Part shown: one piece after another, positions 1-64,000 of the stretch
How positions within the stretch are numbered: the first letter of the stretch is position 1
Layout of the letters: each line of letters starts with the position of its first letter
Assembly: GCA_038496445.1 (NCBI GenBank)
Contig: JALMLS010000376.1
Location: forward strand, 310,001-374,000
From: Trichosphaerium sp. ATCC 40318
Taxonomy: Eukaryota; Protista; Tubulinea
Length of the DNA: 64,000 bases
Reading direction: 5' to 3'
Made by a program: the position numbers and the translations under genes
Notes under the pieces: model-generated
Databases searched by the model: none
Told to the model about the DNA's origin: nothing
Seen by the model: only the letters and a program-made list of their open reading frames with translations

Positions 1-3000
1 CTTTTAGACGCACCGCCACCGCTGCAACCACCGCATCTATACAATAGGTTAATTTCATTTTAAGTTGAGTTTTTTTACTTACTTCTTCAAACGAGTTCCT
101 TTACACCATGTACATGGGTCTTGCTTTTTATCTCTCCATTTGTCCATGTTGTCTGCGTATCTATCACGAGCTTTTTGGTTATTCTCTCTTATTCTTTCAT
201 TATCTCTTTGATGGTCATCACGTGCTTGTTGACGACGATCAAGCTCTTCATTCCTGTATTTTTCAGCTAAACGAACAATAAGTTTCTCAACATCCACGTG
301 ACTAACTGAAAAAAACAATGTAGAAATATAGTAATCTTACCAAGTCTTGCTATCTCTGATTCTTCATCTGCAGTTGCAGTAGCCGGAGTGAGGAGGAACT
401 GGATTGCTCTAGCTGCTGAACAAGGATCTGTTCTGATGTCTGCGTTTACCTCACAAATAATCTCATTTGACTTTGTGGACAACTTAAAGTCCATTGGAAC
501 TAGGGTTTTGGAGTTACCAAGATCTACAAAAGTTCTATTGTCTGGATCTAGTTTCAAGGTGAACTTCTTTATTTTAGCCCACGCTGACTTCAAATCACTT
601 TTTCTACTCATCAATACCTCGAAACTATACAAAAAAACAAAGTGAGTATGAATTAAGAAAAGGTTTGGGAATGTACTTAGTTCCTGTCCAGTTATTCAAA
701 CCACGTGTTAACATGTCGGCAGGAGCATCACCAACATTTTTACAATATTTAACATAGCTCTTTGCTGTGAATCCGGGAGCTGCTTTAAACTCGGCAGAGT
801 TGATGCAACTGCTCCAATCGATAACAAGTTCAACGCCAAGCTTAGTTCCAATCTTACCAGCAACACCTGATGCGAGATCAATTGCCTCAGCTAGTGCCCA
901 TGTTAATACGATATTTTTCTAAGAAGAAGAAAGAGATAGATAGGACTTACATTGCTTGAGTGGTCTAAGTTTGAGGAGGTCTTCAATACATTGACCAATA
1001 GGTTCATGTGTAGAAGATGGCTTCAACAAGTCCATAGCCATAGAAACAACAAGAGTTGTTCCTGACATTGCTGCACTGTATGGCTTCTTTGTGCCGTTCT
1101 TAGGGTCAATGACTAGTTTAATAGCAGTAACACGCTTCTCAACGTCTGCTTTTGTCTTTGGAAACTGTTTGAGATCCTTAAAGCTACAAAACAAGATGTT
1201 AGACTAACTCATAGCGGAAATAGTTGAAGGTTCATTGAACAACGGTTTAACGTACCCATAGGTTGAAAGCAAGGTTTCTCTGTACACAGCAGTATTGGCA
1301 TGCTTGATCATCGCATCCTGGGTAAAAGGTGTGATTGATCTGAAGTCCTCGGTATTGATAAATGACGCCCAATCAATTGAGAGTGCAATGCGTGTACTGA
1401 ATGACTTGTTCAACTCAGTTTGAATGGTGTCAAATGCCTTTTGAGATTCACTTCTTGCAATTGGTACAACAACATCGTAAAGGAAGGCAATGCGTTCTTT
1501 AACATCCTTAATCTTAGTGCATACGTCCAATATACCATTTAAATTCAAGGTGATAACAAGAGTCTTGCCTGAAATCAAACAGTAAGTAAAGGTTAAGTTT
1601 TTGGGGATTTTTTTATCTCATACCAGACTTTGTTGCGAAACTCGTCAGACGGCTATTATTGGTGACATCAACCTTGATCATAATATCATCGGTACTACTG
1701 CTGACAGTCTTTTTACCAATATCATGGTTTAAAACACCAACAAGACCCTAAAAAAAAGAATTAGAATCCGTCCGAGATTTTACCATCTATCGGTTGCATA
1801 CTCTGTCTGAAGCAACGGCATATTCGATAAATGTAGCCCAAACCATTGTGATAATATCTGCTTGAACTGCTGGCTTTAAGCCTCTGAATTCAGGCTTCAT
1901 AGTAAAGCCATCAAAATCAACGTCTGCATTGAGTGTTAGTGAATGCAAACGAGTTTTTGGTTCGTACCGATCTTCATCTTCTTTCCAATCTTGGCAGCAA
2001 GCTGTTTTTCTACAGCGTCATGACGCTTTTGCGCATTGCTCTTTGAAATAGGAACGATGAGGTTGTATTCAAACTCAACACGTGCTTTGTATCTACTCTT
2101 AATGGCAGCCTAACATAAGAAAGTCAGTAATGCTGGAACAGATGTTGTATTTCTAAGTATTACCTTTAGGTTATCTGGGTTTACAACAACTTTCAAGCAA
2201 TTTCCATCAATGATCAATTTACCATCATTAGTAGCGCCACTCTTAGCTGGAACATTGTATGTAACTTCCATAGAATTGATACGCGCTTGGACCTCCTTTT
2301 TACCCATAGGATGAGTACACACTTGGCCAAGACCGTTGACGAGTATGCTCCTGTAAAAAGACAATGTCAGAATTTGTAGTAAGTGGTTTGATAACGTACT
2401 TTGTTAGAGGAACCATATCGAAGATTGTTTTCTCAATTACGCTTGGTTTGAAGGCTAAAAATGAGCTGTTTTCTACAAAAGACCAATCCAATGTTGCACC
2501 GACTGTTTTACCGATGAGCTTAGCACCTAATCAAAAATGTCAGTTTTTCTTTGTTTTATGTGAACATGTTCTCGGTTTTGTTGACAATGCATTTGACTTA
2601 CCTTCTGCTTTGACTTTGTCCAAGAGAACAAGAACTTTTGCTTTGGCAACAGGGATGAGTGTACCCAAATCCCATTCAATATCAATCTTCCATTGTGTTG
2701 TATCAACTGTTTCACATAACCGCTTAAGTGGGCAGCAAATAACTAAGTCCTTTGTTGTTCTGTCGATTTTATGGCTATATTCCTTTGTTCCTGGGTTTAC
2801 ACGGATGCCATTAATCTATAAAAGACAGAATATAAGCAATCAAAACATCATATAAAAGAGGAAAAAGAGTGATTGTTTTTTTTGTAACAAAATGCTGTTT
2901 TCGATCCGCACCTGCTCATTGAAGCCTTTTTTGCCAATTGGGTGACTTGCAATATTCTCCATTACAGTATCAAAACCTGATAGCAAGTATTTACCAATAC

Positions 3001-6000
3001 CCATGATCATATCTTGTCTGACATTTGTTTCTTGTCCCAAGAAATTAAATGTCTTTATGAAGATATTCCAATCAATAGTAACAGGCATTGCCTTACCAAG
3101 AGTAGTACCAAACGTGGATTGGAAAGTTTCACGATTGACTTCCATAGCACTATACCAAATCAGTACACGTGTTTAAACAATGAATAAAAATAGTAAGCTA
3201 AAATCAACGTACAGTCTGTAGGTCTCGGATTCTAGAACAGGCATACATTTCTTTTCAAAATTGTACCAATCTTTATTGTACTCATCCAAGTTTCCTTTAA
3301 TAACAAGCGATCCATCATCTTCGAGCATGACGCAGAAATTACCGTAATCGTCATATGGTGCGTTAATATTTGATAGAGGATCATAAGTCAATACGATCTT
3401 CTTCACGCTTTTGGTGAAAGTGGCAGCCATGTCTGAGTGTTCAAGTAACAGTTTGGATAAACTACAATGTGGTTAGAGATCTGGTAAATAGTATCACGCT
3501 TAACCGTACCTATAAGAGCTGCTGTACAGAGCTTGAGATGTCTTCCTATCGTAGAGACGAGTACATATCTCAGTGTATGTTTTAAGAGGTTTGTAAGCCC
3601 GGAATTTCTCGTGTTCAGTGAAAGACCAATCAATCTCAATAGGAACATCATGTTTGCACTTAGACTTAAGCTGTTTTTGATGTTCAGCAAGCTTTTTGAC
3701 AGAATCTCTCTGTGCTTGAGATACCTATTTATAATTTAAGTATGTGAACTCAAACAAGCGAGAAAGGCAGATATATACGTACGCGTAGGTTAAATATTGG
3801 GTCCATTTTATCGTGAATGTTATAAACATCTTTAGAATACTCTTTCATATTCATCACGATAGCCAATGTTTTGCCTTCCAGTGTAACCTCGAAGTGTGTA
3901 CAATAGTCTCCGCCTACTTTAGACTTTACTTTATTCTCTGGGTCATAAGTGAATGTAATCTTATCAACTTGTGTAGATAAAGCTTCTTTGAAGATGTTAT
4001 CTTTGCAAAGTTTCTCCATGCTGCAACAAATTATTAATAATGACAAACAAAGAGTTGGGTTGAAAAAACATTGCTTACGAATAAGAGCTGTCCTTAACGA
4101 ACAGACGCAGTTGACGCTCTCCTATTTGCATCATGACCTTTGTTTGCTCATCTTGTGCCAATTTCTTAAATTGTGCACTATCTGTGAAGCTGTACAATGC
4201 TTGAAGAGCGATTTCCTTAAGGAACATTAGTTAACAGCAACATACATCACGTGAATGATTTATACCTTTCCTGCTGCCTTTGAGAGTAATTTTTGTAATG
4301 GAACAATCCTGGCGTTTACATCACGTTCTCCTTGAGCAGCACGCAAGTCCAAGAGTTTATCAATCTTAATCTTCAAATTATAGATATCTTGGTCGTATTG
4401 TTTGAGGTTAATTACGAATTTCATAACACCCTAATTAACACAAAGAAGTGAGTTTCTACGACATGTCACACTTTTAAAAGGCGTACATCAGCAATAGTAA
4501 CTTCATAGTGCTTTCCGTAGTCACCGCCAATCTTAGACTTAATCTTGCTCTCTGGGTCGTATGTGAAGACGATTTTATCAACCTGTACAAAGACCATTAG
4601 CACAAGGTTTTTTCCGGCTGTTCATTTACCTTCTCTGAGATCGCCTCTTGAAGAATTTTGTCCTTGCAAATATTAACAATACTATCGCTTGCTCTTGTCA
4701 ATGCAAGAGAAAGCTGACGATCTGCTAATCTCGAAATGAACGTAGTAAGCATGGTACGGTCTTTTTGCTTCAAGAATTTCTCGTGGTTAACAAAGTTATC
4801 ATAGTCTACTTCAATTACAATATCTTTCTTTGTCGCTTTTTTGATATCTCTTGTAAGTTGTTTATGATTCTTTGAGTAATCTCTGATAGCCTGAGCAACA
4901 CGAGTATCCAGAATCATTTCCATTTTATCTTCAATCTTATCGATATCCTTGTTGTACTGCTTCAAGTTGATAGTAATAACAAGATCTAAAGAGAAAACAA
5001 CATTAGCAAATCGAACAAACGAATTGAATACGTGACAAATGATAGACGAAGAAAAACAAAGGTGGTTATCTAGCTTGCGTACCTTTGTTTGGCATCAATT
5101 TAACATCATAGTGTCTTGCGTATTCACCACCGATTTTGCTCTTGATGGTACTATCAGGATCATACGTAATAACAATACGATCAATCTTTTCAGCGACAGC
5201 TGCCTTTACAATCTTATCATTCTTGGCAACAGCACCGAATGCTCTTGATCCAAACAAAGCGCGTCCAGCACGATGTAAGTAATCAAGGTACTGAGGTTTA
5301 GTGACTTTCTAAAAAGCAAAAATCAGAAAAAACACAGGAAAACAAAGCAAAGAGCACGTGGCCTGATACGTACACTTTTTTCAAAATTAGGACTAGAAGT
5401 AAAACTCCAATCTACTGTTACGGTGATTGGCTTCTTAACAGCTGACTTCATCTGCTTTGAGAGCTCAGTAAACTTCTTGAGGTAATCTTTAGTAATGTAG
5501 GCGGCGTTTGCTGGTGGCTCGAATCCTGCAACAGCTTTGAAGCTCGCATTAACTGCTGGAGTGGCTGCAGTCGCTGGTTGTGCACTTGGGGCTGGTGTAG
5601 CTGGTGAAGTTGGAGTTGCTGGTGTAGGTGCTGTTCCAGCGGTAATTGTAGGTGCTTCAGAGCTATCTGCCTGTCCGTTGCCTGAGAATTGACTAACTTC
5701 GATCTTTCCGCTGGCTGTTGTGTCCAAGTAAGTCTTAACAGTAGGTGGTACACCCAATTGGAATTTAACATCAGCTGGAGTTCCATTAAACATAGGAGCA
5801 AGTTTTTTTTCAGCGTAGTAGCAATCACTGTAAAGAGATTAGCAAAGACGAGACATGGGTGAAAAAGTATCATCTTGATGCCTTACCTAGTATGTTTTCC
5901 GAAGTTCATTGTAATCAATAGAACACCTTGACTTGAGAATTCGCATTGGTAGTACTTGTATCCGCCCAACTCATCATCAACTTCATCTTCAGTATCGTAC

Positions 6001-8648
6001 TTCCATACAACTTTAGTAATCTTCTGCGCAGCAAGTTCTTTAGTAGCGTCATCTAATTTACCCACTCTAAAAAAAAATTCGTGTCAGTAGCTACTGTGCC
6101 AAAAATTTATTGGAAAGTGGAGGTGTACATACCCATCACTGAGAACTTTTTTCAAGTGGTAATCCCAGATGTATGTAATAGATTTTGTTTGGTTATCTTG
6201 AGTGAGCTCTTTAAACTCATCAGATGTAATAAACGTCCAATCAATCTAAAAGAAAAACCTCGTCAAAAAAAACTGGACAGAGAATTCGTCAAAGAGAACA
6301 TACTTCAATAGGTATTGTTTTATCAATCTTATCATCAAGGAACTTTTGGCAATCTTCAAGCTTCTCTTTGGAATCACGGATTCCTAGTGGACCTCGTAGC
6401 TTAAATATCTCCTCTAAAATCAACATAAGAAACCAGACAAGACAACAAGAAAAAATTAAGTACCAAGTTTTTTGTTAAAGTAGTAACAATCGCTGGAGTA
6501 CTTGTCCAAGTTCTGAGTGATTGTCATTACACCATTTTCTAGTGTCACTTCGTAGTACTTATATCCGCCAACTTCGTCATCAACTTCACTTTCAGGGTCG
6601 TAACGGAAGATAATTTGGTTGACTTTCTTTTGGATTTGTTCTTTCCAAAGGTCATCCTTATCAGCTATACCACCAAGACTAACAAAAAAGTGAGATAAAA
6701 AAATCGCATCAACAAATCACGTGATTCAACTAATAAAAAACGTCTTCTTACCCAGCACTCCTATCAGTGAGTGTTTTTTTCAAATGATAATCCCAGATGT
6801 AATCTAATTGTTTAGTAATATCGGTGAGCCTTTCTTGCTTAGCAAAAGCTTCGTGACTTGCGAAAAAGCTAAAGTCAATTGCAATAGGAATCTAAAACAA
6901 CGTATTAGGATTATGTTAAGGCAGCATTTAGACGAAGTTACCTTTTTCTCAATTTGGTCTTCTAAAGCTTCCTCTATCTCAGATAGCTTTTCAACTGATT
7001 TTGCAATACCCTGGGCAATACGCAAGTTTAAGATTGGGTCCATCTTATCTTTCATATTGTAGCAATCGCTGCCTGAAAAGGAAAAAAGAGTTAGCAGACG
7101 TCCAAAAGAAATTAACAAGTAGCAAAAAGAACGCACTGTATTTTCCCAAGTTTTGTGTGATTACGAGAACACCTCCAAGTAGCTCTACTTTGTAGTACTT
7201 GTAACCCCCTAATAAAAAAGTGAGACATAAGAAAACAACAAAGACCTTAAAGATGGCTGCTATCACGCACCGACATCATCATCAACCTCATCGCTAGGGT
7301 CGTATCGGAACATGACTTTATTGATACGCTCTTGTACTGCTTTTTTAGTTACCTCATCCTTCTCACACATCCAACCGAGTCTGAATTGATGACATGTTAG
7401 AACAAACAAACAAGAAAGTTGCGTTAATTACCCGTTGCTATCAAGAAGTGTCTTCTTAAGGTGATAATCCCAGATATAACTCATAATCTTTGTCCAATCT
7501 ACAAGCTTGTTCTCTTTGAAGGCTATGAAGAAAAGGTTAATAAAAACCCATAAGAAGTATGCTACCACCCCCCCAAAAAAGTCATCTTGTCAACATATAC
7601 AAGAGTTTCCCACATGTGTTTAAACTAACCTTCAGACTCAACAAAGAAGTTCCTAGAAGTAGGTTAGTTTCAAACCAGTAAGTGAACAGTTTATAAGTGC
7701 TCCAAGAGTAAGGTAATGTCGTACCAATCGATGACAACTTCAATTTTCTTTTCGACTTTATCTTCTAGTTTTTCAACAATTTCTTCCAACTTTTCAATTG
7801 AATCACGAATACCCTGCTTGATTCGCAATCGAAAGATATCATCTAAAACAATAATAGTAAGTACGGTTACCAATTAGGATGTAATGGAATTTAAAAAAAG
7901 TGTCTACCGTAGATTGTTGCCGCTTGGTAAAGATCGCTTGTGCACTTTTCGAGGTTTTGAGTTATCTTGAGCGTTTTACCCTCCAAAACGATATTATAGT
8001 ACCTAATGTACGTTAATACGATTACCAAGTGTTTAGAGCGTACTTGTAGCTATTAACCTCGTTCTCTACTTCGTTTTCTGGATCGTAAGCGAATACTACT
8101 TTATCTACCTTTTCTTGTATCTCTTTCATCCATATTTCGTCTTTTGTGCACAGCGCACCAAGTCTACGCTTTCGTAAATAAAAATAACGTTTATTGTTAA
8201 CGCTCCAAATAAAGAAACACGTTAAAAGTAGTATAAAGGCGGCTGGATTGAACTACAAGGTAATGGACAAAATATCGTCGGAGTAAACCAACGATACATA
8301 AAAATACATTATACGTTGAGTATAGAACCGCCAGTGTGTTAAAATTTGTTCAAAATGCGTTTTAAGCTTTTGTAGAAAAAAACGTTTGTAACGCACGAAT
8401 CACTGTTGGCTGTAAGAGCTTTCACCAAGTGGTAGTCTCCAATATACGTTACAGCGTTTTTTTGGGCATTCTCAGACAACTACAACAATAAGGGCTATAC
8501 CACTGCTCAAACTACGCACGTCTTTGAAGTCAGCATGGTCTAGAAAAGCGAAATCGACCTCTATGGCTATTTTCTTTTCTACTTTATCTTCAAGGGTGTC
8601 AGCCAGATCAGAGATCTTTTCAAGCAGAGCTGCCTTGTGAGAAGCCAT
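1..8648 (-). CDS. Giant tandem-repeat protein (about 13 copies of a ~120-aa unit, Pro/Ala/Thr linker, coiled coil, C-terminal CxxCxGxG-like zinc motifs); multi-exon, 3' end outside window
   Basis: ATG at 8648 (MASHKAALLEKI). Exons join via GT-AG introns. Recurring unit: IxIxVDWxF...LGxxxxD...KIxFxYDPxxxV...GGxYxxY.V.L....L.IxxNL. Ends CTWCKGTRLKK / CRCGGCSGGG at the window edge. Confidence 0.8.
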
Positions 8649-9428
8649 TCTTACAAATGTTAGTCAAGTTTTCTCTGTACTACACTTTTCGGTTTTCCAG
8701 CTACGGTTTTTAGAAATTTCAAGCTTTTTAAGCCCATGCCTGAAAAAACAGGAATGTAGTCGATAAACTATGTATATGAAAGCAGGTAGTGGATTGTTTA
8801 AAATTGACATTATTGCCCGGTGAAATTCAGAATTTTTCATTCTTTGCATGCTTTTGGGTAAACCCATAAAACTACCCAATTACGCTCTTACCACCTCACA
8901 AGGCTAAATAGGTCCATTAAGGACAAAACAACTTTTTAGCTAAATACAACTGGTGACAATGCACCTATAAACGCATACTTCAGCTTTTCCACGCTAATTA
9001 AACGCGTATATATGTAAGTTGTATGACTTTTTCCACAATAAACTGAGTAGTTCATTCTGGCACATTGCGTTGGTTCACGCTTGGATTTATGGCGTATTAT
9101 GACGGGAGGACATGTTGTAACCCTTGTGGCAAGTTGGATAGTCTGTTCAGGCGTTGTTGAGCAAAGTTCATTGAACATTTTTCGCAGTGGCTTTACATTA
9201 ACAGAAACTGACAGCTGACACCTAATTCCATCACTATACGCTTTTTTGAGTCGAGTAGATCCCAATATGTTCATTTTATTTGTGTCACAACTTCCAGTAG
9301 TTTCTTAAAGATTTAGACGTGATAGCACGCTAGCTCACTTTTCTTTTATGCCGTATACTTGTTTATATGGCGTTGGACACGCCTGGGACGGCGTTTTGGT
9401 ATTGGTTTGTGTCAGTATTCCTACAAGC

Positions 9429-11268
9429 TTAAAATTTTGTTCTTCGTTTTTTTGAGGCAGGTTGTGGTTCTGTTTCACGTGCTGCTTCTCTTTTCTTTGC
9501 AAGTCTTGCACGTAACTTTAGCCAATTTGATCCCTTAGCACTCTTGGATACAGTTTCTAGATAATTTGTTAACGAGAGACCTTGCTATGTGCTTCAAAGT
9601 TAACACTTGCCTTCACCATCTGTTTGTTGCTTTTTTTTTGATTTCTTCGGAACAGCGTATTCTAGTTTTGCGAGCTGAGTTACTACACGTCCATCTGCGA
9701 ATGAAACTTGAAGCTCTCTCGCTATTTTACGCGTAATACGATGTACTTTCAATGCTGCTTCATTCTGAAGGAAAAAAATAGAAGTGTCACATGTCGCAAT
9801 GCGCAAGCTTAAAAAGAAATTAGAGATGTCATTCATTGTTTCAATAAAAATAAAAGAAACAACATCCATACCTTTTGCTATTAGCTTCTTGTGTACCCTC
9901 TCTGTATAAATGATTTTTTTGTTTAATATTTACCCAACATTGTGTATATTTTGAAAGACGAACTCGCCTCCTATGTTTCGTTAGCACATTTCTGTGTAAA
10001 AAAAACTCAAGTTGGATGTTACCATTCTCTTCGTTTTGGTTGGTGTGGTATATATACAACAAATGTGAGTGGTTTGTTTGTTTTATACAATAATACATCA
10101 AGCTGTTCAGCCATCTTTGTGATGAAATTCTAGAAGTAAACGAATGAGTCTTTGACTGCAAATAAAAGTTGATTTGTTAAACGTTTTCTCAATGTGTCAC
10201 TTTTTTGACATTTTGCATGACGTACAGCTGAAAACGGAGGATTTGCTTGGTATACGCCAGATACGATATCTGTTCTATCAAAAAAATTACCAGTACTACC
10301 AAAATACCTATCAATGTCTTTGAAAGCACTACAGTACTCCTGAAATAAAAGTTATAACATAGTAACAAAAAAATCGTTCAATGTGACACATACGTCGCAA
10401 TTGCAATTGAAAGGTGATGCAAAACATTCTGCTTTAACTGATAAGTAATCTTTCAATACTTTGAAGCATTTCTATCAAGGTAAGGCTTAGTTACCTTGCA
10501 ATTTTAAACAAACAAGATTATTACAACGTACTGGTGGAAGAGCTGCTTGGAGGCCAGTAGCACGCAAAGATTTGTAGCGAAGAAGCTGATAAAAGGTTAA
10601 TAAAAATAAAAAAATGACAAAAAGTGTCAAAACTCGTTTCTGGCGTACCAGGCAGCCCAAATCGTTCTCAAAATTATCTTCTCCTCTGCCATGCTTTTTA
10701 TAAAGGTTTTGTAGATGGTAGAATTGATGTGCACCAAGTTTAAATTCTTTGACACCTGTCTTGAGTGTTACTAGTCATTTTTTTTACCTTTTTTTTTTTT
10801 ACTAAACGAACCGATTGTAACGTCTATAATCTCTCCGTGCTTTTCTAAGTCTGTTTCTAAGGCGTTTGGTTGTTTTTCAACTAATTCTACCGCTTTACGA
10901 TCAATATAATCATGTATTTGCTTATTAATATCTTTGGCTTGCTCATCGTCCATACCGCCTATCAATAATAAGCTAAATGGAAATACGCGAGAAAAAAATT
11001 ACAAACAGCTAAGAATGGTTGTCTACGCACAAGCTTTAAGTGTTTTTTCCATTGGATACCGTTTTATCATCGTAGATGATAAGTATGGTAATTTTCCTTC
11101 GTCTAGTTCTCGTAGAGTGTCAAAATACCAATTTTGAATAGCCAGAGACAGTTTCTTCTTATATTTTGGCAGTTCTTCAACAATTGAATCTATTTTAGAG
11201 TACAGGCACTCGAATAGAGAGTTTGTATGATACTCCTTCGCTAAATTGCATACTCTGTCGTCCTCCAT
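9429..11268 (-). CDS. PCIF1: PCIF1/CAPAM-like cap-adenosine N6 methyltransferase (catalytic domain; no WW domain seen)
   Basis: Spliced motifs GLQAALPP, ECFASPFNC, YCSAFKDIDRYFGSTGNFF, GVYQANPPF (NPPF at ~10230-10245) and PLTFVVYIP match the PCIF1 methyltransferase fold. Basic C-terminal tail (KKRRTKF). Confidence 0.85.
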
Positions 11269-11413
11269 TATGATTATTGCAAATGTCAAAAAACAAATCA
11301 GAAAATTTGGCTTAAGTCAGAGCCAAGGCTTGTCTTGTATTTACATTCTCTATGCTACATATTTTTGAGTACAAGGTTGACGAAGGCTTCTATGTTGAGC
11401 AACTGTATTGTTT

Positions 11414-14102
11414 TCAATCAAGGATATTCGCCCAATCTTCCATCGATGTAGACATTGAACACATGGTATTAATATTATCATCAACAATCTATTCGACTAT
11501 TAACAACACATAATTTCTTTTCGACTATCGTACTCCAAGAGCTTCATCTAGTTTTGGTGATACGCTATCTGTATATCCTAAACCAGGAGATGTAACAGGA
11601 GATAAATCAGGAGATAGGCCAGGAGATGTAATAGGTAGTACATCAGCAGGAGACCAAGGAGTAGTTGGAAGCATTGGATCAAAATTCATGACTACTAAAC
11701 GTCTGTTATGTTTTGGAACTTAGAGCTTCCTGCGTACCATCAGTGGAAGGCTGTTGAGAATCTGTCGCTACACCACCTATAGCTTCATTTGTGGTATACA
11801 CGGGTAGCGTCATAACAGGAAGGGGTTCGACCCTCGTAAGTTTTGGGATTTTTACCGCAGGCAATGTGTATCCTTGATGTTTTAGTTGAAGCAATGCTGC
11901 TGCCACTGATTTATTGTTTGACACACCAAATATAGGGATATAAGCTTCATTAGGGTCTACAGTATGCTGGCTATTTAGAGAATCTAGCATACTCTAAATA
12001 TGTATTAATAATAAAAAGCTGTGACTTTTTTTTCTTGAACCTGAATGACAAGCAAATTAAGAGGCCATCTAAAATAATATAAGCAGTCGACTCGAGGGAT
12101 ATCAATATGCAAAGTACTTACCGCGGTCCTGCCATTTGCAGAATACTAACACAACGAACAATCTCAGAAATTGCGCCAACTGCTGCAAAACACTAAAAAA
12201 AAAAGTGATTATCTTTCTTTAGGCAAGCAAGCGTGCCTCTATTAATAACTTGCAATGGAGAGAAGTACTAGGAGATCCATGTGGTAGTTCCTGCTCGACT
12301 AAGTCAAGCGCGTGAGAAAAAATAACGTGATAGCGGCGACATACCCTGCTCCAACACTTTAACCGCTTCCTACCATGGTGAGTTCTATACTGTTTTTTTT
12401 TTTTGAAATAAAAAAGTACTTTGTAGCCTCCTGTTGGATCTCCACAACATATTTTTAGTTTAGCTGATATGACCACACCAGTCAATTCACTACGGAACAT
12501 TGAACAAGAATGTGTTATTTGTTTGGCATGCATCAAGCGAAGCTAATTAACGATATTAGTCAAACTTGAAAAGTAACTAAAATGTTGTTGCATTATTATA
12601 CCACACAATTAGTCTTATCTGTAGCACTAAACATCATTCCACTTTGTAGTACTGCTTCCATCTAGTAACAAGTAACCGAAAGCGAAGAAAAGAGTAAAGT
12701 TCCAACCTGCATATTTACTCTCATTACAAGGCAAAAGGCATATATTGCCTTGTTCAATTCAGAAAGTGTATTAGGGTCACCTAGTAACTTGTTAAATACA
12801 GCTACGAATCTGAGTCCGGATTTGTTGTTGTGAAGAGGGTACCACCAGAAATCTCAAGCATTCGACAACATAAAGCATCAGCAGCTTCGAATTGAACACT
12901 TGACTTCATAAACTTGAGTTGATGCCAACTGATTAAGTTAAACAAGGATTCACATTCATTTGTTATTTGTGCTGTGTCATGTGAGTTAAATTTTTTTTTT
13001 CGAACATATGGTAAGCACGTGTCAAAATCTGATGGTCACGTGGTAAGATTTTAGTACCTTTTGGAAGAAGTCTTTTACACTCTGAAGCTTGGTGGTTAGC
13101 TAAGTTAGTGTATATTGACGATTGTACTACATCTCCACAAAGAAAGTACATCGCCGCCATCATACTGAATCCCGCTAGTTCAGTTGTAAGTAAAAAATCA
13201 GTTTAATACGTATAAAAAATCAGTGGAGATACGGGCACACTAGAGTCGAGAAACCGCAACTTTTGAGTTTACTTGGAGCGTGAAATTTTTTTGTTGGATC
13301 GATAATTTTTTTTTACTTTTTGCAAAAGAAAGCGCACCTGCAGTATAAGGGTGCGGCTCAGTTGACACTTGATGATTGATTGTCTTGGACATTGCCTCCA
13401 ATTGCATTTTATGGTGGTTGTTTCCAGAAATGAAGGCGCCCAGGGCAGCTGCTGTATACGCTTGAAAAGCATACGGGGAAACTATTGCGCGTTTAATATC
13501 CGTTTCAGTATTGACCTTATAAATACCTGCTAGACCACCCGAATCGAGAGAATTTCTGCTGACGCCAAACGGAAAGATACCACCAACTTCAGAATTGTAT
13601 AACTCGTCTACGTAATGAAACACAATGGTAGAATTCATCTAAACACCTTGTTAAATCGTCTTAATGCGGACAAACGTTACTGCGTACAAGTTGCATGTCT
13701 ACACCAGCCGTTGCGAGTGAATTAACTGTGACGGCTTGAGATGTCGATTGATTTGCGCTTGCGCTTGTAAGCTTAGCTATTTGGAATTTTTGCTCTCTAA
13801 CAAGCTTTTCAAGCGCTTCAATCCTATCAACGTATTTTTTTCTGTATCCTTTGATTGGTTTTAGATTTAAAATATGACATTTTGATACCTGGACGCGGCC
13901 CACGCTTCTTGGGAGCTACGTACACGCATACACTCTTTGATTTAATACAAAAACTACACGGATTGCCTAACATGTTTCAATGGAACGTCAACCACATACA
14001 CTTACCTCCGTCACACTTTTCATGACGTTTTCTACATTGAAGACACGCTGGTGAACCGACAGCCTTGTCTGCCCGTTTACGTTTTTTTTTTGGTGGTTCC
14101 AT
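11414..14102 (-). CDS. Zn(II)2Cys6 binuclear-cluster transcription factor
   Basis: MEPPKKKRKR (NLS), then [35 protein letters not shown] and a coiled coil (RIEALEKLV); Ser/Pro-rich C-terminus. Confidence 0.85.
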
Positions 14103-14370
14103 ACCCACGCTAGGCTACAGAAACTAATAAGCGCTTAATAGACGAAGCATAAGTCGCATTTGTAACTGTTGTGCACTATCTGAAAGGAGTATTTATTCGG
14201 CGCACTGCGTTCGTGTTACAACTTTCCCTCGGATTGAGCCTTGACGCGTCAATTATTCTTACCATCAATACTGTGGCTATTTGCAAAAAAACTAGGACGT
14301 CGCACTACAAGGCTTTTTAATTTGACGCCGAAACCCTTTGACATTAGAGCTTGTTCTTTTCTTTTTAGAA

Positions 14371-14635
14371 TGGGCTGGCAACTACTCACGGCAGTGAGCC
14401 ATTGCCAGTGGGTGCAAAAATTTGACGAAGTATTGGTTTAATACTAGCCAAAAGGCCGGTTATAAGGAGTAACTCGATACCGTAGCTCTTATTATTTCAA
14501 AGAGGCACTGTCGCAATGCAGTGATTGCGGCTCGCTGTCTATGGTTTTAAAACCAACCACCCTAGCCAAATGGCCGGGGTGGAAGGCTGAGTTGAACTAC
14601 CAGAGGTTGTTCCGAGATGATTACTTCGTTTTTTT
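14371..14635. ncRNA. Candidate structured ncRNA of unknown class (minus strand favoured; Sm-like site)
   Basis: GC-elevated intergenic block with a closing helix ACGAAGTA(14425-14432)/TACTTCGT(14622-14629) and several internal hairpins. The minus strand has AAUUUUUG followed by a long terminal hairpin (14375-14408). Confidence 0.4.
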
Positions 14636-15228
14636 CAAGGTTGTTTGTTCAAAATGCAAAAAAGAAAGTTGTGGTTGCAAGTTCACTGAATATTGTCAAA
14701 AGTAAAACGCTTCGAAAATGGCACAAGATAACAACCCTAAAAAACAAAATTTTATGACCCAGATGGTGTATAAAAGTCGTTCTCATACACAGCCGTTGTA
14801 CAATGTACCGCGTACCCAGTCTTGTGAAGAAATACAAATAAAAAAAAAATTGGAAAAATAAAGAGTTCTACACTTTTTAAATCACGTCCATGTGCAGCAA
14901 CGGTAACAAAAACGGGATCGTCAATAATATATTTACTAAAGTGTACTTACTGCCTTTGCTTTGGTTTTACATATCATAGTCGTTCCATTGATGCTAAGGC
15001 TGCGTTTGTCAGCCATAAAAACTCATTTCATAGCATTTTAAATGGTTAGCGTAAGCGACCCTGTGAACTCTACAATTCTGGTTATATAAGCTGTTGACTA
15101 TTATGGGTGTAGCTTTACACACCACGTGATTAGTGTGGCTAGGCGTGCATGTGTTCACAAAAGACAAAAAAACCAGACAAATTTCTTGTGAACAAACCTC
15201 CAAATTATTTATTTTTTTTTTGATAAAT

Positions 15229-17134
15229 TTAATCTACGTCTGGTGATGTTGGTGCTGTTGGACCACCAAATCCAGGCATACCACCGAAACCTGGCATGCC
15301 TCCAGGCATACCACCCATACCTGGCATACCACCCATGCCACCTGGCATACCGCCCATGCCGCCTGGCATACCGCCGCCCATGCCGCCTAGGGAGCGTTAA
15401 TACGTATAAAACTTAGTTGAGAAATACTAAATAAACGTACCAGCCATGCCTTGAACTGCATCAAATACTTTCTTTACTTTTGGATCAGACATATGTTGTG
15501 CCAGTTTAGACGGATCAGTCATACATTCTTGCAACTTACGCATGACTTCTGGGTCCTTGAGAGCCTCTTGAATATCTGGATCGTTAAGACCAGCTGAAAA
15601 AAAGTACGTCAGCTATGTAACCTTACACGCGCTAATAAAACTCTTCAGTTACGTACCAGGCATACCTCCAGGCATACCGCCTGGCATACCGCCTGGCATA
15701 CCGCCCATGCCGCCTGGCATACCACCGAAACCTGGCATGCCACCTGGCATACCACCCATACCGCCTGGCATACCGCCTGCTGCTTTACGCTCTTGTTCAG
15801 CCTTTTTTTGTTCGTCATAAATACGCTGAGCTTCTTCTCTTGCTTTCTTACGTCTAAGTATCTCTTTTTCTTTAGCTTTACGCTCTTTTGCTGCCTTTCT
15901 AGCGATGATTTTATCAGCGCGTGGCTTTATTTCTTTCATCAAAGCGTTGGTCTTATCATCATAATCATAGCGTAAACCTACAGGCGTAAGAAAGGGAAAG
16001 CTTGGCAACGAAAAAACAAGTGACTTTTTTTATCAAAACACATACCTGTTTGTAGATCTTTTACGGCGTCCTCGTATTGACCCAAATAACGCTTGGCAGT
16101 TCCGCGTACTAGTTGATATATAAGTAAAGCTAGGGAACAACGAAGAAATATTTACCTTTCCATGGCTTGGCGCTATCAGCATTTATTGTAATAGCTTTGT
16201 CGCAATCTTTTACAGCTGCTACAGGCTTTTTCATACCAATCAAGCATTCAGCTCTACCAGCATAAAAATTGGCAGACTTTGGATTTATCTTAATAGCTTC
16301 GGTGAACTTATCAAACGCGCCTAAATCCAACGAGTTAAAACGTTTTTGATCGGCGTAATGTCAAAAATAAAAAAAAAGTATATGATACTCACCAGTAAAG
16401 TCCTTGCTGCGTAGTGCTTTTACACCAGCCATTCTAAGATCCATTGCCTTATCCATGTCATCTTCAGTGACTTCCTTGGTATCGTCACCGTATTCAAGAG
16501 TAAACTCTAATTGAAAGCGTGTTAACAAAAATTGGTTAAAAATCTTTTTTTTTTGGTCCATTTGAAGGATATTTTTGTAGTTGAAAAACTTTTGGGTTAC
16601 CTTCTTCTGGTGTAAGTAGTTCTGGGTCAGGTTCATCCTCTTCTTCTTCCTCGTCCTCGTCTTCTTCGACCTCTGGCTCTGGTTCTGCTTTTGAGTCGTC
16701 AGTTACGTGTAGATTCATTTTGTGTACGTTTAGAAGGCGTAGGGGTTGGCTCAGGCGCTGCGTCTTGAACGTCAGGCATTTCCTCTAGTTATACGTGAGT
16801 TCGTTAGTAAGGAAAGGAGCGCGTACCGTCTTCAGGTTCTGGAGGCGTTGGCTCTTTCTTCTTTTCTCTATTTACAACGTCAAAAACCAAAAGTTTTAGT
16901 AAAGCATTCAATATTTCGTACGGTAGAGGTGGAATAGTAGCACCAAGTGATGTTAGGTAATCTTTGAAAAAGGACATCTCTGGGGCATGTAAAACAGCTG
17001 GATTCGCGGCTACAAGCTAAAATACAACTATCAGATACTATTTTAAACGATTTACGTTGCTAGTACAACGTTTACCAAAAACTTACAGCTACGAATGCTT
17101 TCAACTCTTTGAGTTTCTGAGGTGCAATATTCAT
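15229..17134 (-). CDS. ST13: Hsc70-interacting protein (Hip): dimerisation domain, acidic linker, TPR, GGMP repeats, STI1/DP domain
   Basis: [15 protein letters not shown]...[18 protein letters not shown]; [36 protein letters not shown]; GGMP repeats; [16 protein letters not shown]. Confidence 0.95.
15265..15780 (-). repeat. GGMP-encoding 12-nt tandem repeats (two blocks) within Hip
   Basis: (ccgcctggcata)n-like arrays at ~15270-15388 and ~15655-15780. Confidence 0.9.
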
Positions 17135-17243
17135 GGTGGTTAACTCAAGTTATAGTTGTTGATCGAAAAACTTGGAAACATTGCGAAATTTCCATGAGTT
17201 CCAAGGCAACACAAAACTGATTTTCGCATTTAATTGTACAAGT

Positions 17244-19800
17244 TTATTCGTCATTGCCTGCTTCATCTCCTTGAGGCGCTTGATCACCTGGGGCGCCACC
17301 GCCCATCAAGTTATCAAACCATTCAGTGTTTAATTCTTCAGGGTTATTTTGCCAAGGCAGTAAAGACATCAAGAACGCTGCTACTGCGTTAACTTGTCTG
17401 TCATTAGCAGCAGGAGCTGGTGGGTTATCATAAATCTGTAGTCCTGTAGCTCTTATGTGTCCAGGCAGATGCATTGTTGCGCTTTCTACGCCAGATAGTA
17501 TTATATGTCGGTGGTGTTCTGGTAGAACCTTCTCGTATTTCTCTTGAATTGTAGTCATTATCTGTGCACGTTTTGTAATAGTGTCGTTGTCTGAAACGAC
17601 AAGTTTAGCTACTTTAATGACACTCGCTGTAAGAAGTGCTTTGGCGGTTTCTTCTTTCCATAGGGCGTGGTTACGCTCTAAGTATAACTCTAGAAGAGGT
17701 TTCAAGCCATCTGGGGTGTAACTACTAACATAAAAGGCGTGATTCATAATATCTGTTACATTGCCTATTCATATGTGGTTAGAGCTAGTTCAATATTCAC
17801 TTTATGATCATACCATCCGTGTCAGTATCATGAAGCTCTTTCAAACCAATTTTTTGAAGTAAAGGCTTAATAATAGAAGGGAACATAAGTACAGCATTTT
17901 CAAGCAAAACTGATCCATCCGCTAATCCGCCTTTATTTTTCGCCTATAAAAGTACACGTGAGCAGATTGAAGAAAAAAATGCGGTCTCTCGGTAACAATG
18001 GCTTTTAAACTTTACCTTTTCGTGTATCCTCAAAGTGGCCAGAGCAACACCAAACACCATGTTAGGTAAGTATTCCGCACTAAATCATTAAGTTAGATAA
18101 TGTAAAAAGCCACAACACTAGTTACCCTCTTTCTTGAATTGTCTTATGTTTAAATATATTCACTAAAGAATTGTATCTACCAGCACGTATACAAGGGTTG
18201 TCTATGGCTAATAGAGCGCCAAGAGGATCCGAAGGATCAAGGGACATTATCAATTTGCATAGCTCAAAAGCAGACCGAGTACATCCTTGCTTATTTGCTA
18301 TTTCCATATACTTCCATAAACCCAAATGAAAAACTCTATTCTTTTCGTGATTCCTGTGTACATGTGTAAGTGCATACCCTTTAGTGGTATATTAGTAAAA
18401 CGCACCATAAGAGTCTACAGCATGTTGATCTATCACTGAAAATCTCAAAAGCAGGTGGCAGAAGTGTTTCAAATAAGTATACTAGATTCTATTGTTAGTT
18501 GACAGTTTTACAAGTTACAGGATTTGGACGTACCCAATTGCTTAATTAAAGTGCGGTTCATGTCAATTTGACCTGTTACAATTGCAGTATCAGCTAATTG
18601 GAGGAGTGTATCTGCGTGGTAAGGAGTTTGTTGAAGCAACTAAATACAAAAGTTAGTTGGGGAATTGTCGGTGGATGTCAAAGTTTACAGCTGTTAATGT
18701 TGACGGATCGCCAGTCTCTACGCATTGAAAAAATTGGCCTTGAATAAGTTCGTAATGTGTAGACCAACACACTTTAAATAATCGGTCATCATTGTCTTCG
18801 GTATTCTCTACAGGTTCTATCCAAAGCATAGAGCTATCAACAGACGGCCATACACCGTTAGGCGTTACTAAAAACGTTTTCTTGTATCTACAAAACAATA
18901 AGAACAAAACAGTCATGACTGTTTGTTGGGCACGTGCTTTTTTACGCGTCTACCACGTGACTGTCCATTACTTGCTGTAGCGCTTGATACTACACGTTGA
19001 CCGAATAATTTTACCATCTCTTGATGAGGATCAGCAAAGTTTTTAGTGACAGCTAGTATGTCTTGTGGTGCGGCTTTACGAGCTTCTTCTTGTTTTTGAA
19101 TTTCCTTAACATCAACACCAGTAACTCTGCAACCAATGAGTACAAAACAATCGAGTATGAGCTCATAACAGAAATAAAACAAAAGAGTTCTGTTATTCTT
19201 TTGAGATTGTTTAAAATCACTCAGTAGACTCAATGATAGGTGCAAGGTATTTTTTGTGTGTTCGTACTGTTTAATAATAGCGTCCAAGTCTTCTTCCTTT
19301 TGTGGTTGTCGTGGTTTTTGTTTCTTTTTTTTTTGAGGTTTTCTTCGTTGATTTTGGTTCTTTTTTGGCTAGATAGGCGTCAGTCATTTGTTAAAGGTTC
19401 AACAGAAATTAAAACGAAATTTGCTGAATGGCAGAGAAAAAATTGCCACGCAAGCGTACTGTTGGCGTAGGCTTTTCTTCCGCTTCTTGTTCCTTTGGTT
19501 CCTTTGGTTCTACAGGTTTTGCTTCAATTGGCTCTTCATTATGGCTTGCAAGCTAAATTATGTCACAAACAGATTTTTGGTGCGTAATTTACGGCAGAGA
19601 AAGCATTTTGTTGCTTATTTTTTCTTCTGTTCCTTTTTCGTCGCTTCTTGTTGCCAGCTGTCTTATTTGCGCTACGTAACTCTTCTTGTAGTCTTTCTGC
19701 GGTGTCGTCGAGACCCTTATGGTTTATTAGCCAATCATTACAGTTGACGTGCTTTAATTACCTCCAATTCATTTGCACGTTGTTTACGCAGCTGGCTCAT
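17244..19800 (-). CDS. TCF25: TCF25/Rqc1 ribosome quality-control complex subunit
   Basis: Basic/acidic N-terminus; LLQQTPYHADTLLQL, GLWKYMEIANKQGCTRSAFELCKLIMSLDPSDPLG, LYLERNHALWK; C-terminal AFLMSLLPW. Confidence 0.9.
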
Positions 19801-19878
19801 GGTGATGCGATTCAATACAAACAGACTCAAGGTGACTTTTCACTAAATGTACGAATTTTCTCCATTTTTGATACAACC

Positions 19879-21852
19879 ATGGCACAAGCGCAACCTGGCT
19901 CGCCGCGAAAGCGATCAGAGTACGTTTCTTGAATTATGCTATCGCAAATAAACGGCACGTGCTCAACTTTTTGTAGACGAAGTTCTATGCGCCTAAAGAA
20001 ACAGAGAACGCAAGTACTACAACAAGTTGAAGAACGTAAAGGAGATTTGTTCGATGATAAAAATTTTGGTTTATTACGTCAAGAATTTAACAAGGTAAGC
20101 GCTAGTGGTTTCAAAACAGAGCAAGACCTGCTTACTTTAACGTTTTAAACAGTTAGACTCTGATAAGGACGGTATCATTGATGTAGTACAAGCTACAATG
20201 TTATTAAAGCTACGTATGTCACGTGATAAAAGCCAGTATAAGTTGCTGTTTGTTTGGGATTTTAAAACACCCACTTTTGTGTTTTTGTTCATTGTTGATG
20301 TTATATTATGTAGTTGTACCTGGGCGTAGCGATGAGGATGCAAACGTATTTTAACAACAGTTGGTGAAGGATCGAACGAGTTTTTGTTTTCACAATTTTT
20401 CCTGAATTGCGATCTTGTATTTGAACCACCTGGTACGGCGCGCAGTATTAAAACCTTGCCTGTAAAGCTTAAAGGTTGTAAGAAAATGTTCAATTTTTAA
20501 TATTCTACCGATAGCAAATGCCAACGCATTACGTGAGTCTGGGGTACGTTTTTGAACCACACGTGTTTGTTTCTAAAAGAAATTTTATAGATTGTAATCG
20601 GCACTCGTAAAGCAAGGCGGTCTCCGCGATTTAACCGTAAACGAGCAGCAACAACCTATAAGTATGCCCAGTATAATTTCACTTCTACTTTGTAACCAAC
20701 ATACACAGCACGATGAGTGCTATGTCGCGACGAAATTTTGCATCTAGGCAAAAACTAGGCAATGGTGATCTTGATAGCGTCTTTGCACCAAGAGCTCACG
20801 CTAGGACAAAGCCACCAAGAACTAAACCTAAACCAAGGCCTTCTTCAAAACCCAAAGCTTCTTCGACAAAAACAAAATCTGACGTAGAAAAAGAATTAGC
20901 AAAGGTAACAAACTTAAAGTAATTGTACCATCATGATTTAATGGTAGATGCAACGATACCTTGAACGAAAAAAGCGCCAAATAACACAAGCTAAAGCTAC
21001 ATTATACGAATTAAATGAGAACATTGAACGCAGTCAAATGAGTAAGTAGAATGTCGCAAGTCATCAGCTGATTATTTCTTGTTTAGAACTTGATGCTATA
21101 GATAATACTTTAGCTTTTAAAGAGAAGAAGTTGGCTAGCATCAATGCTAAGATATCAGAAAAAAGAGAAGCGTATAAAGTTCTACGAAAGAGAACACAAA
21201 AACCAATGACGGCAAGCAACACAGTAAAGATACTAGAGCAAGAAAGAGATATATACTATGCTCAGAAAGAGGCACGATAAAAATCCAGAACTTTATTCTC
21301 TTACTTACGATACGTAGGCAGCAAAGAAACAAGTATAGTTCATAGCACTAGCTACTATAAAAGTTACTAATGTACTACATAGAACGCATCACCTTCTCCG
21401 ACTACTAAAAATAGAAGAAATAATCTCCTAAACACGTGGAAAACGGCTGGCGGTTCAAGTACGTTAAAATGATATTTTGAGTGCTAAATGCATTTTGTTC
21501 AGAAGAAGCGTTAGTACCAAAGAGAGATAAAACTGATGATGACGATGATTCTCTTGACGAAGATACAATAACTGATAGTGGTGAAAGTCAAGGAAGTGAT
21601 GAAAGCTTAGAAAACAAAAGTGCAACTTCAATGGATGTACTGATTGCTAGCGGAAAATCCTTGCGAGGCTATATTGATAAATCACAGCTAAAAGGAACAC
21701 CTCCATTTCAGAGTAGCCTATCTTCTGATCTTTCGGTTTCAAATGCTACTCCTGAATGGGGAAGAGGAAGTGAGAATGAAGCATCGATATCCTCAGCATC
21801 CGCTGCTACACCTGAATGGGGAAGAGGAAGTGAGAATATTATTGAAATGTAG
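19879..21852 (+). CDS. Uncharacterised protein with EF-hand-like motif, basic/coiled-coil middle and acidic Ser-rich tail
   Basis: ATG 19879; LRQEFNK|LDSDKDGIIDVVQA EF-hand-like loop; later exons join by GT-AG. One frame ambiguity near 20340. Confidence 0.55.
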
Positions 21853-22028
21853 CCATATTTTTTATTGATCGCACGTGCTTACTTTCCCCTGTCACGTTTA
21901 GAACCATATGTATTTGCTTTCAAAGCAGCTCTGTAAATGACACTCTTAATGCTGCTATCTTTGTATTTTTTTACGGACTTAATTGTTGAATGACAAGTCG
22001 CGATAAAGTCTGCTGGGTGTTGTTGGCA

Positions 22029-24226
22029 ATGTCAACGCACAGACGCAATCATATCGAGCTAGAGGACATTGAACATTACGACGATAATGCTTCCGGACCT
22101 GTTCCGGCGTCTAGTGCCTGGCCAACTTCTGTAAAGTATATTTTGGGATGCGAGTTATGCGAACGGTACAATTTGTACAGGTAATAGCACCTTACGCGAC
22201 ACAGGTTCTCGTACTATGGCATTAGATCAATTTTGTTGGTATACCTAACAGAAGCCATTAAAATGAGCGATGACAATGCAACCGTAACTCTCCATCTTTT
22301 CATAGCGTTGGCATACTCCTCTGCGATAGTTGGTGGTATTATATCAGATTCTTGGCTAGGTGAGTGTTGAATGCTCTACAACGATCAATTACGCGTGGGA
22401 GATGCTAATATGGTGTAGGAAAATACAATACAATACTATACGTGTCTATTCTGTACACTATTGGCGGTGGTGTGCTTAGCGTCACTGCAATACCATGTAA
22501 GCGCAAAAAACCCCAAATTTACTGACACTTTGTAGCATCAGGCAATATTTGGGGAATGGCTGCAGGATTGCTTATTATAGCGCTCAGTACAGGTGGTACG
22601 TATAATAAACGCGGTATTGAACTTTTAACCAAGAGGTAAGGAATAAAATCGAGTGTATCAACATTTATTGGAGATCAGCTTCCTGAAGCACGTGAGGATG
22701 ATATGACGAGCATATTCCATTTGTTTTACTTTAGTATTAATTTGGGCTCACTCTTTTCAACATTTCTGACACCTATTCTTAAAGTGTACGCCTCTAACTT
22801 GAATTTCAAAAATAACCAATGTTATTAAAGTTTTTCTTTAGACATTTCAACTTTGCTATTGCGTTTGGTGTTCCAGCTATTTTATTGGGTATTGCTACGT
22901 TTATTTTCTGGCTTGGTAAGAAACAATATGTTAAGGTATACTATAGTAAAGCTGCGCAGCATTGTATGTAAAACTAAAACAGTACAGGTTCCACCGACGC
23001 CGAATCTGTTTGTGAAAAGTATTAAAGTGCTTTGGTATTCCTTTAGAGGATACTGGCGTTCAAAAGGAACTGATACAAATAAGAGCTTCTTTCGACATGC
23101 TGAAGGACATTTTCCGGTTGCATTTATTGATGACGTTAAACAAGTATGTTAGTTCTTAATGCGGGAAAATGATTGCTAATTTTTTATCCAAGACGTTGAG
23201 AACATTTTTATTCTTTGTTCCCCTACCTATTTTTTGGAGTTTATGGGATCAATACTCTTCGCGTTGGGTTCTTCAAGGACTCCAAATGAATACTGAAATA
23301 GGTGGCTGGAAAATAGAGGCAGAACAAATGCAAGGTATATTCACTGAATTTATTAATTATTCGATTTTAATTTATTCTTAGTTCTCAATCCACTGTTTAT
23401 CTTGATTCTCATTCCTGTATTCAACAGTATTATCTACGCAGGTTTTAAACGTTGCAATATTACATTAGATCCACTAAAGCATAAGATGGGACCTGGTATA
23501 TTGTTACTTGGACTTTCATTTGTTGTAGCTGGATTTTTACAGCTTTCGATTGATAGCTCTCTTGTTGCTCCTTTGCCTTCAACCAACACAACTATGATAC
23601 CAACCACATTATCACCAACCTTCAATGTTAGCGCCCCAAGTAACTCTACATTAGCACCAGGTAACCGCATTTCAAATATTCATAAACACTCGACGCTGAT
23701 TCACTCTTTAGTTGCACCAACAAGCAATATTTCTGTCCTTTGGCAAATACCACAATACTTCCTCGTATGTCGAAAAAAACTTCACCTCTTTTGTTCCAGC
23801 CTATTGGCACATTGCGATTCTAACTCTTAGTGCTAGATGTGTTGTGGAGAAATACTTGTTTCAATAACAGGCCTTGAATTTGCTTATACTCAAGCACCTA
23901 AAGCTATGAAAAGTGTTGTCATGGCAGGATTCTTACTTACAACAGGTTTGTGTGACACAATCTTTTTTTTTCTGTATTTGCATTGTTTGTAACGTGTGTT
24001 TGTTGTAGCTCTTGGCAATTTGCTTGTAGTTGCTTTTGCTCATGTAAATTTTGGCGGTTCTCAAGCCTATGCTTTCTTTTTTTTCGCAGGTCTCATGGCT
24101 GTCTTTGACGTGATTTTTCTCGTCATAAACTGGAATTTCAAGTACCGTAGTGCTGAGCCTGCAAACTTGGACGTTTTTGATACAGTTGAGTTTGATGTAT
24201 TACTTGAAGAAGAAAAAGACATCTAA
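22029..24226 (+). CDS. Proton-dependent oligopeptide transporter (POT/PTR2, SLC15-like)
   Basis: ELCERFSYYG (ExxERFxYY), [57 protein letters not shown]. Confidence 0.95.
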
Positions 24227-24732
24227 TTCCAAAGAAAACAACACTAATGGGCTCATTGCAAAGTAGGATTAATACGATTATTTATGTACCATAAAACTTT
24301 AAAGTCTTATTTACGTACCAACGTTTTTATCTTTTCCCATATGTTAAATCAATGTTTACGTTACCACATTGAGTACTTGTTGGGAGTTAAGGCATTAAAA
24401 TAAGCTTCGTGTACTTACTACTACTTTGCAACGCAAAAAGCTGTCTTGAAATGGAGTCATGCCACTGTAGTTCACGTGATAGTTTGGCCTTGACACTATT
24501 GTTAGGGTAGAAATATGCTGTGAACTGTCAACGAATAGTAACCAAATAACTGATCTTGACGTTGTGTGCAAAATACGGGAAAATTACACGAAATACTGAC
24601 AAAATGAAGACTGTACAATATTGCAATCTCAGCCTAAGGACTGCTGTTATTCTTTTCTAAATATTCTTGTTGAAAGAAATTCAGATATTTTCAGTACATT
24701 AAGACAGACTGAGGTTATTTATTCAATCTCCG

Positions 24733-27700
24733 ATGGAAAAGGATGAAGACGAGAACGTTACTAAGGCCAAAGCGTTATTGACGCTAAAGGATAGCTTAGG
24801 TACTTGTATTACATGTTCTAGACGCTTACTAAAAATAAAACGTCTAATTAGGCCCTTTCTATGAGGAGCAGAAGCAAATACTGCTTTCCAGTGTATGTCA
24901 AAAGCCGTTGGTAGAAGCAGCCTCAGTTTTGAAAGAGCTTGCTTCTAGCAAGTTTATAACCACTGATGAGGTGGCTCAATGGACAGTTAAACTCATGACA
25001 TCTTCTGTTGGTTCGTATTACGGCCAATCGGCTTATTAGGGTTTTTCAACGCGTTAGACATTGTATTGATTAAACTAGGAGCGCCTGTAGTGCCAGTTGT
25101 AGCAAAACCAGCGCCAGCTGCGCCATCGCCTGAGCTGGAAGCTTCAAAGCCACCAGAACCACAACCAGAGGCTAGCGCTCAAAAAGCAAAAACAATTATG
25201 TGGGGAGACGTAGAAATAACACCACAAACAACACTAGTGTCGCTTCAAAAAGAACTGGCGTACGTAATACACAGTGCCAAGGTCCCTTGAAAAGTTAACA
25301 TACTAATTTTGCTAAAACAGCAACTTTGCATTTCAGTTAATTGCGTGTCAACACATAAGTTAATTTTTTGAAACCCTCTTTAGAAAGCGTGTAAATGCAT
25401 CTGAGACAGATATTGAACTTCTTGTTGTTACATTACAAGCTGAGTTTAATACGAATACTCTTGATGATTTGATTGCTCTTGATAAAAAGGACAGAGCCTT
25501 TCACGTGCTTGATGATTTTGAGACTTATATGATAAGTTTGTTTCGTATGGCTGTCGCTGCTATTGTAGTTCTACCTTGCTTTGGTATGTTAGCTTCCTGG
25601 TTTTTTGTGTTGGTGTTGTTGACAAGAGTTTTCCGTAGAACAAGCTATTAAAAAAGAGGAGGAAAAAAAAAAGAGTATCGAGCTCAAAGCACAAAAGGAT
25701 GAAGAATCGCTATCTCAAATGTTAACTTTATGGAATGAACAAGGTGCTAATATGATGTTACTTCCTCTAAATACAAAGGTAAAGTTCAAGCAAACAATTT
25801 GCGCACAGTGAAAAATGTTGCAACATGTAATACCTTTTCAGGTGTACTACTTTGCTGCAATCGAACGTAAAGATGCCCGTGAGGTCACTAAAGAGTCAAA
25901 AGAACATATCTTATTTTTCTTGGATATAAGTAGCTCTATGAATCACAACGAAAGAGGTATATCTGAGTATTCATTGTTATCAATACAGTGGCTAACCCTC
26001 TTGCTAGGTAGATACCTTCCTCCTAAAAGCATGGACCATCCAGCTTCAAGCATTAAACAAGCCAGAGGACTCATTGCTCCAATTGCTCTTGCTGCTATGA
26101 AGGTAACAGCACGTTTGTAAGTTTGTTGTAGCTGATTGTTCTCGTCTTAGAGAGGCTCTTCCTTTTCCATTATACCATGGAACAGTAAAGTCAACCCAAA
26201 AATTACTTTCTTACCAGAAGAGTTTATGGTACGTAAAATGCATATCTTACTGTGCGTTTTTAGTTCAGTTCAAAACGGTAACTTAGCGCACACTTCAGCA
26301 CGTTATACGGACAGTTTTAATTGCTTTTAATGCTAGGAAGAGGACGGAAACCTTGGTATTGATGCGAACATAACAGAAACCATAGAGGCTAGAACAGGAC
26401 CTACTATATTTACAGCACGTGGCCAAACTAACATGGAAGCTGCATTGAATTCTTGCAGTAGAGGCATTGAAAAGTTAGCCCCAAACGTATGAAACAAAAG
26501 TTGGTGTCTGTTTTTGTGATTGCTCATTAGTTCTTAGGCATCAAATATTATTATATGGTTCTTGACTGACGGTGAAGAAACGAGGTATGAAGTACCTGGT
26601 TCTAGATCTAAACCAATACCATCAAACCCACGTGATCCAAATTACCACTATTTTAACATGCAAAATCCGCAAGGTACCAATGATTATATTAATCATTACT
26701 TTTGTTTTAATATGTTGTTATTGTTATTGACTTATATTTTAAGGGCTAACTTCTTACCACTTGCACATGATAAAAAATTTCTCTACAGCATTAGATAAAG
26801 TTAAGAAGACGGCTAAAAAGTGTAAAGTCGAGTTTCACGTACAACAATCAAGGGCACTTCTTTTTTCTTGGAAATTTACAAAAAATTAGGTTTGTCACTT
26901 TGGAGATGCCAACCCTGTATTTTTAGATAAACTACGCCTTGCAGCAAATGGTAAGCTAAGGCGACAATAATTTTTGCTTCAAAAAACGCTGAGGCAATGC
27001 AGTTAACATTTCTTTTTTCAGGTCAATTTCATGCTGTCACAAATATTGAGAAACTCAAGGGCGAAATGTTGTCTTTGAATGCTGGAAGTGATTCAACGGT
27101 GACCATCGTATCTCCTAACTCTAATACAGAGGTTATTAAACCATGTGCAATGGGAGATGGCATGCTTTTTAGGTTCGTGACAAACAATCTTGTTTTATTG
27201 TTTTTTGGTTTCTTTGTTAACAGATGTATTTAGCCGTGGTGAGATTCCAACTCAATTATACCTTGAAGAGATCATTCCAGAAAAATCATTAAGCATTAAG
27301 TTTACTGACAATAGCGCACTGCTTGATAACTATGAATCATCTCCAGTCTCTATTGCTGTAGCCATGAGTACGTATCAAATAATAGGTTAATTATACTAAA
27401 ATGTTTCTGTAGGTGTTATGGAGATTGTCTCGTTGGAGCCTCAACTTGAAGTTATCATACAATCACTCACCCAAAATATTTCCACTGAACAGATTATCAA
27501 GGCTTCAAATGACTTAAATGAACTCAAGAGCGCCAGAATGACAGCTATTGCCAATGTGTTAAAGGTTTGTTACTCGAATTTTATTAACTAAGTTGTATCG
27601 ACTTCACTTTGTTTACAATTATGTTGATAGGTTATCAAATCCAACAGTCTCCTCCAAGCTTTCCTAGAAAAAACTCTAGAAGCTGTTGCTACTCAGATTG

Positions 27701-30700
27701 AGGCTCTAGAGCGCATGCTTGACCAAATTCAAAGGCCAGATCAAAAAGACTATAATGCATCTGCAGCCAAGAATACAGAACTTTTTACTGAAAGAGAACA
27801 ACTTGCTATCGCTGCAGGATTAGATTCAATGAAAGTTAACTTAGGTCATGGTATCGTAACAAGAAAAAACCTAGATAGGTGAGCTATTTATTGAACAAAA
27901 AGAATTGTTTTGTTAACTACTTTTTTCTCAAGACGAATTCAACGATTGGTTGCTAGTCGAGGCGTATGGGCAAGAACTATGTTAAGTAGACACTGTGAAA
28001 TTGTTTCAACAGAAAAAGGTACAAACTTTGATCACTATTTCTTTAAAACCTGGATGTGTATTGTTTGTCTTACAGTAATATGAAATTGTCAAGTCGACAT
28101 TTTATTGTTCTTATGCAAACTCTTTTTTTTTTGTGTTCTGACTTTGTCTTCCAAAGGAGATGTTACACTCTTGTCCTTACTCATATTTGATGAAAACGTT
28201 AGAAAGTACAGAGAAAGCTATATTGTGAAAACAATAGTATCTACAAACGACAATACACCTGAGTTTAGAGTCAAGCTTCTGAACAGTAAACAACGAACAT
28301 TGCAAGATAGATATTTCCATGGTGATAACGTAGAAGATGTTATGGTAGAAATTACAGCTTCGATTAAGGTTGATGGTTCTGTTTCTACTTTGAAACACGT
28401 GTTTAAAGTAGCTGAAGTGTACCCAAAACTAGTTGCACAGTACGTGCTCTTCACTTTGTTAATTTTGTTTCAAAGAAACAATTTCGCATTTTATTCTTAG
28501 TCTTATACTCTCAAAGGTATCATTGTACACCAAAGACAGACGATCTTGAAAATGCATCAAAAAGATTCTTTGACCCTCTATCATATTCAAGGTAAAAATA
28601 CCAACACAAGCCCTTCTTGCTTGCTTTGTTGTTTTCTGTTCTAACTACTTTAAATAGCTTTTTGGAACTCATTGGAGAAGGCAACACACTACCTGCATAC
28701 TGCTACAATATTGGAGAGAATCAATCCGTTGGATTGCTCTATAATGCCAAAGAATTACTTCATGTACAAGATGGAGGTTCAGATGGTACTTCCTTCTCTT
28801 ACTTCAGGTAAAGTCACAGTTATTAAATATTATCTTTTTAACACGCCCAAGGTTATACTGGCGTCTTGCAGCTAAGAAAGATACCAAGGCTGTTCGTATC
28901 CCTGGTACTTTCCACGACGCGAATTTTGCTCTTCCAATAGCCCCTGACCCATTATCCAATCTCGTGTTATCAAATCTCTTACCAGGACTCATCTCTGAAT
29001 TCGTCACAGGTAAACCTTGGTTTTTTTTTGTTTTGTTTTATTCCACTTGTTTGACTCTTGCTAGGTACTCCGTTTGCACCATTGGGTGAGATTGGTATCT
29101 TATATATTGGATACATTATGATGCACTTGAGGCAGGCCAATCACAGCGGAGTTGATATCGCACGTATCACAGAGATGCTGAGTTCGATGTCTGTTTGGAT
29201 TGACAACCCAAAAACAAATCCAAAAGTTGCAGATTTTCAAGGCATCATTGACAGAATGGTTGAAAAATGTGCTGTGCCAACAAGTGACTCTCCTGGAAAA
29301 TACATACCAGTTAAAGCGTTAATATTCGCTGTACTAGATGATAAACATGCTTCTGATGTTAAGCTAGAAGCTCTTCAAACTGAAACTTGGAGGCGATGTT
29401 TCAAGCTACTCTTAGGTAAAACAAAGGGTACAGCTGCTAAGAACATATCAAAATCACTTGAAGAAGTTCAATTGTTTGCACGTGATTGGGCGTTTGATCT
29501 TGTTCACAAACTCGCACCACTATTTAAGGTTCCTGAGGTACTCATCATATTGTTTGTTATCTTTTGGCTTTTGTACTTATCCTTGTATTAAGGGATACGA
29601 AGATGATCCAGAAGTACCATCTGATATTATTTATGTTGCTGAGAGGATATCACGAATGGTGAATGATCATACTGTTGCGACACCTGAAGATGAAATAATA
29701 GATTTCTTGAACACACCAAAGGTTTTACCTATCGTTATCAAATCTATTACAGACGTCATTCACGAACTAGGCACGCTAGTTTATATAAACCACAACTATA
29801 TTTTCTTACTTTGATATAATAGGTAACAAAGGTTTTGCTCATAACTTTAAATGGAGCTTTATTCAACGGTATTTATTCTGTTGTTGTGGTATGTTTGATA
29901 TGTCTATTACTGATCTCAAGGCTCGATTTGCAAATTACCAAGATACCGATGAGTTTGAAAATATATTGAGAAATCACCTTGCTTCTCTAAAGAATATGAT
30001 GACTTGGGATAATGTTCTGTTTTCTTGGATGGAAAAGGATAATGAAGGTTATGTTCATACGTGCCTTGAAATTCGTGATTCAGACCATCCAGACCAATTA
30101 CTATTGAGAAAAGTTTCCAAAAATATTGTATCAATATTCAACTACAATGACACAAAAGCTCCTGAAACTCGAAAGGTTTTACTCCGCTTGTGGACAATGT
30201 ACAAAAAAGTTCTTTTACAATGATTTTTTTGCTTATACTTTTAGGTACAAGCACGTGCTTAAGTTGAAAAAATGGTCAGGAAATAAATACACAGGCGAGG
30301 GATTGTTATCTATTGATTGGTTGGTTGTCAAAGCTCTTAAAGATTCTTCTGGAAAAATATTGGAGCAACTTTCACAAGCACAAAAATCAGTTTACAGCGC
30401 TGCCATGTCTTGGAAGCGTGATGACTACGCCAAGTGGGGTAAGATACTAATGTTGTTGTATGATACCTTAACAAAGTTTTAGCGCCACCAAAGAAAGAGA
30501 TTAAGCGTATTGAAAACTATACTGGTCGTGCCAGGCAATCAGCTCAAAGACCAACAGGAAAACCTAAGATTTCAGTTGTATTTATTGGAAATGTTGATGC
30601 TGGAAAGTCTACAACATCTGGTCATCTTATTGCCAAGTGCAATGGTATTAGTAAACACCAACTGGCTACCATGGAAAAAGAAGCAGCCAAAATCGGTACA

Positions 30701-32490
30701 AACCCTTGATGATTTGAAGAACTGAAGACAAAAACAAAAGTGTCATTCTAAGTATGACTTAGGTAAAACGTCCTTTAAGTACGCTTGGATTATGGATGGT
30801 CTCAAGGATGAAAGAGAAAGAGGTCTTTCTATTGACTTAGCAGTACGTTTTCGTATATCTATATTAGGTATTTCGTAACAGTTTCTAGCTATGGACTATT
30901 AAGACTGAAAAGTATGATGTCGATTTAATTGATGCTCCTGGCCACAAGGATTTCGTAAAAAATATGGCTTCTGGTGCTAGTCTGGCAGATGCTGCCGTGT
31001 TGTTAGTAGATGCTTCTCCTGGACACTTTGAGGAGGGATTAAAGAAAGATGGTAACATGAAAGGAGAACTTCAAATGGCGTTTACTCTTGGTACGTTTTC
31101 GTTGAAATAGCTTCTTATTATTTTCTTATTTTCACTGTTCAGGTGTAACAAACTTTATTGTTTGTATTAACAAAATGGATACTATTAATTACGATCAAAA
31201 AAGATACCAAGAAGTGCTTACTGAAACAATGAGGTGTATGAAGCGTATCGGTATAAAGGTACCTCGTTGTATCTTCATTCCAGTGTCGTCTTGGGTTGGT
31301 GAAAATCTCACTGTACCTACCACTAAAATGCCTTGGTATAAAGGCTGGTCGGTAAGAACTATTAGTCTATCTAATTGTAGTGTTCCTAAATCAATTGCCT
31401 AGACCACAAAGAGAGGCGGAGATATAGTAAAAGGCAAAACCCTTTTAGAGGTAAGCAACTCTGTCTTGTTCGCTCATTTTTCTTGACAGTTACGCTCACT
31501 CTATGTTAGGCAATCAACTCAATAAACACACACGAACGCGCCATTTCAATGCCTCTCAAGATTCCAATCTTAATGCTGCACAAGATTGGTGGCGTAGGTA
31601 ATAGATTCACATTAACTACTTGTAGCAGCTAAACACGCAAATTAGGAACTGTTGCTGTTGGACGTGTTGCTTCTGGTACACTAAAAGCTGGTGAAGAGAT
31701 TTGTATTTGTCCTCTGGGTGATAAACCATGGAAAGTTGGAGCCATTGAAATTAATCACTCAAATATCTCTGAGGTACATTAAAAACTATCTAAACAACAA
31801 TGTCCTTATATTTTCTTACTTTATTCTTTAGGCTTATCCAGGAGATTTGGTTGGTTTCAATGTTAAAGGTTTAGGGCCTCGTACATATGCTCGTGGTGCT
31901 GTAGCGTATAAACCTTCTGAAGGACCTTTACCCCAAGTAAGAAGGTTTTTAGCCCAAGTTGTTATCGTGTCTCACAGTACGTTCTTAAACATAACTATAA
32001 ATGCTTTATGTTTGTTTTTCTAATACGTTTCCACAGAGAACATCAAAGAAGGTTACCTTCCTTACTTTTTTGCACATACTGCTAGTTTCCCTTGTAAATT
32101 CGCAAAGCTTGTCGCTAGAATAGATAAGAGGACAGGAAAGGTGATTGAGAAAGATCCTAAGAGCCTCAAGACAGGTGACGCTGCTAACGTTATTATGGAG
32201 CCTACAAATGCTCAAGCTTTACAACCTTACAAAGACTTTCCACCACTTGGTACGTCTTTGATTATTATAATGGCTTTTTTGCTTCTTTAAGGGCGCACGT
32301 GCGCCTTAAAATGGAAGTTTTCCGCCTCAAACAACGTAAGTTTATGCTGATTGTGGTTTTTAAAGGGCGGTTTGTTGTTCGTGATCAGAGTGAAGTTGTT
32401 GCATTTGGTTTGGTTCGTGAGATTCTTGAGTTTAAAGAACAAAGAGGCCCAAGGAAGAAGATTAGCACTAAAAGTAAATACTTGAGATAA
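24733..32490 (+). CDS. Large fusion protein: N-terminal helical region + VWA domain (MIDAS) + long unknown region + C-terminal EF-1alpha-like translational GTPase (domains I-III)
   Basis: FFLDISSSM (25923), [17 protein letters not shown] (26565). GTPase motifs GNVDAGKS (30587), [45 protein letters not shown]. Continuous frame across the 44-nt intron 30439-30482. Confidence 0.8.
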
Positions 32491-32571
32491 AAAATTTTCT
32501 TCAAATCATTAATAAAAGGCTAAGATTCTTAAACGTTTACGTCGTTGTTGTTTGGTACAAACGGGAAAGGT

Positions 32572-33084
32572 TTATTGCTCTTTCTTAGGTAGGATCGTGC
32601 AACCTGCTCGTTTAGCCAAGTTTTCTAGCCATACTTGATGGAACTTGACTAATCCTGTACTCCATGCTTCCTTGTTCTCGAAGGCGAACTCTCCTTTTTG
32701 TACTTCCTCTGTTACAATCCTAATGCATTCTTCCTCTTCAATAATAACCCACGCGTGGTAAGCTATTAGTTGAGGACCAACACCGCGCCAAGCGATGGCT
32801 TTGTTTTGTTCAAACTCTTCAATTACACAGGCGGCTTGTAATCCAAATGTCTCCCATAGAAATATGCTTCCATGGCTAAGAGTTGCGTTCTCATCTGCCG
32901 GTTTACCAAAACTTGCTATACTGACATTCTTCGCGTTTTCATACCACTCAGGCCACTTTGTGGCAGCAATCAATGTAGAAAATATTTTTGAAATGTCACC
33001 TTTTACGCAAATGTCATTGTAGGCATAAATAGGAGCAATTGCTGGATTCAGATCCAGTGGCCATTTTATCTTAGAATTTTTCAT
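32572..33084 (-). CDS. SRPBCC/polyketide cyclase-dehydrase-like (START-fold) protein, intronless
   Basis: Single 170-aa ORF with WPEWYENAKNV, FLWETFG, AIAWRG, AYHAW, VTEEVQKG, HQVWLENL. Confidence 0.8.
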   Translation of the reverse strand: MKNSKIKWPLDLNPAIAPIYAYNDICVKGDISKIFSTLIAATKWPEWYENAKNVSIASFGKPADENATLSHGSIFLWETFGLQAACVIEEFEQNKAIAWRGVGPQLIAYHAWVIIEEEECIRIVTEEVQKGEFAFENKEAWSTGLVKFHQVWLENLAKRAGCTILPKKEQ

Positions 33085-33180
33085 TTGAAGCGTGTTCTGG
33101 TGGAAAAACGGTTCGCCATAAAAAAAAAGTCAAATGGCTTCTAATCGCGTAAAATACAGTCAAAGACGTTTACAGCAACA

Positions 33181-35246
33181 ATGGAAGGAAATGTATACGA
33201 AGTAGAGAGTGATATCGAGTTTCAAGCTCTAGTACGCAATAAATAGATGTTTTATTTCTTAAACCATGCGTATAGATTGCTTCAGGTGGTGATAAACTTA
33301 TTGTAGTCGATTTCTTTGCTGTTTGGTGTGGACCGTGTAAATACATCTCTCCAGTGTTCAAACAGCTTAGGTACGATATAAAACCGCGTCTGCGTTAACC
33401 GTTATTAAGCATGGTGTATACTGGCGCTAGATTCCTAAAAGTAGGCAAGTACAAACCCAATAGAAGCCATTAAAGCGTTTTTACATCATTTTAATTATCT
33501 ACGCCTTTCATGGTTCCTCCAAATCGCTTAAAATAGAAGCGAAAAGCTTCATTCTAGCGAAAGAAAGAGTACCAGCCAAAGAGCAAAAAAAACAATACGT
33601 GTCTTACGTTCTCACAATCACTGAACTCGATACAACTTCAAAAACAAATTAAGTTTTTTTTTTCATAGAATTACCATAATTTCCTTCTACATTTATTTTC
33701 ACGTGTTGTTACCCTAATACCTATTTTTTAGATGTTGATAAATTGAAGGTAAAAAAATGTTACATTGATATGTGTTTATCACGTGATAAAAGTGGCAAAA
33801 AATAAACATATTTTTTTAGGCAACGGCACAACAAGAAGGTGTTAGAGCTATGCCTACTTTTGGATTTTATCGCAACGGTATAAAAATACAAGAGTTCTCA
33901 GGAGGAGATGCAGGACGTTTGGAGACACTAATAGGACAACTCTCTGGCGGAGAAGCAGCTAAGCCAAAACCTGCAGGATTAGGGCCATCTCCTTGGAAGT
34001 ACTTTCCTCAAGTAAGTTTCTTGCTCACAACACTCTTTCACTCACGTTGTTAAGCGCTCGTATATCTTGTTTGATGCTGGAAAGCATGAATTAATTTTGA
34101 AGAAACTTAATCAGTTTAACACAGCCCTTGCAGCAGAGGTATATCCTCCTAAACGAGGTATTTTTTAATTGACTTAATCAAACTAGAAATCACCAAATGC
34201 ATTAACTTCTGATGACTTGGCTAACCTTCAGTTGTCGTTAACCACGTACTTGTTCTTTAGATATTATTTTTAAATGGTTGTTAACTGTTTGTTTAGACTG
34301 AGCAAGAAGTCTTATTATCACGTGTCAACTTTCCCTGAAGTAGAACTTGCTGTTTTTAGAAAATTACTTGGATGGCCTTCTGATAAACTATTCCCTTGTA
34401 TGTTTGTTCCCTGGGATTTTATGTATTTAACCACATATAGGTTTGGATTTGTTGAGGCTTCTTATATTACATCCCGAAGGTGCTAAACATCTTGCAGAAA
34501 CCGCTGAGTTGGACATTTTTGAAGTGATATACGGGTAACATTTGTTTTGCTTGTTTTTTTCATAACTTATTGCTGATTTGATTGAAGGCTTCTTGAAGCT
34601 ACTGGATCATCTATGGCAACCTGTTTAATGTGTTGGAGGTTTATTGCAAACTCATATAAATACTCTCCACTCAGAACAATTATACTGAGCAAAATATCGA
34701 GGGTACTAAGAAAAAAACGCCTAAAAGTTCGTTACTAACATTGTTTTTTAACAAAAACGCGTTCATTCAATGAATTTTTTGTAAAACCAATTTTCAAGCC
34801 CTTACCTCACACCTCCTTCCTCCACTTATGTTTCTTTTATAGGTAACTACATTGGTTGATAGTTATTCATCTCATGGGAATAAAAATGTTCGTATTGCTG
34901 TTGCTACATTCCTTCTAAATCATGCTGTCTTTTCGTCCATTGATAGTAAAGACAATAATCTTTTACCTAATGTATTCTCAATGCTTAAAAAAAGTAAAAA
35001 CCCTGAAGTTATTTTCCGCCTGTTAGTTGCTGCAGGAACCACGGTATGTAATCATTTATTTTCATCTTGTGTCCACATCGTGGGCCACATCATCAACACC
35101 AAAGACTTATTGTACTATTACAGGGCTTTGCACGAGAGAATTCAAGACATTTGATCAAAACACAAGCTGTAGATGTATCTCTTCCAAAAGACTGTGAAGA
35201 AAGAAATACTACAGCTCTTTCAGAACTTAAAGACCTTTCTAAATAA
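33181..35246 (+). CDS. Thioredoxin + PUL (PLAA/Ufd3/Lub1) domain protein
   Basis: [31 protein letters not shown]; then YFPQ...[47 protein letters not shown]. Confidence 0.85.
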
Positions 35247-35479
35247 TGAAGAAATGTGCTTTGGGGTTTTTTTTTCTGTTCAAGCAAATCAATAAATAAG
35301 ATAGTCTCATTCTGAACGCATCTTGTATACAATTAATAGTCAACTGCCTAAATAATTTACATAAACGCTGCTGATGCACAGTTTAACATAATTATGATGT
35401 TACACAACAAATTAATTTAATCACTTGATGTAAATAGATATTTTATTTAGTTTTTATGTATTCTTCGTTTACCAAGTCC

Positions 35480-37807
35480 CTATTGGGCCCAGTTTTTAAT
35501 GTACACGCTATCTCTTAGCTTGGCATCTGTAGCACTAAAGAAAGACCATTCCATCCAAGTATCATTAAAAACAGATAGTTCACCAAAACCATAATCTTCA
35601 GCGTATCTAAAGGCTAAAACAAAAAACTTAACAACAAAACTAAACAACAAAACTGGGGTTTTTAATCGCTTTCTAGAGTACTAGACGCAAGTACAACAAA
35701 ATAAACACTTGATATAATTTAGAATAGTACTAGCACGCGCTAAAGAGTACAAGTTTTGAACACTTGTTGAAACAAACATTGAAAAAATTGAAATGTGCAA
35801 AAAAAAACTTCGGAACAAAAAAAATACAAGCAAATGACACGTACCACTCCAGGTTGGTTGTTCCTTAATAAATGAAGATTTGCCTTCAATACTTCCTGCA
35901 TTACCAATAATAATACCAACAGGTGCTTCTGGATTCATACTAGTACCAGCAACTGTATTATTGTACGTAGGATGATTCCTTTCATAACTGAAAAAAAAGG
36001 TGTCAGAAGGTAAAAAAAAAATATGTCACATCAAAATAGCTCCTCACGCAAGTCTTTTTCAAAACGGAAAATATTGTATATAAATATACTGTGGTCGCGT
36101 TTAACAATTTATGTGAATGAGTGGGAAAAATGAAAGTACCTGTGGACGTGACCAGTAAAATACAAGTTGACCTTGTTTTCTTGGAACAAGTCTTCAAACA
36201 GTTGTTGGAGTGTTGCTGAGTTGCTTGGTCCTTCTACAGAGTTGATAGGAATACCATCTTTAGAGAAATCAAGGGATGATGAATATATAGGTCTATGTCC
36301 GATAACTGAGGACGTATTAGCTCAAAACGCAATGTGATCCAAATACAAAAAATGAATGAAAACGTTTTCCAAAGAAAAACTCACCAACAATCCAAGGTCT
36401 CTCTTTTCTGTTCTTTGGTAAGTTTGCCTCTTCCAAGTCTGCTTTTATCCAAGCTACTTCATCACCGTAATCGCCTTCTTTGCCAAAAGGAGCGTCTGGG
36501 AAAGAAGTTTCGGTGCTAGTTTTAAAAGAATCAATAAGTTTAACAATACATCAAGCTTATAATTGTAAGTGTTGTTTCACGAACCTCATGCCAATAAAAT
36601 GAACTTGACCGTAGTCAAATGAATAGTACATACTCTTGCTATCAGAATTACCTAGCTTTTGTTAACAGAGTTCACGTGATAAGTCTACGGAGAAAAGAAC
36701 AAGAAGGAAAAAATCGGGAATCAGTTTCTCCGTACCTGGCATAAAAAATCTCTTGTTGTAGACTGCAAAGTTCCATGTTGCCTTTATCAAGAAAGGATCA
36801 AATGATGCATGTTCGTGGTTACCAGGTACAACCTATTCAAAGTTAAAACATGTAAAAATAAGAACACCTGACTCCAAAGCGTCAAAACATCAAAAAAGCG
36901 GCGTCAGTAATAAATCCAGTTTTCGCTCTACTTTTTCTTGCCCGTCCGTATGGACAAAACAAAGAGCCGGAAGGGCATACGTACCATGTATGGTATCTTT
37001 TCTGTGATAGGTGACATCGATTGAGCCCATGTATTCCATGTTTTCTGGAAAGAAAAGACGTGGTCGTCAGCATACCTATAAACGCTGTTTTAGGATAAAT
37101 GTTTACTTGATAAGGCAGCTCTAGTACTCGACTTCCAGAGACAAGAAACGGAAAAGTTAGTACGTACGCTATGTCTCCTACATGATAAATCCAGTCGTAT
37201 TTGCCTGCTTCTACGTTTTTTGCAAGGCTGGCAATCGTATTTTCGCTGTGATCTATACCCATATCGCCGCATAAGCCTACGGGAGTTAGAAGGAGCGTGA
37301 ATTAGCTTATATTACCGATTCTAAAGGGTTTTGACTCGATTGGCGCTGTTTTAACGCTGAGAACTGTGCTGAAACCACCGTTGGCGTCACCGCAAATGTA
37401 ATAGTATCTACGACATTGTTACGATGAATTTCTAACAGAATTTATCCGAGGCGCGTGTCAACACGTACGTAGTATCAGGTTGTAGTCCATGTAACGTTAC
37501 GAAGTGGTTGTAGCCATAACCTTTTTTCCAGTAGTTTGAGGTGCCATTGGCTGTCGCGTGAAGCGTAGTATCAGATAGACCATATTTTACTGTGCTAGAG
37601 GTTGTGGTATCTAATGTTATTAACTAGAGTCTGAAAGTCTCCAGACCTACCTTCAGTGTACCAACCAATCACCAGAGATGCTGCACTGCCCGTGAAAGCT
37701 GTATGTACATAGCGAACAGCTGTGTCAGCTTTACGTACAGATACTCGCGATGCAGCTACTGTGGCGATTATAAGAATCGCCAATAAAGACGTATGCGCGT
37801 TTATCAT
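35480..37807 (-). CDS. Secreted purple acid phosphatase (metallophosphoesterase)
   Basis: Signal peptide; FN3-like N-domain; GDMG, GDIAY, PGNHE, GHRP, GHVH and GNAG motifs. Confidence 0.92.
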
Positions 37808-38057
37808 AGCTTTTGTAAATGTTTAATAAGTACCACTACAGCAGAAATTTCGCAGTTTTTTAGTGTAGTTTTCGAAAAAAGCTACGGCGCTCTTATTCTG
37901 TGGTTAATGATATGTGGGGTGGTTTGGGTACAATTACTATATTAGCTTTGATTTATTGAACGCAACTTCATTTCCGGAAATAGGTGCCGTGTATAAGCGA
38001 GGTACATTCTATTTTTGACCATAAAAGTTTCTTATTACGATACATACAACACATCCA

Positions 38058-38435
38058 ATGCAAAGCCACCAATTTACATTTACCTTGGAAAAAAATACAA
38101 CCAACATACGCTATACCACTCGTGGCTGGTTCGCTTCACCTTGGACAGACCACAAAGGCAGTAAAGTTAAGAAAACAAAGACTCGTAAAGTATTAAAAGC
38201 TGCAGGCATAGTTCATGACTTGAGAGTGTCTGCAAGGCATTGTTTAAAGAGAAATTCTCGTGGTAGCAGTGTTAACGAATTCTCTGGAATACCAGCTTTG
38301 GAACGAGTTGTAAAACGAAAGAAAGTAAGGGTATTAAAACCTTTGGCAATGCGCCCAAGTGCGCCACTACCAGGGCGAAGCTATAGAAAACAACTGCACT
38401 TTGTTTTAGAAATGTGCCCAACAAACCAAGTGTAG
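38058..38435 (+). CDS. Possible small basic orphan protein (125 aa)
   Basis: Intronless ORF in the otherwise empty gap between the phosphatase and cathepsin genes; no recognisable motif. Confidence 0.3.
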   Translation: MQSHQFTFTLEKNTTNIRYTTRGWFASPWTDHKGSKVKKTKTRKVLKAAGIVHDLRVSARHCLKRNSRGSSVNEFSGIPALERVVKRKKVRVLKPLAMRPSAPLPGRSYRKQLHFVLEMCPTNQV

Positions 38436-39211
38436 GGTATACAAAGCCTTTAAATTGTAGTAATATTGTAAATAAAGAGTAAATTAGAATTGTCACAATG
38501 TTAGTTGGATTGTCTGGTCTTTGGAGGATATTGCGCATATTTAGTAGCTTTCCATTTATGAAACACAAACAGTGAGATGTGAACGAGGCTGTACAAGCTT
38601 TATGAGATGGTTATTGATGTATCTGCGTATTTGAATGCTTTGTGTGGAATAAAAACTAATCCGGTCGTTCACTGTTCGTGTACATTTTAGAACAAAAAGG
38701 CAACAAAAATGGAATGCACACGCTAGTTGTAGGTACGCGCCTATGCATACCTTAGGTGTTTGAAGCAGAATAAGGAGTTAAGCAGGTTGAAAGCAATAAT
38801 TGAGGAATGTGGCGTCGTTATGTCTAAATACGTTGGAATGCTGTTACAGCGTTCTTGTTGTGCAGTGACAATTGTAGTTTTTAGGGATTGCTAGCTGACT
38901 ACATTTTCTCACATACTATTAATTTCATACAATCCAGTTGCGTCTGTTCTTGATCCTTCGAATATAATGTCCCTACCACTGACCCAAAAACAAACTTCAG
39001 CAGTTGTAGATTCCGTAACTCTGAAACAGTCATCACCGTTATCTAAAAAAACATGTGCGTTATCTGGTGTTTGTTTTGTCAAAACTTAGATTTACATCGT
39101 CGCTGCAGCTTTTTGAAAGTTGTAAAACAAAAGCAATAATCGAAACATGGTAGAGATATTTTAACAAAGTAAACTTTATTGTTATTTACACTTTAGAAAG
39201 CGTTATACAAC

Positions 39212-41579
39212 TTAAAATAGAGGGTAGTTGGCTTGGGATGCAATACCGCATGCGTTGTTTCTGTTTCTAGCCATCTTGACGAATCCACGATCACCCCAGT
39301 AGATAGACCAGGAGCTAAGAGCAAAAAGGTAAGTCCCAAAACATCAAAACTCAAAAAAAACAACAAAGCAAAAAAACGTGTTCTCCTACGCGAAACCAAA
39401 CGTACTTTTTGACGATCCAGTAGTCCAAACCAGGTCCATCAGAACCGTAACCGACAACAAGAACCTCATGATCGAGCTCCTCTGGGGCAGTCTTGCAGTT
39501 TGGATTGAAGTATACACCTTCGGTGTAGTATGTAAAGTCAGGGTTGCTGGCGTCAATGGCGATAGCTACAGGCCCGTATTGTGCTACAGCTTCCTTCAAA
39601 GCTTCCTCAGAACCAACAGTAACATTAACGTAACCAGTTAGTCTAACACCAGATGACTTAACAGCAGGTCTGCAGTAACCGTCTTGCATTTGGTATTTGT
39701 AATCAAACTCTGTGGCAAGGCCACCGTTTTCAACAATCCATTGCATAGCTGGAGCAGCTTCACCACCATCACAACCAGTATTTGCATCATCAACCCAAGT
39801 TCTCCATGAGCAATCAAGAATCTGAACAAAAGTGTAAGAACAAGACGGAGAAAAAACGAAAAAACAACGGAAGAAAAGGGGGTCGCTTAATCAAGTAAAA
39901 GTGAGCATACTTGTTGTTCGGAGAGGGAAATGAGGTGTCCAGTCTTTGCGAACCAAGCACCTTCAATAGATCCAGCAGTACCGAAAGTCCAGCAAGAACC
40001 GCAAGCACCTTGATCTTTGATTGGTGTAACACCACCAATATCACGCCAATCGATGGCATCAGGTACAGATGCGCCAGAGGATACGTGTTTTTGAGCGTGT
40101 GTCAATTTTGTTTGGGTTGGTTTACTTTTTGGGGTCATAACGTTTTTCCTAAAATTGGTTAGAACGCGCTTCAAAGGTGGTTTTTTTTCAAAGTAGACGT
40201 ACCATTCGTTAAAGTCGAAGTCACCGAAGTGGTTCATGGCGACTAGAGAGTCATTAGCCCGAGTAACGAAAAACTAAGGAAAAAACAGATCTTTTTGAGT
40301 TTTTTTTTTCCTCTGGCGCTAGTTGTTAGTTCGTACGTTTGTGGGTAGCTTTGCTTTGAGCGTTATGCTTTGCAATAATGTTCTTGTTGGCGTTGTAGAT
40401 TGCTGTTCTTTTTTCAACTTCTTCAACAAAGTGGAACTTTTGGAACTACAAAAAAGCAATAAGCACTCGAATACTTCATAATTAATGTATGAGTCTAACG
40501 GTTTTTGTAGACTGAATCACAAAAATCAAAAAGTAAAAAATAACGTCATTGTACCCTAGCAGCGAATTCTTCAAACTCGTTAGTAGCCTTTCTAGGGTTG
40601 AGGACGTTCATTTTTCCGAGCAATTGTTTAGCACGGTGGAGACGGCCAACATTAGCTTTAAAAAAAATTATTAGTTGATTTTATACATTTATAGACGAAT
40701 AAAAGTGGACAGTACTGTACGCTTACCTATTGGCTTTTGTCCTTCGCAAAGTTTTGGTTCATCAAAAACCATTTCGTCGACGTAGTTAGGAATGTAGAGA
40801 TCATAGGTGAACTCGTATAAATCTGGGTGACTACCAAAAACGAAATCGTAACCTAAATAATTAAAATTAGGCAAAAAATTACGATATTTTGGTTTAAAAC
40901 AACGATATTAATACGTACCCTCAAGGTATAGTTTGACTGGTACGCCCTCGCTCTCGTAGAAGTAGTAATGGGCGGTTTTGTTGAAGTTTGTGACTGTCTA
41001 GCGCAAAGTGAGCTTAGTGCGATCTAATTTATTGCGGGATTTCGTATTATGCCAGCAAGAACACTTACTTGAGTCCATGTGTCGCACATGATATTTCTTT
41101 GTTTAGATTTACCTGCGTACGTCCATGTGCTGAGATCAGGAAGAACAGTAACCATAGGACCTGAAAGAAACATCAGACGGTTGAACGGAGTCTGTTTTTT
41201 GTACCGGTTCCAGCTTCTTGAACAAAACATGTCATTTTATTGATTCTAGGTACAACCTCGTAAAGCAATTGCTAAAATAGTCGTTAGACGCAGTCGATAG
41301 AGGTGCAAAATGCGTACTTTGTCCCAACGCCATGTGTAGATGTCTTGGCCATTGTAGTATGACATACGTTGGCGATTATTGACGGCATCGTAATGCATAG
41401 CAACAGGCTCTTCCAAATTGACGTATGGGAGCGTGAAGATACCTTCAACATAGTACTAAGGATGGGTTAGAGCGCAAACATGTATTTGAAGTGTTTACTT
41501 GTTTTGGCCAGGTAGGAGGTGACTTTACAGCGATGGCTGCAATAGCGCAAACGGCTACAAGTAGCAAAGTGATGCGCAT
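39212..41579 (-). CDS. Papain-family cysteine protease with long N-terminal extension (26/29-kDa proteinase / counting-factor-associated protein D type)
   Basis: Signal peptide; LPYVNLEEP N-domain; I29 prodomain (MNHFGD); KDQGACGSCWTF, LDHEVLVVGYG, YWIVKNSW. Confidence 0.93.
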
Positions 41580-41842
41580 CTTGTTTTGTCGATTTGTCTT
41601 TTGAACTTTCGTGCACACGAACAATGTTGACTTCCAGCGGACTTATCTTTGTGGCCCACAAATCATCGGAGTAGCAGAAAATGTTTTCATTGAACAGAAC
41701 AGATCCACTGCTAAGTTCCGAAGAAAAATATTTAAAGTTGTCTGTTTCCGAGGCACACGTTAACCACACAGTGCATAATAGTGTCAATTATGATGGTATT
41801 TACAAATTACAGTTATTTTACAATTTTTTTGCGTTTCCAACG

Positions 41843-43858
41843 TTACAAACAAACATTGGATGCTATAGGTACGCAATGTGGTGTTCCTTGCTTACAACAT
41901 TGGATTGGACAAATTTGAACTGGATCATCTTGCCACACATTGAGTACCTCAGTCTAAAAAGCGATATGAACAGGTGGAAACAATGATAGCGCTATTTCTT
42001 ACCTTTAGTGCTGAACTAATAATATTTGTTGGGTAGTAAGCAATAACGGATGTTAAAAATTCAGGTTGCACGGATTTTGCTATACACATGTGTTTCCCTT
42101 CAAGTCCTTTCATTACTCTTTTATACAATTGGGTTTCTCTACGTTGGATTTTAGAAACAAAAGTTGAAGTATTCGCAGTATAGAACCATGGTGCGTACCT
42201 TATACGTCCGAATTTACATTGAACAAAGTCCCGATACTCTGAAGATAATCCAAAAATACTTTGTTTGTAATCTTGGAAAACAGGAGTCCAAGTACCTGCA
42301 GGATGAAGTTTATTAGCGCCCAACAAAAAAATACGAAATGCCAAAAGTGTCAAAATGTGTCAAAATCATTTCTTACCTAATGCGAGGGGTACTAACTCCT
42401 CTACATTACGCGGCTTCTTGAAAGCACTTTGTATCTCTTTCCAAGATTTTTCTGCAACATCCTATCAAACTGTGAGCGAAATAGTTCCAATAGAAAAAAA
42501 ATAAAAAGAATTTGTTATCCTCTAACCTGAAAATGTGGTGTAAGTGTTCCAATGTCTTCAAGTAATGAAGTTTGTGCTGTTGGTTGTTGTAATGTTACAT
42601 AACCGCGAGACTTTCCAGTTTGTTCATCAATTTGCTACAAATAAAATTAATAACAAAATTCACAGTTTCAGCCGTAAAACCACATCGAAAACAGACTTGA
42701 TGAAGGTTATCCATGGAATACTTATTCGTACCTTGCAACTTTTATAAAGCTCTGAAACAGTAACCCAGTGTGGCGGGTATTTAAAGCGTGCAACATCCAT
42801 TATCAACACTACATTAAAATTGTTAATAAACTTAGTTCAAAATGAAAAAAAAAACACCTCTTGCTTACCTTTGTCTTCTTTGGCGTTGTACGCAGCAAGA
42901 GGACTAAAATGTCCACTACCAGTTTGTCCAATACTCTTTCGACAATAAGATACCACTATACGTGTTGCGTCGGATGATACTGCGTTCTTAATTGTATTGC
43001 GAAAATGAGTTTCCGACCTAATCACAAAAACATGTTAGCATTGGCCCTGGTACAGATAATCCCGTCAATTGTTGTTAAATATGAACGTACGTTTCGCTTG
43101 CATAGTATAGGCGTGCATTCGCGCCATGATTTGCTGCCAGGCTTCAAAGTACGTTAGAACTTTGAAAAACGCAAAAAAAAATTACCATTTGAATTCACCA
43201 AAGGATATGCCTGTCTTCTTTATCTAATAGATTGGTTAATACATTACTATAGTTTTCGCGTATTTTTTTTCTTAGAGCGTCATTTACCTCTTCTACAGGA
43301 GTACACCCGAATTGAAGATTTTCTTCGCTAAACCACCTCCAAACACCTTTCCATACTTTCTTTGGGTCTATTGATAAACTAAGAGTATGTTAGAACAAGT
43401 CTCCACCCAATACAGGCGTTTTAGAAATCAAAAGCTAAACGAATATTTGTACTGTTGTTACAATAAGTACATACCTGTTCAAAGCCATGCATAATGTTGC
43501 TGGGCCACAATACGCTGGTTCCGCTTGAGTATAAAATTGAGAAGCGAGTGCAAAGTAGCCATCTGCGTTGCCTTTGGTTGTTTAGTGCTGTTGTATGAGG
43601 AAATGTTTTACCTTCAGCCAAAGCTCCAGCAAATATCGCTTTACCTTGCTTGGATGTAAAATCTATCAAGTTGGATGGTAGAGAACGTTTGTAAAAGCTA
43701 CTGAATCAAAATCAACAAAAAAACCGCAATAGCGCTTATACTTACGATTTAACAGGAGATATCTGCTGAGAGGTCATTCTTGTGCTCTTACGCGAAACCA
43801 TCGTGCATGTGGCTTTTGTGCGTAGTCTTCTTCGCCACGTATTCTTAACAGCAAGCAT
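41843..43858 (-). CDS. Phytochelatin synthase
   Basis: [19 protein letters not shown] (Cys), [18 protein letters not shown] (His), [13 protein letters not shown] (Asp); Cys-rich C-terminus. Confidence 0.95.
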
Positions 43859-44166
43859 TTGTTGTAGCAGCTATGTTAACATTCACTAATAACTTTCATG
43901 GACGAATAAAACCACGCGAAACCAAATTTCCTTTTTTGTAGAAAGCGTGTTTTCCCTTTTTACGCTAAAAATGGCGGCAAACGCATATTTGCGTGACCTA
44001 GTACACTCACCAATAGATAGCGCGTATGTAGAACTCAATACACTCGACACGTGGTTAAAAACCTGTTTCGTTATGTAATTTCGTCAGGGCTATAAAACAG
44101 CGATTAAATGAAGTATTCGCGTTTATTTTCGCGGCTAGTATGTACAAAAAAGAAGCCAAATCATTT

Positions 44167-47100
44167 TTATGAAAACTTGAATCTATCAAACCAAGAGTAA
44201 TTGTTATTCGCTTCAGGAACCTTAGCAGCCTCACCTACGCATATTTTTAGGACATTCGCAAATATTGTGTCATGCTGAGCACGTACCTTTGTTGTTTAGG
44301 AACATATAATCGTCCACTTTGAGGTTTTGGGCGACAGGATTGTACTTTTGAAAGTTGGGCCTAACACTATTTAGCATTGTGAAGAAATGTTTTTCATTTA
44401 CATACCCTGCTGGATAAAAGAATAAGAATCTCGTTATAACAAGCTCATTCTTCATTGCTACGTTAACATTATTGTTATAACCTCCAGTAGTCATGGATGT
44501 ATTATGTCTAAAGTCAGCTGCCTCAATGAGTGAGATGCAAGACATCTGTTTGGTAATCTAGGAAGGTACACCTGTGAGATAACTATGCATAAACGTTATA
44601 TTTTACCTTCCACATGCTGTTGCACCATCCATGTCCAGTTTGGTTACCAACATTCATGTATCTACAATAGTGATTAATGAGGTTAAAACATAGCTGAAAA
44701 TAGTACCCAAGTGAAACATTGCCTTGGAATGCGTGATAGATGCCTGGTACAAAACCTGAGCGTAATCCAGTACGAACTATTGAATGCCAGTTTGAAGCTG
44801 GACTTCCGTGAAATGCGTAGTATGAACCTGTTCGAGATGCTTGAGGCTTAATAAAAAGTAAGAAAAAACAAAGAAAATAATCTCATTTATTTAACGTACT
44901 GCTTGTCCATGTTGAAACTCTGCACGAGCACGAGCTTTGTATTCATTAAACTTCCTCTCGTGCTCAGGGAATGAATTAACAAGAACAAATTGATGTGGTG
45001 TTGCCATTTCCTACTTAACTGTAAACGAGCTAGAAATTGGTATAATTAAGTTTACCTTTAACTGCTTGTCTGGATGTATAAGCGCCATATGAGTTCTGTT
45101 ACTTCGAATGATCCAGCGAAGAAGAGGGAAAATTAGAACGCTAATATCATCCAAAGTTACTTTGAGATGTTCATCGCTCACACATTGAGATAGAACCTAT
45201 TAATCCGCTTAGAAAACGCTGCCACCAATTTCTAAAAAAAATCAGGAGAAAACGTACCGACACAGCAGGAATGCGAGCAATAGTCTTGAGCAGTAAATCT
45301 ATGTTCTGGGAACCATCATAGCTAAACAGCATAGTAGATTAATAAAATGTTTTATGCTTGAGTTCTAACGCACTTGTCAAATCCCATGCCTTTAGGGAAC
45401 GGCTCAAAAGATACTGGTAAATTAGTAGTACCCATGCGACCATAACCCCCTCTACGACCTCTTCGAAAGCAAGTTAGTTTCACGTGATCCAAAATAATCT
45501 TAAGTATTATACCTCTCTAATCCTACACCATTTCTATTGTAACCACGCATATTTGTACCGGATGCAGCAGAGCAAAGTAAATTGATTAACAGATCAACAA
45601 CTTGTGGATTTGTTCTGATTTCCTGTTTTTAAAGAAATAAATGAGCTCCTGAGAGTATTTTCATTAGGCTTGCTGGGTACCTTCGCTAAATCGCCACACG
45701 AGGCGGTTTCATGGGCCTTTTGACACTCTGGTTTACCACAAATAGGAATACGATATGACGTCTTGAGGTCAAGATTGTCGTCGCAAATTAAACAGTATTG
45801 AGGACAAGTTACAAATCTGAAGTTAATGTAGTTATAAAGATTTGCTAAAAATCCTTGTTGTCCTTCAAAAAGATTTTCCATTACTAAGACAAAAGGAGTT
45901 AGTAACAACGATATTTTTATAAAAGTTTTTCGAGTTTCGAAAGAAAAAAGGATTGGCGGCGTACTTTTTGCTTCTTGTTTTGCTTTTTCTTGAGCAAGTG
46001 GTACATTGTCACCAAGAAGAACGCGCACTGCTTTTGTTACATCGTCTAGAAAGGTGTTATATCAGCATTGCTGTTTTGTGATGACAATTTAACAAACTAT
46101 GTACCTTTTGTGAGATCAAGGGCGTTTAGAGCTTCGCTTCTACTGAATCCCATACGCATTACTTGTCTAGCAAGTTGTTCTCGAACCTCAGATACTTTAC
46201 CTTTTGGAGAAGCCTTCTTTGGTGACTCTCTTTGTTTCTTTTCTTCCAAGGCTTTTAGTATGCCTTCGTTACCTTCTGCTAGTATTTCCATTGCTTGGTG
46301 CGCATTGAAGTTACGATACTTCAAAGCCCATATAACACGCCTACGAGAGAATCCTATTTGCTCAAGCTGTGCCCACATTTCTGCTCTTTTGATGATGCCA
46401 CCTTCCTAAAAAATTCTTTTTTTAGTAAAATGTAAAGTACAGCTTGATTAATTCGTACGTCAACTGCTAATGCGTTTACAATCTTGTTCACTTGAGAGCC
46501 ATATTTATCATATGCAAGGAGTATAGCTTGCTCGGGGAATCCTAGTATAATTCTATCAGAGGAAAGATGGCCAGGATTTTAACAAACAAAGTCGTACCCA
46601 TGGATCTTAACTTTTGGAAGACAACCATATCAAAAAACTTTTTTAGCGGTGGTAGTTGCTCGTCTACTGCCATCCTCTCTTCGTCTTCAATCTCTTTTCT
46701 TATCTCACCACTTGACCGTAATGCAAACTCAGTCGCACGTGCAAAATCGCTCTCAAAACGTTTTAGTGCTTCACGTGATTTAAACTCTGAAAATCCCATA
46801 TTTATCATCGCTTGAAGCTTTGCTTGGTCTACTTTTGGTCCTTTTTCTTCTTCCTTCTCATCAATGTCCATTGCATCTCCTGATTCCTTTATATTTATCA
46901 AAGCCTCCATTGCTGCCTCTACATTATTCTTGTTATCAATCAAAGCCTTTCTAACTGCTTCTACTGAGAACCCCATTGATGCCAGTTGTGCTTGCTTTTT
47001 AGGGTCAGGTTCTACTGGTTTTTCTTTTAGAAGTGTTTTTATAGCTTCAGGGATATTATCCAAGTTGTGATCTAGTACAGAGTTCAATCTCGTTTCAAGA

Positions 47101-47793
47101 AAGTGCTGAAAAAACCGTTAGTCCAAAACCTCGCGATAGCTCTCTTTCACGAGAAGAAAGACGCTTACCTGTACAATGCCAAAATCAGTGTCGTAGTCAT
47201 CTAATACATGTCTGTTCAGTCTTGGGTCATGTGACTGAAATACAAAAAGCTGCGGTCTCGCCTATTTTTACATTTTGTTAACAAACAGCAACAAATCAGA
47301 GAAAAGTAGAAAAAATCGGTTTTCGGCGAAAGAAACGAAGGGTAGGGTTATCAATTGTAGTTTAAATAAAGATTAGAAGCCATTAGGTAGTAAAACGATA
47401 AGGCATACCTTGTCACATAGATAAAATCGTGTAAACTTCAGTTGGATTATTATTGGCTTCGTGTGTACCAAGCCCCACTGTTCGGCGGTATATTTCTCCA
47501 AGAAGCTGGTGTCTATGGAAAATCTACCAACATTCGGTTAAATACTTGCTGTGATGGTTTAGGCAGCGTTTGATCGCCAACAACGGTGTACGTAGCCCCA
47601 CAATTTTTTTTTGTGTAAAAACGTACCTAATTACGTAACAATGTGGGTGAGACTCTTCGTCGTAATAAAAACCAGCGTTTGGGCATGCTTTTTTCAACTT
47701 TGCTATATCTTCGTTTCGTAGGGCAAACAATTCGGTAGTATCGTATCCCTCTTCGTCAAAACCTTCAACAACGTTAATATTATCCCTTTCCAT
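44167..47793 (-). CDS. PARP6/PARP8-like mono-ADP-ribosyltransferase carrying five UBA domains and a C4 zinc motif
   Basis: Five MGF/IGF-type UBA units (46020-47000); YCLICDD...PICGKPEC; PLLRWIIRSNRTH, TPHQFVL, AFHGSPASNWHSIVRTGL (HGS 44802-44810), GIY, VITRFLFFY. Confidence 0.88.
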
Positions 47794-48019
47794 CCTTTCA
47801 ACGTTTTCAGATAAAATTTTTATTTCGTGTTTTTAGTCGAGTCACAAAACTTCTGTTCAATCCGGAAGTCTTCAAAAAATGAGTTGATTTGTAGTGTTAT
47901 TCCCTTTGTGTCGTTATGAGTTGCTTTTGACTTGATTGCACGTTGTTGGTCGGCCAACACATCAGTTAAGTGCAATTTGAGACATACAAATGTGTCAGCT
48001 TCACGTGTTGTTCAATAAA

Positions 48020-48255
48020 TGTGGTAACGGACGATAGAACAAGGGCGACACGTCATGGTTCTGCGTGTAATAAACAAGATCTGTGAAGTCCTGCACTGGA
48101 GCCATTCTCGCAGCCAAGAAACTGCCATTGCAAGTTATTAAGCGAGTCTTGATAGCCAGACATTCTACGTGCTTCTCTTGTGCGTAATCAGGTGCTGAGT
48201 CATCAAAACACCCCAACAAACAGGCTTGGGGTAAATCACAACTGTCAGCGTTGTG
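48020..48255 (+). ncRNA. Candidate structured RNA, possibly RNase MRP/P-like (P4-type pairing)
   Basis: AAGTCCTG(48086-48093) can pair with CAGGCTT(48221-48227) with a bulged U; several G-U-containing hairpins; GC-elevated block between divergent genes. Confidence 0.2.
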
Positions 48256-48276
48256 TATCAATAGTTCTACGCGTTG

Positions 48277-49941
48277 ATGGCATCAACACAAAGTAATATC
48301 GCGTTTATTGTCTTTTCAGGCGGTACGGCTTTAAATGGCTTTGCGTCACGTCTGAAGAAGTATACATCTAACGTAGCATACATTATCCCAATATCTGGTA
48401 ATGTTTACACTAGTGTATCTCAATAAAGTACTTACACGCTTAAATTAGATGATGGCGGTTCAAGCGCTGCGATAGTGAGGTTTCTAGGCGGCCCAGCAAT
48501 AGGTAAGCAACAATTACCGACTTTAACGTTAAACCCATCAAGGTGATATTAGAAGTCGGTGTATTCGCCTCGCTGCAGAACAATCAACATGCAAAGCGTA
48601 CGCAAGGCACAATATCAATAAAAAAAATACATGTCACTCTTTGAATTTCGTTTTACATTTCAATGAATTGAGACTCACTGTTATTAGACTTCTTTTGCAT
48701 CGTCTGGCAGTCTCTAGTAATGAGGATGCACGCTCTGAATGGGTATCAATAATACATGGGGTACTATGAATAGCATGTGTAATCAAACGTTTTAATGACT
48801 TGTTTTTAAGGAGCACAATTTATGGGCATCTGTTAATCCAGACATGGCTTCCATAATAAAATCTTTTTTGTTGCACTTTAATCATGCGTACGTTTTCATG
48901 CAAACCAAGTCTTTTGTTAGTTTACTTACAAATTAGATAGGCTATTGACACGTCCTAAGGAGACAGAGTCTAGATTTAATTATAGTAATGGAAGTATTGG
49001 GAATTTTTTCTTTACAGGAGCAAGGCTCTTTTTCAACTCTCTTGAATCAGCGATATTTCTTTTCTCAAAGGTCGCTTCTATTCCACCTGATTCTCTAGTT
49101 ATACCTGTAATCAATACAGTAAAGTCTATGACTGTAGGTGTTGAATTAGAGAACGGAGATAAAATCCTTGGCCAAAGCAATATATCTCATCCACCGCCAC
49201 AGGATTTGAGAGACTCCCAACTTGTACGCTTAGTGTTACTTCTGGCAACCTCTAAGTTATGGAATAGGTAGATAAAGACTGTGAAGAAGCTCTCAGCTCG
49301 CCTATAAAGCGTTTATTTTATGTTAACAACGACAAGCAAGAGTTTGTTCCAAAGCTTAATCCTACAGTGAACAAAATACTGAACCAACAAAATCACAAAG
49401 CTATCATAGTCTATGGCATGGGGTACGTTTAGTGCACTAGCGTACTTCAATAACCCTTAATCAATAGTTCATTATGGACAAGTATAATACCAAACCTCAT
49501 AGTCAAAGGAGTGGGAGAAGCTATATCAAGCCGTGGCTGCCTCAAATGTTTGTTTCTAAATACGTACTTGGTACTACATTGATTTAGTAGTGACTGCTCT
49601 TTGACATGTACTAGGATAGGGAAACGTTTGGTATGACAGCAATAGACTTTATAATGGCATTAACTAAAGCGTTAAACCGATTTGGTGAGTTAAAAAATGA
49701 ACCAAAGTTGTACTTGACACATGTCTTTTATGGCGTTGGTACGTCTGTGTCTGTAGATGTAAGCGCTATAGCGAAACTTGGTATAACTGCTATTGAAGTC
49801 AATTCTGTACCAGTACGTACAAATCATACTTGTTACTAGTTAGGCTTAACTTAATTTTAGAAGAGTGAGAAGAGAACTATTTTCGATAATGATTGTTTGA
49901 TACAGAAGGTTCTTTCATTGCACAAATCAAGGCAATATTAG
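48277..49941 (+). CDS. UPF0052/CofD/YvcK-family protein (yeast YNL011C / plant MEE18-like)
   Basis: VFSGGTALN, ISDDGGSS, GGPAIGDIRSR, GSIGNFFFTGARLFF, GQSNISHP, YGMGSLWTSIIPNL, DRETFGMTA. Confidence 0.9.
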
Positions 49942-50087
49942 GCCTATGAAGTTTTCCCATTAATACTTTGTACTCAATAGTATTCAATAAATTATTTTAA
50001 ACTAACACGTGAACATGCTTGAATCGAAAAAGTCAGATTTGGTCTGTTCGTCAATATTGGATTAATTCGGGCTTCTCTGAGCGCAAT

Positions 50088-53000
50088 ATGCGCGGTTTTA
50101 CTACTGTACTAATCGTTTTTACGGTGTTTTTGCTCGTAGAAACGACGAGGTCTACAAAAAGCTATCAAAACGATGTAAATGCCTCCAAAGAAAGTGAATT
50201 GAATATATTCATTGTAATGCACTCCCATCTGGGTACGACACATTGATTTTTTCTGAAGCATAGTCGCGTGAAGGTTCTAACGCGTCTTTGAAGACGTTGG
50301 TTGGGTCTGGCCAATAGATGAAGTGTATTCGAACTATATCCGTTATATTTATTCTACAGTGATTAAAGAGCTCTCAAAAGAGTCTTACAGAACGTTTACA
50401 TGTGAGCACGCATACTTTTTTAAGCGTTGGTGGGAGGAAGACGCAAATGTACAAGAGCAAGAAAATGCAACTGATCTTATCAACTCTGGTCGTTTTGAGT
50501 TTGTTTTAGGCGCGTGGGTACGTTTTTTAACATTCGCATGTCATTTCTATTGTCAGTTAAGGCGATTTTTAAACGTTTTGTACGCTCAAACAGCTGTTTC
50601 GTGCGTAGTGAATAAATTGTTTACTACTTTTCCAACCTTCCTTTTATAAAATTCATCACGTGATTAGGTAATGAGTGATGAAGCAACTACAGACTACGGA
50701 GCACTCATTAATCAAATGGTGACTTGTCTTATTTTTCTTACATTACTAAATACTCGTACTGCATAGACTTTAGGCCACACTTGGCTCTATGAAAAGTTTG
50801 GTATAAGGCCAAGGTACGGATGGCAAATTGATCCTTTTGGCGCTTCACCAGTTCAAGCAATGATACAAGGTTTGCTTCGCGTTTAAAGCTTGGTTTTGAT
50901 GTTAGAGTTTAGCTATGATGGGCTTTGATGGTCATGTTATATCTCGCATTGACTACAGGTTGGGAGCAGCTTAGTTTTCTCTCTAACTCACACGTATCTT
51001 AGAATAAAAGAAGCAATGTTGCGAAATAAAACCGCTCAGTTTGTATGGCGACCTTCTCCAAGTTTGGGAGCATCTGCTGATATACTCACACACGTTATGG
51101 ATGAGTACTCATATTGTACGTACCTACTCGTCCAAAATAAGCAACTAAAAGGGCTGGGATAGGTACACCTGGAGTTGTGCAGGAGGATCCTCTAATAGAT
51201 GGATTTTATTGGAACGGATATGCTGAAATACCAGTACCTCCTGAATATAATGTACGATTCAAGCAGTGTGTTTCCTAAAAACCCAAGAAGGTCTAGCTTA
51301 GTATTAAATGTAGGGCAAAAGTACACCAGTAAACGAGACTACGCTAGAACCGTACGTCGTTATGAAGATAGCTGGTAATCTTTGTTTAATTATACAATTA
51401 GGTTTGCTGATTATATTATTCGTAATGCAAAGGAACGTAGCGAGGGTTACCTAACAAACAATGTATTATGGCCATGGGGCTGTGATAAAACTCATTTTAA
51501 TGCAACCATTCAGTTTGAAGAAATGGATAAGGTAAAAGCCGAATTCGGCTTTCTATTTTTTTTCTGATTTCTTAATTCTTCTGGATTATCGTTTCTTATA
51601 ATTCGTAGATTATGCACTACTTGTGGGAAAACAAGAAGTATGAGAACTACACGGTGAAATACGCTACTGTTGGTCAGTTTTTCGATGCATTATACTCCGA
51701 GGAAATAGTATGGCCAAGACGTGACTTTATTGATTTCTTTCCATACCCAAATGACAATGTAAGCTATTGGGCAGGTTTTTACACATCCATGCCTAATTTG
51801 AAAAGCTGGATTCGTCGTTGTGAGCACATACTACGCATGTCAGAGGTACCTGAAACATTTTTGTTTAACTATGGTAAAAGTTCTTCTTATTGTTTTTAGC
51901 TATTGTATACAACTGTAATTGTATCAGATGCCACTGTGGATGATGTAATTCAAGGTCAAAATGGAAATACTACCTGGAGAGAAGAATATTTCGACCCGCT
52001 TCAAAGACTTCGTGAGGCAGTTGGTATGCTTCAACATCATGATGCAAGTCTCGTAGCAGGTATAATTTTCTCTAATAAATATTACTTAGGGAATAACGGG
52101 AACAATGACTAAAGTCGTTGAAACTGAATATTGGGAAGCTCTTAATGAAGGAGCTTCAGGTGGTTATAAAATAATAAAAGGTGCAAAAATAGAAATAAGA
52201 ATAATCACGTGATGACTGATAACGATTTTAGACACTATCGAAAAATTACTACATTATGAGGAATTGGAAGAAGATATTCACTTGACATTTGATCAAAACG
52301 ATATTGGTGACCATGAGTTTGAAACAAGAGTACGTTTTTAAATATGGCGGGTATAGTAATAGTTACTAGGCTGGTCTTCCTATTGTAGTGTATAACCCAC
52401 TAGGGTGGCTTGTATCACGTTATATTAGTATACTTGTTCACAATAAAACGTTTGTGGTAAGTAACTGATGGATTTTCTTGCTTTTTTACTTGTTTTTAGG
52501 TAAAAGATGACAAAGGACATATAGTTCCATCTCAAATAAATCCTTGCTGGAAGAATTGCTCTCAAGCTCCTTTTGAACTTTTGTTTTACGCTGAAAAAGT
52601 ATGTTAAATCCATTCCATAGTATCTTCAACTAATGTTTTTGCTAAGCTTCCTCCACTCGGTATAAAAAGTTATATTCTTGAAGACGACCCTAACAACGCC
52701 ATAATTGGTGAACCTTTTGTACCTACAGGTACATACAAGCAAAATATTCTAGAAGATCGCTTCTTTTTTTTTTCCTTATGTTGACTACCTCGTTTTAACA
52801 ACTTCTTAGAAGCCCTTTCTATTGAGAATGAGCATTATGCCATATTCTTTTCTAGTGATGGCGTTATAACGTCTTTATCCAATCTTGAGAAAGAAGTGTC
52901 AATAGACTTTGATTTTAATTTCTGGGAGTACAATAGCACAGGTAACAACTTACAACTCACCAATATGTTATTTGCTCAAACGTTATTTAAACCAGGACCT

Positions 53001-54845
53001 CCGGACTATGAAATATTTAGTGATAACTACTTGTTTCGCCCACAAGGACCCGCAGAAAGAGTATCTACAGCAAGAACAGTAATAGTCATTGATGGAGATT
53101 TTGTAAAAGAACTTCGTATCCAAGAAACACCGACACACCAACGTGTACGTGATAACAAGTATAATAATTAGCACAAAACAGAAGTGTTTATTGTTACTAA
53201 AGGTAATACGACTTTACGTTCAACCACCAAATACTCAAGGAAGAGCAAGAGGTAAACAACATTTCTTCTTTTTTTTTTTTTGTTCTTGAACTCAGATTAT
53301 TGTCTCGTAGATTTCATAACGATAGACACGATTATCGGTCCTTTGGAATCAAATAAGGTAAAAAACATTTCACTCGTTTTTTATGTCACGTAGAAATTGA
53401 TTGATCTATTAGGAATGTATTTTACGTTTTGAAACAGATCTGGCTTCTGATGGAGTGTTCTATACTGGTACAGCTTCCAAATCATCCAATAATTATTAAA
53501 CCTAAATTCTTGTGCTTAGATGATAATGGATTACAAACACAAAAGCGCCACCACAAGAATGAAACACTTCCAATTGCTGGTAAGCATCAAAGCGACTGAG
53601 GATGATAAATTGTCCTTTTTGTAGTTTTATTGGTTGAAGCAAAACACTCATGTTACAACAGGGAACTACTATCCTCTTGTGTATAACGGGTATATTGGAG
53701 ACAAAAAAGATGATTTGGAATTATCTTTTATCGTTGACAGTCCAGTTGGTGCAACATCATTAAAATCAGGTCAATTTGAAATGATGCTACATCGTCGTGT
53801 TACAAATACGATATTTTTTGGTACATTTTTCTTTTATTCAACAGTTTGGGTTCTGAGTCAATTCCTTTTCTTTGACTTTATCTTTTAGGTATGAATTTGA
53901 ACGATACCTCAATAGCTCGGCCATCAATGAGGCTTATATTTGAGGATAGAGAAGAGTCGTTACTTCAGAGACAACAATTTTCGTACATGTATGTAGTGAT
54001 TTTGCTCCATATTTGCTTTATTGATTTTACCTTGTTAGGTTAAACTTTCCTCCTGTTGCACTTGTTGCAACAAAACTTGTGAACACGGCTCACTTTTTAA
54101 AGAATTACACGCTACGTCATGAGTTTATGAAGCAAGGTATAGACTAGACAATAACAAAGAACTGAGCCTGATATGTTGTTTAGGTATGCCTCAACAGGCT
54201 CACTTGTTGTCGTTAGAAGGTACTTGTGGAATGACTGGCACCTTACTAACTTTTACTAGCGCTTCATGGTACAAAAGAAACATCAATAGCAATGAGAGTT
54301 GCTCATCTGTTTGAATCGTCTGAACAACCTTTTGGTGTTCCTCTTGAGATAAAGTTAACAACGCACTTTGAAGACAAGTACGCACTACAAAACAAGACTA
54401 TAACAAATCGCGACTACCTACAAAAAGCACGGTTTGAGGTTTGATTCTGATTTTTTTCTTAAGGTTTTCTGTTGAGTCTCTTGAAGCAAGAAGTCTTTCA
54501 ACGACATATTCGTTGTCTCAAATGTATAGAAAACCTTGGAAGTCTAAGTCTATACATGATGAATCAAACCATGATATTCTTGAATCTGTACTTGAAAACA
54601 CAAGGAACCTTGAAACAGACTTAGACCGTGGAATCTTTGTTTTACATCCAAAGAACATCGCAACTTTTTTTGTTTCTTTTGGTGAACCAAAACCACCAAA
54701 ACGTGCGCTTAATGTTGTACTTATATCTATACTGTCTGTTGTTGGTTTCTTGATTATTCTAGCTATAATATTGAGTATATATTTTCAACAAAGGAAAAGA
54801 AGTAATCATCAAACAGTACAAGAACCATTAATAAAGAAAGATTAA
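50088..54845 (+). CDS. GH38 alpha-mannosidase (lysosomal/MAN2B-like) with C-terminal transmembrane helix
   Basis: Signal peptide; HSHLDVGW, WQIDPFG (nucleophile), [34 protein letters not shown]; [26 protein letters not shown]. Confidence 0.92.
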
Positions 54846-54918
54846 TTTTTTTGTACTGCTGCGACTTGCTCCAGACCTAAATAAATTTCATGACCAATAA
54901 ATTAGTACCATAAATTTA

Positions 54919-55200
54919 CGTCGCTGAATGCGACAGTAATCAGTTGACACAATGCCAAGAGTATCCTCGCTTTGCAAGGGCTGTTACCATCATGTTAAGC
55001 ACTCCGTAAAGGATACATTAATGAATGGCTAGCAGACTCTAAGCGGACTGGACAACAACGTTGTGCTATGTTTCTTTGAATGGCAATTCGGCACAGCCTT
55101 CATAGTTATAAAGGCTTGGGATGGGTCTCTGGCTATGTGATCCATGTAGTGTCGCAGCCGAGCGAGAAAGATTCTCCTCCAATTTGGTAGCGTTGTACTA
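54919..55200. ncRNA. Candidate multi-branched structured RNA between convergent mannosidase genes
   Basis: GC-elevated block with closing helix TGCGACA(54929-54935)/TGTCGCA(55150-55156) and nested helices CAGTT/GACTG, AGAGT/ACTCT, CTGTTA/TAGCAG, AGCCTT/AAGGCT, ATGGGTC/GATCCAT. Confidence 0.3.
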
Positions 55201-55251
55201 AGAACAAGTGAACCTAGCAAAGATGGATGCGTCTGAGGGAATGCATTGCAT

Positions 55252-58200
55252 TTATTTAAGGGATACATAAAAAGTACGAATCTCCTTTGGCGAAAGCAAT
55301 ATTTTGAAACCAGGTGATGCATTCACAACAGAGTTACCTGTAAGTGCCATCTCAACTATTTTAGAAATATAGAATCCAGAGAATACGTCAGACAAGTCAA
55401 CAGTAACAGGACTGGCGTATTTCTTAGACTCAGCAACACCAAACAGGTGAGTCAACCTATTGTAAACAATAAATAAACAGAAAATGCATGTAGAACTTGT
55501 AGGTACCTCAATACAAATGTATTTGTTTCTGCGTTTATGAGACTGAAGGAAAGCACGTGAATATTATCAGGAATAGCTAAAAAAAGAAAAGAAAATTAGT
55601 CAGCATTAAGTGAGCCTAAGTCAGTAAAAAACTACTAATAATTACCTTTTATAGGCGCTAGAGTGGTTCTGTAAGATGCGGTCCATGACTCCCTTGATGA
55701 CGGTTTACCAAAATAAAAGTTAAGCGGGAAGTTAAGTCTGTATGTATGATGGTATCGTGCCAAGTCAGCATCTAAAGTATTTTAGAAAGCGTTTACTGAT
55801 GTGCGGTATGCTTCACCTTGTGGGTCATCTAGCAGTACACGGTGTGTAGGATGAACTATATGAGTGTCGTCCAGAGCTTCTCCAAGACCTCTACCATCAT
55901 CGTAAGGTGTTCTTCTATGTACCATCAACTCCATTGATCCAGATGCTTGAGTGCTAGCGCCGTGTGAAGAATCGTGAACAACCTTTGTTACTGTCAACTA
56001 AAAGGCTGACGACAAAAGAAGAAAAAAAAAAAGAAAAAATACGGAAAAATTCGCGTGCAGTTAATCGTCTTGTGCTGTCTTGTATGTAAGCCCAATAAAC
56101 TGAAGGCCAGTAGTTTATTGGAATAGCTGAATTTTTATCAGCTGTTCTCTTTTTAGTTTGATAACCGTTGTCGTCAGTGTAAACAACCTCTCCATTTGAA
56201 ATATCTGATGTAAATCTTGTTATCATTTCTGTGCTTTGTGGTAATACACCAACTTGGTGTAAAATCTCAAGTGCTCCACTTGTTGTACTATCTGATGTAT
56301 TATATAATCTCAATACTTGGCTATAATAAGAAGATCCGGAAGCTGATGGAAACGTCTAAAAAGTTTAGCAAGAAAAACCTGACAATTACTTTGTTCAAAC
56401 CTGGAACACTTCTTGAACCAGTTCTCCCTTTACTGAAACAGTAGCTACAGAACTACTGGATAACGTGTGTGCAGGACCACTTGGTTTGAAAATATACGCC
56501 CCTGATTGTTGACCACCACCGGAGTATGAGGTGTACGCCATTCCCTGTTGAAATACTGTTAGAAATTTCTATTATTGAGCTCACTTACTTGTTGAGTGCA
56601 ATTCGCTTTGATACCTGATTTAGCATTGCCTATTGATTCAATAATACCGCTGTTTCCAACAGAAACCTTGTATAATAGTGTTACAACTTACGTCTGTTAA
56701 TAATAGGTACTATGGCGTACAGTCATGATAGAGTTGCTCAAAACTGTAGCTTCGTTTGTTGTTTCGACAGTTGGTTTATTGTTTGTTGAAGTTGCACGTG
56801 TTATAAAGTATGTCTCGAATCCCATGGCTGGTATATTTACTTCAAAGAATAGATTGAAAGAACCAGGAGCATTAGAAAAACGAGAAGGGTTTACCTAGGG
56901 AAATTAATCGGTTTTTCGTAAAAGATGTTGAGTTTTTATACCTGAGACCGAACTGCGTTTCCAGCGGAGTCACTGACTTGAATATTCTGAGAATTTATTG
57001 GCAATGTGGCCACATCTCGTCTTACCCAAGAAAGGTCATTGTATACAACAACGGGTATAGTCTAAGATGAAACAGATTAGTTATTAAAAACCTTAGTCAA
57101 AAGAATGAGAGTACCTGTCCAACACTCATATTAAGTAGCATTGTCGTTTGGTTTGTGAGCTTAGGTGCACCTTTTCCATTATCAAGTAGAATGCCTAGAC
57201 TAGTTGCAATCAAGTCATGACACTTCTCGTTAGCGTTGAATAATCTACCAAATATGAGTATGAGAAAAGTGAAATTGCTAGACCTGTTCGCATAGTCAAC
57301 AGCAACGTAAAACTTTTCTGTCCCAGTTACAGCATCATGATGTTGTGTAACGCCCACCGCTTTTCTTGAAATATTCAAAGATTGAAGTGCATCTACTAAG
57401 TTAAGAGATGAATCACGTGCAGCAACAGCGACTCTAAGAGGATGATAAATATTAGAAGTGTTCGACCAAACAAAAGCAATCTAACTCACGTAAATTCAGC
57501 CGCTCTATTTATAGCCTCACTTCGTCTGACAAGTAATTTTATGAAAGGTTTGGATGTATAATAACCCTATTGCTTGCTGTGAAAAAGAAAAATGAGATAA
57601 ATATCTCATACCGTCCAGTAAGCACTTGGGTTGTCATCATAAGGGAAAAAGTCTGATGTGTTTCTATGAGGAAAATCAACACCTGAACTCATAACTGCTT
57701 CGAAATACTCGCTTAGAAGTGCGTATTTAATGTTCCTAATTAGATATTAGAGCTTAATAAAACATTACGAGAACTACGCACAATTTATACTCTGCTTGAT
57801 TCTGTTGCATGTAAGCGACAACTTTATCCATATTGTCAAAAAGATATCCAGCGTCCTGAAAGTAAAAATCGTCTCCATACGGCACAAGAATATTAGGAGT
57901 CCTACCATTCGTTTACTTAACCATAAACCAATATTAAGTATCTTTACACACCTATAATAACTTTCTCTATCACGAACCCAGTTGGAGAAGAGACCAGCGT
58001 AGTTTTTAACATTACCATCGTCAACTGGATTAATAAAAGCGAAGTAATCTCTAAAATCACCATATCTTGTATCCAATACATGCGTAAATATAGATTCTCC
58101 TTTAACACTTTCATTATCGTCCCATATGAACTCAAGCATCTTGTTCGCTTTCAACGCATTCTAGAAATCAGATGAGAAAAAAGTAGGAACTGATGAAGCT

Positions 58201-59566
58201 GTATTGTACTTTTCTTTCTTGACCAATACGATCATTAACATGAGCTTTGAAACCCATCAATTTTTCTAGTCCGGCTTGTGTAGATGACCCACCGAAAGGA
58301 TCAATCTGCCATCCATACTTAGGAGCGTATTCTGCACCGAAAGTATCTACAATAAACCGATGCCCAACAGCAGTCTAAATAAATAATAAATTTTTGAATT
58401 TTTCTCATTTGGTTTGAGCAATCTTACGTTTATGATATTTGCCGAGTATGTTGTACAAGCCTCATCATTCATACTCCAAGCTCCTATAACAAACTCTACT
58501 TGCTTATTGGCAAGAAGCTTCTTCCAATTTTCTCTCATAGTATCAGTTGTCTTTGTATCGTTCCACCACTTGTGGAAAAAAGCTCTTCAAAAAGTTAGGT
58601 GCACCAAAAAAAAAAGGTGTAAATGTCTTTGAGTCTTGACGCCTGAAGTAAATGATAAAGTGTTCCTACGTACTGTTCTACATAGATGAACTTTCGTTTA
58701 CTATCTTTCATCAACGCTTCTGTCACAGTGTCGAGAATATGTATAACCTCACTGTTATAATATTCCTACGCAAGAAAGTGAATTGATAAAAAGCGGAAAC
58801 AACAAAGAAAACATACGTCAACTGTTTTTACCCAACCAACATCGTCATGGGTGTTCGGTACAAGGAAGACGTTTAATGTATTCTCTTGTGGGGTATCCTC
58901 ATCTTTAGTGACAGGACAAGCTAGAGAAGATCTGGCCTACCACAAGTTAAAAAACCAAAAAAAATTATCGTTCTAATACCTTGACCATTACATCGCATGG
59001 TGAGGTCTCTGATACATCCATAACTTTAAAATCAACTTGAGGATCACAGTGAATATGTATTTCAGATTTCCGGCGTCTTTTAGCGTTTTCACACCAGTCA
59101 CCATTATCATAAGCCAAAATAACACCTGAACACCACATTAACTTTTCAAACTAAAAGTCACGTGTTGTGGTGTCTTTTTTCCAAAAAAAACCGAGGTACC
59201 TTGTGCGTTATCTTGAGAGAAGGATACGTCACTCTTTGAACCAAAACCGACAGATTTACCCTGTTACGCTCAATTAGATTTCAATTATTGTTTGCACACT
59301 TACTAGAGTGTTGGTGGCGTAGATGGCATGAGAATAAGATGAATCACTGGTTTTAACACTGTCACAAGGATTGATAGTGTATTTAACGCTATTTCGCTTG
59401 AATTCTAGTCTAGGTACACGTGTAAAGCTAAACTAAAGGAACAAGAATAGTACCTAACCGCCAAAGACGATAAATCGTATAGTTGATCACCATCCTCGAA
59501 AACACAGTGTTTAGACGATACTATAAGCACCAAAGCTGACAAAATTAGTAACCAGACGTGCTTCAT
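55252..59566 (-). CDS. GH38 alpha-mannosidase with N-terminal mannose-6-phosphate-receptor-homology (MRH)-like domain
   Basis: Signal peptide; MRH-like YDLSSL...INPC...YDNGDWC...RKSEIHIHC...ETSPC...ACP; then [47 protein letters not shown]. Confidence 0.9.
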
Positions 59567-59660
59567 TTCTTGTTTTTAGTTTTTTTTGATCAAAAAGTTT
59601 TTTTGACTCAAAGTTAGTCCCTTTACTTTCATTTTATTTTTGTACAAATTCTTTCCGTTA

Positions 59661-61299
59661 TTACGCCCCTAGGTACCTAAAGGAGCTCCTCGCATTGTTT
59701 CTAATATCTGTCATTACTACATTATTCTCTTGTTGATGCAGGTTGAAGTGCCGACGATGATTGTCAATAGCAACATTATTGTTTGGTTGTGGATATTGAC
59801 GGTGATTGTTGACATTGTAATTGCGTTGATTGAGTGCAATGTTTTGTCGTTGAGGGTTGTTATTGAGATAAACTCCATTATTTTGAAGTTGAGGATTGTT
59901 ATGGTAAGCGAAGTGATTCATATTATTACGTTGATTATGGTTATGTAAATGAAGATGATTGTTCATTGTGACATTATTAGGTTGATGATTATGGTAATGA
60001 AGATGGTTGTTGATACTGCTTTGTTGTTGTGGCTGGTTCTGGAGATTAATGTGATTATCGAAGGCGCCAATATTTGGTTGTTGGTGGTTCTTCTTATGTG
60101 CGATGTAACTCTCTATATGCCCAATAATATTAATCTCAGGATGATTCTCATATTTGTTAAAAATCTTGTGTTTAAGCGTCCGTAGAGCATTACATCTGTA
60201 TCTATCAGGATAAGTTGAAGGGAAACGAAGTCCAGGGAGAGTGGTAACTTGAGGAGTAACATGTGAATGCCTATAGACATCGAATGGGACGAAAGCTACG
60301 CCGAATTTTTCGTGTTCTCCTTTTCCACTTGTTTTAACTTGTCCCTTTCCAAATATAACCTGTCCATTAATAGCACGTTGTGCAGTCTCGTTTAGCAATA
60401 GAGCGGTTGGTACTATTGCGTAAAATTGAGCATAACCTGAAAGTTTAAGTCAGAGGTGTTTTCAGAGTCTTTGTTGTCTGTACCGTTGATTATAACACGT
60501 TGTGGTATAAGCCATTTACGTAGGTGTTCATTTGCAGCCCAGTTTATAAATTTGTCTCTTTCTAAAAGGTCTGTTAACCATCATCTTTTTTTTTGCAACA
60601 GTTCATAAAATAAAGCAAAAAAAACTTGTCATTCTCGTTACGAGTACTACCTACCTTCTGCGAAAACCTTGACATTAAATGTTTGTTCATAAAGGGCTTG
60701 TAACTGAGATTTGATGAAATTAGGCATCTCCTCAATACCTAGAAATGAACATAAGCCGAAAGTGTAACCAAGAGGTTTTATTGAAATATTGGGAAAAAAA
60801 AAGTTACCGCCATTACCTTCTCTCAAAGCGCCATAAACGAAGAACTCTCTTTTTTCTGCAAAGTGCCCTGGGTCAGCTAGCTTTACTTGCAAGCTTGCTT
60901 CAAATTGTTTTAACCGAAATTCAAGTGTAGTTTGCTTGTAATTATCTAAAGAACCTCCACAGTCACACCATGTGCCTTTAGATTTACCTCCGCCTTAAAA
61001 TAGCGTTAACAGATAGGAACTCAAGAGTTCTTGGTACCTTCTTGCGTTAAAATGATGTAGTTGGCTCCTCCAGGCGTAGAACATATCAACTGAACGCCTG
61101 CGCCTGAAATTCGGCCTATCTCTAAAAAACCTGTACGAAAACTAAACACAGGGTAGTATATACCCCAGCTATCCCTATTTCGTTCTCTGGGTGGTAAATT
61201 GAGTGAACTTGGGTTTTCAGCGTGATCTCCAGGGCCTGTGTACTGTTTAAACAGCGCCTTTGTTCTTAAGAAGTTATTTACTATGTAGTTGTTATTCAT
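59661..61299 (-). CDS. Orphan protein with Asn/Gln/His-rich low-complexity C-terminus
   Basis: Exons joined by GT-AG introns from ATG 61299; 245-aa last-exon ORF with NNHLHYHNHQ-type repeats. Confidence 0.65.
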
Positions 61300-61545
61300 T
61301 GCTGGGCCTGTAGTGGAATAGTTAATTAATTTTAGCTGTTAAGAATATAATTCATTGAATCAGAAGAAGATAGTCACTTTCTGTTGCAATTGAAAAAACG
61401 TGTAGTTTCTTTTCATCGTAATAATACTTTGCTACTCGAGAACATCGATTTTTCCGTACTGGTAATGCATCACTCTCAAAACTCAAACTACAAAAGTTAC
61501 AAGCAGTTGTTTTTAAAAAACACGTTTATTTATAGTAGTTTACAT

Positions 61546-64000
61546 TTAAGACCAGTGAACTTCAAGTTCATCAGTAGCTGTTAGTTTAGCCACATGAACA
61601 TCGCGTCGTATCTTTGTACCGTTGCTTAACTTGATTATCTTTGCTATTTCTGCTTCCTTACGCTCGAAATTCTCCGAGACACTCTTGTTGAGCTCAGCCA
61701 TTGTCAACTCTTTGAGATAGATTTCTTCAAAGTCTGGATCATCAGCCTCTTTGATTTTGATAGTAAGGGCATCACTAGAAGCTTGTGTAGGTTCTTTAGG
61801 CTTATCTTGGCTCTTTGGAGTAGGACGCTCGAATACTTCACCAGAAATAGGCTTAATATCAACCATGATTGGATCAATCCACCATTTGAACTCAGGTGTG
61901 TAGTACAAGTACGTTCTTGAAGGAGGCGATATGAATGTACCAGGTATTCTTGCAGTAACATCTAAAAGAAACAAAAGGTGAGTAAGGGATTGCGAAGACA
62001 AACAGTAAAACAAAAGCGAAATAAAGAGTTGATTACTTACCAATATTAAACTGAACCTTTTGTTTAGGGTTCATACCACGCCAATATAGGATAACATGGC
62101 GTCCTTTCATCTCCCATAGATCAAAGACTTCTTGTTTAACAAGCTCTTTAAGCTTTTCAGTGCGTACTTCTAGACCACCAGGTACGCCAATGACAGCCAT
62201 AGTCATAGGTAAATCACAATCAGTGACGTTTTCTACCGTAGTTCTAAGCTCAGCGCCTTCGCCTTCTGTTATCGTATCGGCGCTCAAGTTGCACGTAATA
62301 CGTGTCGCGCACTCCTCGACTTCGTCTGGGCGAATGGTGTGATAGGAGACGTCGCACTAGTACAAGATAAGTCAAATGTTGACGTGAAATATCAAAAGGT
62401 GAAAGAAATGCGTACAGAGTAAGGGATAGCGTTGGCGTATCCTGAAACCTCCATCTTTATAGTGTGTTCACCTGGAGTTAACACATCGTGGAACGAAGGT
62501 AAGGTGTAGCTTTCTCCACCTGCTGATTTGAATGATTGTTGAGAATGACGCTTGCCATCGACGAACTGTAAAGATATTAGCGATGGAGCTTAAAGTATAC
62601 AATCAAAAGGTACGTACCAATGTGACAGTTGGGCCGCTGCCAGATTTAACTACAGGGGCGCTACTGGCTTCGAATTGAGTCATGATAGCTTTCAAAACAA
62701 GTGTTGTAGCTTGAGAAGTTCCGTATGCGCCAAAGCGACATTTCTTTTGACAGTATTCCAAACCAGCACTAATGTTGGTTGCATACTTAACTGGATCAAT
62801 TCTAAATTAAAAACAGTAAGCCACAAGAAAGTCACCAACTGTAAAAGTATTCATACCTTAACCATGCTAGTACACTAAGCGCAGTGGCTTCAACATGTTT
62901 GCTAGCAGCACCAGATCTTGTAATGGTAACTTCGCAGTCCCTTACTTGACCATTATCTCTTTGACCAGGTTCTAAAGGGTATAAGTAAGCAACACAATAG
63001 TATTATTTGTTTTGAGGACGTACTCTTCCACTGTTTGACAACAAGCTTTTCTGCAACAACTCTAGCATCGTCAATCTTTCCAACATTGGCAAGAGTCAAA
63101 GCAACAAGTGCGTAGATATAACTACACTTATCAAACTTGACACTCTTGACAATATCATTGATTTCCTTTTGGATCGTAGATCCAGGCAAGCCCCATTCAG
63201 TAAGCGCCCAACAAATGTACGCTAAAAATAGAATATAAGCACACGTGATAATAACAAATCAAGGAAACCAAATAAAAATAACCTACCATTGGCTACATTA
63301 GGTGGAGGATAAGAGAAAGCGTATTTTCCTCTAGACAAATTAAATCGACCTGTGCCGTTACGTCTACCAAGAAGCCATTTCATATTATCATCAACCATTG
63401 ATTTGGAAACAGGAGAAACATCTGCTATCTCTTTGAACATCAAGAGACCAAAAGCCGTCAAGACTTCATGTCCAGGGTTACCACCATACCATTCAAATCC
63501 ACCACTTCTGGATTGATAAGCTGTAAGCTTCTTGTAACCACTCTTTATTTTTTGTTGAGCAGAGCTGATTATGCTTGGAGAACCAGTGCCTGACTTGGCG
63601 TAATACTTAAGAGCTTGAACCATCGGGTACACTGTGGCACCAACTTGCTCAAAGCAACCATATGGCTCTTTTATTAGTCCAGTAAGAGAGCTTGTAAACT
63701 GTCTTCCTGGAGAAATATAAAAAGTGGTCTAAAGAGTATGTTAGGGTACCAAATAGAGAATGTTTATAAGTGCGTACGTTGGTTGAAATAGTGTTTGGTA
63801 CAACTGTTTTTGGAATGCTCACAGTAAACTCTTCAGCCAAGCTTTTCGAAAGGTTTCCAGATGCACCATAAGTTTTTGGGAATCCCTACAAAAACAATTA
63901 ACAAACAAAGAACCAAAGAAACCAAAACGTACGAGTGGAGCAATGCGAACTTTGCGCACAATACTATCTTGGTAACCACCTTCAGCCTTTGCGATGACCT
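61546..64000 (-). CDS. Alpha-2-macroglobulin-like thioester protein (C-terminal part) with appended ubiquitin-like domain; 5' end outside window
   Basis: EPYGCFEQVGATVYP (GCFEQ 63645-63659), GGFEWYG...HEVLTAFGL, YGTSQATTLVLKA, PMTMAVIGVPGGL, PSRTYLYYTPE; then linker and ~70-aa domain DPDFEEIYL...KIRRDVHVAKL. Confidence 0.9.

Follow-up and report, generated by a model that had tools for sequence, protein, structure and literature searches.

A protist protein family that joins a VWA domain to an eEF1A-like GTPase

Introduction

Canonical eEF1A is a protein of ~460 residues that carries no large extension and retains ~80% identity between kingdoms. To our knowledge, each re-use of its fold described so far (eRF3, Hbs1, Ski7, GTPBP1/2 and the SelB-type factors) has brought to light a separate pathway of translation control. 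In eRF3, Hbs1 and Ski7, the EF1A-like GTPase sits at the C-terminus behind a lineage-specific N-terminal arm, which recruits partners. GTPBP1 and GTPBP2 are described as unconventional EF1A-like GTPases linked to surveillance, with GTPBP1 delivering aminoacyl-tRNA (PMC6120710, PMC12775451). Their architecture is a different one and lacks a VWA domain.

VWA domains with a metal ion-dependent adhesion site (MIDAS) form another group of well-described modules. These adaptors (integrin I domains, Rea1/midasin, RGLG, ITIH and the pilus adhesins) combine a DxSxS...T...D site with a Rossmann-like fold, and none of those listed is fused to a translational GTPase.

Here we analyse a gene of the amoeba Trichosphaerium sp. 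ATCC 40318, contained in a 64,000-nucleotide stretch of genomic DNA (hereafter, the window), for which a first-pass annotation had proposed such a fusion. Like eRF3, Hbs1 and Ski7, the encoded protein carries its GTPase at the C-terminus behind a lineage-specific arm; unlike the extensions of those factors, which are short or disordered and without a VWA domain, this arm is ~1400 residues long and includes one. The GTPase shares with eEF1A all three domains and the G1, G3 (DAPGH), G4 (NKMD) and G5 motifs, but it differs from eEF1A in the N-terminal extension, which brings the protein to 1868 residues, and in several residues of diagnostic motifs.

Results

A single spliced gene

Positions 24733-32490 of the forward strand, on which all features described below lie, constitute a single gene of 35 exons and 34 introns (33 GT-AG and one GC-AG; the median intron of the final model measures 55 nt). 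It runs from an ATG at 24733 to a TAA at 32488-32490 and encodes 1868 residues (1868 codons plus stop), arranged in four parts: a helical domain at the N-terminus, a VWA domain whose MIDAS is intact, a middle region of ~880 residues and an eEF1A-derived GTPase of three domains. Most exons are spanned by RNA contigs from three runs; these bear out 14 of the GT-AG junctions, between 26.6 and 32.4 kb, and their loose ends are consistent with four further junctions. The locus holds a single gene that is expressed and spliced. Its last intron, of 116 nt, is defined by an RNA junction (32250-32365), and the sequence spliced out there itself reads as an open frame. The contigs leave gaps at 29744-29957 and ~30326-30542; because the junctions at 29771-29822 and 30439-30482 fall into these gaps, both rest on homology rather than on reads.

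Several exon borders were re-derived before the final model was reached. Intron 28019-28093 was replaced by 28019-28156 on the basis of an RNA loose end, 30699-30762 by 30696-30762, and 28764-28807 by 28808-28851, while 26117-26152 together with a 9-nt micro-exon gave way to 25957-26007, 26103-26150 and 26229-26336. The model with the initial borders aligned end to end with the homologue P0033 (model residues 9-1871 versus 10-1822), as well as with P0034 from Balamuthia. Queries for Pfam, structure and homology searches were single window exons and database homologues.

Relatives in amoebae and other protists

Full-length, collinear relatives occur in several amoebae (Balamuthia, Pelomyxa, Mastigella and Copromyxa) and in other protists. 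P0001, P0003, P0006, P0014 and P0015 are collinear with the window protein from the VWA domain to domain III (tblastn, window 25686-32251), and P0033 is a single uninterrupted open reading frame of 1847 residues (5.5 kb). The existence of full-length collinear relatives, including this uninterrupted frame, indicates a genuine and ancient fusion. The members from Mastigella and Copromyxa derive from Trinity transcripts, and in GCA_040384145.1 two called open reading frames are connected by a GT-AG intron within the G domain. A single exon of the middle region (29067-29537), used as query, was sufficient to retrieve all relatives. Judged by sequence comparison, the window protein ranks as an orthologue-grade representative of a family that is conserved among protists and found in all three major amoebozoan lineages.

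In public data, members of this family carry labels such as 'elongation factor 1-alpha' or 'eRF3', and the family goes unrecognised there. Full-text literature searches found no paper on a family combining VWA and EF1A, and neither these searches nor a 2015 survey of translational GTPases yielded the architecture, in line with its initial description as new. The broader claim of an undescribed system needs narrowing: we found no published description, but the family is already present in public records under other names.

The junctions between the arm and the GTPase

The first-pass annotation had read one continuous frame from the VWA domain into the GTPase. The single fused gene holds, but its frame cannot be kept open by GT-AG introns alone and needs a GC-AG intron. 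If every intron is taken to be GT-AG, the upstream frame runs into a TGA at 29812; a putative 52-nt GC-AG intron (29771-29822), the sole non-GT donor of the gene, removes it. The GC donor at 29771 is unusual. For this junction at 29.7 kb, scores obtained with fixed protein slices were set aside and full-length models were scored instead. The GC-AG model ranked first of 104 stop-free models, with 2004.9 bits against the family HMM, 35 bits ahead of the best GT-only model for the same interval (1969.5 bits). A 142-nt GT-AG intron (29779-29920) was also considered and rejected, being 48 bits worse and removing conserved residues. On these sequence scores, the sole frame break of the gene (29771-29822) is best explained by the GC-AG intron.

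The same interval could instead separate two adjacent genes, namely a VWA protein ending at the TGA at 29812 and an EF1A-like gene with a 200-residue leader starting from the ATG at 29891. The GT-AG-only frame indeed stops at 29812-29814, the next frame is opened by an ATG 76 nt further on, and no RNA contig bridges 29744-29957. Our first dynamic-programming model, which used strong GT donors only, likewise ended at 29814 and suggested two genes, until homology ruled against it. However, conserved residues are encoded at 29823-29890, upstream of the ATG at 29891, among them a Trp (encoded within 29846-29866) that is present in nine of nine aligned homologues. The fused model (2004.9 bits) exceeds the two-gene split (1229.7 + 743.5 = 1973.2 bits) by 32 bits. 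Furthermore, the GTPase lies ~720-780 residues downstream in every long homologue of exon 29067-29537, and P0033 is one uninterrupted frame. Two separate genes had been thought unlikely from the start; given the collinear homologues, the conserved residues ahead of the ATG and the score of the fused model, we consider this reading highly improbable and already disfavoured.

The middle region is connected to the GTPase exon by a 44-nt GT-AG intron (30439-30482), which joins ...DDYAKW to APPKKEIKR in frame, as originally annotated. This assignment is based on homology in a stretch without RNA-contig coverage, and the join (...Y.KW to AP.K) sits in a context conserved among all homologues. The intron also scored highest of 40 alternatives, in a fixed-slice scoring whose design we judged to be biased towards models that delete sequence. 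The sequence confirms that no Met lies between its acceptor and G1.

The N-terminal part and the VWA domain

The protein opens with a conserved helical domain of ~75 residues (24733-25010), which aligns with P0033, P0034, P0003, P0015, P0014 and P0011 from their first residues and has no Pfam match. It is followed by a Pro/Ala-rich linker and a weakly conserved helical stretch (25058-25778), delineated by alignment, whose introns are without RNA coverage. In a sister clade (P0011, P0014 and P0015), the place of this linker region is occupied by a LigT-like 2H domain of the 2',3'-cyclic phosphodiesterase type (Pfam PF13563, detected in these three proteins only, E-values of 1e-22 to 1e-28), where the first of the two H-x-T/S motifs reads H-I-N. 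The window protein has an alignment gap at this domain and no Pfam match to it (PF13563/PF02834).

The VWA domain spans 25842-27113. All three segments of the MIDAS reported in the first-pass annotation (DISSS...T...TDG) were located in the window: DxSxS in LDISSSMN (25920-25943), T in GQTNMEAAL (26421-26447) and D in WFLTDGEE (26556-26579). Throughout the family alignment, the T and D positions do not vary, and DxSxS is found in every member covering that segment. Pfam run on single window exons did not detect the VWA domain, which is why its fold is documented through a homologue. With P0003 standing in for the window protein, the aligned region was modelled with AF2 at a pLDDT of 76, and the top Foldseek matches of this model in the PDB were all of the VWA type (E-values down to 1e-7; 144 matches at E<=1e-3, led by VWA). 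These comprised pilins, ITIH1, TFIIH p34/p44, RGLG1, factor B and Sec24. Weak VWA matches were additionally obtained by profile and, in P0006, by Pfam. Unlike the known MIDAS adaptors, the window protein is too dissimilar for Pfam to recognise, and in its family DxSxS is followed by an insert that is unusual yet conserved (NH.E.G.Y..P.S.DH..SSIK.AR).

The middle region

For the ~880 residues of the middle region (27114-30559), the corresponding part of the homologue P0033 was modelled with AF2 (pLDDT 70, pTM 0.54). The predicted order comprises a beta domain, a three-helix or coiled-coil element, a beta-rich domain, a conserved Pro/Leu-rich segment, a helical domain and a small beta/helical end. 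Its most conserved stretch (28898-29537), which extends from a 20-residue block to ...ADSPGK..PVKA..., holds all eight columns of alignment A2 that are invariant and the majority of those that are nearly so; the first half of this stretch was modelled at low confidence. The region had been described as unrecognised, and sequence and structure searches bore this out: no meaningful match was found in Pfam, NCBIfam, PADLOC, PDB sequences and profiles, Foldseek PDB, AFDB clusters, VIA wide or Atlas. None of the libraries searched gave a functional clue to it. A Pfam Not3 match (E-value of 0.017) and matches to the N-terminal bundle of Not5/CNOT3 (Z ~9) were both judged to reflect generic three-helix-bundle similarity, and Atlas feature matches to CATCHR tethering subunits (0.59-0.79) were below the noise level.

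The GTPase module

The three EF1A domains first proposed are found by Pfam on separate exons. The G domain (30560-31450) matches GTP_EFTU (PF00009) on three exons (E-values of 4e-7, 1e-13 and 7e-5), domain II (31510-31976) matches GTP_EFTU_D2 (PF03144, 1e-6), and domain III, followed by a basic tail and the stop codon (32037-32490), matches the eEF1A C-terminal domain (GTP-eEF1A_C, PF22594, 1e-16). The same three domains occur in all full-length homologues. RNA junctions support the exon structure at 30696-30762, 30843-30888 and 31352-31402 in the G domain, at 31451-31509, 31598-31645 and 31774-31831 for domain II, and at 31977-32036 and 32250-32365 for domain III.

The nucleotide-binding motifs G1, G3, G4 and G5 are kept in the window protein, as GNVDAGKS (within 30560-30610), DAPGH (30931-30945), NKMD (31169-31180) and SSW (31286-31294). 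No change is seen at G14, G19, K20, S21, D91, P93, G94, N153, K154, M155 or D156 in any of the 11 family members. The exception among the motifs lies in the Pelomyxa paralogue P0003, which reads DAPGT instead of DAPGH, so that not every member needs hydrolysis. Comparison with 14 canonical eEF1As confirmed the drift of the diagnostic motifs noted before (GNVDAGKS for GHVDSGKS, RGLSI, NMKGE and AIEINH). The histidine of QTREH (H136) is Glu in nine of the 11 members, and the window protein has LMLH where eEF1A has QDVY, and Leu for the N of GDNVG. From EF-Tu structures, the replaced QTREH, QDVY and GDN residues would line the pocket for the aminoacyl end of tRNA. With that assignment, the QTREH helix and the aminoacyl-tRNA pocket of canonical eEF1A are not kept in this family; nor are its size and slow evolution.

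With P0033 as the query, phmmer against PDB sequences gave 526 bits to eEF1A, 408 to aEF1A, 273 to Hbs1L, 261 to eRF3a, 127 to CysN and ~95 to EF-Tu; the 51 PDB sequences matched at E<=1e-20 included no GTPBP chain. P0033 is 51-53% identical to canonical eEF1A and the window protein 45% (yeast-type), whereas two canonical eEF1As share 79%. In a tree with canonical eEF1A, the family forms a separate clade with a support of 1.0 and a tip depth of 1.24, versus 0.17 for canonical eEF1A, so that the module evolves ~7 times faster. The module had been introduced as a divergent member of the EF1A family, which it is; the bit scores narrow its source to eEF1A itself rather than the eRF3/Hbs1 branch. 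As similarity to Hbs1 and eRF3 is much lower by these scores, the module appears to have arisen independently from eEF1A. On sequence grounds, it derives specifically from eukaryotic eEF1A.

Discussion

We infer, tentatively, that the protein most likely acts as a GTP-switched surveillance or adaptor factor directed to the ribosome or to tRNA. It would work like the re-purposed EF1A-family factors (eRF3, Hbs1, Ski7 and GTPBP1/2), because the pocket residues, by the assignment from EF-Tu, are replaced. The eEF1A-like end would serve as a GTP switch docking on the ribosomal factor site, and/or would hold a tRNA-shaped ligand other than normal aminoacyl-tRNA. The 1400-residue N-terminal arm may bring partners to the site where the GTPase docks, with the MIDAS clamping a partner protein at one of its acidic residues, and the 2H domain of the sister clade might act on RNA ends bearing 2',3'-cyclic phosphate. 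Given such a scheme of arm, clamp and 2H domain, we propose that the protein surveys or repairs translation components that are damaged, instead of serving bulk elongation. The fuller version, in which the family would be a new translational-GTPase branch born from eEF1A that unites a ribosome- or tRNA-sensing switch, a MIDAS clamp and, in the sister clade, an RNA-end enzyme for translation-damage surveillance or repair in amoebae, is possible but doubtful.

Intracellular bacteria of amoebae attack eEF1A, as does Legionella Lgt, which glucosylates its Ser53. The eEF1A-like end could be an integrated bait that mimics the host factor, its modification or binding being sensed and relayed through the VWA domain and the middle region to a response. 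The family has so far been found in amoebae and other protists, its module outpaces the genuine factor ~7-fold in rate of evolution yet keeps the fold and the nucleotide motifs, and most members, the window protein among them, retain the GK.SFKYAW loop that contains the counterpart of Ser53. The loss of the aminoacyl pocket, again by the assignment from EF-Tu, is also what would be expected if the job is not translation. By analogy only, this resembles the integrated decoys of plant NLRs, in which a copy of an effector target sits inside a larger sensor protein. Unlike for those, however, domain searches of family members found no NB-ARC, LRR, TIR or death-type domain, nor any signalling domain. 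The family is ancient, stays collinear in amoebozoan lineages that are far apart and has conserved its 880-residue middle, which looks closer to a stable machine than to a bait with rapid turnover; P0003, P0027 and P0014 have lost the Ser53 equivalent, and the 2H clade suggests RNA chemistry. We regard the bait, the main rival to our reading, as unlikely, although a guard on an eEF1A bait against translation-poisoning pathogens would be an equally novel alternative. Since eEF1A also bundles actin in amoebae (Dictyostelium ABP-50), the paralogue might alternatively have kept this role in a cytoskeletal scaffold, with the coiled-coil or helical-rod middle and the VWA domain as structural linker. 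The structure model does contain long helical bundles, and language-model feature searches place the middle nearest to helical-rod tethering subunits, but these matches (0.59-0.79) lie within noise, below the threshold. A scaffold would leave both the strict retention of G1, G3, G4 and G5 and the 2H-domain clade unexplained, and we consider it very unlikely.

The surveillance or adaptor role remains our preferred reading. The family represents an apparently independent re-use of the fold from eEF1A itself, with deep amoebozoan conservation, joined to a metal-dependent adhesion domain and to 880 residues of unmatched fold, with an RNA-end phosphoesterase added in one clade. Action on the ribosome or tRNA would make it a new route of quality control, and a bait function would make it a case of effector-target mimicry inside a protist sensor. 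Either way, the annotation of its members as 'EF-1 alpha' or 'eRF3' in public records can contaminate EF1A phylogenies.

Gene structure and transcript evidence

The gene at 24733-32490 on the forward strand lies in a region of eukaryotic character (~37% G+C), which is split into many short exons. A splice model was obtained by dynamic programming and then corrected with RNA contigs and the homologue profile. The final model comprises 35 exons, running from the ATG at 24733 to the TAA at 32488-32490 and separated by 34 introns with a median length of 55 nt, and encodes a protein of 1868 aa. Upstream, the 3' end of a POT/PTR2-family transporter gene occupies 23402-24226 on the same strand (Pfam E 1e-10). 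Downstream, a convergent single-exon ORF of 170 aa, for which Pfam gave no match, is located at 32572-33084 on the reverse strand, the stop codons of this ORF and of the VWA-eEF1A gene being only ~80 nt apart.

Logan contigs from four RNA-type runs were compared with 26520-32510, and fitting contigs were found in three runs, at a low depth of ~2-12. These contigs are spliced, with 14 GT..AG joints and loose ends consistent with four further junctions. The joints include 30199-30244, on the side of the middle region. From 30843 on, they cover all introns of the GTPase part apart from 31091-31142. No contig of the fitting runs covers 29744-29957 or ~30326-30542. The first-pass annotation had placed a 44-nt GT-AG intron at 30439-30482, between the middle region and the GTPase exon. 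This join, which yields DDYAKW followed by APPKKEIKR, sits in a Y..W.P..E context conserved in all members of the alignment; it falls inside the second contig-free stretch, so that read evidence does not decide the question of fusion for this species.

The RNA contigs differ from the window by single bases at 28383, 29261, 29678, 31674 and 32113-32167, and a second contig in one run carries 4-5 differences over 32078-32197. They may stem from alleles, strain differences or a close paralogue. The terminal intron (32250-32365, 116 nt), skipped by the RNA contigs of two runs, includes open-frame-like sequence (ORF 32299-32490 in the mechanical list).

Evidence for a single fused gene

If introns are restricted to GT donors, the frame from upstream stops at a TGA at 29812 and an ATG is found after it at 29891, which made two adjacent genes a real possibility, and we therefore turned to homology. 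The middle-region exon 29067-29537 was searched against 1.8 billion representative proteins, giving 26 matches. Pfam located GTP_EFTU at or near the C-terminus in all six long matches scanned, four of which also carried D2 and/or D3. The C-terminus of full-length members lies ~720-780 aa beyond the match to this exon, the distance predicted for the two halves of the window gene when joined. Using tblastn, five homologues (P0001, the Pelomyxa proteins P0003 and P0006, and P0014 and P0015 from a sister clade) were collinear along 25686-32251, and end-to-end alignment of the model reached 38% identity with the full-length relative P0033 (1847 aa) and 36% with the Balamuthia protein P0034 (2035 aa).

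Further evidence is independent of splicing in the window: P0033 is encoded on a Logan contig by a single ORF of 5544 nt with no interruption, and the members from Mastigella and Copromyxa come from Trinity transcripts. P0001, P0015 and P0004 take up nearly all of their contigs, of 5.1, 5.7 and 2.7 kb respectively. At a sister-clade locus in GCA_040384145.1 (L001, 3001-8742), the gene caller divided the gene into two ORFs, but these are joined by a plain 54-nt GT-AG intron at 7399-7452, inside the G domain.

Most telling is the alignment across the doubtful interval: within the window, the frame-2 sequence at 29823-29890 aligns with the homologues and encodes a Trp common to all nine of those aligned, so that coding sequence is present upstream of the ATG at 29891. 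This conserved sequence is retained by one join only, a GC-AG intron at 29771-29822 on the forward strand, with the donor tag followed by GCACGC; the common donor in this genome is GTACGT. When 104 stop-free models of the interval were scored with the family HMM, the GC-AG model was the best at 2004.9 bits, compared to 1969.5 bits for the best GT-only model. A 142-nt GT intron was rejected with 1957.2 bits. The same fused model also outscored a split into two genes, which gave 1229.7 + 743.5 bits. Judging from sequence, 29771-29822, which lies outside the RNA contig cover, is probably a GC-AG intron; the remaining 33 introns of the gene are all GT-AG, and the GC donor at 29771 could also reflect a polymorphism of the strain or an erroneous base. 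The collinearity of the homologues, the uninterrupted ORF of P0033 and the HMM scores thus bear out the earlier proposal of one fused gene: 24733-32490 is almost certainly a single gene, and two neighbouring genes are highly improbable.

VWA domain and flanking regions

Pfam searches of single window exons gave no VWA match. In the family alignment, every member covering the DxSxS site has this motif, and the metal-site residues of GxT and TDGE do not vary. For the aligned region of P0003, an AlphaFold model based on a 7-sequence alignment had a pLDDT of 76. Its top Foldseek matches in the PDB were all VWA domains, with E down to 1e-7 (pilins, ITIH1, TRAP, TFIIH p34/p44, RGLG1, factor B and Sec24), and a profile search of PDB sequences returned weak VWA matches to adhesins. 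Metal-site conservation and the predicted fold therefore confirm, by way of the homologue, the VWA domain with an intact MIDAS that the first-pass annotation had recognised.

The N-terminal ~75 aa make up a conserved helical domain, for which no family match was obtained. The middle region (~880 aa), which gave no meaningful match in any library searched, was modelled on the equivalent part of P0033 with a 13-sequence alignment (pLDDT 70, pTM 0.54). The predicted structure starts with a small beta domain, followed by long three-helix bundles and a beta-rich domain. Next comes a strongly conserved Pro/Leu-rich stretch that was modelled poorly, and then a confident helical domain and a small beta/helical end. 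The exon at 27631-27876 had a weak Pfam match to Not3 (E 0.017), and residues 64-168 of model m670c7da10ebd matched a Not3/Not5-type N-terminal helical bundle (VIA Z ~9). Bundles of this type bind the ribosomal E site. The two hints fall on different parts of Not3; these Not5/CNOT3-like hints were within the noise for helical bundles, and CATCHR-like hints for the middle region were within noise as well.

The eEF1A-like GTPase module

The window exons carry GTP_EFTU, D2 and the eEF1A C-terminal domain (Pfam) and, together with the motif comparison, uphold the description of a complete but divergent EF1A-family GTPase. The P0033 module scored best with eEF1A (526 bits), followed by archaeal EF1A (408 bits), with Hbs1L (273 bits) and eRF3a (261 bits) well below, and the database proteins nearest to it are ordinary eEF1As (51-53% identity). 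The family modules stand apart from eEF1A by a long separate stem and by changes in QTREH, QDVY and GDN. Identity to a yeast-type eEF1A is 45% for the window module, against 79% between two canonical eEF1As. A tree of 11 family modules and 14 canonical eEF1As, built with no outgroup, places the family modules in one clade (support 1.0) on this stem, with a tip depth ~7 times that of canonical eEF1A.

All 11 members retain the P-loop G, G, K and S, D91, P93 and G94, NKMD, and S192. GHVDSGKS has become GNVDAGKS, and Glu takes the place of H136 of QTREH in 9 of the 11. QDVY shows no conservation (the window has LMLH), most members have Leu, Val or Phe for the N of GDNVG, and H365 and I366 are replaced by S and F. 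We take the counterparts of QDVY and GDN in EF-Tu to form the lining of the aminoacyl pocket; the QTREH histidine, going by EF-Tu, presumably affects aa-tRNA binding and GTPase control. P0003 (KAH3759243.1) has DAPGT instead of DAPGH, with loss of the catalytic His, and the second Pelomyxa paralogue, P0006, retains DSPGH; from these motifs, one Pelomyxa copy may be hydrolysis-dead.

Distribution and possible function

Named members were found in Pelomyxa schiedti (KAH3759243.1, KAH3765923.1), Mastigella eilhardi, Copromyxa protea and Balamuthia mandrillaris (KAL6057492.1, KAL6063334.1), annotated at source as EF-1 alpha or eRF3; we take these species to span Evosea, Tubulinea and Discosea. In a sister group (P0011, P0014 and P0015), a 2H phosphoesterase domain (PF13563, E 1e-22 to 1e-28) follows the N-terminal domain and precedes the VWA; its first catalytic motif is H-I-N, not H-x-T/S, in all three. 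As the first-pass annotation had supposed, no description of a VWA-eEF1A protein was found in the literature searched, including a 2015 survey of translational GTPases (trGTPases), an absence of evidence only, given incomplete coverage. We regard the family as a new subfamily of trGTPases that derives from eEF1A and has a new architecture.

The protein could be an eEF1A bait guarding against translation-poisoning effectors. The fast evolution of the module, the amoeba host range and a Ser53-type loop that is mostly kept would suit this main rival, which we nevertheless consider unlikely; a role as a cytoskeletal scaffold seems very unlikely. The reading we prefer, tentatively and by analogy, is a GTP-switched factor on the eRF3/Hbs1/Ski7/GTPBP principle. 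It is suggested by the nucleotide motifs kept despite fast evolution, by the presumed loss of the aminoacyl pocket, by the association with 2H, which points to RNA chemistry, and by the deep, collinear conservation. In such a factor, the eEF1A-derived end would dock at the ribosomal factor site, or hold a tRNA-like ligand other than normal aminoacyl-tRNA, while the long arm would bring the MIDAS clamp, joined in members of the sister clade by a cyclic-phosphate RNA-end enzyme.
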